A stretch of 63,667 bases of DNA, filler included, from Candidatus Woesearchaeota archaeon (GTDB lineage: Archaea > Nanobdellota > Nanobdellia > Woesearchaeales > GCA-2685855), in the NCBI GenBank assembly GCA_002685855.1. It is 5 parts of 5 records of this genome, joined end to end, with 100 filler letters (N's around TTAATTAATTAA, not from the genome) between each part and the next. Parts side by side here need not be neighbours in the genome. Positions count along the whole stretch, not along the records: positions 1 to 21,309 come from NYYS01000011.1; 4 more parts are not named here. One strand, 5' to 3'. This document shows positions 1 to 63,667 of the stretch, one piece after another. The notes under the pieces were generated by a model. It did not search any database and was not told the origin of the DNA. It saw nothing but the letters and a program-made list of their open reading frames with translations. Made by a program: the position numbers and the translations under genes. Each line of letters begins with the position of its first letter. Position 1 is the first letter of the stretch.

Positions 1-1023
1 AGACAAATCTGTTGTCAACACAACATCATACTCTGCCTCTGCTGGTACTTCCACTAGTTCTCCTTCTGTTCGAACCCACATCTCTCCACCTTCAATCCTC
101 TTCACCTTCTCAATAAACGTAATAGAATTACTAAGACGTGTTATGGGGAGGACAGAAGGTGTATATGTAGTAACAGGAGTATCAAATGCATTCACAGATC
201 TCAGATCACAATCAGAAACAGGAATCACAACTACTTCCTCATCAAATTCATCAAACTCATCCCAAACAGTTAATTTAATTTTATGGTCAACTTCCATCAG
301 AGGTGTAAAAGTAGCCACAACTTCCTGATCATTACTCAAAGTCGGACCCGCTGGTACAACAATCTCCCACAAATAACGCAATTCCCCTCCTTCAGGATCC
401 GAACTACGATCTCCATATAACGTGACCTCGCCCGTATTCAACGTAACCAAATCAGGTTCATAACGAATAACAGCAACAGGAGGCTCATTGCATAAAGCAT
501 GATTATCATTCCAATCATCAAACCCCAACTCTGTATAATCCTTCACTCCCTTAAGCTCTAACTCCACCCTACCATGATTACTCTTCACACACCCAAACCA
601 GGGACAAGGCAAACTAAATCCTTCAATCACAAAACTCTCTTCCAATCCAGACTTTGAAAAAAGAAATACATTCTCCTCTACCCCACTCTCAACCGCACTC
701 CCAACAATACCATATTCTTCAAACAGCTCAGGAATCTTATCCCTTTCATCCCAAAGATCATACCTAAAGTTCATATCAACAAAACACACCTCTTCAATAG
801 CAGAAGGAACATAAAAACTCTTTGTCTCAATCGAACCAAACTTTCCTACCTGTGCCTGCGTAGCAAGCTCTAAATCATTCTCCAGCTTCACAATATCAAC
901 CGACTCTTTTGTCTCCCCAACATCCTTTATCGCAAAATACCCAAAAAACAGCAATCCTACAACCACAATAAGAATAAACACCGTAATAATAACCTGTCCA
1001 ATCTGACCCGTTCTACTAAACAT
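1..1023 (-). CDS. Secreted/pilin-like protein with class III-type signal peptide (3' end outside window; not in ORF track)
   Basis: Manual translation from ATG at 1023: MFSRTG|QIGQVIITVFILIVVVGLLFFGYFAIK..., with GAGGT SD upstream. I translated only the N-terminal part; the frame appears to run off the window start. Confidence 0.7.
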   Translation of the reverse strand, partial: MFSRTGQIGQVIITVFILIVVVGLLFFGYFAIKDVGETKESVDIVKLENDLELATQAQVGKFGSIETKSFYVPSAIEEVCFVDMNFRYDLWDERDKIPELFEEYGIVGSAVESGVEENVFLFSKSGLEESFVIEGFSLPCPWFGCVKSNHGRVELELKGVKDYTELGFDDWNDNHALCNEPPVAVIRYEPDLVTLNTGEVTLYGDRSSDPEGGELRYLWEIVVPAGPTLSNDQEVVATFTPLMEVDHKIKLTVWDEFDEFDEEVVVIPVSDCDLRSVNAFDTPVTTYTPSVLPITRLSNSITFIEKVKRIEGGEMWVRTEGELVEVPAEAEYDVVLTTDLS

Positions 1024-1054
1024 ACCTCAACCAAAGAACACGCCTTTTTAAATA

Positions 1055-1240
1055 TTACTCCTTCTTTTCAACATGGAACACGTTCTTAGTGCCCTTCCGC
1101 AAATTCCCAAGAATCTGATCCTTGGCCATCTCAAGCAATCCAATAGCCTCCAAAGGAGCCACATCCTTCCCCTGAATATGCGTCTGAATCTGATCACCCA
1201 GCACAAATCGCACCTGAAAAAACTTCCCTTTCTCTGCCAT
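1055..1240 (-). CDS. Small hypothetical protein (61 aa, MAEKGKFFQV...)
   Basis: ATG at 1240 with GGGGTGG SD; divergent from leuS. Confidence 0.65.
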   Translation of the reverse strand: MAEKGKFFQVRFVLGDQIQTHIQGKDVAPLEAIGLLEMAKDQILGNLRKGTKNVFHVEKKE

Positions 1241-1298
1241 CCATCCACAACCACCCCCTAATTTAAGTAGTTTTCCCTCCGAAAAACCATCCATAAAC

Positions 1299-1306
1299 TT
1301 TATAAA
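1299..1306 (+). promoter_or_regulatory. TATA box TTTATAAA of the leuS leader transcript (possibly bidirectional)
   Basis: TTTATAAA preceded by an A-rich BRE-like tract; ATG of the leader uORF 22 nt downstream. Confidence 0.65.
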
Positions 1307-1327
1307 ACTCCCCTTGTAACCAGCTCT

Positions 1328-1372
1328 ATGATCACTCTCTCAGATCACAGGATTCTGCTTCTGTTGAGCTAG
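1328..1372 (+). CDS. Putative leucine leader peptide [14 protein letters not shown] upstream of leuS
   Basis: ATG ATC ACT CTC TCA GAT CAC AGG ATT CTG CTT CTG TTG AGC TAG; four tandem Leu codons; ends 52 nt before the leuS ATG. Confidence 0.7.
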
Positions 1373-1424
1373 AGGGAACTCTGCCCTCAATCTAGATAAA
1401 AAACAAGGCAGAGATCACTGGAAA

Positions 1425-4106
1425 ATGGTCGAATACAACCCAAAAGAAATTGAAAAAAAATGGCAGGAGTTCTGGCAAAAAAATGCCACCTTCAAAGTAG
1501 ATGAGAAAGCAGATAAAAAGTTCTACTGCCTTGAAATGTTTCCCTACCCTTCAGGCGCCCTCCACATGGGTCACCTCAGAAACTACAGTATAGGTGATGC
1601 CTACAGCAGATACAAACGAATGACTGGCCATGCAGTTCTCTACCCTATGGGCTACGACGCATTCGGCCTTCCAGCAGAGAACGCTGCCATAAAAAAAGGA
1701 GCAAACCCCTCTAAATGGACCCATAAAAACATCGACGCCATCAAAGCACAACAACAACGTCTTGGCCTCAGCTACGACTGGGATCGTGAAGTAGCAACCT
1801 GCGATGCAGACTATTACAAATGGAACCAATGGATCTTTCTCCAACTTCTCAAAAAAGGACTAGCATACAGAAAATCTTCCAGCGTCAACTGGTGTCCCTC
1901 ATGCAACACCGTCCTTGCCAACGAACAAGTAGAGGATGGAAAATGCTGGAGATGCAAATCTCTCGTCGACAAAAAGAACCTCGAACAATGGTTCCTAAAA
2001 ATAACAGAATATGCAGAAGAGCTCCTCAACGACCTCGAAACTCTTGATAAGTGGCCTGAAAAAGTAAGAATCATGCAAAAAAACTGGATCGGAAAAAGCC
2101 ACGGCATCGACATCTACTTCAAAGTAGACGGCTCAAAAGAACAACTCACAGCCTACACAACCAGACCAGACACCCTATTTTCAGTAACATTCATCGTCAT
2201 CGCACCCGAACATCCAATCGTCGAAAAACTCATCAAAGGAACAAAACAGGAAAAAACAGTAAAACAACTCATTGAAAAAATCAAGATGCAGCCCGAACTC
2301 GAACGAACCTCTCCCTCAGGAAAAGATAAACTCGGCGCATTCCTCGGAAAATATGCAATCAACCCAGCAAACAATGAAAAAATTCCTATCTACATTGCAA
2401 ACTTTGCACTCCTCGACTATGGAACAGGAATAGTCATGGCAGACGCACACGACGAAAGAGACTTTGAATTTGCAAATAAATACAAAATACCCCTTAAATT
2501 TGTCATCTCCAAAGATGGAAAACCCATAGACCCAAAGAAAGCAGCAGGCGCATACATAGACGATGGCATCCTCTTTGACTCAGGAGAATTCTCAGGCATG
2601 CACAACAGAGAAGCACTACCAAAAATTGCAGAATGGCTCGAAAACAACAAAAAAGGAGAACGAACTATCAACTACAAACTACGAGACTGGCTCATCTCAC
2701 GACAAAGATACTGGGGAACACCCATACCTGTCATCTACTGCGAACACTGCGGCGTCCAACCCGTCCCAGAAAACCAACTGCCTGTCCTCCTCCCTGAAAA
2801 AGTCAAATTTACAGGAGAAGGAAATCCTCTTTCAACAGCAAAAGAGTTTATCCAGACAAAATGCCCCTCTTGCAAACAACCAGCACAACGAGAAACAGAC
2901 ACTATGGATACCTTTTTCGACAGCAGCTGGTACTTCCTAAGATATTGCGATCCAAAAAATACAAAGCTCCCCTTCTCAAAAGAAAAAGCAGACTACTGGA
3001 TGCCTGTCGAGCAATACATCGGTGGTATTGAACACGCAATCCTCCACCTTCTTTATGCGCGGTTCTTCACAAAAGCACTACGAGACCTCAACCTCCTAAC
3101 AACAAACGAACCCTTCTTAAGACTACTCTGCCAGGGAATGGTCATAAAAGACGGCCAAAAGATGTCAAAATCATTCGGAAACGTAGTAGACCCCATGAAC
3201 ATCATCAACGAATACGGTGCAGATACTGCTAGAGTGTTCATGCTCTTTGCAGCACTTCCAGAAAAAGAGCTCGATTGGTCAGATAAGGGAGTCCAATCCG
3301 CCTTCAAATTCCTCAACCGAATCTTCCGTCTCCTCGAACCCGATATAGAAGCAGGATCAGGAGAACTCTCAACCAAAGACCGCTGGATTATCGGAAAAGA
3401 GCATCGAACAATAAAAACAGTCACAGAAAACCTTGAAAAATTCAGGTTCAGCCTGGCAATCGGTGCACTCATGGAATTTGTCAATGCAATCTATAAATAC
3501 AGAGAAAACCAGATTAACAAACTCGTCTATGATTCATTGATTAAAAATCTTTCCCTTCTCCTTGCACCCTTTGCCCCGCACATAGCTGAAGAGATGTGGA
3601 ACCAACTTGGAAACAAAGATCCAATATCAAAAGCACAATGGCCAAAACACAATCCTAAAAAAATTGACCGCGTTGCAGAATCAATAGAAGAACTCATCTC
3701 TGTTGTTACAGCAGACATCTCTTCCCTTAAAAAACTCATAAAAAAAGAACCCAAAAAGATAATCCTCTTCATAGCTGCAGACTGGAAATTCGACTTCGCA
3801 ATACAAATTAAAGATCTCCTGGATAAAACACGCAACCCCGGAGAGATCATGAAAGAAATCTTTTCAACAGACCTTAAACAAAAAAGTGCAGCAATAACAA
3901 AGCTCGTCCCAAAATTAGTAAAGGACCCAACAAAACTCCCTCTTTATGTACTCTCTCAAAGCAAAGAGATATCTGGCCTGGAAGAAGCAAAGGAAGATCT
4001 CGAAAAAGAGTTCTCCTGCACCATAGAAATCATTGCAGAACAAAAAGCAAAAGATCCTAAAGCAGCAAATGCATTTCCAGGCAAACCTGCTCTTCTCATG
4101 GAATAA
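1425..4106 (+). CDS. leuS: Leucyl-tRNA synthetase (bacterial-type core, archaeal-like C-terminus)
   Basis: [19 protein letters not shown] editing motif, [15 protein letters not shown]. Confidence 0.98.
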
Positions 4107-4196
4107 GAAGAGAATATCCACACTATTTTTTTCATTTATAAATAAATCCTGAAAACTTTATATAACTCCTTCTCTTTCCAAAAAAAAGGTGAAAAA

Positions 4197-4451
4197 ATGG
4201 CCACCTCTAACAAAAGAGTCGGTCGACAACTCGTAGGACCCCAAGAAGAAAAGGAATATCATGACTTTCTACTAGGAAGACCAAACGACAGCTATCTTTA
4301 CCCTTCTCTAAACTGGGAAGAGTACCCTGCCGACAAAGTAAGATCCTTCTTTGAAACAGCAAGAGAAAAACTCGAGAAACTTTTAGAATCAAAAGAAAAA
4401 AAAACAAGTTTTCAAAAAAAACAAATAAAGGTGTTGAATCCTGGACAATAA
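4197..4451 (+). CDS. Hypothetical protein
   Basis: TTTATATA promoter and AGGTGA SD upstream. Confidence 0.7.
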   Translation: MATSNKRVGRQLVGPQEEKEYHDFLLGRPNDSYLYPSLNWEEYPADKVRSFFETAREKLEKLLESKEKKTSFQKKQIKVLNPGQ

Positions 4452-4460
4452 AGAGATAAT

Positions 4461-5405
4461 CTACTCCTCCATCCCCATTCGTATCTCGGTCATATCCAGA
4501 ATAAGCTCGATAATTTGAGATAACCCCCCAAGAAGAACATTCTCCTCTTTGGAAAGTTTTGGACTTACAGAAAACAAATGATTTCTAAACGTATCACGAT
4601 GCTCATCCAGCTCTGAAATTTTCCCCAGCTGGTAATTATAAAACAATGCATAATACTGTTTAAACGATGATTGGATCTCCTGAAGAAGATTAAATGCTTC
4701 TTTATGTTCAATAGAGAGATTAAATGTCATCATATAGCGGGAAGCATTCTTTACAATGTCTTCAATCTTACTCAATAAGGAAATAATCGTAAAATAAAAA
4801 CAGGTCTGCTTTGAATCCTCGTGGCCATACTTATTAAGCAGCCGTAAACAGAAATTAATGAACTTTTTCAGATTATTGTGCTGGAACTCGATTGATCGCA
4901 ATATCTCGTGATCATTCTGTTCAGCACCCCCGATGAACGTTTCCATCATCTCTAGTACTAATAGAAATATTCTTCGTAAGACTGTTGGAAAGTCCTTAAA
5001 AGATTCTTCAGCAATTCTCTTAATAATATAGTGGTTTTTTGATGCCTGAATGACTTCTGCTCCAACAAGCCTATTCGTCAATTCATAGATTGTAACACCC
5101 ACACCCACATTTTTTTTAAGCCGATAATGAGGAAACACCGTAGAATTGCAGTGAATCTCTATTGAATCATATCCATAACAGTACATTCCCTGTATTAAGA
5201 GGTGGACGGTTGTCCGATCCAGATTATCAATCTTCACACAAATCTCTCGCTCTTTTGAGTTTGTTTGCCCTGCAATGAGAATTCCACTTCCTTTCTCCTC
5301 CAGATTTATCTCGTCTCCTGCAGAAATATTTTGTTTTGATGTCCATTTTCGTGGTAATGTTATTGTTAATGTATTATTTCCTTGTTTGATCACTTTTCGT
5401 TTCAT
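4461..5405 (-). CDS. AbrB-domain/PhoU-like phosphate uptake regulator
   Basis: N-terminal MKRKVIKQGNNTLTITLPRKW AbrB-like motif followed by a helical PhoU-like domain. Confidence 0.85.
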   Translation of the reverse strand: MKRKVIKQGNNTLTITLPRKWTSKQNISAGDEINLEEKGSGILIAGQTNSKEREICVKIDNLDRTTVHLLIQGMYCYGYDSIEIHCNSTVFPHYRLKKNVGVGVTIYELTNRLVGAEVIQASKNHYIIKRIAEESFKDFPTVLRRIFLLVLEMMETFIGGAEQNDHEILRSIEFQHNNLKKFINFCLRLLNKYGHEDSKQTCFYFTIISLLSKIEDIVKNASRYMMTFNLSIEHKEAFNLLQEIQSSFKQYYALFYNYQLGKISELDEHRDTFRNHLFSVSPKLSKEENVLLGGLSQIIELILDMTEIRMGMEE

Positions 5406-5531
5406 ACAAAGAGAAAATGAATAATACTATATAAACATTCCGAAATAATAGTGTACTAGTGCGCTATATATTAAATAGTCAAAAAAGATATATTAGTGGG
5501 CATCTTTCTTATTACTGATGGGGTGATACTG

Positions 5532-5996
5532 ATGAAGGAGCAAGATACATTTGAAGTAGAAATAGAAAGATCTCTCACGAGACTCGTCCAAGTAAGAAAT
5601 AGCGTAGGAGACAATACAGTGTGGAGTGAAAAAACAACCTACTTTCTTAGAGAAGAAGATTTTGATGCAATAGAAGCATCTCGCAATGGAAATGGCTGTG
5701 TACATATCGAATGTCCTGCATTAGCAGTCCAACAAGCTGCAGAAGGAGACTATTCAAACCCAACCAAAAAAGGCACCTATGTGGCCATCGCAAAAAAGGG
5801 CGTTCTCTCTGGCGAAATTTACATGCTTAAAGATGGAACCTCCAACATTCAGGCTCTCACATTAAACCCACGTAGGCAGGGAAGAACATTAATAGCTGCT
5901 TCACCCAAGGCATTAGATGAAGAGATAGATAAAGAAATACGCCACTTTGTAGAAAATCCCCAGTCAACCACATATAGTCCAAAGCAGGTGTGGTAA
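5532..5996 (+). CDS. Hypothetical protein
   Basis: GGGGTGA SD before ATG at 5532; overlaps the next ORF. Confidence 0.7.
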   Translation: MKEQDTFEVEIERSLTRLVQVRNSVGDNTVWSEKTTYFLREEDFDAIEASRNGNGCVHIECPALAVQQAAEGDYSNPTKKGTYVAIAKKGVLSGEIYMLKDGTSNIQALTLNPRRQGRTLIAASPKALDEEIDKEIRHFVENPQSTTYSPKQVW

Positions 5997-6571
5997 AAAT
6001 GAAATCACTAATTGCCAAATTGAAAAGAATATCAGGCGGTATTCCGAGACACCAAACAAAACCACAAAGAGAGCCAGATCCCCTTGTAGAAAAAATCATC
6101 AGCTTATATCAAGGGTTCACAGCAGATCCAGATCGCAAAAGAGAGAAAGAAATAGATGTTTCTAAACATGTTCATCACACAGCCTATGGCTGTGCCATAA
6201 CACTATATATTCATCCTGGAAAAAGGGGATTCAGTTCAGATAACCCTCATGTGTGGTATGAAATTCCAGCAGCAAATTTTATTCCTCTTATCGATCCTTT
6301 ATTGGTAGGGGAGACTGTTGAACTCTTTACACCCGCACGAACTGAAGAGGATAACGACGATCCAGGAGAGTGGCTTCAGATGTCAGGAACTCACGCTCTT
6401 GCAGGCGACCTTACAGCTCAAATCTTTTGGAAAGAAGGCGTTATTAAATATAATACTATTAGGTTCCAATATGACATGATGCGTACCGGACACGGTGAAG
6501 GTCTCAGTACAGAATCCTTTATGCGAAGACATTCCACATTAAACTTTGTAGATCAACCTACACCTCTATAA
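5990..6571 (+). CDS. Hypothetical protein
   Basis: 193-aa ORF coupled to the upstream gene. Confidence 0.7.
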   Translation: MVKMKSLIAKLKRISGGIPRHQTKPQREPDPLVEKIISLYQGFTADPDRKREKEIDVSKHVHHTAYGCAITLYIHPGKRGFSSDNPHVWYEIPAANFIPLIDPLLVGETVELFTPARTEEDNDDPGEWLQMSGTHALAGDLTAQIFWKEGVIKYNTIRFQYDMMRTGHGEGLSTESFMRRHSTLNFVDQPTPL

Positions 6572-6583
6572 ATGGAGAATACT

Positions 6584-6724
6584 ATGAAAAACCAACCCAA
6601 TCCTAAAAAAGATTACCATAGACTCCTCGCCTGCTCAGTAACCTTTAAAGAAACACAATTTCATAAGGCCATTAAATACAAATCTCGGCAGCAACTCATC
6701 CAAGACCTGTTAACAGCAATGTAA
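6584..6724 (+). CDS. Possible small protein MKNQPNPKKDYHRLLACSV... (46 aa)
   Basis: GGAG SD then ATG directly after the previous stop; below the ORF-track cutoff. Confidence 0.4.
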   Translation: MKNQPNPKKDYHRLLACSVTFKETQFHKAIKYKSRQQLIQDLLTAM

Positions 6725-6777
6725 AACTATTTATATGAGCTGTATTTATACAGAAGAGATCAACAGGATATACAAAA

Positions 6778-7248
6778 ATGGCCACACATCTCGTCGAAGG
6801 TGGCCCTGACCTGGATGAGCTTAAACGCTTATACGATCAAGGCAAATTGGACTTTCTGAAAGAAGAATTAGACACATATTTCGCTCTTCACAAAGAAGAG
6901 ATTACAGATTATTGTAGTAAAACAGGCGCACTACCAAGAAACAGACCACAAACACGTCAGGAAAACACTAATGAAAACTCCGGAAATGGAAGACGTCTTG
7001 ATGAAACAGTAGAAGAATACATTAAAAGAAAGGGTTCAATCGATTTCTATGAAGAGATCAGAGCACAAATCCATGAAATAGAAAAAGAGATCTGGATCGT
7101 GCATGAAAGAGATCCTTCAGTTCCCGATGAACAAATCCGGGAGCAATGGATAACCAAATATGCAGGAAGATGGAGGGCCTGGCGTGTGAGTGAAATACTC
7201 TATGTATTCGAACAGAACAGAAATCACTATCTCAACATGTTGAATTAA
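6778..7248 (+). CDS. Hypothetical helical protein
   Basis: TTTATATG promoter; 156-aa ORF. Confidence 0.75.
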   Translation: MATHLVEGGPDLDELKRLYDQGKLDFLKEELDTYFALHKEEITDYCSKTGALPRNRPQTRQENTNENSGNGRRLDETVEEYIKRKGSIDFYEEIRAQIHEIEKEIWIVHERDPSVPDEQIREQWITKYAGRWRAWRVSEILYVFEQNRNHYLNMLN

Positions 7249-7251
7249 AAA

Positions 7252-7522
7252 GTGTGCATGCCCAGAGGTGGACAGACGAAAAGCACATCAGTGAACCTTA
7301 CATCTTCCTCCCCTCCGCGACCCTCAAAGCACCTCTACAATACCGGTGAGCTGCTCCGATCAAGGCCTGACTCATTCTGATAAAGTAAAAGTCAATGAGG
7401 ACAAAGGATCGACAGTCCATGTAAGACTGATACACAAGCCTTCTGCCGCCCTCCAGGCTTCGTCTAACCCATAAAGCCCATTTGGTTCAGAGGTGAGGGC
7501 TGGCCACCCAGACTAGCACGCC
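7252..7522 (-). ncRNA. ffs: Archaeal signal recognition particle (7S) RNA
   Basis: About 270 nt; helix 8 GAGUCAGGCC...GGAGCAGCUC (CAGG/AGCA SRP54 site); 5' GUGCUAG pairs with the 3' end; TATA at 7541-7549 and T-run downstream. Confidence 0.88.
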
Positions 7523-7565
7523 TCGAGAAAGAACCCTTCATTTATAAATATTCTTTCTCCCTGCC

Positions 7566-7724
7566 CTATTCCATCACCTTTCGATTGCATTTTCCACACC
7601 TCCCCCCGGAAACCTCTCCTTCATAGCAGTAGGGGCAAAGTGGCCTTTTGAGAGGGTTCTCTTTTATAGAAGGTCTCCAGACAGCGTGGTGCAGCTTCCG
7701 CAGAGAATAATTGTTTATATGCAC
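7566..7724 (-). CDS. Candidate CxxC-x9-CxxC zinc-finger microprotein (52 aa, GTG start uncertain)
   Basis: ...KRPLCPYCYEGEVSGGRCGKCNRKVME*. Confidence 0.45.
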   Translation of the reverse strand: MHINNYSLRKLHHAVWRPSIKENPLKRPLCPYCYEGEVSGGRCGKCNRKVME

Positions 7725-7860
7725 CCTGATAACAAAGAAAAATAACTATTTCTAGTTTAGCCATATAAAATATATGCATTTAAAAAACACATTCTTTCCT
7801 CCCCTCCTTTTTAAACACTGAAGAAATGTTTATTAACTTGTCTCCCTTCTCATCTTCCAG

Positions 7861-8673
7861 ATGACATCATCAATAGTCTTTTTGGGTACAGGGGGAGATA
7901 GTATTGTTGTTGGTAAACAGATCCTTCGAAGTGGTGGAATTCTTCTTATCTCTGATTACAACCAATTCCATATCGATCCAGGACCCGGCGCCCTACAGTG
8001 CCTGAAAGAAAATGGCTTTAATCCTAGAGAACTCACCGCCATCTTTGTAAGCCACAACCACGTCAATCATGCCTCTGATGCCAACGCCCTTTTATCTGCA
8101 ATGACGCTTAACGGACTCGACAAAAGAGGTGTATTTATAAGCTCAAAAACAACATTCTTAGGCAATCACGAAGTAGATCCTGCAATCTCCCGCTTCCACA
8201 AAGAGCTCCCAGAAAAATCGATTGCGCTGGATGAAGGGGGAAAAATAGGCATCAACGAAATTGATATTCGTTTCACCTATACAAAACATTATGAAGCAGG
8301 AGGAGTCGGATTTAAATTCTTCACCCCTGATGCAACCATCTCCTATGTAGGTGATACAGAACTAAATGACAACCTTATCGCAGCACACCAGGGTTGCGAT
8401 GTACTCATTGTAAATGTGAAGCACCCCTTTGGAACAAAACAGAAATATCACATGGACACAGAATCTGCAGCCCGCTTTATCGAAAAGGTCAAGCCCCAAC
8501 TCGCAATCATAACCCATTATGGACTTAAAATGCTCGAAGCAGACCCGCTTGACCAGGCCCGTATGATCCAAAGACATTCAGGAGTCCAGACCATAGCTGC
8601 AAAAGACGGATCTGTCATCGTCCCTCGAACCTATATTGGAGAAAAACGCCAGAAAACACTACAAAACTACTGA
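7861..8673 (+). CDS. MBL-fold metallo-hydrolase
   Basis: FLGTGG, IDPGPG, SHNHVNH, GDT and THY motifs. Confidence 0.9.
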   Translation: MTSSIVFLGTGGDSIVVGKQILRSGGILLISDYNQFHIDPGPGALQCLKENGFNPRELTAIFVSHNHVNHASDANALLSAMTLNGLDKRGVFISSKTTFLGNHEVDPAISRFHKELPEKSIALDEGGKIGINEIDIRFTYTKHYEAGGVGFKFFTPDATISYVGDTELNDNLIAAHQGCDVLIVNVKHPFGTKQKYHMDTESAARFIEKVKPQLAIITHYGLKMLEADPLDQARMIQRHSGVQTIAAKDGSVIVPRTYIGEKRQKTLQNY

Positions 8674-8936
8674 TCTTTTCCCTTCTGCCCAGACAATTCA
8701 TTCTTCAGTCCATCCTTCTTCTCTGAAAGCCCTCTAACTCCCCCTTTTCCGGACATATCTTTCTTTGCAGCCTCCTCTTCCTGTCTAGCCTTCTCTATCT
8801 TTGCATCTGTTCTATGCACTACAAGCTTTTGAATCCCTACTATCACTAAATAAATCACTAACGCACCTAAAATGATGGACCCGATACGAACATAGGCATA
8901 TCCCGTACTAAAATCCTCGAGTAAGAGCGGTGGCAT
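8667..8936 (-). CDS. Small single-TM membrane protein
   Basis: One hydrophobic helix plus charged tail; ATG at 8936 just downstream of a TATA-like element. Confidence 0.6.
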   Translation of the reverse strand: MPPLLLEDFSTGYAYVRIGSIILGALVIYLVIVGIQKLVVHRTDAKIEKARQEEEAAKKDMSGKGGVRGLSEKKDGLKNELSGQKGKDQ

Positions 8937-9026
8937 CACATTAAGAAGGTCCTTGAATATAAATATCTTCCTCAAACAGAGCTGTACATTCGTCACCTTT
9001 TTAAATAAATATCTCCAAAAAAGAAG

Positions 9027-9731
9027 ATGATCATCAACTCAACCCTAAATAAAACAGTAAACGCTACAATCGACCTTGCTGTAGAAAGCTATACAAACTA
9101 TACCTGGATAAACACAGCAATCTTCTACATCCTCTATGCAGTTATTTACATCAAGGACGTTTTCATACCCATAACCTGGATACGCATCCAGGAGCTCGTT
9201 CTCGCCCCCTACAACAACCCTGAAATGATCTGGATGGTCATCCCCCTCTGTATTACCTTATTTATGATGGAGTTCTATTTTGGCCGCTATGTTGATGAAG
9301 AACTTGGCTGGAACTCGGCCTTTGGAAACAGCATTGTACTCATCTTCGTCTCCCTCGACCTCCTCCGATTCCTCTATGGAGATATTTCCCAAATCGCAGG
9401 AATATTCTCTCATGGCTTCGGACTCTCTGCCAAGACAATGATAGCCTTTGGAATTGGCATCCTAGGCATCCTTCTCATGTTCTTTAACTTCTTTCATTTC
9501 CTTCCAAAAAGATTTGCTTTCTGGGTATCCTCATCCCTCCCCATAAACCTCATCGCCTATGTAGGAATGGCAATAGTCTATTCAAAAGTAACCATAGACA
9601 TCTATACAGCCTTTGCAGCGATCGGCCTCTACATACTCCTCATCTTCATTTTTGGCCTGATCCACCTCATTGAGCCAGTGCACAGGGAGAAATCACTTGC
9701 CTCACTCCTCAAACGTGGACCTGAAGAATAA
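9027..9731 (+). CDS. Multi-pass membrane protein (ELGWNSAFGN motif)
   Basis: About 6 hydrophobic segments. Confidence 0.8.
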   Translation: MIINSTLNKTVNATIDLAVESYTNYTWINTAIFYILYAVIYIKDVFIPITWIRIQELVLAPYNNPEMIWMVIPLCITLFMMEFYFGRYVDEELGWNSAFGNSIVLIFVSLDLLRFLYGDISQIAGIFSHGFGLSAKTMIAFGIGILGILLMFFNFFHFLPKRFAFWVSSSLPINLIAYVGMAIVYSKVTIDIYTAFAAIGLYILLIFIFGLIHLIEPVHREKSLASLLKRGPEE

Positions 9732-9778
9732 ACTGTTAAAAACGAAAAGAATAAAAACTACTCACTCTCCTCAATACA

Positions 9779-10846
9779 ATGGCATCCTTCCTAACCCAAA
9801 CATATTTCGGAAATACCATCCTTCAATACCTCTACTTCTTTGGAACATTATTAGGGGCATACATACTCGGTAAGATCATCTACTACATCAGCAAGCATGT
9901 AATAAGAAAGATCACAGCCAAAACAAAAAACAAGTTTGATGATATACTAGTAAATATCATGGAACAACCCCTGATCTTCATCCTCTTACTCGGAGGAATC
10001 TATTGGGGGAAAGATTTCTTAACTCTATCAGAGAGAATCTCTGAAATCTTTACAAACGGAATCCTCATGTGGGTAATTCTTCTTTTTGCCTGGATTGTTA
10101 CCTATTTTATTGATGCACTTCTTCTAACCTATGCAAGCCCTATAGCGAGCAAGACAAAGACCGACCTCGATGAAAACCTTATTCCCATCATCCGAAAAGC
10201 TATCAAGGTTATCATATGGCTCATCGCGTTCATCATGATCATCGATAACTTTGGCTATGATGTAACGAGTATGATAGCAGGTCTTGGACTAGGTGGCCTT
10301 GCATTTGCCCTTGCAGCCCAGGATCTCCTAGCAAACCTCTTTGGTGGAATAGCAATATTTTCAGATAAACCTTTCAAAATCGGTGATCGAATTCGTCTGC
10401 ACGAAAAAGGAACAGATGGCTGGGTAAATGAGATAGGAATACGCACAACACGCGTTAAAACCCTCGATGGAACACAACTTGTCATTCCAAACAGAATAAT
10501 TGCAGATTCCATTCTTGAAAATGTTTCAAAGGAAAAAGCCCGTAAGATGAAACTCCCAATCGGCGTTGAATACGCCACATCCAATAAAAAGATGGACGAA
10601 GCAGTAAAAATCATAAAACGCGTTATTGGAAAATATAAAAATACCGATGATAACCTCGGCGTAAAAGTATCTTTTACCGAATTTGGAGATTCCGCACTAA
10701 ATCTCTTGGTAATCTACTATATGGTCGATACATCCTTCTACTTTGAAACCCAGCACGACATTAATATGGCTATCAAGAAAGAGTTTGAAAAAGCCAAGAT
10801 CGGCATGGCATTCCCTACAAGAACAGTCTATATGAAAAAAGGGTGA
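9779..10846 (+). CDS. mscS: Small-conductance mechanosensitive channel
   Basis: GLGLGGLAFALAAQD..NLFGG, KPFKIGDRI, IGIRTT, FGDSAL, AFPT. Confidence 0.95.
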   Translation: MASFLTQTYFGNTILQYLYFFGTLLGAYILGKIIYYISKHVIRKITAKTKNKFDDILVNIMEQPLIFILLLGGIYWGKDFLTLSERISEIFTNGILMWVILLFAWIVTYFIDALLLTYASPIASKTKTDLDENLIPIIRKAIKVIIWLIAFIMIIDNFGYDVTSMIAGLGLGGLAFALAAQDLLANLFGGIAIFSDKPFKIGDRIRLHEKGTDGWVNEIGIRTTRVKTLDGTQLVIPNRIIADSILENVSKEKARKMKLPIGVEYATSNKKMDEAVKIIKRVIGKYKNTDDNLGVKVSFTEFGDSALNLLVIYYMVDTSFYFETQHDINMAIKKEFEKAKIGMAFPTRTVYMKKG

Positions 10847-10853
10847 ACCTAGT

Positions 10854-11120
10854 ATGACAAAAAATCTGAAAGAACTGGATGAGGACATCTTAGAACATAT
10901 CAAAAAAATCCATGAGCTCGTAGCAGAATGGAGCCAGACAACAAAGGAAGAATACAAAGAAAAAAGACTTCATGACAATTTTTATGAAGACACAAGCAGA
11001 TTAAAAAATGCAATAGAGGAAGAACTGAGCACTATCTATAAAGCTGTCATGTCTGAGAAAGAAATTAAAGAACACCTTAGTAAGATTAACAAGATCTTCG
11101 AAGATGAAATAGGAGATTAA
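10854..11120 (+). CDS. Hypothetical coiled-coil protein
   Basis: GGGTGA SD; 88 aa. Confidence 0.7.
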   Translation: MTKNLKELDEDILEHIKKIHELVAEWSQTTKEEYKEKRLHDNFYEDTSRLKNAIEEELSTIYKAVMSEKEIKEHLSKINKIFEDEIGD

Positions 11121-11430
11121 TTCTATCTTATTAGCTCAAAACCGTTTAGTCCGGAACAATGGGTAGATCTAAGGGCGCAATTACATAAGGCAGACAACCC
11201 TCTTTTTGTAAAAGGGTATTCAAATCTGGAAGGGGTACGTTCTTTAGAAGAATATTTTTTTGGTGAAAGCTCAGTAATCTACCTTCTTTCAATTCCAGAC
11301 GATCTTCCTTTATAAATTTTGTTGTTTCAAGCAAGCAACGTTCACCTTTTTTCAATCTCAAAATACAATCACCACATTACGAAAGATTTAAATACTGAGA
11401 ATTCCAAAATCAGTAAAAAGAGGTGGGTAT

Positions 11431-13848
11431 TTGGACAAAAGTAATGCATTGATTCTGTGGTTTGACCAATTAGGAATAGAGGATGTTAAATACACCGGAG
11501 GAAAGAACGCCTCTCTCGGTGAAATGTACAGGATTCTCACGCCAAAAGGCGTCGCTGTACCAAACGGATTTGCAGTAACAGCCCATGCCTATTTCTACCT
11601 CCTTGAGAAAGCAGGAATCAAAGACCAGATAAAAGAGATCCTCAAAGACCTCGATACAGGAAACATGGCCAACCTCCAGGAACGAGGCCAGAAAGTACGC
11701 CACCTTATCCGTTCTGCAGAATTTCCCGAAGACCTTAAAAATGCAATCTTCGAAGCATACCACCACCTCAGCAAACAATATGGAGAAAACACAGACGTTG
11801 CCGTCCGTTCAAGCGCAACAGCAGAAGACCTCCCTGACGCAAGCTTTGCCGGCCAACAGGAAACATACCTCAACGTCAGAGGAAACGACCAATTACTCGA
11901 TGCATGCAAAAAATGCTTCGCATCCCTCTTCACCAACCGTGCAATCAGCTACCGCCAGGACAAAGGATTCGACCATTTCTCAATCGGCCTCAGCATCGGC
12001 GTCCAGAAGATGGTACGATCAGACCTCGCTTGCAGCGGAGTTATGTTCAGTATCGACACAGAATCCGGCTTCAAAAACGCTGTCCTCCTCACAGGAGCCT
12101 ACGGATTAGGAGAAAACGTTGTACAGGGCGCAGTAAACCCCGACGAATTCTACATCTTTAAGCCCACACTCAGAACAGGATTCAAACCCATCATCCACAA
12201 AGCAGTCGGAGAAAAACACATGAAGATGATCTACGACATGCAAGGCAGCAAGAACACCAAAAATATTCCTGTAGATCCAACAGAAAGAAAGAAGTTTGTC
12301 CTAAATGAGGACGAAATACTCCAACTCGCAAAATGGGCAATCATAATAGAAGACCATTACTCAGAAAAAGCAGGCCATTTCAAACCCATGGACATGGAAT
12401 GGGCCAAAGACGGAAAAACAGGAGAGCTCTTCATCGTACAGGCCCGCCCCGAGACCGTCCATTCCCAAAAAGACAGCTCCAAACTCATAACCTACGAACT
12501 CAAAGAAAAAGGAAAGCTGCTCACACAAGGAAAAAGCGTAGGAGCACGCATTGGCCAGGGACCTGCCAACGTCATAAAAGATGTCCACCAGATCCACGAA
12601 TTCAAAAAAGGAGAAGTCCTGGTAACCGAAATGACCGACCCCGACTGGGAACCCATCATGAAGATCGCATCCGCCATCGTCACAAACCGAGGCGGAAGAA
12701 CATGCCATGCAGCAATCATCTCCCGCGAATTAGGAATCCCTTGTGTTGTCGGTTGTGGAACAGCAACAGAAGATATTCCTTCAGAACAGGACATAACCGT
12801 TGACTGCAGCGAAGGAGAAGACGGAAACGTCTACGAAGGATTCCTCAAATTTGAAAAAAACGAGATCAGCCTCAAATCCCTGCCAAAAACAAAAACAAAG
12901 ATCATGATGAACCTCGCATCCCCCGAACAAGCATTCCCCCAATCCTTTGTACCTAATAGCGGAGTCGGCCTCGCAAGAGAGGAATTCGTCATCAACTCCT
13001 ACATCAAGATCCATCCATTGGCCTTGCTGCACTTCGACAAAGTAACCGATCCCAAAGTACGCAAAGTCATCGAAGACCTCACCTTTGGCTACAAGAAAAA
13101 AGAAGAATACTTCGTCGACCTGCTCGCCAGAGGAGTTGGAATGATCGCCGCAGCATTCCACCCTAAGCCCGTCATCATCCGCCTCTCAGACTTCAAAACA
13201 AACGAATACGCCAACCTTATAGGAGGAACCTTCTTCGAACCAAAAGAGGACAACCCTATGATTGGCTGGAGGGGAAGCTCCCGCTACTACAGCCCGGGCT
13301 ACAAAGACGGATTCGCCCTCGAATGCCGCGCCCTCAAACGCATCCGCGAAGACTTTGGTTTAACAAACCTCGAAGTCATGATCCCGTTCTGCAGGACAGT
13401 AGAAGAAGGAAAACGCGTCCTCGCCACAATGGAAGAACACGGACTCAAACGAGGAGAAAACGGCCTCAAAGTCGTCTGCATGTGCGAAATCCCTTCAAAC
13501 GTCATCCTCGCAGAAGAATTCCTCAAAATATTCGACGGATTCAGCATCGGATCCAACGACCTCACCCAACTCACACTCGGACTCGACCGAGACTCAGAAC
13601 TCGTCGCAGACCTCTACGACGAACGCAACCAGGCAGTAAAAGACCTCATCAAACAAGTCATCGAAATCGCCAACAAAAAAGGAAAATACATCGGCATCTG
13701 CGGCCAAGCTCCATCGGACTACGAAGACTTCGCAACATTCCTTGTAGAATGCGGAATCCAATCCATGTCCCTCAACCCCGACACAGTAATCAAAACAACA
13801 CTTAAGGTAGCAGAAAAAGAAAAACAACTCGGCATCCAGCCCGAATAG
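11431..13848 (+). CDS. ppsA: Phosphoenolpyruvate synthase (TTG start)
   Basis: GGKNASLGEM, AVRSSATAEDLPDASFAGQQ, GGRTCHAAI, FSIGSNDLTQ. Confidence 0.98.
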   Translation: MDKSNALILWFDQLGIEDVKYTGGKNASLGEMYRILTPKGVAVPNGFAVTAHAYFYLLEKAGIKDQIKEILKDLDTGNMANLQERGQKVRHLIRSAEFPEDLKNAIFEAYHHLSKQYGENTDVAVRSSATAEDLPDASFAGQQETYLNVRGNDQLLDACKKCFASLFTNRAISYRQDKGFDHFSIGLSIGVQKMVRSDLACSGVMFSIDTESGFKNAVLLTGAYGLGENVVQGAVNPDEFYIFKPTLRTGFKPIIHKAVGEKHMKMIYDMQGSKNTKNIPVDPTERKKFVLNEDEILQLAKWAIIIEDHYSEKAGHFKPMDMEWAKDGKTGELFIVQARPETVHSQKDSSKLITYELKEKGKLLTQGKSVGARIGQGPANVIKDVHQIHEFKKGEVLVTEMTDPDWEPIMKIASAIVTNRGGRTCHAAIISRELGIPCVVGCGTATEDIPSEQDITVDCSEGEDGNVYEGFLKFEKNEISLKSLPKTKTKIMMNLASPEQAFPQSFVPNSGVGLAREEFVINSYIKIHPLALLHFDKVTDPKVRKVIEDLTFGYKKKEEYFVDLLARGVGMIAAAFHPKPVIIRLSDFKTNEYANLIGGTFFEPKEDNPMIGWRGSSRYYSPGYKDGFALECRALKRIREDFGLTNLEVMIPFCRTVEEGKRVLATMEEHGLKRGENGLKVVCMCEIPSNVILAEEFLKIFDGFSIGSNDLTQLTLGLDRDSELVADLYDERNQAVKDLIKQVIEIANKKGKYIGICGQAPSDYEDFATFLVECGIQSMSLNPDTVIKTTLKVAEKEKQLGIQPE

Positions 13849-14012
13849 ATGCATCATATTCCAATTCATATTTTATTCTGATATACTGGATCTTCTGAAT
13901 AAGCTTTGAAAAAAGGACTAGGAGAAGATTGGATGGAGAAAAGTTCGTTTAAATGGTATTAAACGACATTTTACTCGGACGAAACTTAGAATTAAGGTTA
14001 ATGGAGGACAAC

Positions 14013-14768
14013 CTAAGACGTAGAATTCTTCCACATTATTTCAAAGTAAGACCTGAAACTATTCGTTAATTCAACATCTCTAACTACGAATGCAATCGGA
14101 TTCTTTAACACCATGACAAATAGCACTGCCTCTGGAAAAATGTCAATCCAATTTGGACTAACTAATTTGTTCGGAAGATAACGAACTTCTGTTAGTTTCA
14201 TCTTCTTTCTAATTTTTCCATATACTTTTGCATTTGCATTGTAAATAATCTTCATCTTTAATTTTCTCTTTATTCTTCTTTTATGAAAATCTAAAAACCA
14301 CCCCTCCCATTTCACATTAGCGACTTTTGGAGCACCTAAAACCAACAAAGCATCCCCTGATTTAAAATCCATCATCAATTCTTCTCTTATTGCTTTTATT
14401 CCCTGAAATCCCTCATACATTTCTGCAATTCTCTTCTTAGAGGTTGAAGATCTTTGCATCATTAACTGAGGTAAAACTTCTGTTACAACGTCTTTCTTTG
14501 TTTTATCTAAATCATTTTCTTTCTTTTGTATATAATCCAAAATCATATGAGGATCATTTGCTAAAAAAAATTTAGTTCCCCCTTTCACAATATAACCAAC
14601 CAACCCCTTTTCAATTAATTTGTCAAGAATATCGTAAATTTTGGACTTTGAAACTTTACTTTCTTTTCCAATAGGACCAACCGTAGATTCTCCTAATCTA
14701 TTGAGAGCTAGATACACTTTAATCTCTCCTTTAGTCAATCCCAATTTTTCTAGTAAAGTTTCATCCAT
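14013..14768 (-). CDS. TrmB-family transcriptional regulator
   Basis: LGLTKGEIKVYLAL...KIYDILDKLIEKGLV wHTH plus a C-terminal effector-like domain. Confidence 0.9.
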   Translation of the reverse strand: MDETLLEKLGLTKGEIKVYLALNRLGESTVGPIGKESKVSKSKIYDILDKLIEKGLVGYIVKGGTKFFLANDPHMILDYIQKKENDLDKTKKDVVTEVLPQLMMQRSSTSKKRIAEMYEGFQGIKAIREELMMDFKSGDALLVLGAPKVANVKWEGWFLDFHKRRIKRKLKMKIIYNANAKVYGKIRKKMKLTEVRYLPNKLVSPNWIDIFPEAVLFVMVLKNPIAFVVRDVELTNSFRSYFEIMWKNSTS

Positions 14769-14887
14769 GAACTACTAAAAACACTTATTCTTTATTAATC
14801 TTTCTAAGAGTAACCCACCAAGGGGGAGACTAAGTTTATATATTGCAGTAGTTATTTCTTAAAAGTAATAACGACGGAGGAAAGAAA

Positions 14888-15457
14888 ATGGTAAACTTAA
14901 GAGATTTAGTGGGCGAAAATGCAACTCTTGATGAATTAGATGTACTCTTGAATGATGAATTAGAAACAGGCTTTGATTCATTTGATAAAGATGATATTCC
15001 AATAGTTTATGAAATAGGTAGGAGATATAGAGAAAGTGTTGGAAGAGATTATGATTCATTTCCAGAAGCAAAAATATTTCTCTCTTATCTTCAATGTGAA
15101 TTACGAGGAACATTCCTTCCAGAAAAACCACTTGAAGGAATTATGACACTTGCTAAAGTATACTTTAAAGATAAACCATCAGAAAGAAACCATAGAACAG
15201 CATCCAGGTTAGTCTCCTTAATGTTGGAAAATATTTGGTGGTGCGAAAGTCCAGAAGATCGTCATACCTCAAAAAGTGAAATATTAAAGATAGTTTCATC
15301 TGTTCAGAGAATGTTTTGGGAGGCAGAGGAACATGGTTTAAAATCTACGCAAGAACCATCTTACCATTTTACTGACGGAGTTAGCTTCATTTCTAGGCTT
15401 TACGATCCAACTAGAATGAAAGAATTTCGCGCTATTGAGGAGGCTAAAGCCTTGTAA
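14888..15457 (+). CDS. Hypothetical protein (AT-rich)
   Basis: GGAGG SD, TATA at about 14834-14842; divergent from the TrmB gene. Confidence 0.75.
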   Translation: MVNLRDLVGENATLDELDVLLNDELETGFDSFDKDDIPIVYEIGRRYRESVGRDYDSFPEAKIFLSYLQCELRGTFLPEKPLEGIMTLAKVYFKDKPSERNHRTASRLVSLMLENIWWCESPEDRHTSKSEILKIVSSVQRMFWEAEEHGLKSTQEPSYHFTDGVSFISRLYDPTRMKEFRAIEEAKAL

Positions 15458-15654
15458 TTGTTAAATCTAAAAAGTTTCGTCCTGCGTCATACGCCTCTAA
15501 TTTTGCCTTCAACAAAATGCTCGGGGACGCCACATTTCCCGCTTCGATCAACCCCCCGACCCCTTCTCCTACTCGAAAACACCACTCTCACAACCCCTAT
15601 TCACACCTATTTATAAACAAAACCTTTAAGAACCCCAAACCACTCCCCTAACCC

Positions 15655-15684
15655 ATGAGTTCAGTCCGTAAAGCCGGAAGTTAA
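15655..15684 (+). CDS. Candidate leader uORF MSSVRKAGS upstream of the polyamine operon
   Basis: ATG about 25 nt after TTTAAG; followed by T-tract 15714-15725. Confidence 0.4.
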   Translation: MSSVRKAGS

Positions 15685-15781
15685 ATCCCCTTCTAAAATA
15701 GACAATAAACCAATTTTTTTCTTTTCATAAGAATACCCTATCACAAAAGTATCCCCCAAAAAACCACGAGGAAAACACACA

Positions 15782-16798
15782 ATGGAACACGTACACGATT
15801 TTCAATGGAAACCCGGAATTTCAGTTAAGGAGATGGTAGACGCCTACGGCGGAATAGGCTTTCAAAGCCTCGAACTTGCCAGGGCAGCAGACGTATTTGT
15901 AAAAATGAAAAAAAACAATGCCAAGATATTCCTCACCTTCACATCAAACATGGTAACTTCAGGACTCAGAGGATTCTTTGCACAACTCATCACCCACGGA
16001 ATGGCAGACATCATCGTAACAACAGTCGGAGGAATCGAAGAAGACATCATGAAAGCACACGGAGAAAAATTCTCACTCGGACGCTTCTCAGCAGACGACG
16101 TTGAACTCCACGAACAAGGCATCAACCGCGTAGGAAACATTCTCATAAAAAACGAAAGCTATATGCGCTTCGAAGACCTCATCACACCCATCCTCCAAAA
16201 ACTCTACCAAAAACAGAAACGCTGGGCAGTATCAGAACTCCTCAGAGAAATCGGCCTCATGCTCAACGACCAAAACTCGATCCTCTACCAGGCAGCAAAA
16301 CACAATATTCCTATCTTCTGCCCCGCTATCACTGACGGAGCATTCGGATTCCACCTCTACCTCATCCAGCAAAAACATCCCGACTTCATCGTCGATGTCG
16401 TCAAAGACTTCGGAAACATCCTCTTCTCATCCAACTTCGATGAAAAAAAAGCAGTCATCGCACTAGGAGGAAGCATATCAAAACACCACGCCATCCTCTG
16501 CACACTTCTCAACGGAGGAGCAGAATACGCAGTCTACATGACAACCGCCCAGAAAACTTCCGGAAGCATGTCCGGTGCAACAACCGACGAAGCAAAATCC
16601 TGGGGAAAAGTTAAAGACGACTCCGACGTCTCAACCGTCATCGGAGACGTAACAATCATGTTCCCTCTTGCCATGATCAAAGCACTCGAACAACTCCACG
16701 AAGAACAATTACTAAACACAAAACAAGAACAACCAACAAAAACAAACAACCCCGAAATAAATAAAATCCAAGAGGATCAATACCATGCAAAAAGCTAA
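15782..16798 (+). CDS. Deoxyhypusine synthase family protein (DHS/SpeY-like)
   Basis: TSNMVTSGLR, GGIEEDI, NRVGNI, GSMSGA..EAKSWGK with catalytic Lys. Confidence 0.92.
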   Translation: MEHVHDFQWKPGISVKEMVDAYGGIGFQSLELARAADVFVKMKKNNAKIFLTFTSNMVTSGLRGFFAQLITHGMADIIVTTVGGIEEDIMKAHGEKFSLGRFSADDVELHEQGINRVGNILIKNESYMRFEDLITPILQKLYQKQKRWAVSELLREIGLMLNDQNSILYQAAKHNIPIFCPAITDGAFGFHLYLIQQKHPDFIVDVVKDFGNILFSSNFDEKKAVIALGGSISKHHAILCTLLNGGAEYAVYMTTAQKTSGSMSGATTDEAKSWGKVKDDSDVSTVIGDVTIMFPLAMIKALEQLHEEQLLNTKQEQPTKTNNPEINKIQEDQYHAKS

Positions 16799-17819
16799 AT
16801 TCATTCTCTCAAAAAAAAAGACCCTCGACCAATACAATAAAATAAAAGATATTGCAGACAACATATCCTACAGCCTCAAAACAAACCCCCAACTCATCTC
16901 AATACTTGAATCAGAAACAGACACACTATTCAGCCTCCACATGCAGAACGAACTCCACTACGTTAAAGACCAAAGCCGAATTATTTTCCTTGCACAAGCA
17001 TGGACGCCAAACGACATAGAACACCTTCTAAAAAAGAAGATAACACATTTTGTCGTCGATAACGAAACAGACCTCAACACCATCATTTCTTTTCTCAAAA
17101 CAACTAAACACAAAATAAAACTCTTCCTTCGAATGAAACTCAAAGAGAACACACTACGAACAGAACGCTACTACGTATTCGGCATGCCCTCAGAAACAAT
17201 AAACAAATACATACAACAACTCGCCAACCATCCAAACATCGAAGAACTCGGAATCCACTTCCACAGAAAAACACAGAACATGTCTGAATGGAACTACAAA
17301 TACGAACTCCAACAACTCATCGAACCAGAAACACTAACCATTATAACCTCAGTAAACATCGGTGGAGGACTCCCCTCCGCATATGCCAACACAAACATGG
17401 ACGTTTTCACAGGAATCTATCAAAAAATAAAAGAACTAAAAGAATGGCTCAACAAACACAACACCAAACTCATCATCGAACCTGGAAGATTCCTTGCAGC
17501 CTCTCCCATAAAACTCAAAACAACAATCATAGGAATCCACGAAAACACAATAATAGTAAACGCATCAGTCTACAACACTGACATGGATGCACTCATCGTC
17601 CCTGTAAAACTCCTCATCGAAGGAGAACTCCCAAAACAAACAGGAACCCCCTACATAGTCAAGGGACTCACCCCCTGCAGCCTCGACCTCTTCCGTTATA
17701 AAGTCTACCTTGACAACCCAAACATAGGAGACACCCTCACCTTTCTCAACGCAGGCGCCTACAACTTCACAACAGACTTCTGCGGACTCGAAAAACTCGA
17801 AACAGAGGTAACAGAATGA
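16785..17819 (+). CDS. PLP-dependent class II (alanine-racemase fold) Arg/Orn/Lys decarboxylase
   Basis: YSLKTN PLP lysine, HFH, NIGGG, IEPGR, GLTPCSLD, NAGAY. Confidence 0.88.
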   Translation: MQKAKFILSKKKTLDQYNKIKDIADNISYSLKTNPQLISILESETDTLFSLHMQNELHYVKDQSRIIFLAQAWTPNDIEHLLKKKITHFVVDNETDLNTIISFLKTTKHKIKLFLRMKLKENTLRTERYYVFGMPSETINKYIQQLANHPNIEELGIHFHRKTQNMSEWNYKYELQQLIEPETLTIITSVNIGGGLPSAYANTNMDVFTGIYQKIKELKEWLNKHNTKLIIEPGRFLAASPIKLKTTIIGIHENTIIVNASVYNTDMDALIVPVKLLIEGELPKQTGTPYIVKGLTPCSLDLFRYKVYLDNPNIGDTLTFLNAGAYNFTTDFCGLEKLETEVTE

Positions 17820-18673
17820 GCTGGATGCAACTCCCCAAAGAATATCAGAAAGGAACATTCACAATCCTTCCTATAGAATACGAACACAACCCAACCTACG
17901 GAAAAGGAGCATCCAAAGGATCAAAAGAGATCATAAAAGCATCCGAACACCTCGAATACTACGACGAACAATTCAACACCGAACCCTTCCTCAAAGGAAT
18001 AAAACAACTCCCAACATTAAACCTCAACAATGTAAAACCAGAAGAGATGATAGAACAGATAGCAACAACAATAGAACAAAACCAGAAAGAAATAACAAAA
18101 CAAAACAACTTCATAATAACCCTCGGCGGAGACCATGCAATAACCCTCGGAGTAATAAAAGGCCTCGAACAGATCCACAAAACATTCTCAATAATCCAGC
18201 TTGATGCACACGCAGACTTCCGCGACTCCTGGTCCTCTCCCTACAACCATGCATGCGTAGCCAAACAACTATCAAAAAACCACGACATCGCACTCATCGG
18301 TGTGCGTTCTATGGACAGCGACGAAGCAAAACAACTCAACCAACACAAGAACGTCCACCTCATCAAAGCCTACAACCTCACAAAAGAAAACATCATCAAA
18401 ACCCTTAAAAAACTCAACAAAAAAGTCTACATCTCCATCGACGTAGACGTCTTCGACCCGTCCATCATAACCAACACAGGAACACCCGAACCCGGCGGAC
18501 TCAACTGGAACCAACTCATCGAAATCCTCAAAGACATCTTCAAACATAAAACAGTCATCGCTGCCGACATCGTAGAATTCGCACCAAAAACAAACTACAC
18601 AGCCGAAGCCTACACCCTGGCAAAACTCGCATATAAACTCATGGCGTTAAAAGCTATAAAAAATAGCCTATAG
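17816..18673 (+). CDS. speB: Agmatinase (ureohydrolase)
   Basis: GGDHAI, DAHAD, SIDVDVFDP, TGTPEPGG. Confidence 0.92.
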   Translation: MSWMQLPKEYQKGTFTILPIEYEHNPTYGKGASKGSKEIIKASEHLEYYDEQFNTEPFLKGIKQLPTLNLNNVKPEEMIEQIATTIEQNQKEITKQNNFIITLGGDHAITLGVIKGLEQIHKTFSIIQLDAHADFRDSWSSPYNHACVAKQLSKNHDIALIGVRSMDSDEAKQLNQHKNVHLIKAYNLTKENIIKTLKKLNKKVYISIDVDVFDPSIITNTGTPEPGGLNWNQLIEILKDIFKHKTVIAADIVEFAPKTNYTAEAYTLAKLAYKLMALKAIKNSL

Positions 18674-18719
18674 CAAAATTTATAAACCACTTCTCTCCCC
18701 CCAAACCGAGGTGTTTTGC

Positions 18720-19718
18720 ATGATTAAAGTAGGAATTAATGGTTTTGGACGAATAGGCCGAATGGTCTTTCGAGCAGCACAAGAACACAACGATATAGAT
18801 GTAGTGGCAGTCAACGATCTAGGCAACCCGTCAGATCTGAAATACATGCTACAATACGATTCTGTTCACAAAGCATATCCTGGAGAAGTCAGTTCTAAGG
18901 ACGACCTTCTTATCGTAGATGGAAAGGAGATAAAGATATTCTCTTCAACAGATCCTGCACAGATTCCCTGGCACGAACACGGCGTGGATGTCGTTGTCGA
19001 ATGCACAGGAAGATTCAGGAAAAAGGAAGATGCCGAAAAGCACATCACCGGCGGCAAAGCAAAAAAGGTCATCATTTCAGCTCCTGGAAAAGGAGGTATT
19101 AAAAGCCTCGTCATGGGAGTGAACGAAGACATCTACGATAAAGAAAACGACCACGTTGTATCCAATGCATCCTGTACAACAAACTGCCTTGCCCCTGTCG
19201 CCAAAGTTCTCAACGATAACTACGGAATCGAAAAAGGATTCATGACCACAACGCACAGCTACACCGCTGACCAACTCATTGTTGACGGACACCACAAAAA
19301 AGACCCTCGAAGAGGAAGAGCAGCCGCACAAAACATCGTCCCAACATCAACAGGAGCAGCAATCGCAGTCACCGAATGCATCCCAGAACTCAAAGGAAAA
19401 CTTGATGGAATAGCACTACGTGTACCAGTTCCCTGCGGAAGCATCGTCGATCTAAATGCAGTCCTAAAAAAAGAGGTCTCAAAAGATGAACTCCACAAAC
19501 TCTTTGAAGATGTATGTAAAACACACATGAAAGGAATCCTTCAGCTCTCCTTCGAACCCCTTGTATCCTCAGACATTCTCGGAAACAACCACAGCTCGAT
19601 CGTAGACGGAGCACTAACCATGGTGAACGGAAACATGGTAAAAATCACTGCATGGTACGACAACGAATGGGGCTACAGCCACAGAATGGTCGACATGATC
19701 AGGCACGTAATGAAATAG
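18720..19718 (+). CDS. gap: Class I (bacterial-type) glyceraldehyde-3-phosphate dehydrogenase
   Basis: VGINGFGRIGR, SNASCTTNCLAP, WYDNEWGYS. Confidence 0.98.
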   Translation: MIKVGINGFGRIGRMVFRAAQEHNDIDVVAVNDLGNPSDLKYMLQYDSVHKAYPGEVSSKDDLLIVDGKEIKIFSSTDPAQIPWHEHGVDVVVECTGRFRKKEDAEKHITGGKAKKVIISAPGKGGIKSLVMGVNEDIYDKENDHVVSNASCTTNCLAPVAKVLNDNYGIEKGFMTTTHSYTADQLIVDGHHKKDPRRGRAAAQNIVPTSTGAAIAVTECIPELKGKLDGIALRVPVPCGSIVDLNAVLKKEVSKDELHKLFEDVCKTHMKGILQLSFEPLVSSDILGNNHSSIVDGALTMVNGNMVKITAWYDNEWGYSHRMVDMIRHVMK

Positions 19719-19719
19719 A

Positions 19720-20898
19720 ATGACCTTCATCACCGACCTCTCCAAGGAAGACCTTCAGGGAAAACGAGTGCTCGTAAGAGCATCCTATGACCTTCCTCTC
19801 GACGAACAAGGAGCTATCACCGATGAACGAAGAGTAATAGACTCCCTTCCAACCATCCAGTTTCTCCTTGAGCAAGAAGCGAAAATAATCCTCTTTGCAC
19901 ACAGCGGAAGACCAAAAGGAAAAGTTGATCCTCTCAGATCCATGAAAGTCGTGGGAGAATGTCTCTCAAAACACCTCAACACAAACGTAAAGACCCTCAA
20001 AGATTGTGTGGGAAATGAAGTAGAACAAGCAATAACAAAGATGCAGAACAAAGAAATCATCCTCCTCGAAAACGTACGCTTCCACAAAGAGGAAAAATCA
20101 AAAGACGAAAACGAACGAACAGAATTCGGAAAACAGATGGCAGCATTCGCAGACATCTACATCCAGGACGCATACGCAAACGCCCACCACGACCAGGCAT
20201 CCATGACCGCAGTCCCAAAGTTCATTCCCTGCTATATAGGAATTGCCCTGAAAAAAGAGCTCGACGCACTCCAACCCTTAGAAAATCCTGAACAACCCTA
20301 CGTTGCAATCATCGGAGGAGCAAAAGCAGAAAAGGTAAACGTCGTTAAGAATCTTCTCAAAAAAGTAGACAAAATAATTATTGGAGGAATCCTTGCAAAC
20401 ACATTCCTAAAGGCAAGTGGAGTCGACATCGGAAACAGCAAGTACGACGAAGAAACTCTCCCTCTCATAAAAGATCTCCCAAAAGAGAAAATCATCATCC
20501 CTATAGACGTTGTCGCAGCAGAATCCTTCGACAAAGATGCAAAAACAGTAATCGTCGACACAAACAACGTCCCCCCAACAAACCTCATCATCGACATCGG
20601 ACCAAAAACAATCCAGCTCTATGCAGAAACCCTAAAAAAAGCAAAAACAGTCGTTTGGTGCGGTCCCATCGGTGTAAACGAATGGGATTCAGGAATACAG
20701 GGAACAAAACAGATTGCAGAAACCCTTGCTCAAATAAAAGAAACAACCTATGTCCTCATTGGTGGAGGAGACAGCGGAGCAGCAATAGAAAAACTCAACC
20801 TTGAAGAAAAGATGGGCCACGTCTCAACAGGTGGCGGAGCAACACTCACCTGGCTGTCAGGAAAAGGACTTGTTGCAGTTGACATTCTGAATAAATAA
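19720..20898 (+). CDS. pgk: Phosphoglycerate kinase
   Basis: HSGRPKG, LLENVRF, IIGGAK, GGGDS, HVSTGGGA. Confidence 0.97.
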   Translation: MTFITDLSKEDLQGKRVLVRASYDLPLDEQGAITDERRVIDSLPTIQFLLEQEAKIILFAHSGRPKGKVDPLRSMKVVGECLSKHLNTNVKTLKDCVGNEVEQAITKMQNKEIILLENVRFHKEEKSKDENERTEFGKQMAAFADIYIQDAYANAHHDQASMTAVPKFIPCYIGIALKKELDALQPLENPEQPYVAIIGGAKAEKVNVVKNLLKKVDKIIIGGILANTFLKASGVDIGNSKYDEETLPLIKDLPKEKIIIPIDVVAAESFDKDAKTVIVDTNNVPPTNLIIDIGPKTIQLYAETLKKAKTVVWCGPIGVNEWDSGIQGTKQIAETLAQIKETTYVLIGGGDSGAAIEKLNLEEKMGHVSTGGGATLTWLSGKGLVAVDILNK

Positions 20899-21086
20899 CA
20901 CTAACCAAACCCTATTTCTGAAGAAAATATGAGACAATATAGATAACTATCCCTGCATAAACACCAACAACACTACATAAACATCCCTTTTTAAACTTTA
21001 TATAATTAACCAAAAACCACAACATCTTGTATAGGAATCATTATAAACCAATCCAGATTCCTCTTATTCGAGCCGTCGTGAATGCA

Positions 21087-21309
21087 ATGACTCGAACCAA
21101 AACATTTCAACATCCATTTCTCATTCTATGCCTTCTTACGCTCATTTTTTCCCTAAACGTAACTGCAGAATCCCTTATCCAAACGACTTCTGAACAAACA
21201 CCCGAAGGATCCATCCAACTTGTAGATGGTTCACGCGTATTAGTAATGAATAAGGACAATGGCCGTCTAATCTGTAATGAGGTTGAAAAACATGATCCAA
21301 ATGATAATA
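21087..21309 (+). CDS. Secreted protein, truncated by contig end
   Basis: MTRTKTF...LILCLLTLIFSLNVTA signal peptide. Confidence 0.55.
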
Positions 21310-21409
21310 NNNNNNNNNNNNNNNNNNNNNNNNNNNNNNNNNNNNNNNNNNNNTTAATTAATTAANNNNNNNNNNNNNNNNNNNNNNNNNNNNNNNNNNN
21401 NNNNNNNNN
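21310..21409. other. Artificial contig linker
   Basis: N-run, TTAATTAATTAA (stops in all six frames), N-run. Confidence 0.99.
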
Positions 21410-21746
21410 CTTCTCCGTTGTAGAGGCCGATGAGCGTTATTATGCTGTGTTTACTGAGTCCTGTTGTTTCGATGTCGAGGTAGATTGTGTCTTGTTTGAA
21501 GTGGGGGTAGAGTCGCCAGTGTTCTGATTGTGGGAGTCGTCTTGAGAAGAAGGTTGCGTTGTTTTGGTTGAGTTTTTTTGCTGCTTCGAGAAGGAGTTGG
21601 TTGTACCAGTGTTTTCTTAGAGGAGCTATTGTGGGGAGGGTGTTTGTTTTTATGAATTGGTCCCAGTTTGTAATTCCTTTGCTCCAGAGGAGTTGTTCGG
21701 TTTGGGATCCTATTCCGGGGAGAAAGAGGAAGGTTTGGTTGAGCAT
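21410..21746 (-). CDS. YprB/RNase_H_2-like DEDD exonuclease, truncated by contig end
   Basis: FLFLPGIG HhH-like start; YLDIETTG. Confidence 0.85.
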
Positions 21747-21848
21747 TTTTCTCTGTACATTGTTGGTTTTTTAAGAGTTTTGTCTCTATGTGTCCAGTGA
21801 GGGGTTGAGCAGAGGAGTTTTTAGTTTTTGGCGTCAGAATTCCTCTGC

Positions 21849-22274
21849 TCAGACTCTTTTTCCCGAGAAGTTAAATACGTTTTCGACTGCGACATCTGTT
21901 GGTTGAAATTCTGTGTTGAAGCTGGGTTCTATGTTGCTTTCTTCCTTTATTGCCTGGTTTACTGGTTGCGATAGTGGCTGTGATTGTTTGAGAGGTTCTT
22001 GTTGAATGGGTTGTTTTGCTGTTTGGTTGTTAAGTTCATGAAGAAGTGCTTTTGTTGTTGCAAGTTCTTGTTCGAGTTCTGTAATTTTTTTGTTGTTGAG
22101 TTCTTTGTATCTTCTGAAGTGAGAGATCTCTTCGTAGATTTCCTGGAAGGCAGAAATTTCGACTGCGATGGTTTCTTGTCCTTGTTCCTGGATGGAATCC
22201 ATGGATTCAGGAGTGAAATGTCTTTGCAGTTCTCTGTTGGTGTTAATGAGTCCGACTTGTTTGAGGTAGTCCAT
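21849..22274 (-). CDS. Hypothetical coiled-coil protein
   Basis: 141-aa ORF; TATA directly upstream. Confidence 0.7.
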   Translation of the reverse strand: MDYLKQVGLINTNRELQRHFTPESMDSIQEQGQETIAVEISAFQEIYEEISHFRRYKELNNKKITELEQELATTKALLHELNNQTAKQPIQQEPLKQSQPLSQPVNQAIKEESNIEPSFNTEFQPTDVAVENVFNFSGKRV

Positions 22275-22490
22275 TCCTTTTTAAGGAAATAACTTATTTA
22301 TAAACCTTTCTATTTTATTGGTTACTAGTATAGGTTTTTCCGGATTTTTTATATAAAGTAGCAAGATTTTTATGTTTACTTGCAAGTAGTTACAAATGGA
22401 AAAGTTTAAATAGGAAGGGTTTGTTTTAGGTGGTATAACAGACTATATTTGTGCGTATCAGATCTCAAATATTCAGTTGAAGGATAGAAA

Positions 22491-23738
22491 ATGAACTTAG
22501 AAGATCTTCCACCTATAAATAGAAGAAAGGCCTTAATTGGGCTAGCTGCAATAGTTGCGGCCCCACATGTTTTGTTGAATCCTGATAGGGCAGAGGCTAG
22601 TCTTTCTATTAGGAATTCGTTGAGTCCAAGAAATCCCAGAAGGAGTAGAAGACGGGGTACAGATTATATTATTTTGCATACTACTGAGGCAGATCGTGGT
22701 TCATTGGGTAAGTTACGAAAGTATGGTGAAGCTAATTATCTTGTAAACAAGGATGGAAGTATTGACAGGGTTATTGAGCATGGGCGGCTTGCAACGCATT
22801 GTGGTAGAAGTATGTGGGATGGCAAGAGGAATATTGATAATCATTCTATAGGTATTGAAGTAATGGGATTTCATAATAAGGATATTACTTCTGCCCAGTA
22901 TCGGGCTCTACGGGATCTGATTCAGGAGCTTCAGGGAATGTATAGATTGAGTGATCAGGATGTGATGACGCATTCTATGGTTGCGTATGGGAGTCCAAAC
23001 AAGTATCATGCATATAATCATAGGGGTAGAAAGAAGTGTGGGATGTTGTTTGCACGGCCTGAAGTCAGGAGTAGGCTTGGGTTGAGTAGCAAGGTCACTC
23101 GGGATCCTGATGTTGATGCAGGGAGACTTCGAATAGCTGATGCGCTTTTAGCAACAGTGCTTTATGGAGCCGATCATGGAAAGGTTGAAGCTGCATTAGA
23201 TATATATAGAGGAGAGCCCATAATTACCAAGGATAGAAGTGCGTGGTTTATTGCTCGTGAGAAGCATAATGATCCTGAGACTGAATATTTGTTTCCTGAT
23301 GGCACACGTTTACGAGGGGACCAGATTCGTGATTGGGGAGGTCTTCCTGATGGTACAAGAATTGTTATGGAAGATCAGGAACGTTCAGAGAGATTTATTG
23401 GATTTCAGGAGATTGGAAAGGATGGTGATACTGCATGGAGTCTTGCAGGAAAGGAGTATGATGATGAAAGCACGATCTACTTTTTTCCCGATGGGCGTGT
23501 GCGAAGAGGTAGTGTGTTGGACGAAGAAGTTTTAAGTCATCCTCCAATTGGAACGCGGGTGCTTACAGGATATGTGTATGGAGGTAATGTACATTCTGAT
23601 AGGTCTGCGTTTAGTATTACAGGAAAGAGGTGGAATGATCCTTCGACGTTTTATATTAAGAATGGTACAGTGGTTTCAGGAGATGATGTTAAACAGTCTG
23701 AAATCGCTGATGGGACTACGATTGTGTTTAGAAAATAG
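22491..23738 (+). CDS. N-acetylmuramoyl-L-alanine amidase (Amidase_2) with twin-arginine-like signal and three LysM-like C-terminal repeats
   Basis: NRRKALIGLAA...AEA; IILHTTE, ATHCG, SIGIE, THSMV, KKCG; repeats SAWFIA/TAWSLA/SAFSIT...GTRI/GTRV/GTTI. Confidence 0.88.
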   Translation: MNLEDLPPINRRKALIGLAAIVAAPHVLLNPDRAEASLSIRNSLSPRNPRRSRRRGTDYIILHTTEADRGSLGKLRKYGEANYLVNKDGSIDRVIEHGRLATHCGRSMWDGKRNIDNHSIGIEVMGFHNKDITSAQYRALRDLIQELQGMYRLSDQDVMTHSMVAYGSPNKYHAYNHRGRKKCGMLFARPEVRSRLGLSSKVTRDPDVDAGRLRIADALLATVLYGADHGKVEAALDIYRGEPIITKDRSAWFIAREKHNDPETEYLFPDGTRLRGDQIRDWGGLPDGTRIVMEDQERSERFIGFQEIGKDGDTAWSLAGKEYDDESTIYFFPDGRVRRGSVLDEEVLSHPPIGTRVLTGYVYGGNVHSDRSAFSITGKRWNDPSTFYIKNGTVVSGDDVKQSEIADGTTIVFRK

Positions 23739-23743
23739 GGTGT

Positions 23744-24451
23744 TTATTCTAAGGTGTAGTAGAGTCTTCTGTTGTTTTTTCCTTTGTTTTCTGCTTTGAG
23801 AAAGGTTATTGTTCCGATCTCTTGGGTGTTTTTGACATGTGTTCCGCCGTCGGCCTGTTTGTCTATGTCTCCGATTGTTACGATGCGGAGTTGTTTTACT
23901 GCTGGAGGGAGTGCTCCGGCCAGTTTGACCATGTCTGGGTCTTTGAGAGCTTCTTCTCTGTCGAGGTAGGAGATGGTTACGTCCTGGTTTTGTTTTGCTG
24001 CGGTGTCTGCTTCAGCGAGGTACTCTTTCATCTTTTCTTTGTCAAATTCTTCCATGTTGTAGTCTATTCTTGTTTTTTCTGGTGAGATCTGGTTTCCGGT
24101 GATGAGAACGTTGTGTTGTTTGTGAAGGATCGCTGATACGATATGTGCTGCGGTGTGCATGCGCATAAATGTATAGCGTCTTTCCCAGTTTATTTTTCCT
24201 TTTATTTTGTCTCCTTCTTTGAGTCCAGGTTTGCTGACTTCGTGGCTGATCTTTCCTGAGAATTTTCCGACAAAGACGACAGGATATTCTTCGTTGTTGC
24301 AGATGAATACTCCTTCGTCGTGTGGTTGTCCTCCTCCGTTTGGGTAGAATGCAGTCTGATCAAGGACAACGAATTTGTCATCGGTTACTGAGAGGACTGT
24401 TGCGTCGAACTCTTTAAGGTAACTGTCATCCATGTAGAGCGCATCACTCAT
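23744..24451 (-). CDS. alaXM: AlaX-M trans-editing protein for misacylated tRNA-Ala
   Basis: FYPNGGGQP, MRMHTAAH, QADGGTHV (Asp in place of the usual Cys). Confidence 0.92.
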   Translation of the reverse strand: MSDALYMDDSYLKEFDATVLSVTDDKFVVLDQTAFYPNGGGQPHDEGVFICNNEEYPVVFVGKFSGKISHEVSKPGLKEGDKIKGKINWERRYTFMRMHTAAHIVSAILHKQHNVLITGNQISPEKTRIDYNMEEFDKEKMKEYLAEADTAAKQNQDVTISYLDREEALKDPDMVKLAGALPPAVKQLRIVTIGDIDKQADGGTHVKNTQEIGTITFLKAENKGKNNRRLYYTLE

Positions 24452-24471
24452 TTTGTTTCTCTTTTAGGAGT

Positions 24472-25077
24472 TTATTTGATGACTATTGATGTTATAGTTA
24501 CCGGGTTGTTTGGTTTGTCTTGTGCGTCTCTCGGTAATTGTGCGATTATGTCGACGACCTCTTGTCCTTTAATGACCTTTCCAAAGATTGCATGTTTTCC
24601 ATCGAGCCAGGGTGTTGGTGCCAAGGTGATGAAGAATTGGCTTCCTCCTGTGTTTGGGCCGGAGTTTGCCATTGAGAGTATTCCTTTTGCATTATGTTTT
24701 AGATCGGGATGGAACTCGTCCAGGATTGTGTATCCGGGTCCTCCTGTTCCTGTTCCTGTAGGATCTCCTCCTTGGATCATGAATCCAGGGATAACTCTAT
24801 GAAATATGGTGTCGTCGTAGAATTTTCTGTTTACAAGGTCTATGAAGTTTTTTGTTGTTTCAGGTGCCTTTTCTGTAAAGAGCTGAACTTCAATTGTTCC
24901 TTGGGTTGTTGAGATAATTGCGAATCGGTTCACGTTTGGTTTCTCTTGCGTTGTTTCCTTTATGGTGTCTGATGCCAGGACGGCTGTGTCTATTCCTTTA
25001 TTTTGACATGCTATGAGTACTGCGAGCACAATTAGGACTGAGCTTAACAGGAAGATTGATCTTCGTGTTTCTTTCAT
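24472..25077 (-). CDS. Cyclophilin-type peptidyl-prolyl isomerase with lipoprotein-like signal
   Basis: [34 protein letters not shown] lipobox-like. Confidence 0.95.
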
Positions 25078-25131
25078 TATGGATCACCCCGGCTTTGCTA
25101 GGAAGAGGTGATTTAAATATGTACCGATTTT

Positions 25132-25293
25132 TTAGAATATTTTTGGTTTGCTGAGAAGGCCAAATGTTCCGATGATGATAAAGAAGATTGCGATGGCATA
25201 TTCAAGGATGTTTGGTATTGCAAAGACGAGAATGCCGAAGAGTATGCAAAGGACTGAGAAAAAGGTTGTGTTTGGGTAGAAGCGTGTTCTCAT
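25132..25293 (-). CDS. Small 2-TM protein, DUF3096-like (53 aa; not in ORF track)
   Basis: MRTRFYPNTTFFSVLCILFGILVFAIPNILEYAIAIFFIIIGTFGLLSKPKIF*. Confidence 0.7.
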   Translation of the reverse strand: MRTRFYPNTTFFSVLCILFGILVFAIPNILEYAIAIFFIIIGTFGLLSKPKIF

Positions 25294-25296
25294 GGT

Positions 25297-25869
25297 TTAG
25301 GGAAATGTTGATGAGGGTGGTTGTGGGTTTGGGGGTGGCTGGAAGGGCTGTTGAGGTTGGACAGGTGGTTGTGCTGGTTGGATAGGGGGTGGTTGAGATG
25401 GTTCGTCTTCGTCATATTCTTCACCACCTTCTGAGTCATCATCTTCGGATTCTGTGTCGTCATCCTCATCTTCATACTCTTCATCGTCATCCTCTTCATC
25501 GTCATCCTCTTCTTCTGCTTCTTCGTCTGAGATGGGAGGGTTTTCTTTTGCCCATTCTTGGAATTGCGCGAGTGTGGCAAAGACATAGGTTTTGTCTTCT
25601 GGTTCTTCTTGGGATGTTGTGAGGAGTCCGTCTGGTGCCTGGCTTTGTTGGGGTTCGTGTGCAAAGGGATTTTCTGTAGCTTGAACGAGTGCAGGTGTTT
25701 TGAATTGAAGGTACCATTCTTCCTCTTCGCCTGATACGTCGACAAAGATTTGTACGTTTTGGTGGCTGAGCCACCAGGCTATCTCTCTGTAGTCAGAAAC
25801 TGATTCGGGTGCATCTACCTGATTTGTTATAAAGTGGACGCAGTTTGGATTGCATGGATCGCATGGCAT
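25297..25869 (-). CDS. Degenerate YkgJ/CxxCxxCC-like protein with acidic and Pro/Gln tail
   Basis: CDPCNPNC..DAP..IAWWLSH..WYLQFKT; downstream Cys residues absent. Confidence 0.65.
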   Translation of the reverse strand: MPCDPCNPNCVHFITNQVDAPESVSDYREIAWWLSHQNVQIFVDVSGEEEEWYLQFKTPALVQATENPFAHEPQQSQAPDGLLTTSQEEPEDKTYVFATLAQFQEWAKENPPISDEEAEEEDDDEEDDDEEYEDEDDDTESEDDDSEGGEEYDEDEPSQPPPIQPAQPPVQPQQPFQPPPNPQPPSSTFP

Positions 25870-25893
25870 AGGGTGATCAAACTCAGGTTGTTT

Positions 25894-26736
25894 TTATGCT
25901 TTGTGATTTTGAAGTGGCTCCTTGCGGAGCCGGGTGGGGAGGTGCGTAAAGAGTTTGATCTCTTTGCCGTAGTGGTGTTGAAGCAGGTTCACCTGGTCCT
26001 GAAGCTGTTGGGTGTGTTCGTGGGGGTGTTTTACGGCAAAGAGAAAGGCATTGAGGAGTTCTGGAGTGTGTGTTTGTACGTGTTGGAGGAGTTGTTCTGT
26101 TTTTCCTCTGAAGTTGAGGGTTTCGCAGTAGATAAAGTCGCTAAAGGGGGCTACTTCGTGAAGAATTTTATTGAGGTTTGTTGTTCCTGGGAGGATGGGG
26201 CCGATGAAGGTGTAGGAAGGGATTGTTTTTTGTTTGAGTTCTTTGAGTGCTTCTATGCGTCGTTGGGTGGTGATGGTGCAGGGTTCGAAGGTTTTTCTGT
26301 GGGTTTCGTTGAGGGTGGTGATGCTGATTCCTATTTCTATGTCGTCGAAGGCTTCGATGAGATCGAGGTCGCGGAGGACGAGGTCTGATTTTGTAAGGAT
26401 TGATACAGGGTATTGATGTTTGAGGAGGAATTTAAGAATGGATCGTGTTTTTCCTTCTTTGAGTTCAAGAGGTTGGTAGGGGTCAGTGACAGAGCTGAGA
26501 AGGATAAGTCCTTTGGGTTTGTTCTGGAGTTCCTGTTCAAGGAGTTCTACTGCGTTTACTTTGATGTCGACAAAGTTCCCCCATGCTTCGAGGTGTCCTG
26601 TGTAGCGTTTCATGAAGTCTGCATAGCAGTAGATGCAGGCGTGTTGGCAGCCAGTGTAGGGGTTTATGGCATAGGTTATACCGGGGAGTCGGCTTGGATT
26701 AAGGATGCTTTTTGCTTGGAGGTGCTGAATCTTCAT
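25894..26736 (-). CDS. Radical SAM protein, spore photoproduct lyase-like family
   Basis: NPYTGCQHACIYCYA, SSVTDPYQP, LTKSDLVLRD; start revised to MKIQ. Confidence 0.9.
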   Translation of the reverse strand: MKIQHLQAKSILNPSRLPGITYAINPYTGCQHACIYCYADFMKRYTGHLEAWGNFVDIKVNAVELLEQELQNKPKGLILLSSVTDPYQPLELKEGKTRSILKFLLKHQYPVSILTKSDLVLRDLDLIEAFDDIEIGISITTLNETHRKTFEPCTITTQRRIEALKELKQKTIPSYTFIGPILPGTTNLNKILHEVAPFSDFIYCETLNFRGKTEQLLQHVQTHTPELLNAFLFAVKHPHEHTQQLQDQVNLLQHHYGKEIKLFTHLPTRLRKEPLQNHKA

Positions 26737-26887
26737 AGAATATGAATGTGTGAGGGTTCTTATATCTGTTGCGGCAGTGGTTGGCCAGTGTGAAATGAGA
26801 AAAGTTAATAAATAAAGGGTTGAGACTGATATATGAAGGATGCAGCACGCATATAACTGAAAGGTTTTGTGTATGTTCAGACTCAAT

Positions 26888-27022
26888 GGGCCTGTAGCAT
26901 AACCTGGATAGGTCAACGGCATTGTTGCCAGTACACCAGTAAGTGCGGCCGGCTTCGGACCGGTTGATTGGGGTTCGAAACAGATCATTTCGATAGATTT
27001 GGCGAAAGTCCCTACAGGCTCA
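26888..27022 (+). tRNA. tRNA-Arg(UCG) with two non-canonical introns (26910-26941 at 20a/21; 26980-27008 at 59/60)
   Basis: Removing both BHB-bounded introns gives a full cloverleaf; anticodon loop CU UCG GA; A20; T-run terminator. Confidence 0.9.
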
Positions 27023-27096
27023 TTTTTTTTTAAAATGAAAAGATTTAAAAAGGTTGTTCGTTCTGATATCTTGTTTCGTTGAGGGGTGATAGTAGA

Positions 27097-27663
27097 ATGG
27101 GTGTTAAAGAAATTATTGGAAATGCATGGAAGGTTGCTTCTTTTGATGATAAAACAACAGATGCTGTTTTAAAGGATTCGAGCTCGTTTAAGAACGGTCT
27201 TATTTTTCTTGTTCTTACTGCTGTTGTAATGAGCGTGGGCGTGGGCATATTTGCAATTATTTCCGGGTCGTTTGTTTTAGCTATTGTGGAGATTATTGCT
27301 ACTATTCTTATGTTGTTGTTTGGATTTTTTGTTGGGGGGGCTGTTCTTCATGGTTTGGCCCATCTGTTTAAGGGTAAAGGTTCAATCACGAGGTTCTATG
27401 GGGGATATAGTCATAGTTATCTTCCCTATTGGATTGGTTTTTTTGGGTTTATTCCTCTTTTAGGATTGGGCCTCTGGGTTCTGGCAGGATTATGGCATCT
27501 TATTTTGACAATCAATGTTGTACAAAAAGCGTATGATCTTAGTTTGGGTAGGGCTCTTATTGTTGTTTTGATACCTGTTGTTATTGTGGGAATATTGATA
27601 TTATCAATGGGTGTTGCCTTGCTTGCACTCTTTTTTGCTGGAACAGCTACAGGAGTTGCCTAG
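27097..27663 (+). CDS. Yip1-like membrane protein
   Basis: About 5 TM helices; LAHLFKGKG motif. Confidence 0.8.
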   Translation: MGVKEIIGNAWKVASFDDKTTDAVLKDSSSFKNGLIFLVLTAVVMSVGVGIFAIISGSFVLAIVEIIATILMLLFGFFVGGAVLHGLAHLFKGKGSITRFYGGYSHSYLPYWIGFFGFIPLLGLGLWVLAGLWHLILTINVVQKAYDLSLGRALIVVLIPVVIVGILILSMGVALLALFFAGTATGVA

Positions 27664-28340
27664 CTCCTTTTTTTCTTATTTTCATAGAATTGGATGGCGC
27701 CGTCGTGGTAGATACCTTGATGGAGTGTGACGGGTCGCCAGCTGTCCTGGATGAGGTTTGCGTTGAGCCAGGATGCGAGTTCTTCAGGATTTCCTATGGT
27801 TGCACTTAATCCAATTATTTGGGGATTGTTGAGATAGGTTCTGAGGAGAGTGATAAGGATTTCGAGTGTGGGTCCTCTGTGGGCGTCGTTGAGGAGGTGG
27901 ATTTCGTCAATGACTATTGTTTGTATGGTTTTGATCCATTCTACTTTGTGGCGGAGGAGGCTATCGAATTTTTCTGAGGTTGAGATTATTAGATCGGTGT
28001 GTTCGAGGTAGCTGTCTGCGCTGTCAAAGTCAGATGATGTTACGGCTGTTTTGAAGGTGTAGGTGTTTGAGAAGTGGTTGAACTTTTCGTTGGCGAGTGC
28101 TTTGAGAGGGACGATGTAGAGGGCTTTTCCTTTGTTGTTTGTGATAGTGTGGTGGATGGCCATCTCTGCCACGAGTGTTTTTCCTGATGCTGTTGGGGTG
28201 CAGATGAGAAGGTTTTTCTTGTTGAAGAGTTCTGCGTTGATTGCTTTTTCCTGGCAGGGGCGGAGTTCTTTGATCTTTGTTTTTGCGATTTCCTGATAGG
28301 TGGCGGGAGGTATTTTTTTTTTGAAGTCGGTGAGCTTCAT
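27660..28340 (-). CDS. Stand-alone DEAD/DEAH (Hel308/Ski2-like) ATP-binding domain
   Basis: LRPCQ, PTASGKT, VPLKAL, DEIH, LSAT; no helicase C domain. Confidence 0.88.
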   Translation of the reverse strand: MKLTDFKKKIPPATYQEIAKTKIKELRPCQEKAINAELFNKKNLLICTPTASGKTLVAEMAIHHTITNNKGKALYIVPLKALANEKFNHFSNTYTFKTAVTSSDFDSADSYLEHTDLIISTSEKFDSLLRHKVEWIKTIQTIVIDEIHLLNDAHRGPTLEILITLLRTYLNNPQIIGLSATIGNPEELASWLNANLIQDSWRPVTLHQGIYHDGAIQFYENKKKRS

Positions 28341-28357
28341 GAAAAGAATGGACGGAG

Positions 28358-29023
28358 TTATTCTTTAGGAACTTCGGGTTTGGCTTCTTCCTTAGAAGCT
28401 TCCTCAGGCTTGGTTTCCTTTTTTGCTTCAGACTTTGGCTCTTCTTTAGCTTCAGGTTTTGGAGATTCTTCCTTTACCTCAGGTTTAGCCTCTTCTTTAG
28501 CTTCAGGTTTTGGAGATTCTTCCTTTACCTCAGGTTTAGCCTCTTCCTTAACTTCAGCTTTTGGAGATTCTTCCTTAACTTCAGGTTTAGCCTCTTCCTT
28601 GGCCTTAGCTTCTGGCTTAGCCTCTTCTTTAGGAGCTTTTTCTTTTGCAGGGGCTGCTTCTGTGAGGGGTTTTTTGCCTTGTTTGAGGATTTTGAGGTTG
28701 ACTTGGGCGGTTTTGGGCATGACCATGTTGCCGGCTACTGATTTTCGTCTTCGTTCTCCTTTTCGTTTGGGTTTGAAGCCTACGCCGCCTGTTATGAGGA
28801 GTCTTTTTCTGTTTGCTCCTTCTACGTCTTTTCTCATGGGGAAGCCGCAGTTGTCGCTGCCTCCTGTGATTTCGAATTCGTAGCCGTCATGGCCTATGAG
28901 GTCTCCTGGGATCTTTTGAGAGATCTTTTTACCGTAGAGTGCTTTTGATTGTTGGTCGTTAAGAACAAAGTTTACTGTTTTCCCTGTTTTGGGATCGCCT
29001 ACATTTATTTTAAATTCTGCCAT
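28358..29023 (-). CDS. rps6e: 30S ribosomal protein S6e with repetitive C-terminal extension
   Basis: GYEFEITGGSDNCGFPMR, GERRRKSVAG. Confidence 0.95.
   Translation of the reverse strand: MAEFKINVGDPKTGKTVNFVLNDQQSKALYGKKISQKIPGDLIGHDGYEFEITGGSDNCGFPMRKDVEGANRKRLLITGGVGFKPKRKGERRRKSVAGNMVMPKTAQVNLKILKQGKKPLTEAAPAKEKAPKEEAKPEAKAKEEAKPEVKEESPKAEVKEEAKPEVKEESPKPEAKEEAKPEVKEESPKPEAKEEPKSEAKKETKPEEASKEEAKPEVPKE
28380..28635. repeat. Coding tandem repeat, about 51-nt unit (EEAKPEVKEESPKPEAK)
   Basis: Near-identical copies of ctttagcttcaggttttggagattcttcctttacctcaggtttagcctctt. Confidence 0.9.
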
Positions 29024-29288
29024 TTTATGCCTCCCGAGGCCTTTTTCATCCTCAGTATTGGTGAGTGGAATTGGGGGGTGTTTTTAAATGTTATTGTTTG
29101 GTTTTTAATGAGTTTTAGAGGTGAATTGCTTAGCTAGGTTGAAGCTGATCTCTTTGCTTTTTTCTACTTGGGGTTGGCCGCAGGGGTCTACGTCTCGGAA
29201 TCGGTTTTTTGGCAGGTATCTTGCGGTAGTTAAGATCTGGCCATTCTTTAACCGAAAATGCCTTAAAGAGGGGGCTGTTTTTAAATGG

Positions 29289-30248
29289 ATGAGCTTTCAA
29301 GATATTCCTCCGGTTGAGTCTGGTACCCATATTATAGATGTGGCTTTTAAGAAGGGGAAGCTGGCGGCTTCGCATCAGGCGCAGAAGAACAAAACTAAAG
29401 ATCTTTTGGCTGTGAAGAGGAAGGAGTTGGCTCGGTTTGAGGCGGTTGCTGGGAGCTTGCAGGAGCAGTTGTCTAAGATTGTGAGGAGTTTTCCTGCTTT
29501 TGATGGGTTGACTGAGTTTTATGAGGAGCTGTTTGGTTGTTTTTTGGATATTTCTCAGTTGAGAAAGGATCTGTCTGCTATTTCCTGGGCTGCTCAGAAG
29601 ACGCGTGAGTTTCAGCGGGAGTATGGTCAGAAGGTGAGGGGTGCTGAGCGGGAGCGGATTGAGAAGGTGAGGGGTGCTTTTTTGGGGAGGATGGCCTCTC
29701 TTGTGAAGCGGTTGGAGAAGAAGTTGTTGGGGTTGGAGGATGCGAGGAAGGTTATGAGGGGTTTTCCTCAGTTGAAGGAGGGGTTGTTTACGATTGCGAT
29801 TGCGGGTTTTCCGAATGTGGGGAAGAGTACGCTTTTGGGGAAGTTGACTCCTGCTCGTCCTGAGGTGGGGAGTTATGCGTTTACTACAAAGCGGTTGAAT
29901 GTTGGGTATCTTCAAATAGGAGCAAGGAGGCTTCAGTTTGTGGATACTCCGGGAAGTCTGAATCGGTTTGATCGGTTGAATGTGATTGAGAAGCAGGCTG
30001 TTCTTGTGTTGAAGTATCGTGCTGATGCTATTGTGTTTGTTTTAGATCTTTCTGAGCCTTATCCGTTGAAGGATCAGATGAAACTACTCAAGGAGATGGA
30101 TGAATATGGTGTTCCTGTGTGGGTGTATCTGAGTAAGAGGGATATTCTTCCTGAGAAGGATGTTAAGGGGTTTGTGAAGAGGAGTGGATTGAAGGTGTTG
30201 AAGTATGAGGATTTAGTCGATATTCTGGCTAAAAAAGCAAAGTTTTAA
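29289..30248 (+). CDS. NOG1-family GTPase
   Basis: GFPNVGKS, YAFTT, DTPG, SKRD; start revised to MSFQDIP. Confidence 0.92.
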   Translation: MSFQDIPPVESGTHIIDVAFKKGKLAASHQAQKNKTKDLLAVKRKELARFEAVAGSLQEQLSKIVRSFPAFDGLTEFYEELFGCFLDISQLRKDLSAISWAAQKTREFQREYGQKVRGAERERIEKVRGAFLGRMASLVKRLEKKLLGLEDARKVMRGFPQLKEGLFTIAIAGFPNVGKSTLLGKLTPARPEVGSYAFTTKRLNVGYLQIGARRLQFVDTPGSLNRFDRLNVIEKQAVLVLKYRADAIVFVLDLSEPYPLKDQMKLLKEMDEYGVPVWVYLSKRDILPEKDVKGFVKRSGLKVLKYEDLVDILAKKAKF

Positions 30249-30284
30249 AAAGGTTTTTCTCACTTTTTGAGGGAGGGAGGTGAG

Positions 30285-31052
30285 ATGGGATCTACTAAGA
30301 ATTTTATGGCAGGAGTATCAGTAATTGTTATGCTGTTAGCTTTTGGCGGCTACTATTTTTCCTGGAGTGAGGGGATGACCTTTGTAGATGCCTTGTATTA
30401 TACCTTTCTTACGATTACAACGGTTGGGAGTTCGGCGATTCCGAGCGATCAGCAGGGGAAGATTGTTACGATGTTGTTGGTGGTTGTGGGGATGGGGGCT
30501 GTTTTGTATGTTGTTACAGGGATTGCGTCTGCATTGATTGAGATGCGTACGAATCTTTTTTTGAAAACGATTAAGGGTGGGATTATGAAGATTAGAAATG
30601 AGAAGGATCATGTGCTTTTGTGTGGGTTTGGTACTATTGGAAGGTATGTGAGTGAGGTGTTGATTCAGGAGAAGAAGAAGTTTATTGTGATTGAGAAGGA
30701 TCCGACAAAGGTGGCTTCTTTGATTGAGCGGGGGATTAGTGTTATTCAGGGTGATGCTCTGGATCCGGTGATTCTGAAGAAGGCAAATATTGAGAAGGCA
30801 GAGGTATTGATTGCTGCGTTGGAGGACGCGGATAATATGTATCTGATTATTACTGCTTCTGAGTTGAATTCTAATCTGATTGTGGCTGCGAAGACGACTG
30901 ATGAGGCTGCTGTGAAGCGGTTGCACAAAGTAGGGGCACAGATTGTTGTTATGCCTGAGATTGTTGGTGGGAAGGAGTTGGCAAACGCAGTCTTACAGAT
31001 GGAGAAGGCGAAAGGGTTGAGTACGATTAGTAAGAAAGAGGATTCTACGTAA
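30285..31052 (+). CDS. MthK-like 2TM channel plus RCK/TrkA-N domain with atypical filter
   Basis: FVDALYY..TITTVGSS; HVLLCGFGTIG, GDA; in-frame internal ATG at 30585 with SD. Confidence 0.9.
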   Translation: MGSTKNFMAGVSVIVMLLAFGGYYFSWSEGMTFVDALYYTFLTITTVGSSAIPSDQQGKIVTMLLVVVGMGAVLYVVTGIASALIEMRTNLFLKTIKGGIMKIRNEKDHVLLCGFGTIGRYVSEVLIQEKKKFIVIEKDPTKVASLIERGISVIQGDALDPVILKKANIEKAEVLIAALEDADNMYLIITASELNSNLIVAAKTTDEAAVKRLHKVGAQIVVMPEIVGGKELANAVLQMEKAKGLSTISKKEDST

Positions 31053-31575
31053 TAGGTTCTTCTTTGTAGGAAAGTGTACAGCTACAAGGCATTTTGTATT
31101 TTGCTCTATTCATTGCTGTTTTTGCGACTTCTAGATTGGATTTGTCTACGCTTGCCTGGAAGAGGATCTGTCCTTTTCTGACTTGGGCTGCGAGGCCGAC
31201 GGATTTTCCAAAGCTCATCTTCATTCCTGTGCTCATTCGGTCTGCTCCTGCTCCTGAGGCCAGGGGGTTGTTTCTGAGAATATGATGGGGGAAGATACAT
31301 ACTTTAAGCTTATATCCAATCTTTCCAAGCTTCTTTTCAAGGTAGCGGTTGCTGGTGAGTCTGCCTGATTCGATTGCGTTGTGGCGTATCTGGATGTCTC
31401 CTTTGGATCTGAGTTGGACGGTGTGGGGAAACTTCTTTTGGAGGTTTCCTGTTTCGTATTTGACTACTTTGTTGTGTGGTACGGCTCGTACAAAGGATTT
31501 CTTTCTGAATTTAGATTTCCGTGTGTAGGGTCGTTCAATTTTTCGCCATGCCACTGCTCTGATGAGTTTTGCCAT
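31045..31575 (-). CDS. rpl10e: 50S ribosomal protein uL16/L10e
   Basis: QIRHNAIES, GAGADRMSTGMKMSFGK. Confidence 0.97.
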   Translation of the reverse strand: MAKLIRAVAWRKIERPYTRKSKFRKKSFVRAVPHNKVVKYETGNLQKKFPHTVQLRSKGDIQIRHNAIESGRLTSNRYLEKKLGKIGYKLKVCIFPHHILRNNPLASGAGADRMSTGMKMSFGKSVGLAAQVRKGQILFQASVDKSNLEVAKTAMNRAKYKMPCSCTLSYKEEPIT

Positions 31576-31675
31576 GGTTTGAGGGAGAGGTGATGGGTTT
31601 ATAAAGGTTTCTTCTGATGAGGAGAGGGGGGAGGATGAATTATTTACTATATGGAAGTTTTACCGCTTCGGGCCT

Positions 31676-31700
31676 CCCTCCGGCCTAAAGGCCGGAGTAC
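31676..31700. repeat. REP/IS200-605-end-like hairpin, copy 1
   Basis: CC CTCCGGCCT AA AGGCCGGAG TAC; close to contig end. Confidence 0.65.
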
Positions 31701-31734
31701 CTACCGGCCCTCACGTCCAAACCTGTTTAGCTTA

Positions 31735-31834
31735 NNNNNNNNNNNNNNNNNNNNNNNNNNNNNNNNNNNNNNNNNNNNTTAATTAATTAANNNNNNNNNN
31801 NNNNNNNNNNNNNNNNNNNNNNNNNNNNNNNNNN
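31735..31834. other. Artificial contig linker
   Basis: N-run, TTAATTAATTAA, N-run. Confidence 0.99.
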
Positions 31835-31956
31835 CCTGGAACCACATCAACATCTATGAAATTATATCAACAAACACAGAACTCCACCTCATTCTTCACT
31901 CAAACGACGTTCCTCGTGCATTCACCCTTCTAGAAGAACTCAGGAAACAAAATTAA
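31835..31956 (+). CDS. C-terminal fragment of an ACT-like domain protein (contig start)
   Basis: WNHINIYEIISTNTELHLILHSNDVPRAFTLL. Confidence 0.6.
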
Positions 31957-32927
31957 ATAACCCCAACAGTTTTACCAATGAAAAACACATAAAAAATAAG
32001 CATAAGCCAGCCTTCCCAATGGTTTGCCTGATTATCCTGGGTTATGGCAAAGAATATTAGTGTTGCCGCAAGCATCATAGGAATCCCTAAAAGCAAAATG
32101 CTTGAAGGTATCACAAGATTTCCAAATAATGCAGGAATACCCATCACAGCAAACGTATTAAAAATATTTGATCCAAGAACATTTCCTGCAGCCATCTCTG
32201 CATGGCCTTTTCTTGCTGCAGTAATTGTCACAATGAGCTCAGGCAAAGAGGTCCCCAATGCAATAGCCGTAACAGCAATGATCTCTGTTCCAATCTGCAA
32301 CACTTGAGATAATCCAATAACAGAACTCACAGTATATTTTGCCCCAAGAAAAATAAAAAAACCACTTACGATTAATGTAATAAATGGTTTCAGCATACTC
32401 TCCTTTTTATATTTCGCTTTATGTTTCAAATCGGCCTTCATCTCCGGAGTAACATCTGCCTTGGGTATAGATTTATTGCTGCTTATAGCATACAATACAT
32501 ACACAAGCAAAGCTAAAATACAGAGAATAGCTTCATAAAAATTAAAAACACCATCCCACACCATTAATGTCAATAAAAAAGCAGATCCTAAAAGTTTCGG
32601 AAGATCCACATCAAGGATTTTATGTCCAATTATCATCTTCTTCGAGATGATTGTCGCAATCGCGAAAACCAAAAAAATATTAGCAATATTACTACCAACA
32701 ACATTTCCAATAACCATTTCAGAGTATCCGGCCATTACTGCAATAATCGATGAAATTAATTCAGGAAGCGACGTTCCAATTGCCAGAATCGTAACACCCA
32801 CAATAAAGGGCGAAAGACCAAAATGTAAACCAATCCTTTCAGCGCCAGTAGTAAAGAAATGTGATGCCTTGATAAGCACAAACAAGCTCACAACAAAAAG
32901 AATAAGCAGTAAGACGATATCAATCAT
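31953..32927 (-). CDS. Calcium/sodium antiporter (YrbG/CaCA family)
   Basis: Two GTSLPE alpha repeats; GNVVGSNIAN and GNVLGSNIFN. Confidence 0.95.
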   Translation of the reverse strand: MIDIVLLLILFVVSLFVLIKASHFFTTGAERIGLHFGLSPFIVGVTILAIGTSLPELISSIIAVMAGYSEMVIGNVVGSNIANIFLVFAIATIISKKMIIGHKILDVDLPKLLGSAFLLTLMVWDGVFNFYEAILCILALLVYVLYAISSNKSIPKADVTPEMKADLKHKAKYKKESMLKPFITLIVSGFFIFLGAKYTVSSVIGLSQVLQIGTEIIAVTAIALGTSLPELIVTITAARKGHAEMAAGNVLGSNIFNTFAVMGIPALFGNLVIPSSILLLGIPMMLAATLIFFAITQDNQANHWEGWLMLIFYVFFIGKTVGVI

Positions 32928-33011
32928 ATCCTCCTGGGAACATCAGAATTTATATACTTTTCCCTTATTTTCAGAATAAAAAGCACCTATTTAATCCTCA
33001 ATAACACAACC

Positions 33012-34091
33012 CTATGCAGTCAACTCAAACATCCTCTCCAAAGATCTTCTTGCCCCCTCAACCACCTCAGCATCTACATCAACTACATCAACCTCTTCCC
33101 GTAAACTATACAACAAGCCATCAAGCGTATTCTTCTTCATATACGGACACAACAAACAAGGCGTCACAAACTTCTTTGAAGGATAGGCCTCCACCAAGGG
33201 CACAGCAAGATCACACTCACTAAGATACAACACCCTTTGAGCAGAACTATCTTTTAAAAACTTCATCATCACACCCGTCCCACCAACCTTATCGGCAAGC
33301 TCAGCAACATCAGTTCTCACCTCTGGATGAGCCAACACAAGATCAACTCCTTCCCGCCTCCGATACTCTTTAACATGCTCAGGAGTAAAATCTTCATGCA
33401 CAATACACGTCCCCTTATCCAAAAGAGGAGCAACAGTGCCATTCAGAGGAAACCGAAACTCGCTATCATCAAAATGATCATACAACACAATCGAACCTCC
33501 TACAACACCTTCATACGTAAGATACCGTCTCCCATCATCCACCTTCTTCAATATATTTCTAAAAAAAAGATGATCCGGTACCAAAATAACCTCCTTGCCA
33601 GGAATCCGTTGAACAACCTGTTCAGCATTCGCAGAAGTACACACACTATCAAACTCTGCCTTAACAGTAGCAGTCGTATTAATATACCCAACAACAGCCG
33701 CCTTTGGAAACTCCTCTCGAATCCTCTGTATCACTGAAGCATTGATCCCCTCTGCAATAGAACAACTCGCATCAGAAGAAGGAATCACAACCTTCTTATC
33801 CGGACTCAGCAACTTCACCATCTCTGCCATAAAATGCACAGTAGAAGAAACAACAAGATCCTTATCACCGATCTCCTTCGCCTTCATCGCCAACGCAAGA
33901 GAATCACCCTTAAAATCAGCAACCATCTGAATAGGGGGTATCTGATAATAATGCGCAAGAATAATAGCATTCTTCTCACTCCGAACACGGTCAATCTCCC
34001 ACAACACACCCAAAGTCTTTTCAGCAAGTAGATCATCAAAACTATGATAATCCAGTACACGTGCCTCAATATTTGTCCAATCAACAACCAT
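33012..34091 (-). CDS. nadA: Quinolinate synthase
   Basis: ILAHYYQ, GDSL, VHFMAE, three Fe-S Cys (ASCSIA, TCIVH, CPYMK); start 34091 or 34133. Confidence 0.93.
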   Translation of the reverse strand: MVVDWTNIEARVLDYHSFDDLLAEKTLGVLWEIDRVRSEKNAIILAHYYQIPPIQMVADFKGDSLALAMKAKEIGDKDLVVSSTVHFMAEMVKLLSPDKKVVIPSSDASCSIAEGINASVIQRIREEFPKAAVVGYINTTATVKAEFDSVCTSANAEQVVQRIPGKEVILVPDHLFFRNILKKVDDGRRYLTYEGVVGGSIVLYDHFDDSEFRFPLNGTVAPLLDKGTCIVHEDFTPEHVKEYRRREGVDLVLAHPEVRTDVAELADKVGGTGVMMKFLKDSSAQRVLYLSECDLAVPLVEAYPSKKFVTPCLLCPYMKKNTLDGLLYSLREEVDVVDVDAEVVEGARRSLERMFELTA

Positions 34092-34121
34092 CTTTAAATT
34101 CCTTATAAACAACCCTTGCTT

Positions 34122-34138
34122 ATTGTATCGCATACACT
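34122..34138. promoter_or_regulatory. NrtR-type operator upstream of nadA
   Basis: ATTGTATCGCATACACT (GT-N7-AC core); matches the site at 37900. Confidence 0.7.
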
Positions 34139-34284
34139 AACAACTATATAAATATTTCGCTACTCCAGAATATAATAAAAGAACATATGCCAAACTAGGC
34201 TTCCTGAAGCTCTGTACAGCTTGTTTTATCAATAGGTTCTTTCTATTGATATACCAACATTTATAAACCCAAATACTTAAAATA

Positions 34285-35262
34285 ATGCCTATGGCAGATC
34301 AGGAGCTTATTGATTGGATTAAAAATTCTAAATCTCAAGGATATAACAACCAACAATTGTATAATGCACTAGTTCAAAGAGGTTATAATCCGAATGAAGC
34401 TAATCAAGCATTAGGAATTGCATCTGAAAAAAACACACAGATAAATCAAAAATCTGAACCTCTGAAAAAACCATTTAATTTTTTATACATAATAATTATT
34501 GGAGTAGTCATTATTGGTCTAGCTAGTGCAGGAATATTCCTCTTTTATTTCCAAGAACAGGATGTTGAATCTGAAGAACATGAATCAGAACAAATCCTGA
34601 AAGAAACTCAAGATAATGCACTACTTGAATCAGAACTACAAAGCTGCATCAAGTTCCCAGACAAACTTGAATCATGTGAACCCTTTTCATGTGAATTCGA
34701 TCATCCTTTTACTAGCGATTTAATGGAAAGACAAATTGTAGGATTAGAAGATGATAAATGTAAATATTCTGAAGAAATGCCGAACAATGGAAGAATGGAT
34801 TGTGAATTTACAGAGAGTTTAAGAAAAGCAATGGCCAAATACCATAAAGATATTGCTGCATCAGAATCATCTAGAACAGATATAAAAGCAGATTTGGGAA
34901 GTGGCGATGTAGAAACCACCTATATGATTGATGGAAAACAAGTCCAAAACCCCTTACAAGAAGCACTAATTACTAAACAATGTGTAATATCGGGTTATGG
35001 TGTCCCTGATACTGAAGGTAAATGTCCTGAGGGAACAGAATATAAAGGAGAAACATTTACATATGAAAATGGGGGAAAAACTGCTCATCCAATATGTTCA
35101 GATCCAAACCTAGTTTGTTCTCCCTGTGAGAATTGTGTTACAGGAAGTGAAAAGAAAGTTATTCAAATAGGTATGACTGAAGAAGCATGTCATGAATGTG
35201 TGGTTCAGAGAGACTGTATAGAAGGATATAAATGCGATGAAAACAAATGTGTGACAGAATAA
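34285..35262 (+). CDS. Single-TM protein with Cys-rich extracellular domain
   Basis: N-terminal helical domain, one TM, many Cys; AT-rich. Confidence 0.8.
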   Translation: MPMADQELIDWIKNSKSQGYNNQQLYNALVQRGYNPNEANQALGIASEKNTQINQKSEPLKKPFNFLYIIIIGVVIIGLASAGIFLFYFQEQDVESEEHESEQILKETQDNALLESELQSCIKFPDKLESCEPFSCEFDHPFTSDLMERQIVGLEDDKCKYSEEMPNNGRMDCEFTESLRKAMAKYHKDIAASESSRTDIKADLGSGDVETTYMIDGKQVQNPLQEALITKQCVISGYGVPDTEGKCPEGTEYKGETFTYENGGKTAHPICSDPNLVCSPCENCVTGSEKKVIQIGMTEEACHECVVQRDCIEGYKCDENKCVTE

Positions 35263-35277
35263 AAGAGTAGTATCTTC

Positions 35278-37134
35278 TTACTTACTATATTGCCCCCACC
35301 ACCCCTTCAACGAATCATCCAAAACATCTATCTGGTAGATCTTCGGATCATCCCACAACTCAGAAGTCCTCTGAATAGTCCACAAATACTCCCCATCCCA
35401 ATCCATTGCCCATGCCTCCTTAGCCACAGGATAAATCTCGCCAACCAATTTCCCATCCTTAGACCACCTACAAAGACCCTTAGAACACCCCCCATTCGAC
35501 CAGAAATGCTCCCCGGTCCAAACCAGCGAATCTCCCAGACCACGTTCACCAAATTCAACCGAATCAACCAACACCCCTTCCTTATCCACCTTCAACAACC
35601 TTTGTGTATCCCTGCTCGGCAGATACAAAAACTCTCCATCCGTAGTCAACCCCTGCAACCCACCCTCCTCCTTCTCAGGAATATCAAAAGAATCCACAAT
35701 CTCAATCTCCTCACCAACGACCCGAAACTTAAAAACCCGAAGCAAACTAAAATCATTCACCCAAAAAAACTCTCCATCCCACGTCAACCCCCGAGGATTC
35801 ATAATCTCATCATTCCCAAACAACACAGCCTCACCAGACACAGGATCAACACGAATAAAATCCAAAGAACTCCCAACAACCCCATCGCCCAAACTAAACC
35901 TCCAAAGAAAACCATCAGCAAACGTAAGTGCCCACCCAAAACTCAACCCCTTGCCAATCTTCTTCACCACCTTTCGAGTTTCGTCCTCTGCATCAAAAAC
36001 ATAAGGATACCTATCCCCTTCCTCACCCGGAATATAATCCAACTCAAAATTCCTAACATCACCATACCCAAACACAGGAATATCCACAACACCCTCACCA
36101 TAATCATTCCCATCTACATCAGCAGTAGACCCATCATAGACATTAAGAGGATTCTCACCAACATCCTCAAATCGATTCCCCTTCACAACAATATCAGACT
36201 CCATTCCCGCACTAATAACCTCATGCTCATACCCTGTAAAATAATTTCCCTCAATATGCGACTGCGTCTTTTCATGATGAAGCGCATAATGCCCATCCCG
36301 AAACACATTATTCAATATCTGAACACCCCTATTGTACTGCTCCAACGCAATCTCATGATATCCATTCCCATACAACGTATTATTCTCATAATGCGGAGAC
36401 GACCGCTCAGCATACAAACCTTCAGAATTACTCCATCGAATAATAGAATTCGTAACAGCTACCTCAGAATCCATCTGACTCACACCAAGCTCAGCAAACT
36501 CAACAATCGCATGATCTATCACACAATCAGTACAACTTCCAATCCCAATCTCATGCCAGTCACCATTCAAAGGATCCGATGCGTCAGAGGTAAACCACAC
36601 CTGTTCTTCAGGAGTACCCCTCACAATAATCGTTCCCAACACACCCATCCCCGCCTTAGAAAACCTCTTATAATCCCTATCATGCTTAAACTTTACTACC
36701 GCACCCGGCTCAACAACAAGTTCAACACCCTCCTCCACCATCAGATAACAGGAAACAAACACATTCCCACTCCATACCTCATCACGCCGAACACTCCCAC
36801 ATTTTTCAACAAAATCACACCGATTAGGACAACTCCACCCACAATCCAACCCTTCTTCCCCCTCATTAAATAACCCATCACTACAATGCTCAGGAAGTTC
36901 GCCCACGAATTCATCTTTCTCTTCATCCAATTCAATCTCAACATCATCCTCTTTCTCTCTCCTTTCAGTATCCAAAACAGTCCCCTTCCCATCACTCAAT
37001 CCCTCTTTCAGATCAACCCTCTCCTCCCGCAACGGAAAACCAACAGGATACTCACCTGTAACACCCTTATAGATAAACGGAACAATAAATAAGAAAACAA
37101 AAAGAATCCCCAAGATCCAAACAACCTTTTTCAT
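35278..37134 (-). CDS. Membrane-anchored protein with parallel beta-helix and beta-propeller-like domains
   Basis: VEPGAVVKF, GTPEEQVWFTS, DW..I; repeats GLTWDG/GLTTDG/MDWDG. Confidence 0.82.
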   Translation of the reverse strand: MKKVVWILGILFVFLFIVPFIYKGVTGEYPVGFPLREERVDLKEGLSDGKGTVLDTERREKEDDVEIELDEEKDEFVGELPEHCSDGLFNEGEEGLDCGWSCPNRCDFVEKCGSVRRDEVWSGNVFVSCYLMVEEGVELVVEPGAVVKFKHDRDYKRFSKAGMGVLGTIIVRGTPEEQVWFTSDASDPLNGDWHEIGIGSCTDCVIDHAIVEFAELGVSQMDSEVAVTNSIIRWSNSEGLYAERSSPHYENNTLYGNGYHEIALEQYNRGVQILNNVFRDGHYALHHEKTQSHIEGNYFTGYEHEVISAGMESDIVVKGNRFEDVGENPLNVYDGSTADVDGNDYGEGVVDIPVFGYGDVRNFELDYIPGEEGDRYPYVFDAEDETRKVVKKIGKGLSFGWALTFADGFLWRFSLGDGVVGSSLDFIRVDPVSGEAVLFGNDEIMNPRGLTWDGEFFWVNDFSLLRVFKFRVVGEEIEIVDSFDIPEKEEGGLQGLTTDGEFLYLPSRDTQRLLKVDKEGVLVDSVEFGERGLGDSLVWTGEHFWSNGGCSKGLCRWSKDGKLVGEIYPVAKEAWAMDWDGEYLWTIQRTSELWDDPKIYQIDVLDDSLKGWWGQYSK

Positions 37135-37218
37135 ATTCAACCTCAATATACTACAAAACCCCTTCGAACATTTAAATAGTTTCCCAAAACCTACAACAAA
37201 AGATAATCTAAAAAAAAA

Positions 37219-37899
37219 TCAACCAAGAAAAACATGGATCTCATCCCTTATCCCAGAATACTTCGATTCAACAAACCGATACAGCCTTGCAGGACGATGA
37301 GCACCCTCGCGAAGCATCTCAGAAGTCTCCTTCAAAATCCCTAACTCCTTCACCTTCTTCCTAAAATTCCGCTTATCCAACCCACGACCCAACACATCCT
37401 CATACAACTGCTGCAACTGCGTTAATGTAAAACTCTTCGGTAAGATCTGAAACGCAATATTTGTAGTCTGAACCTCATACCGCAACTGCTCCAAAGCATC
37501 CGAGATAATATCCGAATGATCAAACCCCAACTCAGGCAACCCATCAACAGCAAACCATTCAGCATCCATCGCATCCGTAGCCGCCTTCAACCGCTGATTT
37601 GGCTGAATCAAAGCAAGAAAAGCCACACTCAAAATCCTTCCCCGAGGATCCCTCCTAACACCCCCATACGTCCCAATCTGTTTCAGAAAAACATCCTTCA
37701 CCCCTGTTTCCTCATCTAACTCCCTCTTCACCGCCTCCTCCAACTCCTCCCCCTTATTCACAAACCCCCCAGGCAATGCGTACATCCCTTTAAACGGAGG
37801 ATATTTCCTCTTAATCAATAGAATCCTAAGCTCATCCTGAAGCACAGTAAATACAACTGCATCCACTGCAACCTGCATAAAACCACGTGTTTCCATCAC
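37219..37899 (-). CDS. nrtR: NrtR-family Nudix-wHTH transcriptional regulator
   Basis: LPGGF...RELDEETG, RDPRGR, FDH, FTLTQLQQLYE..LDKRNFRKK, HRPARLY. Confidence 0.9.
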   Translation of the reverse strand: MMETRGFMQVAVDAVVFTVLQDELRILLIKRKYPPFKGMYALPGGFVNKGEELEEAVKRELDEETGVKDVFLKQIGTYGGVRRDPRGRILSVAFLALIQPNQRLKAATDAMDAEWFAVDGLPELGFDHSDIISDALEQLRYEVQTTNIAFQILPKSFTLTQLQQLYEDVLGRGLDKRNFRKKVKELGILKETSEMLREGAHRPARLYRFVESKYSGIRDEIHVFLG

Positions 37900-37916
37900 A
37901 GTGTATTCGCTACACT
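37900..37916. promoter_or_regulatory. NrtR-type operator (autoregulatory)
   Basis: Palindrome AGTGTA-TTCGC-TACACT between the TATA box and the start codon. Confidence 0.75.
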
Positions 37917-37967
37917 AATATAAAAAGTTTTCCAATAAAAACATAATAAACAAAACCAGATTAATAA

Positions 37968-38121
37968 CTAAACACTAACCAGATCAGATAGAGACCCACC
38001 CTCACTAAAAACCTTTAGCACTCTCTTCTTCTGAGCACGAGTTCTAAGCTTTCTCAACGCTTTGTCTTCAATCTGTCGAATCCTCTCCCTTGTTAAAGAA
38101 AATTCTGCTCCAAGCGCATCC
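37968..38121 (-). CDS. C-terminal fragment of a sigma-70-like protein (region 4.2), truncated by contig end
   Basis: DALGAEFSLTRERIRQIEDKALRKLRTRAQKKRVLKVFSEGGSLSDLVSV*. Confidence 0.8.
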
Positions 38122-38221
38122 NNNNNNNNNNNNNNNNNNNNNNNNNNNNNNNNNNNNNNNNNNNNTTAATTAATTAANNNNNNNNNNNNNNNNNNNNNNN
38201 NNNNNNNNNNNNNNNNNNNNN
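38122..38221. other. Artificial contig linker
   Basis: N-run, TTAATTAATTAA, N-run. Confidence 0.99.
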
Positions 38222-38426
38222 AGGCGGAATAGGTGAAAATGCCTGGTTTGTCCGCGAAAAAGTCCTAAAGATGCTCCGCTACGCAGGAGTACGATACGAT
38301 CAAGAAAAAAATAAAGAAAACAACTTGGAGATCTCCACCCCTGATTCAAAAGTAAAACTCTTCATCATACCAACAAACGAGGAGTTAGAGATCGCCAAGG
38401 AGTGCCTCACACTCAAAACAACCTAA
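38222..38426 (+). CDS. ackA: Acetate kinase, C-terminal fragment (contig start)
   Basis: GGIGENA..VRE, IPTNEELEIA. Confidence 0.9.
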
Positions 38427-38812
38427 TACTTATACTTGCCCCAGTCACCTGTGCCAGTAAAGTCAACACTACCCGTGCCTGCGGCCATGACATGACCATC
38501 TCCATCAAAATAGAGATCAACGCCATTTCCACTCACATTAATCTCACCAACTCCTTCATACACAACACGGTTATATCCTACCCAACCTTCACTCTTTACA
38601 AAACCGTCATTCAACACAGTCATATTACTACTATTTGACATATTTATCGTGCCATTCCCGTCAAACCAGCTCCAACCATCACCAGCAACATCGGTCCTTC
38701 CATCACCAATAGCCCAAAAACCACCAATTCCTGAAACAACCTTGGCCGCTCCAACACCTACTAACATCAATCCCATACACATAAACACTATCAACATCTT
38801 ATTCATCTTCAT
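38423..38812 (-). CDS. Secreted Gly-rich beta protein (paralog 3 of 3)
   Basis: Signal peptide; WAIGDG, NDGF, GVGEINVSG, GTGSVDFTGTG. Confidence 0.8.
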   Translation of the reverse strand: MKMNKMLIVFMCMGLMLVGVGAAKVVSGIGGFWAIGDGRTDVAGDGWSWFDGNGTINMSNSSNMTVLNDGFVKSEGWVGYNRVVYEGVGEINVSGNGVDLYFDGDGHVMAAGTGSVDFTGTGDWGKYKY

Positions 38813-38879
38813 TCTATTCACCTCGCGTTTTCATATCCTCTATTCAAAAAAATAAAAATAAAAAAATAAATACTCACCA

Positions 38880-39287
38880 TTATCCTGTTCGGTTAATAAG
38901 CCGGGCTGTCCCATTGAAGTTAAGAGTTCCATTACCCACAACATGGCTCGTACCCATGCCATGATAATTGACAATGTGTACCTTCTCCATCTCTCCTTCA
39001 ACAGTAACTTCACCACTTCCTGTTAACCGGTAAAAGTCATCATATTCATACAATCCAAAGCCTCGATACCAGAAATCTTGGTATGGTGCCTTATAGATAT
39101 CCACTGTTGACCAGTCATCTGCTACAAAATAGACGCTTCCTTCAGCATCTGTAATTGTTGCTTGTCCTTGGAACTTCACCCAATAATCACCACTATACTG
39201 GCGATCCACTATCTTTAATGCAGCAACCATACTCACTACCATGAGCGCTGCAAGACCCACAGTCATCAACTGTTTTCCATATTTCAT
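38880..39287 (-). CDS. Secreted Gly-rich beta protein (paralog 2 of 3)
   Basis: GAGGTG SD; signal peptide; GSGEVTVEG, GNGTLNFNGT. Confidence 0.8.
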   Translation of the reverse strand: MKYGKQLMTVGLAALMVVSMVAALKIVDRQYSGDYWVKFQGQATITDAEGSVYFVADDWSTVDIYKAPYQDFWYRGFGLYEYDDFYRLTGSGEVTVEGEMEKVHIVNYHGMGTSHVVGNGTLNFNGTARLINRTG

Positions 39288-39402
39288 TTCTGTACACCTC
39301 GTTAATTTATAGAAATAATAGAGGTGGAACAAGACTTAGAATTAACCCGGATAATCCGGAACAGAAACGGAACAGAACAAAAAAACAGAAAGAAAAAAAG
39401 AA

Positions 39403-39792
39403 TTATGATCTATACATAATCTCGCCAACACCATCAAAAGAAGCACTTCCCTCTCCTCTCAACCTGATCGAACCGCGTCCATTAAGTTCAAACTCCAGAA
39501 GCCTCCCCTCAACAAGAAGCTGGCCTTCACCAGAAAATCTATGACGTTCACCATCAAAAGAATGCTCAAATCCATCATTATAAAACCGAGTCCGAGGAGT
39601 ATCCAAAAAAGAGATCTCACCCTCTCCATCAAACTGAATGTCTCCTCTACCCTCAACCTGGAGACGCCCTTCACCATTTGCCCAAACCTTTCCTTCACCC
39701 TCCAGATTAAACTTTACAGCACTCACAAGAGTTGTAATGCTTAGAACTATCATCAAACCAACCAAAAACCTAAGGAATATCGTTTTTTTCAT
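39403..39792 (-). CDS. Secreted Gly-rich beta protein (paralog 1 of 3)
   Basis: Signal peptide; WANGEG, NDGF, GEGQLLVEG, GEGSASFDGVG. Confidence 0.8.
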   Translation of the reverse strand: MKKTIFLRFLVGLMIVLSITTLVSAVKFNLEGEGKVWANGEGRLQVEGRGDIQFDGEGEISFLDTPRTRFYNDGFEHSFDGERHRFSGEGQLLVEGRLLEFELNGRGSIRLRGEGSASFDGVGEIMYRS

Positions 39793-39890
39793 TACTGATC
39801 ACCAATAACAGGAATCTCTTCTATCTTAAAAATCTTTTGCATATCATAAGGGGATAACTTTTTATAGAGCTCACTCTTCTAGGCACCAAT

Positions 39891-40120
39891 GCGAGGGTCG
39901 CAAAGCCTGGTCAAATGCGCAGGAGACTCGCTCTGCGAAACTTAAGACCAGGGAGGCCCAGAGATCGGGCACCAATCCCTGATTGGATATCCTGTCCCTT
40001 AGTGGGTTCGTGGGTTCAAAGGAGGTCTTTCGAAGACCTCGGAGAAGAAGCTGGGAGGACATTCGCTCTGCTCAGTCCTCCGAACAATGAAAGATCTATC
40101 TGAAAGTCCCTCCCCTCGCA
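39891..40120 (+). tRNA. tRNA-Leu(UAA) with three introns (39924-39939 at 30/31; 39947-39988 at 37/38; 40021-40106 at 59/60)
   Basis: GCGAGGG/CCCTCGC-A acceptor, long variable arm, BHB-like junctions, TATA at 39860-39866. Confidence 0.88.
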
Positions 40121-40174
40121 TCTCTTTTTTATCTCATAAGAAAGTTTAATAAAGAATCTCTTCTTCAAATAAAC

Positions 40175-40624
40175 ATGGTCGTCCTGCAAGAGCTTGCATC
40201 ATCTATCACATCTTCAAACCTTTTAGCAACACTCTTCAAACAGCACCCTCTCCTCACAGTAATCACCCTCTTCATCCTCCTCGTCCTTGCTATAGGACTC
40301 ATAGGATTCATCTTTGATATCTTTTCCAATTTAGTAAAAATCCTTCTTGCATTTGCGATCGACATCCTCGACTTTCTCCTAATGATATTTCCTTTTCTAT
40401 TTGCAGAAAAAATCATTTTTATCCCCATCATTGCCTGTTTTCTCCTCTTTATTCTCTTCGGAGGAGATCTCTCATTAACAACCCGCATCATCTTTGGAAC
40501 CATCGCCGCAGCCGAAATATTTATTAGCATCGGCTTTCCCTTTTCAAACCCCTGGATTGGATTACTAACCGGAATCCTTCCATCAACAGCGATCCTCATG
40601 ACGATCGCTGCCATTATAGATTGA
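40175..40624 (+). CDS. Multi-pass membrane protein
   Basis: Strongly hydrophobic; TATA upstream. Confidence 0.75.
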   Translation: MVVLQELASSITSSNLLATLFKQHPLLTVITLFILLVLAIGLIGFIFDIFSNLVKILLAFAIDILDFLLMIFPFLFAEKIIFIPIIACFLLFILFGGDLSLTTRIIFGTIAAAEIFISIGFPFSNPWIGLLTGILPSTAILMTIAAIID

Positions 40625-40633
40625 GGTGAAAAA

Positions 40634-41032
40634 ATGAATATGCCAGAAAACATGGATGAATGTCTCTATTTTTCAAGAAGAGCAAACGAATTTGGACAAG
40701 CCACAGCATGGGTCGAAAAAGAAGAATGCCCCGAATGTCACAAAGCTAAAATGGGAAAACCTACTGACAAAGGCAAAGTAAAGATCCGTGCAAAAGAATA
40801 TGTCTGTCCTGCCTGCGGCCACGAAGAAGAAAAAACAACCTACGAACCAACCCTCACAGTAAACGTAAACTACACCTGCTCCTGTGGCCACAAAGGAGAA
40901 GCCCAAACCCCTTACAAACGAAAAAAATTCCAAGGAACAGATGCCTACCTCTTTGAATGCAGCTCCTGCAACCAAAAAATACCCATCACAAAGAAGATGG
41001 CAAACCTCAAGAAAAAGAAGAAAAAAGCCTAA
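40634..41032 (+). CDS. Zn-ribbon protein (four Cys pairs)
   Basis: CPEC, CPACG, CSCG, CSSC; GAGGTGA SD. Confidence 0.85.
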   Translation: MNMPENMDECLYFSRRANEFGQATAWVEKEECPECHKAKMGKPTDKGKVKIRAKEYVCPACGHEEEKTTYEPTLTVNVNYTCSCGHKGEAQTPYKRKKFQGTDAYLFECSSCNQKIPITKKMANLKKKKKKA

Positions 41033-41132
41033 TAACCTTCTTTTTTTATCAATATAGTAAACAATTACTGTTACTACCAAACAGTCACTAAATACCAAAA
41101 ACTTTATAAACCCCTCCTATAACCAAAGTGAG

Positions 41133-41753
41133 ATGGCACCAAATACACCACTTATCTTTGCAGACGAATCAGACAAAATACGCATCTATAGAACAGACAC
41201 TTCAGGCGCAATCAACCTCTCACTAGACATTCTAGGCCCAAGAAGCCTCATCCCCTCACTCCACTATTTCGAAACCCTTAGCCCAGAAGAACAAAGAGCA
41301 ATCGAATCAGTCCAGGTAAGAAAAGTAGACAGCATAGAAGAAACCCCTCATCAAGAATATGGAAAACTGATGAATCCAAATGTACAGCGGGACAGATACT
41401 CACCAGACTTTATCAACTTCGTCCTCCTCAATGCTGGAGCAAACCATTCTATTACAGATATACTCCCAGAATTTCTGAAATTTCTTCAAAAGGATGACGT
41501 GCCTTTACTAAGAAAACTCGCCATAAAAGATATGCCTCCCCAAGAAGCAGGAATAATCCAAACAGCCTACACAGCAATGGCCGAAAACGACCCTCGAAAC
41601 AAGAACTTCTACACATCACCAAGAACAATGGAAGAATCCCCTGCAGCACTCTACATCCACTCCGGCGGACTCTCAAAAGCCCTTAAAAAAAGATTCGGAC
41701 CCAACGGAAAGTTCACTCAAACAGACCTAGAATCCAGAATCATCGTTCCCTAA
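41133..41753 (+). CDS. Hypothetical protein
   Basis: TTTATAAA promoter; 206 aa. Confidence 0.75.
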   Translation: MAPNTPLIFADESDKIRIYRTDTSGAINLSLDILGPRSLIPSLHYFETLSPEEQRAIESVQVRKVDSIEETPHQEYGKLMNPNVQRDRYSPDFINFVLLNAGANHSITDILPEFLKFLQKDDVPLLRKLAIKDMPPQEAGIIQTAYTAMAENDPRNKNFYTSPRTMEESPAALYIHSGGLSKALKKRFGPNGKFTQTDLESRIIVP

Positions 41754-41888
41754 CAGAACAGATCCCCCCCATCATCCTTCAAAACACCTTTCTGCAACTA
41801 ACCCCCCAAATATCCTACACCTAACACTATTCCCTTCAGAATAATCCCCACAACAACTTATTTAAATAACCCTTAAGTCCATACTTCT

Positions 41889-43970
41889 ATGAAAAAAGTA
41901 ATCGTAACATCTGCATTACCCTACGTAAACAACGTTCCCCACCTCGGAACAATGGTCTGCGTAATCTCAGCCCACATCTACCAAGCTTATCTCAAACTCA
42001 AAGAGGTAGACGTCATCTCTGTTCTCGGCACAGACGAACACGGAACAACCGCAGAAACAAAAGCCCTTGAAGAAAACACAACACCAAAAGAGATCGTCGA
42101 CCGCTACTTCAAAATCCACAAAGAGATCTACGAATGGTTCGAATGCCACTACGACTGCTTCGGACGAGCATCCTCAAAAGAAAACTGGGAAATCAGCCAG
42201 GACATCTTCACAAAACTCGACCAGAACAACTTCATCATAGAAGACCAAATCCAACAAGCCTACTGTGAAAAAGACAAACTCTTCCTCGCAGACCGCTTTG
42301 TATACGGCATCTGCCCCAACTGTGAATTCGAAGACGCCAGAGGAGACCAATGCGACAACTGCGGACAACTCCTTAACACAAACGAACTTATCTCCCCCAA
42401 ATGCAAACTCTGCAAAAACACCCCCCAATTCAAAAAAACCAAACACCTTTTCATAGACCTTCCAAAACTTACACCCGACTTAGAAAAATGGATCAACAAA
42501 GTCAAACAAGACTGGACACCCAACGCCAGAACAACAACAGAAGCCTGGCTCAAAGAAGGACTAAAAAACAGATGCATCACCCGTGACCTAAAATGGGGAA
42601 TCAAAGTCCCCAGACCCGGCTTTGAAGACAAAGTATTCTACTCCTGGTTCGACGCACCCATCGCCTACATAGGAATAACAAAAGAATGCAAAGACAACTG
42701 GTACACCTACTGGAAAGACCCCAAAACAGAACTCGTACAATTCATGGGCAAAGACAACATCCCCTTCCACACAATTCTTTTTCCATCGTTCCTCATCGGA
42801 GCAAAAGACAACTACACACTCCTCGACAGAATATCAGTCAACGAATACCTCAACTACGAAAACCTCAAATTCTCAAAAAGCAGAGGCACAGGCGTCTTCG
42901 GAGACGACGCAATGAACTCAGGAATCCCTGCAATCTACTACCGCTTCTACATAGCAATCAACCGACCCGAAAAAGGAGACACAGAATTCACCTGGAAAGA
43001 CTTCCAGCAAAAAATTAACACAGAACTCGTAGACAACTTCGGCAACCTCATCAACCGAACATTAACTTTCATAAAAAACCAATACAACAACCAAGTTCCA
43101 GCATCAGACAACACCCTCAACTACAAAGACGACATAAAAGAGATCGAACAAGCATACGAAGAAGCAGAACTCAAAAAAGCCCTCAAACAAATACTCTCAC
43201 TATCAAGAAAAGGAAATCAATACTTCCAGGAAAAAGAACCCTGGAAAAGCAAAGAATCCCCCGAAGCACAAGCAGCACTCGGCAACCTTTTCATCCTCAT
43301 CAAAGACCTCTCCATACTCATCCAACCCTTCCTCCCATCAGTCACCAAACAAATAGAAGAACAAATAGGCGCCACGAATCTTAAATGGAAACACCTTCAA
43401 CAACCCCTTGAAAATCCCCAACTACAAAACATCAAACCCCTCTTCAAAAAACTCGAAGACAACCAAATAACAGAACTAAGAGAACGCTTCTCAGGAAAAC
43501 AAACAAAAAAAGGATTCAACCTATTAAACCTCAAAGTAGCAGAAATCCTCACTGTTAGAAATCATCCAAACGCAGAAAAACTCCTCCTCCTCGAAATAAA
43601 CGCAGGCGAACCCCGCCAACTCCTCGCAGGCCTCAAAGGATTCTACAAACCCGAAGAACTCATCAGAAAAAAAATCATCATCGTCTCCAACCTCGAACCA
43701 AAAAAACTCCGCGGCGAACTCAGCCAGGGCATGCTCCTCGCAGCAGAACAAAATAAAGACATCGGAGTCCTCTTTGTAGAAAACGCAGAACCCGGAACCC
43801 CGGTAACAATAGAAGGAGCAACACCCAACCCCAACCAGATCACCTTCGAAGAATTCCTCTCAGTAGACCTTCAGGCAAAAGACAACGCAGCCTTCTTCAA
43901 CAACAACCAACTCAAAGCAGGAGACGAACCCGTACAAGTAGATAAAAACCTCAAAGGAAAGATACGATAA
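41889..43970 (+). CDS. metG: Methionyl-tRNA synthetase with C-terminal tRNA-binding domain
   Basis: ALPYVNNVPHLG, GTDEHGT, Zn knuckles, KFSKS, SQGMLLAA. Confidence 0.97.
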   Translation: MKKVIVTSALPYVNNVPHLGTMVCVISAHIYQAYLKLKEVDVISVLGTDEHGTTAETKALEENTTPKEIVDRYFKIHKEIYEWFECHYDCFGRASSKENWEISQDIFTKLDQNNFIIEDQIQQAYCEKDKLFLADRFVYGICPNCEFEDARGDQCDNCGQLLNTNELISPKCKLCKNTPQFKKTKHLFIDLPKLTPDLEKWINKVKQDWTPNARTTTEAWLKEGLKNRCITRDLKWGIKVPRPGFEDKVFYSWFDAPIAYIGITKECKDNWYTYWKDPKTELVQFMGKDNIPFHTILFPSFLIGAKDNYTLLDRISVNEYLNYENLKFSKSRGTGVFGDDAMNSGIPAIYYRFYIAINRPEKGDTEFTWKDFQQKINTELVDNFGNLINRTLTFIKNQYNNQVPASDNTLNYKDDIKEIEQAYEEAELKKALKQILSLSRKGNQYFQEKEPWKSKESPEAQAALGNLFILIKDLSILIQPFLPSVTKQIEEQIGATNLKWKHLQQPLENPQLQNIKPLFKKLEDNQITELRERFSGKQTKKGFNLLNLKVAEILTVRNHPNAEKLLLLEINAGEPRQLLAGLKGFYKPEELIRKKIIIVSNLEPKKLRGELSQGMLLAAEQNKDIGVLFVENAEPGTPVTIEGATPNPNQITFEEFLSVDLQAKDNAAFFNNNQLKAGDEPVQVDKNLKGKIR

Positions 43971-44084
43971 ACAACACCACACCTCCTTTACAACAGCTCC
44001 CTTCTACAAATCCACATACATCTACTAACCCATATTTATAAAATCAACAGAAAAGTTTATATCATCTATCCCCTCCCAACCCCT

Positions 44085-45026
44085 ATGTACCCCCCTCTTA
44101 CAGCCCAAAAACCCGACTCAGCTTTTAAAATTAGAAACCAAACAGCACTCCAAGAGATGCAGCAGGCAATAACTGATGCAGGAATTCTCAGAACAGGATA
44201 CCAACAGCAATTCCACCCTCACAGCAATCCTGACTTTATCAATTTAGGATATATACCCGTATCAGAACACGGTCGTACAAGTAGAAATCTTACCCCCAAT
44301 TCAGATACAGAAGATCTCACAATAGCAGTTGAAGAAGCAACCCACCCACTCTATGCACACACAGATATTTCCAGAGGAACAGGTTCTCATAGATTTATCG
44401 CACACATTCAGGGAGAACCCCTCACACAACCACCACAAGAACAATCAAACCAACCAAACCAAAAAAAGAAGAACCTCATGCTTCGCTATGATCCTGAACA
44501 AAACCTGTTCATTGAATCCTTCTACCATTTTGAAAAAGAGGAATTTATCCCCTTCCCAACCCCCCACCAATTCAAACCCTCAGAGCTACTCATTGAAAGC
44601 TCCTTTCAAGTATATAAACCTAAAAGCAGGGTTGAAGCACGTTTTACAGAGCCTGTTGCACCCGTCAGAGGTCTCAGAAGAATTATTGGCTGCCCTGCCA
44701 GATCTATGAAATTTACAATGTTTATACCAAACAAGAACCATTCAGGTCCGGCCTATGCCATACGAAAAAATGGTGCCATAAACGAACTTCCTGTTCCTGA
44801 TCGCGTAAAATACACTCTTACAAAAAGCCAGAAACCAAACGGGTATTCAATTTTCGAATCCACCGAAATCACTCAAATGGTGAATCGCCTTCTTATGGTC
44901 TCCGAACTTGAAAAAAAACTAAAAGAAAACCAACAATCAGCAATCATCTCTGCCCCGCATGGCGATACCCTAACCATGATGATGGCCTACCTTCCTGTAT
45001 CCTTCCTGCCACAAGAAGGGAGATAA
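44085..45026 (+). CDS. Hypothetical protein
   Basis: 313-aa ORF; TATA then leaderless ATG. Confidence 0.75.
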   Translation: MYPPLTAQKPDSAFKIRNQTALQEMQQAITDAGILRTGYQQQFHPHSNPDFINLGYIPVSEHGRTSRNLTPNSDTEDLTIAVEEATHPLYAHTDISRGTGSHRFIAHIQGEPLTQPPQEQSNQPNQKKKNLMLRYDPEQNLFIESFYHFEKEEFIPFPTPHQFKPSELLIESSFQVYKPKSRVEARFTEPVAPVRGLRRIIGCPARSMKFTMFIPNKNHSGPAYAIRKNGAINELPVPDRVKYTLTKSQKPNGYSIFESTEITQMVNRLLMVSELEKKLKENQQSAIISAPHGDTLTMMMAYLPVSFLPQEGR

Positions 45027-45089
45027 TTCTCGACAAAAACCACAACCTTTTTAAACTCCTGTCCAGAAAAAACCCTGGGTACATAAACA

Positions 45090-48000
45090 ATGGGGAGTGT
45101 AAGGATAAATCTAAGTGTGTGGATACTGTTAATTCTACTTCTCTGCACTACAACATCCGCCCTCACCCTCAACTCAATAAGCGGAAGACACAGTATCAAC
45201 GGCTTTCGAGCCGCTAACGACTCCATCTCATTCAACGTCACCTCAGCCTATCCAACAGTAAAATACGAAACAAACGAATTCGACTGCTCATCAGGCTACT
45301 GCCTTCTCCAACTCCCCATCGACGAAAAAGACGGCGGAATAGCAACCTACACAATCAACGAAATAGACGCAGGGTCAATTGTGGGAACTCTTGACGCAGG
45401 AATCATCGTAGATGAATCAGCAAAATCCATCTCATTCGACGAAGAAGTAATCCTGGGCAACCTCTCAATAACCTACACTGCAGCTGACGATGCCTATCCA
45501 GGAAGCAACAAATGCTCTGGCATCAACAAAGTAGAACTCTACATCGACGACCGCCTCCACCTCACCGACACTACAAACACAACCCCAAACACCTGTTCAC
45601 TCACAAACACGATCAACATCCAGGAATCCGGAAGCGTAACCATCAAATTCCTCATGTACGACAACGTCGACAACGTTGTTGCATCAGAACAAAAAACAAT
45701 CTTTGTCGACCTCACACCCCCCCAGCTCAACACGCATAAATTCACAAAACAAGGAGTAGAACTCGGAAAAATATCATATACAAATGAAATCAAAGACGTC
45801 TACTTTGAATTCGACCTCTATGAAGACTCAACCCCCACAGTCTGGGGAGACTTCTCAGCACTTAATGAAAACCCCATCCTAAAAAACGCATACAAACACG
45901 TTCCAGCAATCTGCTCCCTAAAACAAAACTCAACAACAGAATGGAACTGTAAAGCAGGCCCCTTCAACATCCTCCTTCTCAACGATTCAGTAACCCTTTT
46001 CCTCAACCTCCAGGACTCAATCCCTAACGAACAAACAATAAACCTCACCCACACATTCGATCTCGACACATCAATCCCACAGGTAACCGGGCTTGGAACA
46101 GACAAATGCCTTACAGAACCAAAAAAATGCTTCATCTCACCCACCCCCACAACAGCAATCATCGATCTCGATGACAGCGAAGGAAACTTCGAAACAAAAG
46201 ATATCTACTTCACCATTAACAGCTTCACCTATCGTGCAGAAAACTGTACTCGAAGCAGATGCACTGCCACCATCACTAATCTGGAATGCAATCACGGCCA
46301 AACAGTCCAGCTCACAGCCAGTGGAAGAGATGATTCCGGAAACCAGATTACAGGAGAGCTTTCAACAGCACTCACCTGCGACCAAAAAGCCCCAGGAACA
46401 ACAGACAAAGGCATCAACATCACCTTTGAAAGCGGAGGAGAATACGGACTGGTCTATTCAGGTTCCACACTAACTATTCACGCACTCCTTGAAGAGATCC
46501 ACGGAAAAGTAAACGCCTCCGCCAACCTCACCCAACTCAACAACAACCAGATTGTAGAAGCCACCTGCGAAAAAACAGAAAACTATCTTGTAGACTGTGC
46601 ATTTACCATAAGCAGCGTCGAAGACGGCCCCTATGTAGCCCGTCCAACACTTCACTTCCAGGACACAGCAGGAAACATCCTTTCAAAAGAGATCGAAGTC
46701 CCTGTCCTTGAACTCGCATCAGACAACCAAACCCCTAACCTCTTCACATCAAGCTTTATCGAACTAACCCCCCCCACTATAAACAGAATAGCCCTCCAAC
46801 TCGCCATCGACAACTCCCAACTCAAATCATCCGGAATCCACTATCCTGTTTATGGGAAGTATCGCATCAGCAAACGATCAGGTAACAACCCAAAAATCCT
46901 TTTCTCAAAAGTAGAAGACTGCAGCTACATCTATGAAAACGAACAACTCCCAGGTACAAGCCTCTTCTCAGAAGTAAAAATTGCCAATCCCGAACTCAAC
47001 TGGAATGAAGGAGACAACAGACTCGACTTCTATTTCGGAAGCGCAAACACCAACCAGCTCGACCAAGAATTCGACGTCCTCTGCAATATCTCCCTTGTTG
47101 TTCAGGAAGGAGAAAAATTCTATTCAGCACCCGAAATTGAAAAGATCAGAATCCCCTTCGAACTTCGAAACAGCAGACTTGGCGAACCCGGCCAGGCCTT
47201 TGTGGATAAAATAAAAGAACAGGAAGACAACTTCTGGGTAGACAATCCCCTATTAGACAACGCAAACAAGGTCCTATCCACCCTCTCATCCATATGTAAC
47301 ATCAAAAACTACCTCGACACCGGCGAAACAATCGGTGCAACCCTTAAAGTTGCTGCAAAAGGAATATCCGAAATCCCTGCCCCAGGCGCACAAGAAGCAG
47401 CAGAAGGTGTCAACGTCCCTGCTGAAGTCTCAACACAGGCATCAGCAGGCGCAATTGCAAAAGGCTGGTACGACGACATAAGTGGAATCCTCACAAAAGT
47501 ATGCCAATACGCAACCTGCTCAACTGCAGATGCATCTACAAACAGCTGGATCCCCTCCGGAGACAGCATGGGTGCTGGCTTTCTCAACAACATGGGCCAA
47601 GGATCTGAAACATATGGCTGGCTCTCCGATCCTATCTTTGAAGACATCGACACTCCAGACCCAGGAAACAGTATATATATTGCTGCTGCAACAAAGTGCC
47701 TCCCCGCAGTTATCTGGAACCTTCAAAAATATAGACAGATCGAATGCGGCTACCTCGACTGTCTCAAAGACCAAAGCATGCAGGCCCACTCAACCCTTCC
47801 CTGCGACGAAGCCAAAAGCGCAAAGATCTGCAAAACTGTCACAGGCGAAGTATTCGAGATATTTCCCTACACCCGACTAGCAGGAAACATCGCTGACAAC
47901 GTCAAAGTCTCTGCACAAACACTCGTTCCCACCTTTCTTACAAGCTATGTCATGAGTGAAAACGGTCCCTGCCATGAATTCTCCAAACCAAAAGTAGACT

Positions 48001-49571
48001 ACAAAACAATCGAAGAATCCTCCTGGAAAAAGATCACTCTCTGCTACGTCTCAAAAGCAATCGCAGACACCATCGACTCAAAAAAGAGAACAAAACGTGC
48101 ACAAAGCTTTGTCTACCCTATTGTTGACGACTTCTGTCCAATGGCATTATGCAACAGCGAAGAATGTGGAAGAGAAAACCCTAACCTCCTCGGCTTCGAA
48201 CTCCCCGACATGAGCACTCTTCCTGTAGACATCGACATCGAAACCTTCAAAACAACAGAAGAAGCAGAGAAAAACTTCAAGGTTCTTGAGGATTATTATG
48301 CCATACGTACACAGCAAATCCCTGAGATGGGAGAAGACTATAGAGAAAAATTTTATGTACCTGATAATGAGGTGTATATCAGAGGAATCTCTATTGGAGA
48401 TGGATCTATTGAAGGCGTGGATAATCCTGAAGAAATTGCACAAGCAAGAGACAACCTTATAACCCTTGGATATACAGAAGAGGAACTTCAATCACAAAAT
48501 ATTCTGGACACCCACCAAGCATTAGGACAAGCAACCCAGACTCCTGAAGGAGAACCCGACCCAACAAGAGTCGCTCCCAACCTCGACATCGAAAACCAAG
48601 AACAATTTGAATATTCTGCAAGAGCAGCAACCAATATTCAGGAGATGAACAATATTCTTGCAGAATATCAAACTCCGGGAGGACAGGCTCGTGCAAGAAG
48701 TACACAGTTCGGCCCGCAATACCAAAGAGATATGCAACGTGTAAAAGATATTGCAGCAGAAAACAACATTCAAATCCCTGACGACTTCGACCTACTAATG
48801 GGAGAAGGTGAAGAAGCAGTACAAACATTCAACAACAACCTTGCAACAATAAATACTAACACAGAGGAAGACCTCGAACTCAGAGAACAACAACTAAGAA
48901 CCTACCAAAAGGTAAAACGATCAGAAGCAATAGGCCAAGGACTCTCAAAGTTAGCATTGTTCGCCGACTCACAAGGCTGGTTAGACATCATGTACCTCGA
49001 AGGTTGGGGGAACTGGGGAGAAAAAACAAGCCAGTGGTTTGATAAATACCTCAACACAGACACCTGGCAACAAGACCTTTGCAACAGACACTTTGTCACA
49101 GACTTCGACAAAGGGGGAGGAGTTTACATCACAGACGAACAAGGATTCTACGACCTCGTCCTCACAATGGCATCTGAAAAAATAACAATAAACCAAACAA
49201 CAACCCTCTACACCGTCACATACGATGTAGGAGGAGTCTCACAAGACGCCCAATACAATCTCATCTTCAAACCAGGAAACAAAAAAGCCTGGGATGTTGA
49301 TTGGATAGACCTTCCTGCCGGAACACGTCAACCTCTACAAAACAGCTTTGCTTCACCAAACGATTACAATCAAATCTGTCTCAAATTCAAGGAGGACTTT
49401 CCTCCAGGCATTGAAGGAAGAGGAAAAGAGTTTTGCAGGCCCATCCTGGATATGGACCAGGGACAAACAGCATTCAATACCGGTCGACCCGTTCCTCCTG
49501 AAACAGTAGATAGACTCAACATTCCCGGAGGAGAAGGAGACCAAGGCCCGGGCTGGAGTGGTGACATCTAA
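45090..49571 (+). CDS. Large secreted Cys-rich protein with Ig-like repeats (1493 aa)
   Basis: Signal peptide; D-x-x-x-N and VDLTPP/LDTSIP Ig-like boundaries; helical C-terminal half. Confidence 0.85.
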   Translation: MGSVRINLSVWILLILLLCTTTSALTLNSISGRHSINGFRAANDSISFNVTSAYPTVKYETNEFDCSSGYCLLQLPIDEKDGGIATYTINEIDAGSIVGTLDAGIIVDESAKSISFDEEVILGNLSITYTAADDAYPGSNKCSGINKVELYIDDRLHLTDTTNTTPNTCSLTNTINIQESGSVTIKFLMYDNVDNVVASEQKTIFVDLTPPQLNTHKFTKQGVELGKISYTNEIKDVYFEFDLYEDSTPTVWGDFSALNENPILKNAYKHVPAICSLKQNSTTEWNCKAGPFNILLLNDSVTLFLNLQDSIPNEQTINLTHTFDLDTSIPQVTGLGTDKCLTEPKKCFISPTPTTAIIDLDDSEGNFETKDIYFTINSFTYRAENCTRSRCTATITNLECNHGQTVQLTASGRDDSGNQITGELSTALTCDQKAPGTTDKGINITFESGGEYGLVYSGSTLTIHALLEEIHGKVNASANLTQLNNNQIVEATCEKTENYLVDCAFTISSVEDGPYVARPTLHFQDTAGNILSKEIEVPVLELASDNQTPNLFTSSFIELTPPTINRIALQLAIDNSQLKSSGIHYPVYGKYRISKRSGNNPKILFSKVEDCSYIYENEQLPGTSLFSEVKIANPELNWNEGDNRLDFYFGSANTNQLDQEFDVLCNISLVVQEGEKFYSAPEIEKIRIPFELRNSRLGEPGQAFVDKIKEQEDNFWVDNPLLDNANKVLSTLSSICNIKNYLDTGETIGATLKVAAKGISEIPAPGAQEAAEGVNVPAEVSTQASAGAIAKGWYDDISGILTKVCQYATCSTADASTNSWIPSGDSMGAGFLNNMGQGSETYGWLSDPIFEDIDTPDPGNSIYIAAATKCLPAVIWNLQKYRQIECGYLDCLKDQSMQAHSTLPCDEAKSAKICKTVTGEVFEIFPYTRLAGNIADNVKVSAQTLVPTFLTSYVMSENGPCHEFSKPKVDYKTIEESSWKKITLCYVSKAIADTIDSKKRTKRAQSFVYPIVDDFCPMALCNSEECGRENPNLLGFELPDMSTLPVDIDIETFKTTEEAEKNFKVLEDYYAIRTQQIPEMGEDYREKFYVPDNEVYIRGISIGDGSIEGVDNPEEIAQARDNLITLGYTEEELQSQNILDTHQALGQATQTPEGEPDPTRVAPNLDIENQEQFEYSARAATNIQEMNNILAEYQTPGGQARARSTQFGPQYQRDMQRVKDIAAENNIQIPDDFDLLMGEGEEAVQTFNNNLATINTNTEEDLELREQQLRTYQKVKRSEAIGQGLSKLALFADSQGWLDIMYLEGWGNWGEKTSQWFDKYLNTDTWQQDLCNRHFVTDFDKGGGVYITDEQGFYDLVLTMASEKITINQTTTLYTVTYDVGGVSQDAQYNLIFKPGNKKAWDVDWIDLPAGTRQPLQNSFASPNDYNQICLKFKEDFPPGIEGRGKEFCRPILDMDQGQTAFNTGRPVPPETVDRLNIPGGEGDQGPGWSGDI

Positions 49572-51883
49572 TGAATAAAACAAACACAAAAGCACAGATA
49601 ACCCTCTTTGTAATCATCGGACTCTTCCTCCTCATCACAATAGGTATAGTAATCTACATACAAACAACAGCAATGACAGCAACACCAAACCTTGAACAAC
49701 TCGATGTCTCAACAGAAGCAAAACCCCTCCAGGAGTTCGTCACAACCTGCATCGAACAGGTAGGAAAACAAGGCCTGAAAAAACTTGGTAAACAAGGTGG
49801 CTACATCTCACTCCAAGGCCTCCGCATCAGCCCCCTTCCTTACGACTCAGACGCAGTCATACACGAACCATACATCGTTCCCTACTGGCTCTACATCGAT
49901 GACTGTCCATCCTCATCATCCGGCTGTTCTGCATCAAAACAACCCGCACTCTGCCCACTCGACAAAGAATGCCTCCTTGACGGTGCCTCAGGAGAAATAA
50001 ACATCGAAGAAGAACTCTCCCTCTACATCAACCAAAACCTTGACAGCTGCCTCAACGACTTCACATCATTCACAGACCGCTTCGACATCCAAAAAGGGGA
50101 AATACAAGCACAAACATTCACCCAGGAAAGCGGCGTCCTCCTCAGAGTAGACATGCCCTTGGAACTTACCTCAACATCAACAGAGTTCTCAGAATCAATC
50201 CCCTACTTTATTGGATCCCTAGATCTCAAACTCAGCACAGCCTACAAACTTGCAGAAATAATTGCGCAAAATCAGGCAAACTACACCTTCCTCGAAACCA
50301 CTGTCCTCGACCTTATTCACATCTACTCAGGACTCGACTCAGACCTCCTCCCTCCCTTTGCACAGACATCCCTCTCAGGAAAAAAAGTCTTCTGGATCAC
50401 ACCCGTAATAAAAGAAACACTGCGCTACGACGTCCTTCCCTATCTAAACTTTATGCAGATCATGAACGCTCAAAACTACGATCCTATAATACTCGACGAA
50501 GTTTCAGAATACACAAACTACGGAACAGGAATCTATAGACATATGGAGATAAAACTCGACGAAGAGCTCTACCCGCTCAATGCAAACTTTGTTTACCCCT
50601 ATTCCGACTTCTATCTCAACATCAACGACGAAACAATACTAAAACCAGAATCAGTTGATGACTGGGCAATGAAACTCATAGGAATCTTCTTTGAAAAATA
50701 CGAGCACAAATATGATATTGCTTTCCCTGTCCTCGTAAAACTCGAAGACCCCGAAGCATTCGACGGAGAAGGCTGGGAGTTCTGGTTCGCCCTTGAAGGA
50801 AACATACAAAACAACCGCCCTGTCATCCCCGGTTCAAATCCTGTCTCCTTCCAATCAGGAGGTGCATCCATAAACCTCGACGATGAAAGACACAAACCCA
50901 ACATTACCCACACAGTCATCGTCAAAGACAAACTAGAAGGATTCCAACTAAACAAAGTCCACATTACTTACACCTGCGGAAAAGAGTTCTACCTCGGAGA
51001 CACACACTATAATGCAGACCTAGAACGTAGCGAATGGACAGGAAAGATGCCCTTCTGCCAGTTCGGAGGTGTAATAAACGCTAAAAAAGACGGCTACCAG
51101 GGAAACGGTATACAGTTCAACAACCACGACCAAACAAACCCAGAGGAAATCACAATCGAGCTCTGGCCTCTTGAAGAAAAAGAAGTATTCGTCCAAAAAC
51201 GAACAACAGAAAACATCGAGAACATCGACAACTTCGGTGTTGGCGCTATACGAATCTACAAAGAAGAAGCAACCAACCTCTCAATCAACGACACCCTCTA
51301 CATCAACATCCAAAAATACAAGGATTCTCCTCATGAAGAAACCATTCCTATGGTGGGCTTCCTCCTATACAAATCAGACGAATTCAACCAACAGGAAATT
51401 CTCGATGACCAAAAAGAACAGCTCGAAGACGCATACACCCGAGGTGATCTCTCAGAAGAAGACTGGCAAATCCTCCTTGACAACCTGGAAGAGGCAGGCA
51501 ACACCCAAACTCCTGAAGATCAAGAACACGTCCTTGAATTTGTTCCAGGAAAATATGCAGTAGAAGCAACACTTCTGCATGCAGATCTCACCATTCCTGA
51601 ATCAAGTGAACCCATCTGTCCCCATGTCTGCTGTGGAGTCTGGCCCTGCGGCGACGAAGAAGAGATCATCTACCCTGAACAACACTTCTCCCAATTCCCC
51701 AGCGGAGGACTAAACATTAATATAACACTCACCGAAAACGACATCTACCAATCTAAAGACATCCTCTTTTATCTGTTTGAGCAAGTCATCCCTGAATCCT
51801 GGGACCAATTAACAGAAAGAGCTTCCCTCGAAGAGCTCCACGACGACTACCGCTACCTCCTCACCCCTATATTTATAGAATAA
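49571..51883 (+). CDS. Large protein with class III (pilin-like) signal peptide
   Basis: TKA|QITLFVIIGLFLL; FVTTC..GKQGGY. Confidence 0.85.
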   Translation: MNKTNTKAQITLFVIIGLFLLITIGIVIYIQTTAMTATPNLEQLDVSTEAKPLQEFVTTCIEQVGKQGLKKLGKQGGYISLQGLRISPLPYDSDAVIHEPYIVPYWLYIDDCPSSSSGCSASKQPALCPLDKECLLDGASGEINIEEELSLYINQNLDSCLNDFTSFTDRFDIQKGEIQAQTFTQESGVLLRVDMPLELTSTSTEFSESIPYFIGSLDLKLSTAYKLAEIIAQNQANYTFLETTVLDLIHIYSGLDSDLLPPFAQTSLSGKKVFWITPVIKETLRYDVLPYLNFMQIMNAQNYDPIILDEVSEYTNYGTGIYRHMEIKLDEELYPLNANFVYPYSDFYLNINDETILKPESVDDWAMKLIGIFFEKYEHKYDIAFPVLVKLEDPEAFDGEGWEFWFALEGNIQNNRPVIPGSNPVSFQSGGASINLDDERHKPNITHTVIVKDKLEGFQLNKVHITYTCGKEFYLGDTHYNADLERSEWTGKMPFCQFGGVINAKKDGYQGNGIQFNNHDQTNPEEITIELWPLEEKEVFVQKRTTENIENIDNFGVGAIRIYKEEATNLSINDTLYINIQKYKDSPHEETIPMVGFLLYKSDEFNQQEILDDQKEQLEDAYTRGDLSEEDWQILLDNLEEAGNTQTPEDQEHVLEFVPGKYAVEATLLHADLTIPESSEPICPHVCCGVWPCGDEEEIIYPEQHFSQFPSGGLNINITLTENDIYQSKDILFYLFEQVIPESWDQLTERASLEELHDDYRYLLTPIFIE

Positions 51884-51908
51884 AAAATATAATATTGAAA
51901 TAATTGAA

Positions 51909-53885
51909 ATGATCAGAAAAACAAAATTAAAAATTTGTGCACTTCTCATGATCTACCTTACACTATCCTTAATGCTCTTCTCCTCAAGCACCCTAGGCAT
52001 CCTCGACTACACAGTAACCGGTTCAACAAACATCGAAGGCTACCGCGCAGTTGATGACAGCCTTCTCATCGAAGCAACAACAGACACCCAAGCCTACTTT
52101 GAAATAGCAGGTGGAGACACAATCGAGCTTGCCTGTATAGATTCAGGATTAGGAAAAGACTGTATCTTCCACATCGAAGGAGAAAAATTTGTGCCCGGAG
52201 CCTACGGCTTTGACCTCACCCAAGACCCGCCAGGAGTTCCCATCCTGAGACAAGGATTCTTTGTATCCGATGGTGAAGCTCCAGATATATCCTTCTACAT
52301 CACAGGAAACAACGGATCCCTCATACTCGGCTACAACCTCACCGACACTGCATACTCAGGAGCACCCTCAGACGTCTGCAGCGGAATCCAGAAGATAGAC
52401 CTCTTTGCAAACAGCGCCCTTGTAGAAACATTTCAAATAGGCGGCGCCAAAGACAACTGCCTCCTTTCAGGAGAGAAAACAACTCCTCTCCTCGACCTTG
52501 TAGGCGACACAGAATTCCATGTCAGAACATGGGACAACGTACTCAACACAAAAGACAGCCCTTCACAAACCGTAAACATCGACTTCTCAGCACCCATTAT
52601 CTCATCTACCTTTCAACTCTACGACAATGAACGCTTAGTAACCACGCTTGGAAAAACATCAATCGAAGTTCCCCTCGATGTTGTTCTTGATGTAGAAGAA
52701 GCCAGCCTCGATACAGTAACAGCAGACCTTCGCTCCCTCACCCAAAACCCCCTCTCCTGGCCCGCCCTCCAAAACAGACCCGCAGTCTGCACCCAACAAG
52801 GCACCAGCTACAGCTGCAGATGGGAAGACGTACCAGTACTCCCCGAATCAGAAACCCTTACCATAACAGTAACCGCAACAGACACAAAAGGAGAATCATC
52901 CACAACAGAGGCATCAGCAACAATCCCCTTCAACACAAACATTCCCATTTCATCATACGTTGGCGTCCCCGAAGCAAACTGCTACCAGGAAAAATGCTAT
53001 GTAAAAAAAGGATTTAACAAACTCGAAGTAAGAGGAACAGGAGGAGGCGGATTTTCAAACCAGAACGTCTGGTTCTCAACAGGAAGCATATCAGAGATCC
53101 AAAAACTTAAAGCCAACACCTGCACAAACACCACCCCCTGGGCCTGCAACACCGACGTCGACATCACAAAAGGAAACGATGCTCAAACACTCTATATAGC
53201 CCTTGCCCATCCTTCAACCGACGACCTTGGAGTCCTCATCGAAGGAGAAACAGAAGGCCACGTCATCCTTGATGAAAACCCTCCCGAAGCCATCTCTGAA
53301 GTCCTCCTATCCAGTCCCTGCGCTATCAACCCGGAAACACTCACAATCACAGTAAACGTTACCGACACAGTATCTCCCTACATCGCAATCTACGCCCACA
53401 CAGGTGAGATCTCATCAAACAACTACACAGAAGCACAATGCACACCACTCCCAACAGAAAACGATTGGAACTGCAAACTCGAAATCACCGACCTCGTTTC
53501 CTATGCAATCACTACAGAACTTCCCATCTATGTCATAGACCTTGCACAAAACAAACTCGACCTTTCACAAGAAATTGACATCTGCGAAGCAGAAACAGAA
53601 GCCACTCCCAACTACATCACCGGAATCTCAGTAGGCAGACATGGAATGATCGACAAACGCGTAGCATCTGTCACCCCCTTTAAACTCTACATCCCTCTCA
53701 CTATCAGCATATCAAATGCCCAAATCCTCACACAAAAAGTTACATCCTGCAGAGCAGAAGACCCCAACCTCGGAACAGACCAGATGGGATTTGTCGACGG
53801 AGAAAACGCCTACCTCCTCAACGCACACTCCAACAACCCCATCCTCGCAGTCTACATCGGCGGAAAACAATCCCTCATGTCCGAC
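51909..53885 (+). CDS. Secreted Ig-like protein paralogous to 45090, truncated by contig end
   Basis: EGYRAVDDSL vs NGFRAANDSI; CSGIQKIDLF vs CSGINKVELY. Confidence 0.85.
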
Positions 53886-53985
53886 NNNNNNNNNNNNNNN
53901 NNNNNNNNNNNNNNNNNNNNNNNNNNNNNTTAATTAATTAANNNNNNNNNNNNNNNNNNNNNNNNNNNNNNNNNNNNNNNNNNNN
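53886..53985. other. Artificial contig linker
   Basis: N-run, TTAATTAATTAA, N-run. Confidence 0.99.
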
Positions 53986-55700
53986 AGTCTGGAAAGATCC
54001 TCTGATAATCCATCATTCCGGGCCTCATCAATAATCTTTTTAGGAATATGCAGATCTTCCAGTTTTTTATACACATCACTCCGGTTATTTTCCAGAATCT
54101 GAAGACGCGGATCATCTGGCTTGTATTCTGCCCGTGCATCCTCAACGAGTTTAATCTCATTCACAACCTTGTTGAACTCTTTTCTCTGGCTAAGCACCTT
54201 TTCATGAAGGTCTTGCATCTCCAGGAGATCACTTTGGAGCTTCTTGATCTTTTCCTTTTCATCAAGGATGAGCTGCTTCTTCCGTTTTATCTTTACACTA
54301 ACTCCAGAAATCTGGTCAGCGATCATCTGAACTAAAGAACGATCATTCTTCTTTTTCTTCTCTTCCAACTGGAGCATCTCGTCTTCCAGTTTTCTAATCT
54401 CCTCTTCAATAGTAGGAATGTCCTGTTCTTTTCGCTTAATCTGCTCTTCAATATCTTGGACACTATGATCAAAAGCATCCTTCGCTCTTCGCTTCAAATG
54501 TTTCAAATACAAAGAACCAAGTAAAGGCATATTTCTTGTATGAATTTTCAAAATATTCAATCTCCCTTCAGCACTCGGAACACCAATATCCATCTCCCTG
54601 TCAAAACGTCCCGGCCTTCGCAACGCAGGATCTAAATGATTAGGAATATTTGTCGCAGCAATCACAATAACTTTCCCCCTGCTCTTCAGCCCATCCATCA
54701 ATGCAAGAAGCTGAGCAACAACACGCTTCTCAACCTCGCCATGGGTCTCCTCCCGTTTCGAAGCAATCGCATCAATCTCATCAATAAAAATAATGCTGGG
54801 AGCATTCTTCTCTGCCTCTTCAAACTTCCTTCGAAGATTTTCTTCACTCTGACCATAATATTTCGACATAATCTCCGGACCATTAATAAGATAAAAATTC
54901 GCATTGGTTTCATTCGCAACCGCCTTTGCAAGCAACGTCTTTCCCGTACCCGGAGGTCCATGAAGCAACACCCCTTTTGGAGGATCAATTCCTAGCTGTT
55001 CAAAAAGTTCCGGATGTTTCAATGGAAGCTCAACCATCTCCCGTACCTTTTTGATCTCATCCTCTAACCCGCCAATATCCTCATAACTAATATCAATAGC
55101 CTTCTCCTCTTTCAACTCAACAGCCTCAGGATTAAACACAACTTCTGTATTCTCGGTAATCAAAACAGCCTGCTTTGGAGCACAATCAGCCACAATAAAT
55201 TTTAAATCACCAAGACCGAACCCTACCAGCGTATCATCTAAAATAGAAAACATCTCATCAAAAAGAGGACTCTCGCTCAGCGCAGATTTTCTTCTCCTTG
55301 TACCTCCCAAAGACACAAGATCCCCCTTGACAACAGCACGTCCTAACAACCCTTGTTTAAATATAGAAGGATTCGCCCGAATCATCACTCCTTGGGAAGC
55401 AGGAGCAATCGTAACCTTTTTGGCCTCTTTAATCTCAGCCTTTCTGATCTTTACACCCTCACCAATAGATGTTTTTGCATTTCTTCGTGAAAATCCATCC
55501 ATACGAATAATATTCAAACCAATATCGCCCGGAAGAGCCCGGTCTGCAATCGCAACCGTACTTCTCTGACCCTCGATCTGCACAATATTCCCTGGCCGAA
55601 CATCAATATCTCTCATAAAATTAGAATCAATTCTCACAATGCCTTTATTGACATCTTCTTGAATCGCTTCAGCGACTTTGAGCAGGATTTCTTGAGCCAT
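53986..55700 (-). CDS. cdc48: Cdc48/VAT AAA+ ATPase with long coiled-coil insertion, truncated by contig end
   Basis: N domain, [39 protein letters not shown]. Confidence 0.95.
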
Positions 55701-55736
55701 AGCATATCACGCTCTTCAATTGACAGAACTTTTTCT

Positions 55737-56156
55737 TTACTGCTTATCTGTATCCTTTGGTTCAATCTTTGGAAGCGGAACCGGAGGCGGCAAATTTACA
55801 TCTCTGCTAAGGATGATCGCCTGAATATTACACTTTGAAAGGATATTGTTCAGAATAGGAGTTGCGACCTCTTTTCCTAGTCGTTTGGTCTTCTTCCAAT
55901 CTTCAAGAATCTTATTTCCAACCTCTTTCTCCTCCAATGTCAGCACTTCACCCTCAATTGAGATAAGAGCAATATCAGGATCATACTTCGAGGTAAATTG
56001 AAATTGAAAACTAAGAGATATTTTTCCTGGATCAAGCTTTAAAGGAGATATTCCTACATTGTTTATTGCTACATTGTTGTTAACATTAATCTTTCCTTGT
56101 TGGTTGGACTTTTTCTGTGCCAATATTTTTGTAATATTGAATCCAATAATTGCCAT
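55737..56156 (-). CDS. Hypothetical protein upstream of cdc48 (possibly SecB-like fold)
   Basis: MAIIGFNITKI...NLPPPVPLP; fold is inference. Confidence 0.75.
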   Translation of the reverse strand: MAIIGFNITKILAQKKSNQQGKINVNNNVAINNVGISPLKLDPGKISLSFQFQFTSKYDPDIALISIEGEVLTLEEKEVGNKILEDWKKTKRLGKEVATPILNNILSKCNIQAIILSRDVNLPPPVPLPKIEPKDTDKQ

Positions 56157-56309
56157 TGTACCACCTTCTATGGGGGTAGCCCATATGTTTATAAAGCTTT
56201 CTCATACAGACCTAAAACCCTTCTACTTCCTTAACAATTCATTTATAAATCCTAAAACAGCTATTTGTCCACAAAAAACTTTATAAATGTACTCGCAACT
56301 AGGTTAATC

Positions 56310-57167
56310 ATGGAATCTGTCCTTTTTGTTAAATCAGCACTGCCCAATCAGCTAGATAAGGCTTTAAAAACAGTATTTGAAGCAGCTATTAAAAAGAGCA
56401 ACAGGGTAGTAGTAGTTCAAAGAATGGCCCCTCCAAGGGCACTCCCTGATCTGGATATCACAAAAGATGTCATAAGACTTCTGATAGAGATGAATGCAAA
56501 ACCCTTTCTCTATGATTCTCCCAAAATAGAAGGCCCTCTGAAATCAGCAAAAGAGTATCTTAAAGAGGCAAAACAAAATGGATACACTCGAGATTCATTT
56601 AACTGCCCAGTCATTGTAGGAGAAGACCCGTTCTCCACAAAAGCAGGAACCCTTAAAATAGGAATATGTAGAGATATCTATGAAAGTGATGCACTTGTCA
56701 TCATTAATAGATTTTCTGGATCCTCTCTTCTTGGTGCCAACACCGCCCTCTCTAACATTGCCAATAATGGTGTTGTGATCGCATCAAAAAAAGCACTAGG
56801 GGAAGCAGCAGAAAAAGAACAAGATAAAAAAGTGCAGAAAAACCCTCGAAAAATTGACAAACACATTGCTGATGTTGGAAAAGCTCTCCTCTCCAAATTC
56901 AGAAAGAAACTCGTTATAATTAACGATGCACGAAAAATTTGCATGACAGAGGGAATATATGAAGAACCCGGCAAGAAGATAGCAAAATCAGCAGGAATTT
57001 TTATCGGCCAGGACATACTATCTGTAGATGCAGCAACCATTGATGCAATTCTAAAAAAAGATGGAAGCGTCTTCACAAAAACATACAAACTCAACCCTAT
57101 CTTCCATCTTCAGGAAGCCCAATCAATCGGCTTAGGATCAATGGATTTTGAACTTACAAAACCCTAG
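56310..57167 (+). CDS. DUF362-like protein (divergent)
   Basis: PFLYDS, SDALVIINRFSG, DILSVDAA, AQSIGLGS. Confidence 0.65.
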   Translation: MESVLFVKSALPNQLDKALKTVFEAAIKKSNRVVVVQRMAPPRALPDLDITKDVIRLLIEMNAKPFLYDSPKIEGPLKSAKEYLKEAKQNGYTRDSFNCPVIVGEDPFSTKAGTLKIGICRDIYESDALVIINRFSGSSLLGANTALSNIANNGVVIASKKALGEAAEKEQDKKVQKNPRKIDKHIADVGKALLSKFRKKLVIINDARKICMTEGIYEEPGKKIAKSAGIFIGQDILSVDAATIDAILKKDGSVFTKTYKLNPIFHLQEAQSIGLGSMDFELTKP

Positions 57168-58057
57168 TTCCATAATCTCTCAAACTCTTCCTCATACTCT
57201 GTGGCAATATCCTCATCCCAAATAATAAGAAGATTTTCATCATTCCTCTCATTCCCATTCTTCGAAGGATTATAACTCCCTGTCACAACAACAGATCCGT
57301 CAACCACAAAAAACTTATGGTGAAGCTTTCCTGATCCTGCATACTTCTTTGAATGCTCCTCCAACAAACCATAAACAGAATACTTCTCATTCAACCGAGG
57401 ATCAAACAATCCCCTACTCTCAACACCCTTCAATCCAACCAAAATAGATCCCAACCTCTTATCAGTAAAACTAAAAACAGCAAAATCAACAGACTCTCTT
57501 CCATCACCAAGAATCTCCCCAACACGATCAGAACAACCATCCTCAGGACAAAACAACGTTTCCACAACCCTGCCCGACAGATTCACAACAGGATACGGAG
57601 TCGCATACGCCCTATAATCCCGTAACTCGTCCCATTCTCGTCTATAATTCTCAGCAATCAAATCAGACTCAATAACAACAAGATTATTCTGATTCTTCTC
57701 AAACCCATTCCCCGTAGGATTAACAGAACCTGTAACAACAAGATCCTCACCAACACAAAACTTATTATGCATCAAACCCTTACTATACACATACCGTCCA
57801 TACCCATCAAAATTCTCTTCATACACTAACACCTCTGCATTCCTCTTCTGAAGAAAATCAATAAACTCATTATCAGAAAGATCATAGAACGCACATAAAA
57901 AACCAGATTCAGTCTTAAACACCTCCATCCACACACTCCTACAATCCTCCTCTGGACAAAAATATACATCGACTGTTCCTTCATCATACGGAATGCCCTT
58001 ATCACAACCAATAAACAAAAAACAAAGAACCACCAACAAAACAATACCGACATGCAT
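57164..58057 (-). CDS. Phospholipase D-family protein/nuclease, membrane-anchored
   Basis: HNKFCVGE..TGSVN (D replaced by E) and HHKFFVVD..TGSYN; start 58057 or 58141. Confidence 0.9.
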   Translation of the reverse strand: MHVGIVLLVVLCFLFIGCDKGIPYDEGTVDVYFCPEEDCRSVWMEVFKTESGFLCAFYDLSDNEFIDFLQKRNAEVLVYEENFDGYGRYVYSKGLMHNKFCVGEDLVVTGSVNPTGNGFEKNQNNLVVIESDLIAENYRREWDELRDYRAYATPYPVVNLSGRVVETLFCPEDGCSDRVGEILGDGRESVDFAVFSFTDKRLGSILVGLKGVESRGLFDPRLNEKYSVYGLLEEHSKKYAGSGKLHHKFFVVDGSVVVTGSYNPSKNGNERNDENLLIIWDEDIATEYEEEFERLWN

Positions 58058-58119
58058 AAACCCACAAGAAATCCTTGCCTTAAAGAAGCTATTCCTGAAA
58101 AAATCGAAGATCTTTCGAA

Positions 58120-58629
58120 CTATCTCTCCAAGAACTCCCAACTCTTCCGCAAACCAAACGCCGTTCCTGGAAGAGATTTCTCCATCTCCCTTTGAAATTC
58201 ACTAATGTGAAACACCTCTCGCTTCTCCAGCCCAAGAAGATCATTCGCAATTCTGATCTCTTCCTCACTTACCGAGGTAAGAAACCCTTGAACAATATTT
58301 TTGCACACTTCATCCCTCAAAAAACTCTCTAAAAGAAAACTCCCAACCCGATCTGCAGAAACAGGCGTTAACGTACACGAACCATTTGGAGAACTAACCC
58401 GTTCAACAGGAATCCTCTCATGAAAAATCTTCTTCAGAAAATGCTCTGCCAACCCCACACTAGCTCCCCCCAAATCATAAAGGCAGATTTTCTTCCAGCT
58501 TCCCACATCCTTATCCCTGATCTCTTTTCGAACCCGCCGTTCCATCCTTTTTAGAAAACAGTGCCGACAAACACCATCAGACTCATAACTAAGATCTATC
58601 TCTGCCTTCTTTCCACATCTGCAGTTCAT
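58120..58629 (-). CDS. Degenerate TtuA/Ncs6-like protein (N-terminal Zn finger, no PP-loop)
   Basis: CRCG...CRHCFLKRMERRVRKEIR; SGGKDS absent. Confidence 0.6.
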   Translation of the reverse strand: MNCRCGKKAEIDLSYESDGVCRHCFLKRMERRVRKEIRDKDVGSWKKICLYDLGGASVGLAEHFLKKIFHERIPVERVSSPNGSCTLTPVSADRVGSFLLESFLRDEVCKNIVQGFLTSVSEEEIRIANDLLGLEKREVFHISEFQREMEKSLPGTAFGLRKSWEFLER

Positions 58630-58833
58630 ACAAAAAGGAATTCTTCTACATTTATATAACCTGCACCTATTTTTACCAGAAATCGTCACAAACTTGGAAC
58701 GAAAACAGACGATGTTTCTACTCGAGAATGGTTTCAAAACAGAAAGATATAAATAGAAGATTTCCCTACAAGCACAAATATGCTCACCTCTTTTTCCCGG
58801 GAAGAGTCCAATTCGTTGGATTCTTCCAGGGTT

Positions 58834-60504
58834 TTATACTCTTCCTCTCTTTATTCTAAAACCCAGAAATAATCCAATTAGCAGTCCGGAAACAGCACCT
58901 ATCAAAAACACGCCTGCCCACTCAAAATCCCAAGGAAGCGAGAACCCTCTTTTGGGAAAATAAACATCAAGATGACTTAACTCTAATGCATACTCTGCAA
59001 AAGTTAATCCGGAAAAAGGATCAGTATCCCGAAGATACCGCGCATACTCCAAATAACTATATCCTAAAATAGGAAACACACCTTTCTTTTGTTGATCAAT
59101 AATAACCTCTTCTGCCAATTCAAGTTTTGCATCCAAAAGCTTTTCAATCTGATCCGAACTAACCGTAAGACTACTAATGATTAAATCTGCTTCAGCCTTT
59201 GCCTTTGACGCACGAAACAAACACAACTCATGTCTGCCCTGTTCAAACTCATAATAGCCATACCTCAACTCCTCCTTTGCAGAATCCAAATACAAAGGAA
59301 GATAAAGAGCAGCATAATTAATCCGTTCCTCTGCCTCAGTAAGCTTCTCAATACAGCCCTTCTCTAAAGTTGATTTATCCAAGACTAACTTCTTTCCCGG
59401 CAAACCAAAAAACTTACTCCAACTCAACGCCGTTGAATATCTCTCCAATGCAAATGCAGTATCAACACCTGAAGGTTCAGGAAGTGAAATAAAATTTAAC
59501 GCCTCAACCACGCGCTCCTTCACAATCATATATGCCTCAAGATCTGTCAACGTTTCCAGCTCCCTCTCCTCCAACCGCTTATCAAGATCAAGAAGCGCTT
59601 CCCGAATCTTTGCCGATCGAGAAACCGTATCATTTATCTCTAAATACTCATACGTCCGAAGGCGAAGATTAGAAGTATAACACAAACTTGCAGCAGTATA
59701 ATAATGACCAAGCTCCTTTTCATCCTCTCCCCGCACATAATAATCTAAGGAATTATTAAGTAACGCATAGGGCGTTCCATTCAAAGCAATCCCGTCCCAT
59801 CGTAACTCAAAAATCCGTGAAGCCTTAGAACAAAGATCCTCTGCCAACTCTTTCATGGTGGTTGTATAACTTTCAGGAACAACGATCTCCCCTGACTCCT
59901 CTCTCATCGTTTTCCCTGTGAAAACACTCATCGCTTCCTTAATATTAGAAATAGGAACAACTTCAATTCCAGGAACACTTAAAGATTTATTCTTAAGTGA
60001 AAGAGATGGAATCAACGCAACACCATATCCCTGATCCCGTGCAGCAACAAGCTTCTCAGGAATCCCTGCAACAGGCCCCACCAATCCCCCACTATTAATC
60101 GTTCCAGTAATCACAACATTCTCACTCAGATCCATATTTCCAAGAAGACTTATCGTAAGAACAGTAATCGCTGCCCCAGCACTCGGCCCACCCACAATCG
60201 TACTCTTACTCCTAATCTGATAGAAAAAATCATACTTATCACAATCCTTTTTCAAAAAATCACACGCAACCTTCTTTGCAAACCGCGTACTAATCTGAGT
60301 ATCCAGCTTTGTCAAAGGAAAGCTATCAATAAACACCTTTCCTGTTCCCGGCTTAATCTCCAGATAGAGATCTGCCACACCCCCAACTGTTTCATTTCCA
60401 TCCCCTTCAGCAACCGTTAACAGAGGAATATGTCCTGATTGGGCAGAGCTCAGGCTCGGTAAAAGCAGAACTACAAAGAACACCAATAAAATCTGCCGAT
60501 TCAT
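58834..60504 (-). CDS. Secreted/membrane-anchored Lon-like (S16) serine protease without ATPase
   Basis: GGPSAG, ITGTI, GPVAGIPEK Ser-Lys dyad; signal peptide and C-terminal TM. Confidence 0.9.
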   Translation of the reverse strand: MNRQILLVFFVVLLLPSLSSAQSGHIPLLTVAEGDGNETVGGVADLYLEIKPGTGKVFIDSFPLTKLDTQISTRFAKKVACDFLKKDCDKYDFFYQIRSKSTIVGGPSAGAAITVLTISLLGNMDLSENVVITGTINSGGLVGPVAGIPEKLVAARDQGYGVALIPSLSLKNKSLSVPGIEVVPISNIKEAMSVFTGKTMREESGEIVVPESYTTTMKELAEDLCSKASRIFELRWDGIALNGTPYALLNNSLDYYVRGEDEKELGHYYTAASLCYTSNLRLRTYEYLEINDTVSRSAKIREALLDLDKRLEERELETLTDLEAYMIVKERVVEALNFISLPEPSGVDTAFALERYSTALSWSKFFGLPGKKLVLDKSTLEKGCIEKLTEAEERINYAALYLPLYLDSAKEELRYGYYEFEQGRHELCLFRASKAKAEADLIISSLTVSSDQIEKLLDAKLELAEEVIIDQQKKGVFPILGYSYLEYARYLRDTDPFSGLTFAEYALELSHLDVYFPKRGFSLPWDFEWAGVFLIGAVSGLLIGLFLGFRIKRGRV

Positions 60505-60711
60505 GAAAAGGAGAATGCCTCTTCTTTATATATTTCCTTTGTTTCATAACCCCTCAAACCCCTAAAATTACCATTTTTAAGTGGTTAACTTCCGATATCT
60601 TTTTAAATTAGTCTATTTTTCAGTAAAAAGAAGGCAATCCCCCTGACCTCATCCTCAACCCTTGAAACAAGAGTAGATGGAAAAAGACCAACAGGAAATA
60701 CTCCTGACGCT

Positions 60712-61896
60712 ATGCTTACCAGATCATTACACTACACTGTTCTCAAAAGATTTGGGCATAAAGGAATAGATATCTCAAGATATGGATCTCCTATGGTTGT
60801 CACAAGTGCCCAACTTGGAAGATTACGACAACTACGATTTCCCGCTAGTGCCTCGCAACTTCTTGTTCAATATGAGGATATTGAAGACTTCTGGAAGTCC
60901 CCCTTCAGAATGATTTTTCCGGGTGTGGGAAAACATCTAAATGAACTCTATCCCAGAAGTTCTACTAAAGCACGCGAAGATGTAAAGGTATTAAGATCTA
61001 TTGCAGCAGAAGAAGGTAGACTCCTCTTTGGAAGGACAAAGAGTCTTATCTTTCGCCCTCAAAGAAGAATAGAGAGAAACTGGGAAAATGTCCTTAAAAA
61101 CTTTAGAGAGGAAAGAGATGGAATACAGGAATTAGTGGATGCAAGATCAAAAACCTACTTTTGTACAGACTTCCCAAAAAAATTACGTGCCATATATACT
61201 AGAATGGGACCTGACAACCCTAAAAGAGAACTCATTGAAGGCCTTATTTTTTTGACCTCATCTGTTAGCCAAAAACTCTACCATCAAATATTTGCTTTGA
61301 AAGTAGACCGTACAGAAACATTATTAGAAATAGATCATGACCTTGCATTAACCTACCTCAATTTTCGACTCAATGACGATAAAAAACTCTCTGATGGTTT
61401 TAATAAAAGAAACAAATCAGTCGGGAGGTATAATCCTTCGCCCTTTCAAGCTCCATACTTTCTACAAAGAGATTCTGAACTCTTCAGAAGCATTGTTGAC
61501 AGCTGTTATGTAGCAGAACCGCATAAACGAAGAATAATTCCTGCATCTGCAAAAACAGACACGGATATCCTCTACCATACGCCGCAGGAACGACTTGAAG
61601 AAGCAATACTATCTCAACATAACAGGTCCATTCCAGATTATCTTAATCAAAGAATAGATTGTTTTATTAAAGAAGATCTCCCCGCAATCGGCATCACCGA
61701 AGACAGCTATCCAGACCTTTCTGCATCATTTTCAGAATTTCGCCTCACAAGGCACTTTCGAAAAAAAGGTGATGCCTTAAACGAATACCAATCGTATGCA
61801 TTCTTTGATGATGTGTGCCTTCACCTCAGAGATCATGGAACTATAGATAAATCCTGTCTTGACTCTCTGTATGAAACAGTAAGAACAACTGTTTAA
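60712..61896 (+). CDS. Hypothetical protein
   Basis: 394-aa ORF; frame stays open upstream to 60607. Confidence 0.75.
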   Translation: MLTRSLHYTVLKRFGHKGIDISRYGSPMVVTSAQLGRLRQLRFPASASQLLVQYEDIEDFWKSPFRMIFPGVGKHLNELYPRSSTKAREDVKVLRSIAAEEGRLLFGRTKSLIFRPQRRIERNWENVLKNFREERDGIQELVDARSKTYFCTDFPKKLRAIYTRMGPDNPKRELIEGLIFLTSSVSQKLYHQIFALKVDRTETLLEIDHDLALTYLNFRLNDDKKLSDGFNKRNKSVGRYNPSPFQAPYFLQRDSELFRSIVDSCYVAEPHKRRIIPASAKTDTDILYHTPQERLEEAILSQHNRSIPDYLNQRIDCFIKEDLPAIGITEDSYPDLSASFSEFRLTRHFRKKGDALNEYQSYAFFDDVCLHLRDHGTIDKSCLDSLYETVRTTV

Positions 61897-61904
61897 TAGA
61901 ACTT

Positions 61905-62510
61905 TCAACCCTTTGATTTATTTCTTCCCCTTCCCTCAACCTTCTCAAGCCGTTCCAAAACACTATCTCTATCCTTCACTCGATATCCAAAAAGAAACGA
62001 TTGAAACCCCTTCTCAAACAACAACGAATGCCGACTCTCCAACGCCTGCCGAAACAGATGAAGATCAACAGCCTTATCCTCAACCTTGCAACTAAACACC
62101 GACAACCCAAAATCAAGAAGATGCACAACACCCTTCCTCAAAATAAGATTGCTCGTCGTAAGATCTCCATGCACAATATTAAGATCATGTAACCTTCCCA
62201 CCAAGACACCAACCTCTTTAAACAGCCTCATCGCCTCATCCTCGCCAACCTCATCAAGATAATCACGCAAAAGATTCCCCTCAATCCACTCCATACGCAA
62301 TACAAACTCTTCCACATCCACCAATGCGGGAGCAGGAATTCCCTCATCCTTCAACCGACAAAGAACCTTTGCCTCTCTCTTTGTCCTACTCCTTCGAATA
62401 GAAATATCTAACTCCTTATCACGATACCCTTTACTAATTCTTTCCTTAACAAGAACATCCCCTTCCCGAACCAGCTTTGCTTCAGCACCCTGAGCAATAA
62501 GAGAACCCAT
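61905..62510 (-). CDS. bud32: KEOPS kinase Bud32
   Basis: QGAEA, KERISKGYR, HGDLTTSN, DFGL, EDKAVDL. Confidence 0.95.
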   Translation of the reverse strand: MGSLIAQGAEAKLVREGDVLVKERISKGYRDKELDISIRRSRTKREAKVLCRLKDEGIPAPALVDVEEFVLRMEWIEGNLLRDYLDEVGEDEAMRLFKEVGVLVGRLHDLNIVHGDLTTSNLILRKGVVHLLDFGLSVFSCKVEDKAVDLHLFRQALESRHSLLFEKGFQSFLFGYRVKDRDSVLERLEKVEGRGRNKSKG

Positions 62511-62511
62511 C

Positions 62512-62808
62512 CTATTCATCCTGACAGAATATCTCATCCATCTCGTACTTATTAACCCTTCTCTGATTAAGAATACTTAGCACAGGCTTCTTATCCCTGC
62601 CGCCCGTAACCTCGTCCAACTCCATCTCCTTATAAGAATCTGTCTTACTCTTCACAACCTCTTCCTCTTTGTATGCTTTCTCTATAGGATCAATTTTCTT
62701 CTTTTTATCATCTTCGTACTCAGGATAATCATCATAAAGTTCATCCTCTTCTTTCTCTATAGAATCATCATAAATGTCATCTTCATCTGAACAATGGATT
62801 TCACTCAT
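62512..62808 (-). CDS. Acidic hypothetical protein
   Basis: GGTGG SD; coupled to both flanking genes. Confidence 0.7.
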   Translation of the reverse strand: MSEIHCSDEDDIYDDSIEKEEDELYDDYPEYEDDKKKKIDPIEKAYKEEEVVKSKTDSYKEMELDEVTGGRDKKPVLSILNQRRVNKYEMDEIFCQDE

Positions 62809-63476
62809 TCTAAACCACCTTGAATATTCAAACGTTTATCCTCTCTTCTCTTCTTTGAAGCTTTTTCTATCTCAGCAGCACGACCCAATGCATACAACTC
62901 AATCGATGCAACTACACCATAAAGCATATTTGCAATATCGATTCCTCCATCAATCGAAGAGGAAAGATCTCCCTGAGGATCTCTTCCAACAACTACTGCA
63001 TCCCTTCGAGAAAGTTCAGCAGTAACATCATCTATCGCAATCGTTGCCATCTGACACACAAGGTCTATATGGTTGGCCAGATTTCGAGGTTCCCTAGGAT
63101 GAGTATAACTCGTAATTCTTGCCTTTGTCCGATAAAGATTCAATCTCTCAAAATCAAATCCCTTACGCAGCTCAGTTGACTGTATATAAGGATACAAAAA
63201 ACCCTTTGGCTGCTCCATCTCTACAGGTTGTGGTGTAAACCATTGGGTAGAATTAAAGTTGAAATGAACCGCTCCAAATGCAGCACGAATACTGTGAAGA
63301 GGAAATACGGGAGCCGTATTTCCTGTATACACCAAAGACACCTGTGCAACACCATCTCCTTCACTCAATTTGAGATCTGCATGGCCAATATAGCGAGGAC
63401 CTCTTTCGCCAGGTAATTTATGCACATCAAAGCGTAGTCGCCTTTCAACTCCTTTTTTCAATATTCCATCAGTCAT
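62805..63476 (-). CDS. Hypothetical protein
   Basis: 223-aa ORF heading the bud32 operon. Confidence 0.75.
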   Translation of the reverse strand: MTDGILKKGVERRLRFDVHKLPGERGPRYIGHADLKLSEGDGVAQVSLVYTGNTAPVFPLHSIRAAFGAVHFNFNSTQWFTPQPVEMEQPKGFLYPYIQSTELRKGFDFERLNLYRTKARITSYTHPREPRNLANHIDLVCQMATIAIDDVTAELSRRDAVVVGRDPQGDLSSSIDGGIDIANMLYGVVASIELYALGRAAEIEKASKKRREDKRLNIQGGLE

Positions 63477-63601
63477 TGTGGGGTAACCTTTAAACCGTTT
63501 CTAATGTCTTCTAGGGAAATGGTTTCGTTCTATTTATAAATTTTTCGATTCATCGTCACTCGAAAGTAGCAAAGTATTCTTTTCTATACTGAAAATAAAG
63601 A

Positions 63602-63626
63602 GTACTACGTCCTTTAGGGCGTAGGG
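63602..63626. repeat. REP/IS200-605-end-like hairpin, copy 2 (opposite orientation)
   Basis: Reverse complement CC CTACGCCCT AA AGGACGTAG TAC. Confidence 0.65.
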
Positions 63627-63667
63627 TTTGAGTTCTTGGTTGTTGTAGAAAAGTTTTTCAGGGGCAG

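What the first reader, a model, noticed from the sequence alone, without database searches (positions are those of the whole stretch)
1299..1427. Leucine-sensing leader peptide and switchable RNA structure upstream of archaeal leuS
Seen: a TATA box (1299-1306), then an ATG at the expected transcription start (1328) opening [14 protein letters not shown], with four tandem Leu codons CUG CUU CUG UUG. CUG and UUG look rare in the CUC/CUU-dominated + strand genes. Seen: competing pairings. The Leu-codon segment UCUGCUUCUGUU (1354-1365) pairs with AACAAGGCAGA (1402-1412). GAGGG (1372-76) pairs with CCCUC (1384-88). CUCUGCC (1379-85) pairs with GGCAGAG (1407-13), 11 nt before the leuS ATG. There is no U-tract. 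Established: Leu-run leader peptides control bacterial leu operons, the actinobacterial LEU element does so translationally, and E. coli pheM controls a synthetase. Inference: ribosome stalling on uncharged tRNA-Leu switches leuS translation, giving synthetase feedback control in a reduced archaeon. I know of no description of this for DPANN leuS.
Basis: partly seen in the sequence, partly recalled or inferred. Interest (0 to 1): 0.85.

Follow-up and report, generated by a model that had tools for sequence, protein, structure and literature searches.

The report
Leucine-rich mini-gene before archaeal leuS
A 14-codon mini-gene ending in four leucine codons sits at the very start of the messenger for the leucine-charging enzyme of this small archaeon and recurs in a few relatives, which suggests that the ribosome itself gauges leucine supply here, a control known from bacteria that my searches did not find described for archaea.

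Summary
A top-scoring archaeal promoter (TTTATAAA, 1299-1306) lies exactly 21 nt before ATG 1328. That is the modal spacing of leaderless genes in this genome. The ATG opens [14 protein letters not shown], which ends 52 nt before leuS (1425). I examined leuS upstream regions in 198 loci. Most relatives have a TATA box directly before leuS. Four other genomes (G042, G191, G137, G267) also carry a leaderless 11-16-codon upstream ORF ending in a leucine run 0-1 codon before its stop. Among 66 promoter-positioned short ORFs in 216 loci, 4 of the 5 before leuS are leucine-rich, against 1 of 61 elsewhere (p=3e-5). The RNA-switch part is weak. No leader folds better than shuffles, the AT-rich carriers hardly fold, and masking a stalled ribosome frees the start region only modestly. 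UUG is not a rare codon. The window's leuS lacks a Shine-Dalgarno core and may have its own weak promoter. Best reading (0.55): a ribosome-read leucine gauge that tunes leuS translation, most like the mycobacterial leaderless polycysteine short ORFs and the actinobacterial LEU element. I class it as a new variant of a known kind. It is untested experimentally.

The parts
1299..1306 (+). TATA box TTTATAAA (palindromic) with an A-rich BRE-like stretch just upstream. It is the promoter P1 of the upstream ORF.
   Evidence: The 21-nt gap to ATG 1328 is the genome's modal leaderless gap. The PWM score of 13.8 is above 98% of 657 genes and is reached by 0 of 1690 internal ATGs.
1328..1372 (+). Leaderless upstream ORF of 14 codons plus [17 protein letters not shown]
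   Evidence: Counterparts occur in G042, G191, G137 and G267.
1355..1366 (+). Run of four Leu codons, CTG CTT CTG TTG. The 12-mer TCTGCTTCTGTT (1354-1365) is identical in G042.
1348..1365 (+). 5' strand of the predicted long-range helix P1. It covers the end of the upstream ORF, including the Leu codons.
   Evidence: MFE folds. Pairing mass with the leuS start region was tested against a shuffled spacer and gave p=0.12.
1369..1395 (+). Hairpin P2, which holds the stop codon (CUAGAGGG ... CCC ... UCUAG)
   Evidence: Hairpins at the same place but with other sequences occur in G042 and G191, and none in G137 or G267.
1379..1385 (+). CUCUGCC, the alternative partner of GGCAGAG (1407-1413). It overlaps the 3' arm of P2.
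   Evidence: and the ribosome-masked folds
1396..1403 (+). ATAAAAAA, a possible weak second promoter P2 placed 21 nt before the leuS ATG
   Evidence: The leuS ATG context scores 4.0, above 62% of genes, and 1.4% of internal ATGs reach that score.
1402..1420 (+). 3' strand of helix P1, ending 4 nt before the leuS ATG. It contains GGCAGAGAUCAC and no Shine-Dalgarno core.
1425..4106 (+). leuS, a bacterial-type leucyl-tRNA synthetase of 893 aa
   Evidence: Bacterial relatives at 57-59% identity carry T-box leaders.
1055..1294 (-). Divergent small ORF (79 aa, or 61 aa if it starts at ATG 1240) with no Pfam family. It bounds the intergenic region.
   Evidence: ATG 1240 has a promoter context of 4.1 and ATG 1294 has -4.6.

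Best explanation
The leuS messenger made from promoter P1 begins with the AUG of a 14-codon leader ORF whose last five sense codons are Leu-Leu-Leu-Leu-Ser. A ribosome that loads on the 5'-terminal AUG reads the leucine run. When charged tRNA-Leu is plentiful, it finishes and leaves, and the end of the leader ORF pairs with the stretch just before the leuS start (helix P1, closed over the stop-codon hairpin P2), which keeps leuS initiation low. When charged tRNA-Leu is scarce, as it would be if LeuRS is limiting, the ribosome waits on the run, covers most of the short ORF and holds that pairing open, so more LeuRS is made. This is translational attenuation without a terminator. Shown: the promoter geometry, the ORF, its recurrence and its enrichment before leuS. 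Inferred: the TSS, translation of the ORF, stalling, the direction of the response and the role of RNA pairing. In the AT-rich carriers a stable fold is not predicted, so the common mechanism may instead be ribosome occupancy itself, acting through re-initiation or through protection of the 5' end.
For: (1) ATG 1328 lies at the modal leaderless distance from a top-2% promoter. (2) Four further genomes of the same order, in three other families, carry a TATA box 21-25 nt before an ATG that opens an 11-16-codon ORF. Each ORF ends in a Leu run 0-1 codon before its stop, 24-72 nt before leuS. They are G042 MQTDCYNYLLALLLLV*, G191 MTTTTQLVLALLLR*, G137 MINTSWILLLL* and G267 MKKLLKPLFILLL*. (3) A uniform scan covered 216 loci (594,606 nt, both strands). 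It found 66 short ORFs at the strict TATA distance. Of the 5 that end within 150 nt before leuS, 4 have at least 4 Leu in the last 7 codons, against 1 of 61 elsewhere. Fisher p=3.4e-5, or 3.6e-4 without the window. With a loose TATA definition the counts are 6/54 against 19/1350, p=2.5e-4. (4) What is conserved is leucine, not the letters: CUG/CUU dominate in the window, G042 and G191, and UUR dominates in G137 and G267. Within genus g5 (LeuS 74% identical) the run differs by third-position G/A changes and one codon. (5) The other four carriers have a Shine-Dalgarno core before leuS, and in the three whose spacers I read (G042, G191, G137) I saw no TATA box close to leuS; I did not look for one in G267. 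leuS there must be read from the leader transcript (reading). (6) In the window, G042 and G137 the main predicted partner of the leuS start region is the leader ORF (pairing mass 11.1, 7.6, 9.6). Masking a stalled ribosome raises the unpaired probability from 0.40 to 0.40-0.51, from 0.53 to 0.56-0.59 and from 0.39 to 0.49-0.54. In the window, G042 and G191 the MFE pairs the Leu run with a strand just 5' of the leuS start around a stop-codon hairpin, with different sequences in each. (7) Precedent: stalled ribosomes on leaderless polycysteine short ORFs unblock a sequestered RBS in mycobacteria (abstract of 10.1101/834739). In the LEU element the Leu-codon run pairs with the SD, and attenuators are predicted before Streptomyces leuS (passages of PMC1262725).
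Against: Only 5 of 124 genomes of the order with readable upstream sequence carry it, and 0 of 74 metagenome contigs do. In 68 of the 124 a TATA box lies 19-25 nt before leuS itself. The carriers are scattered in the LeuS tree, so either many losses or several gains are needed. The leucine criterion was chosen after seeing the cases. No leader folds better than its shuffles (z -1.04, -1.38, -0.32, +0.51, +1.50). Leu-run to start-region pairing against shuffled spacers gives p=0.12, 0.135, 0.105 and 0.21. The predicted opening on stalling is small, and nil in G191. The window's leuS has no SD core at -18..-4, whereas 42% of this genome's genes without a strong promoter have one. It has a TATA-like ATAAAAAA at the leaderless distance, so leuS may be made mainly from its own transcript. 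The 12-nt identity with G042 is not significant as a bare alignment, since 2 of 131 other loci score higher. A 168-nt contig from an RNA library covers 1168-1335 without mismatch, crossing the TATA box. For the LEU element, the paper reports that mutating the Leu codons did not change regulation (PMC1262725).
Confidence: 0.55

Rival explanations
1. The leader ORF is translated but does not sense leucine. In organisms that mostly use leaderless messengers, it serves only to bring ribosomes onto a leadered leuS messenger (termination and re-initiation, or unwinding of the leader). Its leucine richness would be a by-product.
For: The spacers are short (24-72 nt), and the window, G042 and G267 have no start codon in the spacer. 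Re-initiation at leader genes has been proposed as a general role in bacteria (passages of PMC4833913). The predicted structural switch is weak.
Against: This does not explain why 4 of 5 such ORFs before leuS end in a Leu run when 1 of 61 elsewhere does. It also does not explain why the run survives a change of codon box between GC-normal and AT-rich carriers. Four of the five carriers have their own SD core, so they do not need re-initiation.
Confidence: 0.15
2. In this window the ORF is a chance ORF. leuS is transcribed leaderless from its own weak promoter (ATAAAAAA 1396-1403), as in most relatives. The strong palindromic TATA box at 1299-1306 serves something else, such as the divergent small gene or an unrecognised short transcript.
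For: The leuS ATG context scores 4.0, above 62% of genes, and the gene has no SD core. In 68 of 124 relatives a TATA box lies right before leuS. Short ORFs at the TATA distance are near background frequency (11 against 2-13). LLLL occurs in about 4 of 765 short upstream ORFs. An RNA-library contig crosses the TATA box.
Against: The BRE side of the TATA box favours the + strand, and ATG 1294 on the minus strand lies only 4 nt from it. The same design recurs in four other genomes, three of them (G042, G191, G137) without a proximal TATA in the spacers I read. The window shares TCTGCTTCTGTT with G042 and CTTCTG..GCTAGAGG with G191, at the same place in the ORF.
Confidence: 0.15
3. The conserved part is an operator in the RNA or DNA for a protein (for example a leucine-responsive regulator, or LeuRS itself), as the authors finally proposed for the actinobacterial LEU element. 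The reading frame would be incidental.
For: There is letter-level identity across synonymous sites between the window and G042 (12 nt), and partly with G191. TCTGC/GCAGA occurs three times in the window leader. The LEU element precedent comes from PMC1262725.
Against: G137 and G267 keep the leucine run with quite different letters. No motif is common to all five leaders. No candidate binding protein was identified. The frame is the leucine frame in all five.
Confidence: 0.12

Closest known systems
Leaderless polycysteine short ORFs of mycobacteria (Canestrari et al., bioRxiv 10.1101/834739; abstract read)
   Same: The short ORF starts at the 5' end of the transcript and carries a run of codons for the amino acid being sensed. 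There is no terminator. [quoted passage not shown]
   Different: That system is bacterial and this one is archaeal, with a TATA/BRE promoter. It senses cysteine and this one would sense leucine. Its targets are metabolic operons and the target here is a synthetase. It is proven by mutation and proteomics, whereas this is sequence evidence only, with a weak predicted structure.
LEU element before leuA of Actinobacteria (Seliverstov et al. 2005, PMC1262725; passages read)
   Same: Both have an upstream ORF with a leucine-codon run, and a base stem formed by the run and the region of the downstream gene's ribosome-binding site that encloses inner structure. Neither has a terminator.
   Different: The LEU element precedes leuA and not leuS, has a conserved pseudoknot, and is bacterial. 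Its authors doubted the leader-peptide mechanism. Here there is no sequence likeness and no Rfam match.
Classical leader-peptide attenuators of synthetase genes: predicted before leuS and trpS of Streptomyces (PMC1262725); E. coli pheM-pheST (recalled)
   Same: A short ORF rich in the cognate amino acid lies before a synthetase gene, which gives feedback on charging.
   Different: Those rely on a terminator hairpin with a U-tract and on antiterminator competition. No such terminator is present here. Only G042 has a T6 run, and it is not next to a hairpin.
T-box leaders
   Same: They control leuS by sensing uncharged tRNA. Bacterial relatives of this very LeuRS carry them (L033 and L041, 95.6 and 113.7 bits).
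   Different: A T-box is an RNA that binds tRNA directly, is about 200 nt long and has no ORF. There is no T-box match in the window, G042, G191 or G137.

Membership tests
Leader-peptide translational attenuator of the leaderless short-ORF type | The short ORF begins at the transcription start | tested here: inconclusive
   The TATA-to-ATG gap of 21 nt is the genome's mode and the promoter score is in the top 2%. The TSS itself is not mapped, and one RNA-library contig crosses the site.
Leader-peptide translational attenuator of the leaderless short-ORF type | A run of codons for the amino acid tied to the controlled gene | tested here: met
   There are four Leu codons at 1355-1366 before leuS. 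The run recurs in 4 other genomes and is enriched before leuS.
Leader-peptide translational attenuator of the leaderless short-ORF type | An RNA duplex hides the downstream ribosome-binding site and is blocked by the stalled ribosome | tested here: inconclusive
   The pairing is present in the MFE of the window, G042 and G191 and, in the longer context, G137. Against shuffles, p is 0.105-0.21 each. The predicted opening is modest. G267 has no fold.
Leader-peptide translational attenuator of the leaderless short-ORF type | Expression responds to the supply of the amino acid | not testable with these tools
   This needs a reporter or ribosome profiling.
Classical transcription attenuator (leu, his, pheST type) | A terminator hairpin followed by a U-tract, competing with an antiterminator | tested here: not met
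   There is no T-run in 1366-1424. G191, G137 and G267 have none, and G042 has a T6 run that is not preceded directly by a hairpin.
LEU element (Actinobacteria) | The leucine-codon run pairs with the SD of the downstream gene as a base stem | tested here: inconclusive
   The window's run pairs with -23..-5, but there is no SD core there. In G042 CUCU pairs with the AGAG of its SD, and in G191 the run pairs just 5' of the SD.
LEU element (Actinobacteria) | A conserved pseudoknot upstream of leuA | tested here: not met
   The gene is leuS in an archaeon. Pseudoknots were not searched.
T-box and other Rfam leaders | A match to the covariance model | tested here: not met
   (E up to 10 on 1000-1700) gave only noise; the best was PreQ1 at 16.9 bits against a gathering score of 39. 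One search found nothing in L003, L307 or L320.

The most novel reading that the evidence does not exclude
Archaea use ribosome-read leader peptides as amino-acid gauges. The gauge is built on the leaderless start, so that it needs no ribosome-binding site and no terminator. It has arisen or been kept several times in front of a horizontally acquired bacterial-type leuS. In the AT-rich carriers it works without any stable RNA fold, which would mean a structure-independent mode in which the waiting ribosome at the 5' end itself sets downstream initiation or messenger fate.
Probability: 0.4. Interest if true: 0.85.

Novelty: new variant of a known kind. Interest (0 to 1): 0.72.

Why it matters
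Leader-peptide control is a textbook bacterial mechanism. In three full-text searches of the held library I found no paper describing it for an archaeon. The uORF table of one archaeal ribosome-profiling study held no synthetase entry by name. If this leader works as proposed, translation-coupled sensing of tRNA charging is not tied to bacterial terminators or to Shine-Dalgarno loading, and it can be assembled from an archaeal promoter plus a 5'-terminal AUG. It would also give small-genome archaea, which have few regulators and depend on hosts for amino acids, a protein-free feedback on a synthetase. The five carriers supply natural variants for a direct reporter test. Earlier notes of this scan report similar mini-genes before leuS of a Heimdall-group archaeon and before ileS of Thermoplasmata. 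I did not check those notes. Together with this case, they make a domain-wide census worth doing.

Tried and rejected
Rfam found nothing in the window leader or in three other carriers.

Of its 120 stretches, only the G042 contig encodes LeuS, so the scan says nothing about absence.

A pattern search over 401 genomes of the order (TATA, ATG, four Leu codons) returned mostly signal peptides of leaderless genes. By my reading of its table against the leuS places, only G000 and G042 lie at leuS. A third hit with the same 11-mer (G101) lies inside a coding region and is what chance predicts.

The 12-nt identity with G042 is not significant as a plain local alignment: 9 of 2000 shuffles reach it, and 2 of 131 other loci score higher. 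I use it only conditionally.

I could not ask which tRNA-Leu species the run samples. Only 11 tRNA matches, and one tRNA-Leu(GAG), were found in the assembly.

No 16S 3' end was found by a conserved-string search. The SD was therefore inferred from k-mer enrichment instead.

Sequencing runs: all were contigs, so no start, strand or level can be read. The parts of 1000-3000 without cover in X5 and X7 are no finding.

C/D-box small RNA and tRNA-mimic readings of the hairpin loop were considered by eye and dropped, because no box motifs are present and the loops are not alike among carriers.

The family of G042 holds one genome, and the family of G191 has no other bacterial-type leuS, so no close relatives were available there.

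The earlier-findings look-up by place found no look-alike windows.
Full report
**What is there.**

The stretch is a 130-nt divergent intergenic region. On the minus strand a small ORF without Pfam family ends it (1055-1294, or a start at 1240). On the plus strand lies leuS (1425-4106, 893 aa). It has the class-I synthetase, LeuRS-editing and anticodon-binding domains.

The enzyme is of the bacterial type. Its nearest metagenome relatives include bacterial contigs at 57-59% identity that carry T-box leaders (L033 and L041). Relatives within the order often have leuS right after the gene for RNA polymerase subunit N (Pfam RNA_pol_N in L003; reading). This, together with the promoter architecture below, shows that the host is an archaeon.

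- TTTATAAA is at 1299-1306.
- ATG 1328 opens [14 protein letters not shown], with the Leu codons CTG CTT CTG TTG at 1355-1366 and TAG at 1370-1372.
- There is no T-run before leuS.
- The codon remark is half right. Among 671 long ORFs, CTG makes up 9.6% of Leu codons, and TTG makes up 16.5%, third after CTC and CTT.

**Is the ATG at a transcript start?**

I could not map a TSS, but the genome gives a strong prior. For long ORFs the 8-mer TTTAWAWA ends 21 nt (50 cases) or 22 nt (22 cases) before the ATG, with few cases elsewhere (651 upstream regions). Most genes here are therefore leaderless. The leader ATG lies at exactly 21 nt.

A position weight matrix of -40..-1, trained on the genome's own genes, scores it 13.8. 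That is above 98% of 657 genes and above all 1690 internal ATGs.

On the other side:

- Short ORFs at that distance are barely enriched (11 at gap 21, against 2-13 at other gaps).
- About 4 of 765 short upstream ORFs in this genome hold LLLL (my count from its list).
- The window alone could therefore be chance, given the size of the scan that found it.

**Relatives.**

I read the DNA before leuS from these sources:

- 29 genomes of the order
- 80 metagenome contigs
- the 29 best of a 401-genome sample
- 80 further places fetched by coordinates
- the family of G137

I removed duplicates of the same place and the loci that came from pattern searches. That left 216 loci. A leuS start was located in 205 of them, and 198 had at least 150 nt upstream: 124 genomes of the order and 74 metagenome contigs.

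Most relatives are unlike the window. In 68 of the 124, a strict TATA box lies 19-25 nt before leuS itself. Another 22 have a Shine-Dalgarno core instead.

Four other genomes repeat the window's design:

| Genome | Family | TATA and gap to ATG | Leader peptide | nt from stop to leuS |
|---|---|---|---|---|
| G042 | f43 | TTTAAATA +22 | MQTDCYNYLLALLLLV* | 70 |
| G191 | f106 | CTTAAATA +23 | MTTTTQLVLALLLR* | 72 |
| G137 | f5 | TTTAAACA +21 | MINTSWILLLL* | 30 |
| G267 | f5, same genus | TATA-rich stretch, 22-25 nt before ATG | MKKLLKPLFILLL* | 24 |

G004 is the third member of that genus. It has a diverged 36-codon ORF that shares its first five codons with G267 and runs across the leuS start in another frame. 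None of the carriers is among the genomes marked unpublished. Those genomes enter only the tallies.

**Is that more than chance?**

I ran a uniform scan of all 216 loci on both strands (594,606 nt). It looked for a strict TATA box, 19-25 nt, ATG, and an ORF of 5-25 codons, and found 66 such ORFs.

- Five of them end within 150 nt before leuS on its strand.
- Four of those five have at least 4 Leu among the last 7 codons.
- Only one of the other 61 does, and it lies inside a leuS coding region.
- One-sided Fisher p=3.4e-5, or 3.6e-4 leaving the window out.

G267 was missed at that stage because my fetched stretch lacked the start, and its TATA does not fit the strict pattern.

With a loose definition of TATA (1404 ORFs), the counts are:

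- At least 4 Leu in the last 7 codons: 6/54 against 19/1350 (p=2.5e-4)
- LLL: 6/54 against 41/1350 (p=0.008)
- Leu fraction of at least 0.3: 9/54 against 112/1350 (p=0.04)

One of the six near-leuS hits (L308) overlaps the end of the upstream gene and is probably noise.

The criterion was chosen after I had seen the cases, and G137 and G267 are kin, so the true significance is lower. Even so, the association looks real to me.

**What is conserved.**

- The window and G042 share TCTGCTTCTGTT across the run, one further codon, and then the stop.
- The window and G191 share CTTCTG..GCTAGAGG across the run's end and the stop.
- As a bare alignment the 12-mer is unremarkable. It only counts given that both ORFs are LLLL ORFs in the same place.
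- G137 and G267 keep the run with UUR codons and different letters. Between them it differs by third-position changes and one codon, while LeuS is 74% identical.
- The common denominator of the five is therefore leucine next to the stop codon of a leaderless ORF, not a nucleotide motif. That argues for a codon- or tRNA-level role rather than a by-product of an anti-SD sequence or a protein-binding site.

**Phylogeny.**

I built a FastTree (LG+gamma) tree of the first 650 residues of 55 LeuS sequences. It included those of L001-L029, L031 and L113-L141 with at least 600 residues, without duplicates, plus G137 and G191. Other metagenome loci were left out.

- The window is sister to L132, which lacks the ORF.
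- G042 lies a few nodes away within the same well-supported clade of ten.
- G137 lies with G004.
- G191 lies with L126.
- I ran no clade test.

Either the leader is old and was often replaced by a promoter placed right at leuS, or it arose several times. The bacterial-type leuS is itself patchy. It is found in 262 of 401 genomes at E<=1e-60 (a tally that includes 11 unpublished genomes) and in 1 of 3 genomes of G191's genus.

**The RNA part is weak.**

In the window the MFE pairs 1348-1365 (the end of the ORF, including the run) with 1402-1420 (ending 4 nt before the AUG), around a hairpin that holds the stop codon. G042 and G191 show the same two-helix layout with different sequences. In a longer context, G137's run pairs over the leuS AUG.

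Against this:

- Total stability is not better than dinucleotide shuffles in any leader (z -1.04, -1.38, -0.32, +0.51, +1.50). G267 has essentially no fold.
- Pairing mass between the run and the start region, against shuffled spacers, gives p=0.12, 0.135, 0.105 and 0.21. My Fisher combination gives about 0.04.
- Forbidding pairing under a ribosome placed on each Leu codon raises the unpaired probability of -20..+5 only modestly. The changes are 0.40 to 0.40-0.51 (window), 0.39 to 0.49-0.54 (G137) and 0.53 to 0.56-0.59 (G042). In G191 it does not rise.
- In the window, GGCAGAG simply swaps partner to CUCUGCC in the masked state.

**Points special to the window.**

- Genes of this genome without a strong promoter context often carry GGAGG/GAGGT/AGGTG/GGTGA at -18..-4: 42% of 408, against 13% of 249 with a strong context.
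- The window's leuS has none (GGCAGAGATCACTGG), whereas the other four carriers do.
- Instead, ATAAAAAA at 1396-1403 lies 21 nt before ATG 1425. This gives a context score of 4.0, better than 62% of genes, and only 1.4% of internal ATGs reach it.
- leuS may therefore also be made from a second, leaderless transcript. The long transcript would then need re-initiation or an SD-independent start. No start codon lies between the two ORFs.

**Expression data.**

One search found nine runs that hold the stretch or part of it, all kept as contigs. I laid four of them.

- An RNA library (X5) has one 168-nt contig identical to 1168-1335, at depth 39.5.
- Another RNA library (X7) has a 171-nt contig inside leuS (1916-2084).

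Contigs give neither strand nor ends, and RNA libraries can hold DNA. The first piece crosses the TATA box, which a simple model with starts at 1328 (+) and left of 1299 (-) does not predict. I leave it unexplained.

**Comparison with what is known.**

The nearest working model is the mycobacterial leaderless polycysteine short ORF, where stalled ribosomes block a structure that hides the next gene's ribosome-binding site (abstract only).

The nearest architecture is the actinobacterial LEU element, a leucine-run ORF whose run pairs with the SD of leuA. The same paper predicts classical attenuators before leuS of two Streptomyces species. It also warns that mutating the Leu codons of the LEU element did not affect regulation (passages of the abstract, the Leucine section and the Conclusion).

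The terminator that defines classical attenuators is absent here.

For archaea, three full-text searches listed no paper on a leader-peptide attenuator:

- Leaderless leader peptides in Deinococcus and Corynebacterium appeared only as listings.
- A Methanosarcina ribosome-profiling paper mentions uORFs in general (passages).
- Its uORF supplement held no 'tRNA ligase', 'synthetase' or 'leucyl' entry. Two of its files were not searched and one could not be read.
- Supplements of the Haloferax study were not looked at and might bear on this.

Earlier notes of this scan report a leucine uORF before leuS in a Heimdall-group archaeon and an isoleucine-run uORF before ileS in Thermoplasmata. I did not test them, and they are not independent evidence.

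**Verdict.**

The mini-gene is real. It is placed exactly where translation of a leaderless messenger begins, and it is one of a small, scattered set of leucine-run leader ORFs before bacterial-type leuS genes in this archaeal order.

The most likely function is a ribosome-read gauge of tRNA-Leu charging that adjusts LeuRS synthesis at the level of translation (0.55). The specific RNA switch, the direction of the response and even the transcript start remain inferences.

Noticed in passing
window 1168-1335: An RNA-library run (X5) holds one 168-nt contig identical to this stretch at depth 39.5. It crosses the TATA box and ends 7 nt past the leader ATG. Strand and nature (RNA or DNA, possibly one amplified fragment) are unknown.
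   Followed up: partly
window 1330-1335, 1343-1348, 1413-1418 (also TGATCAC at 1191-1197): GATCAC occurs three times on the + strand within 90 nt of the leader. The first two copies form the predicted 5' hairpin, and the third lies just before leuS. No role is assigned.
   Followed up: no
window 1055-1294 (-): A divergent small ORF (79 aa, or 61 aa from ATG 1240) has no Pfam family. The shorter form has the better promoter context (4.1 against -4.6).
   Followed up: partly
G000 and the order: The bacterial-type LeuRS is patchy. It is found in 262 of 401 sampled genomes at E<=1e-60 (a tally that includes 11 unpublished genomes) and in 1 of 3 genomes of genus g106. The rest show only distant C-terminal matches, presumably an archaeal-type enzyme.
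   Followed up: no
L033 1235-1437, L041 1079-1337: Metagenome relatives of this LeuRS at 57-59% identity are bacterial and carry T-box leaders (95.6 and 113.7 bits).
   Followed up: yes
L003 56-253 and many relatives: In many genomes of the order, leuS follows directly after the gene for RNA polymerase subunit N. In the window and in G042 this link is broken by other genes.
   Followed up: partly
L003, about 50 nt before its leuS ATG: The G042 leader has a T6 run after the stop-codon hairpin, which could be an archaeal termination signal. None of the other four carriers has one.
   Followed up: no
G000 whole assembly: Only 11 matches to the Rfam tRNA model and 6-8 ARAGORN calls were found in a genome rated 94% complete, and a conserved-string search found no 16S 3' end.
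   Followed up: no
window 21310-63667: Only places 1-21309 lie on contig C11 of the assembly. The window holds 352 N and continues on other sequence.
   Followed up: no
window 1-1023 (-): An ORF running off the window start carries a K319L-like PKD domain (29 bits against a cut-off of 27).
   Followed up: no
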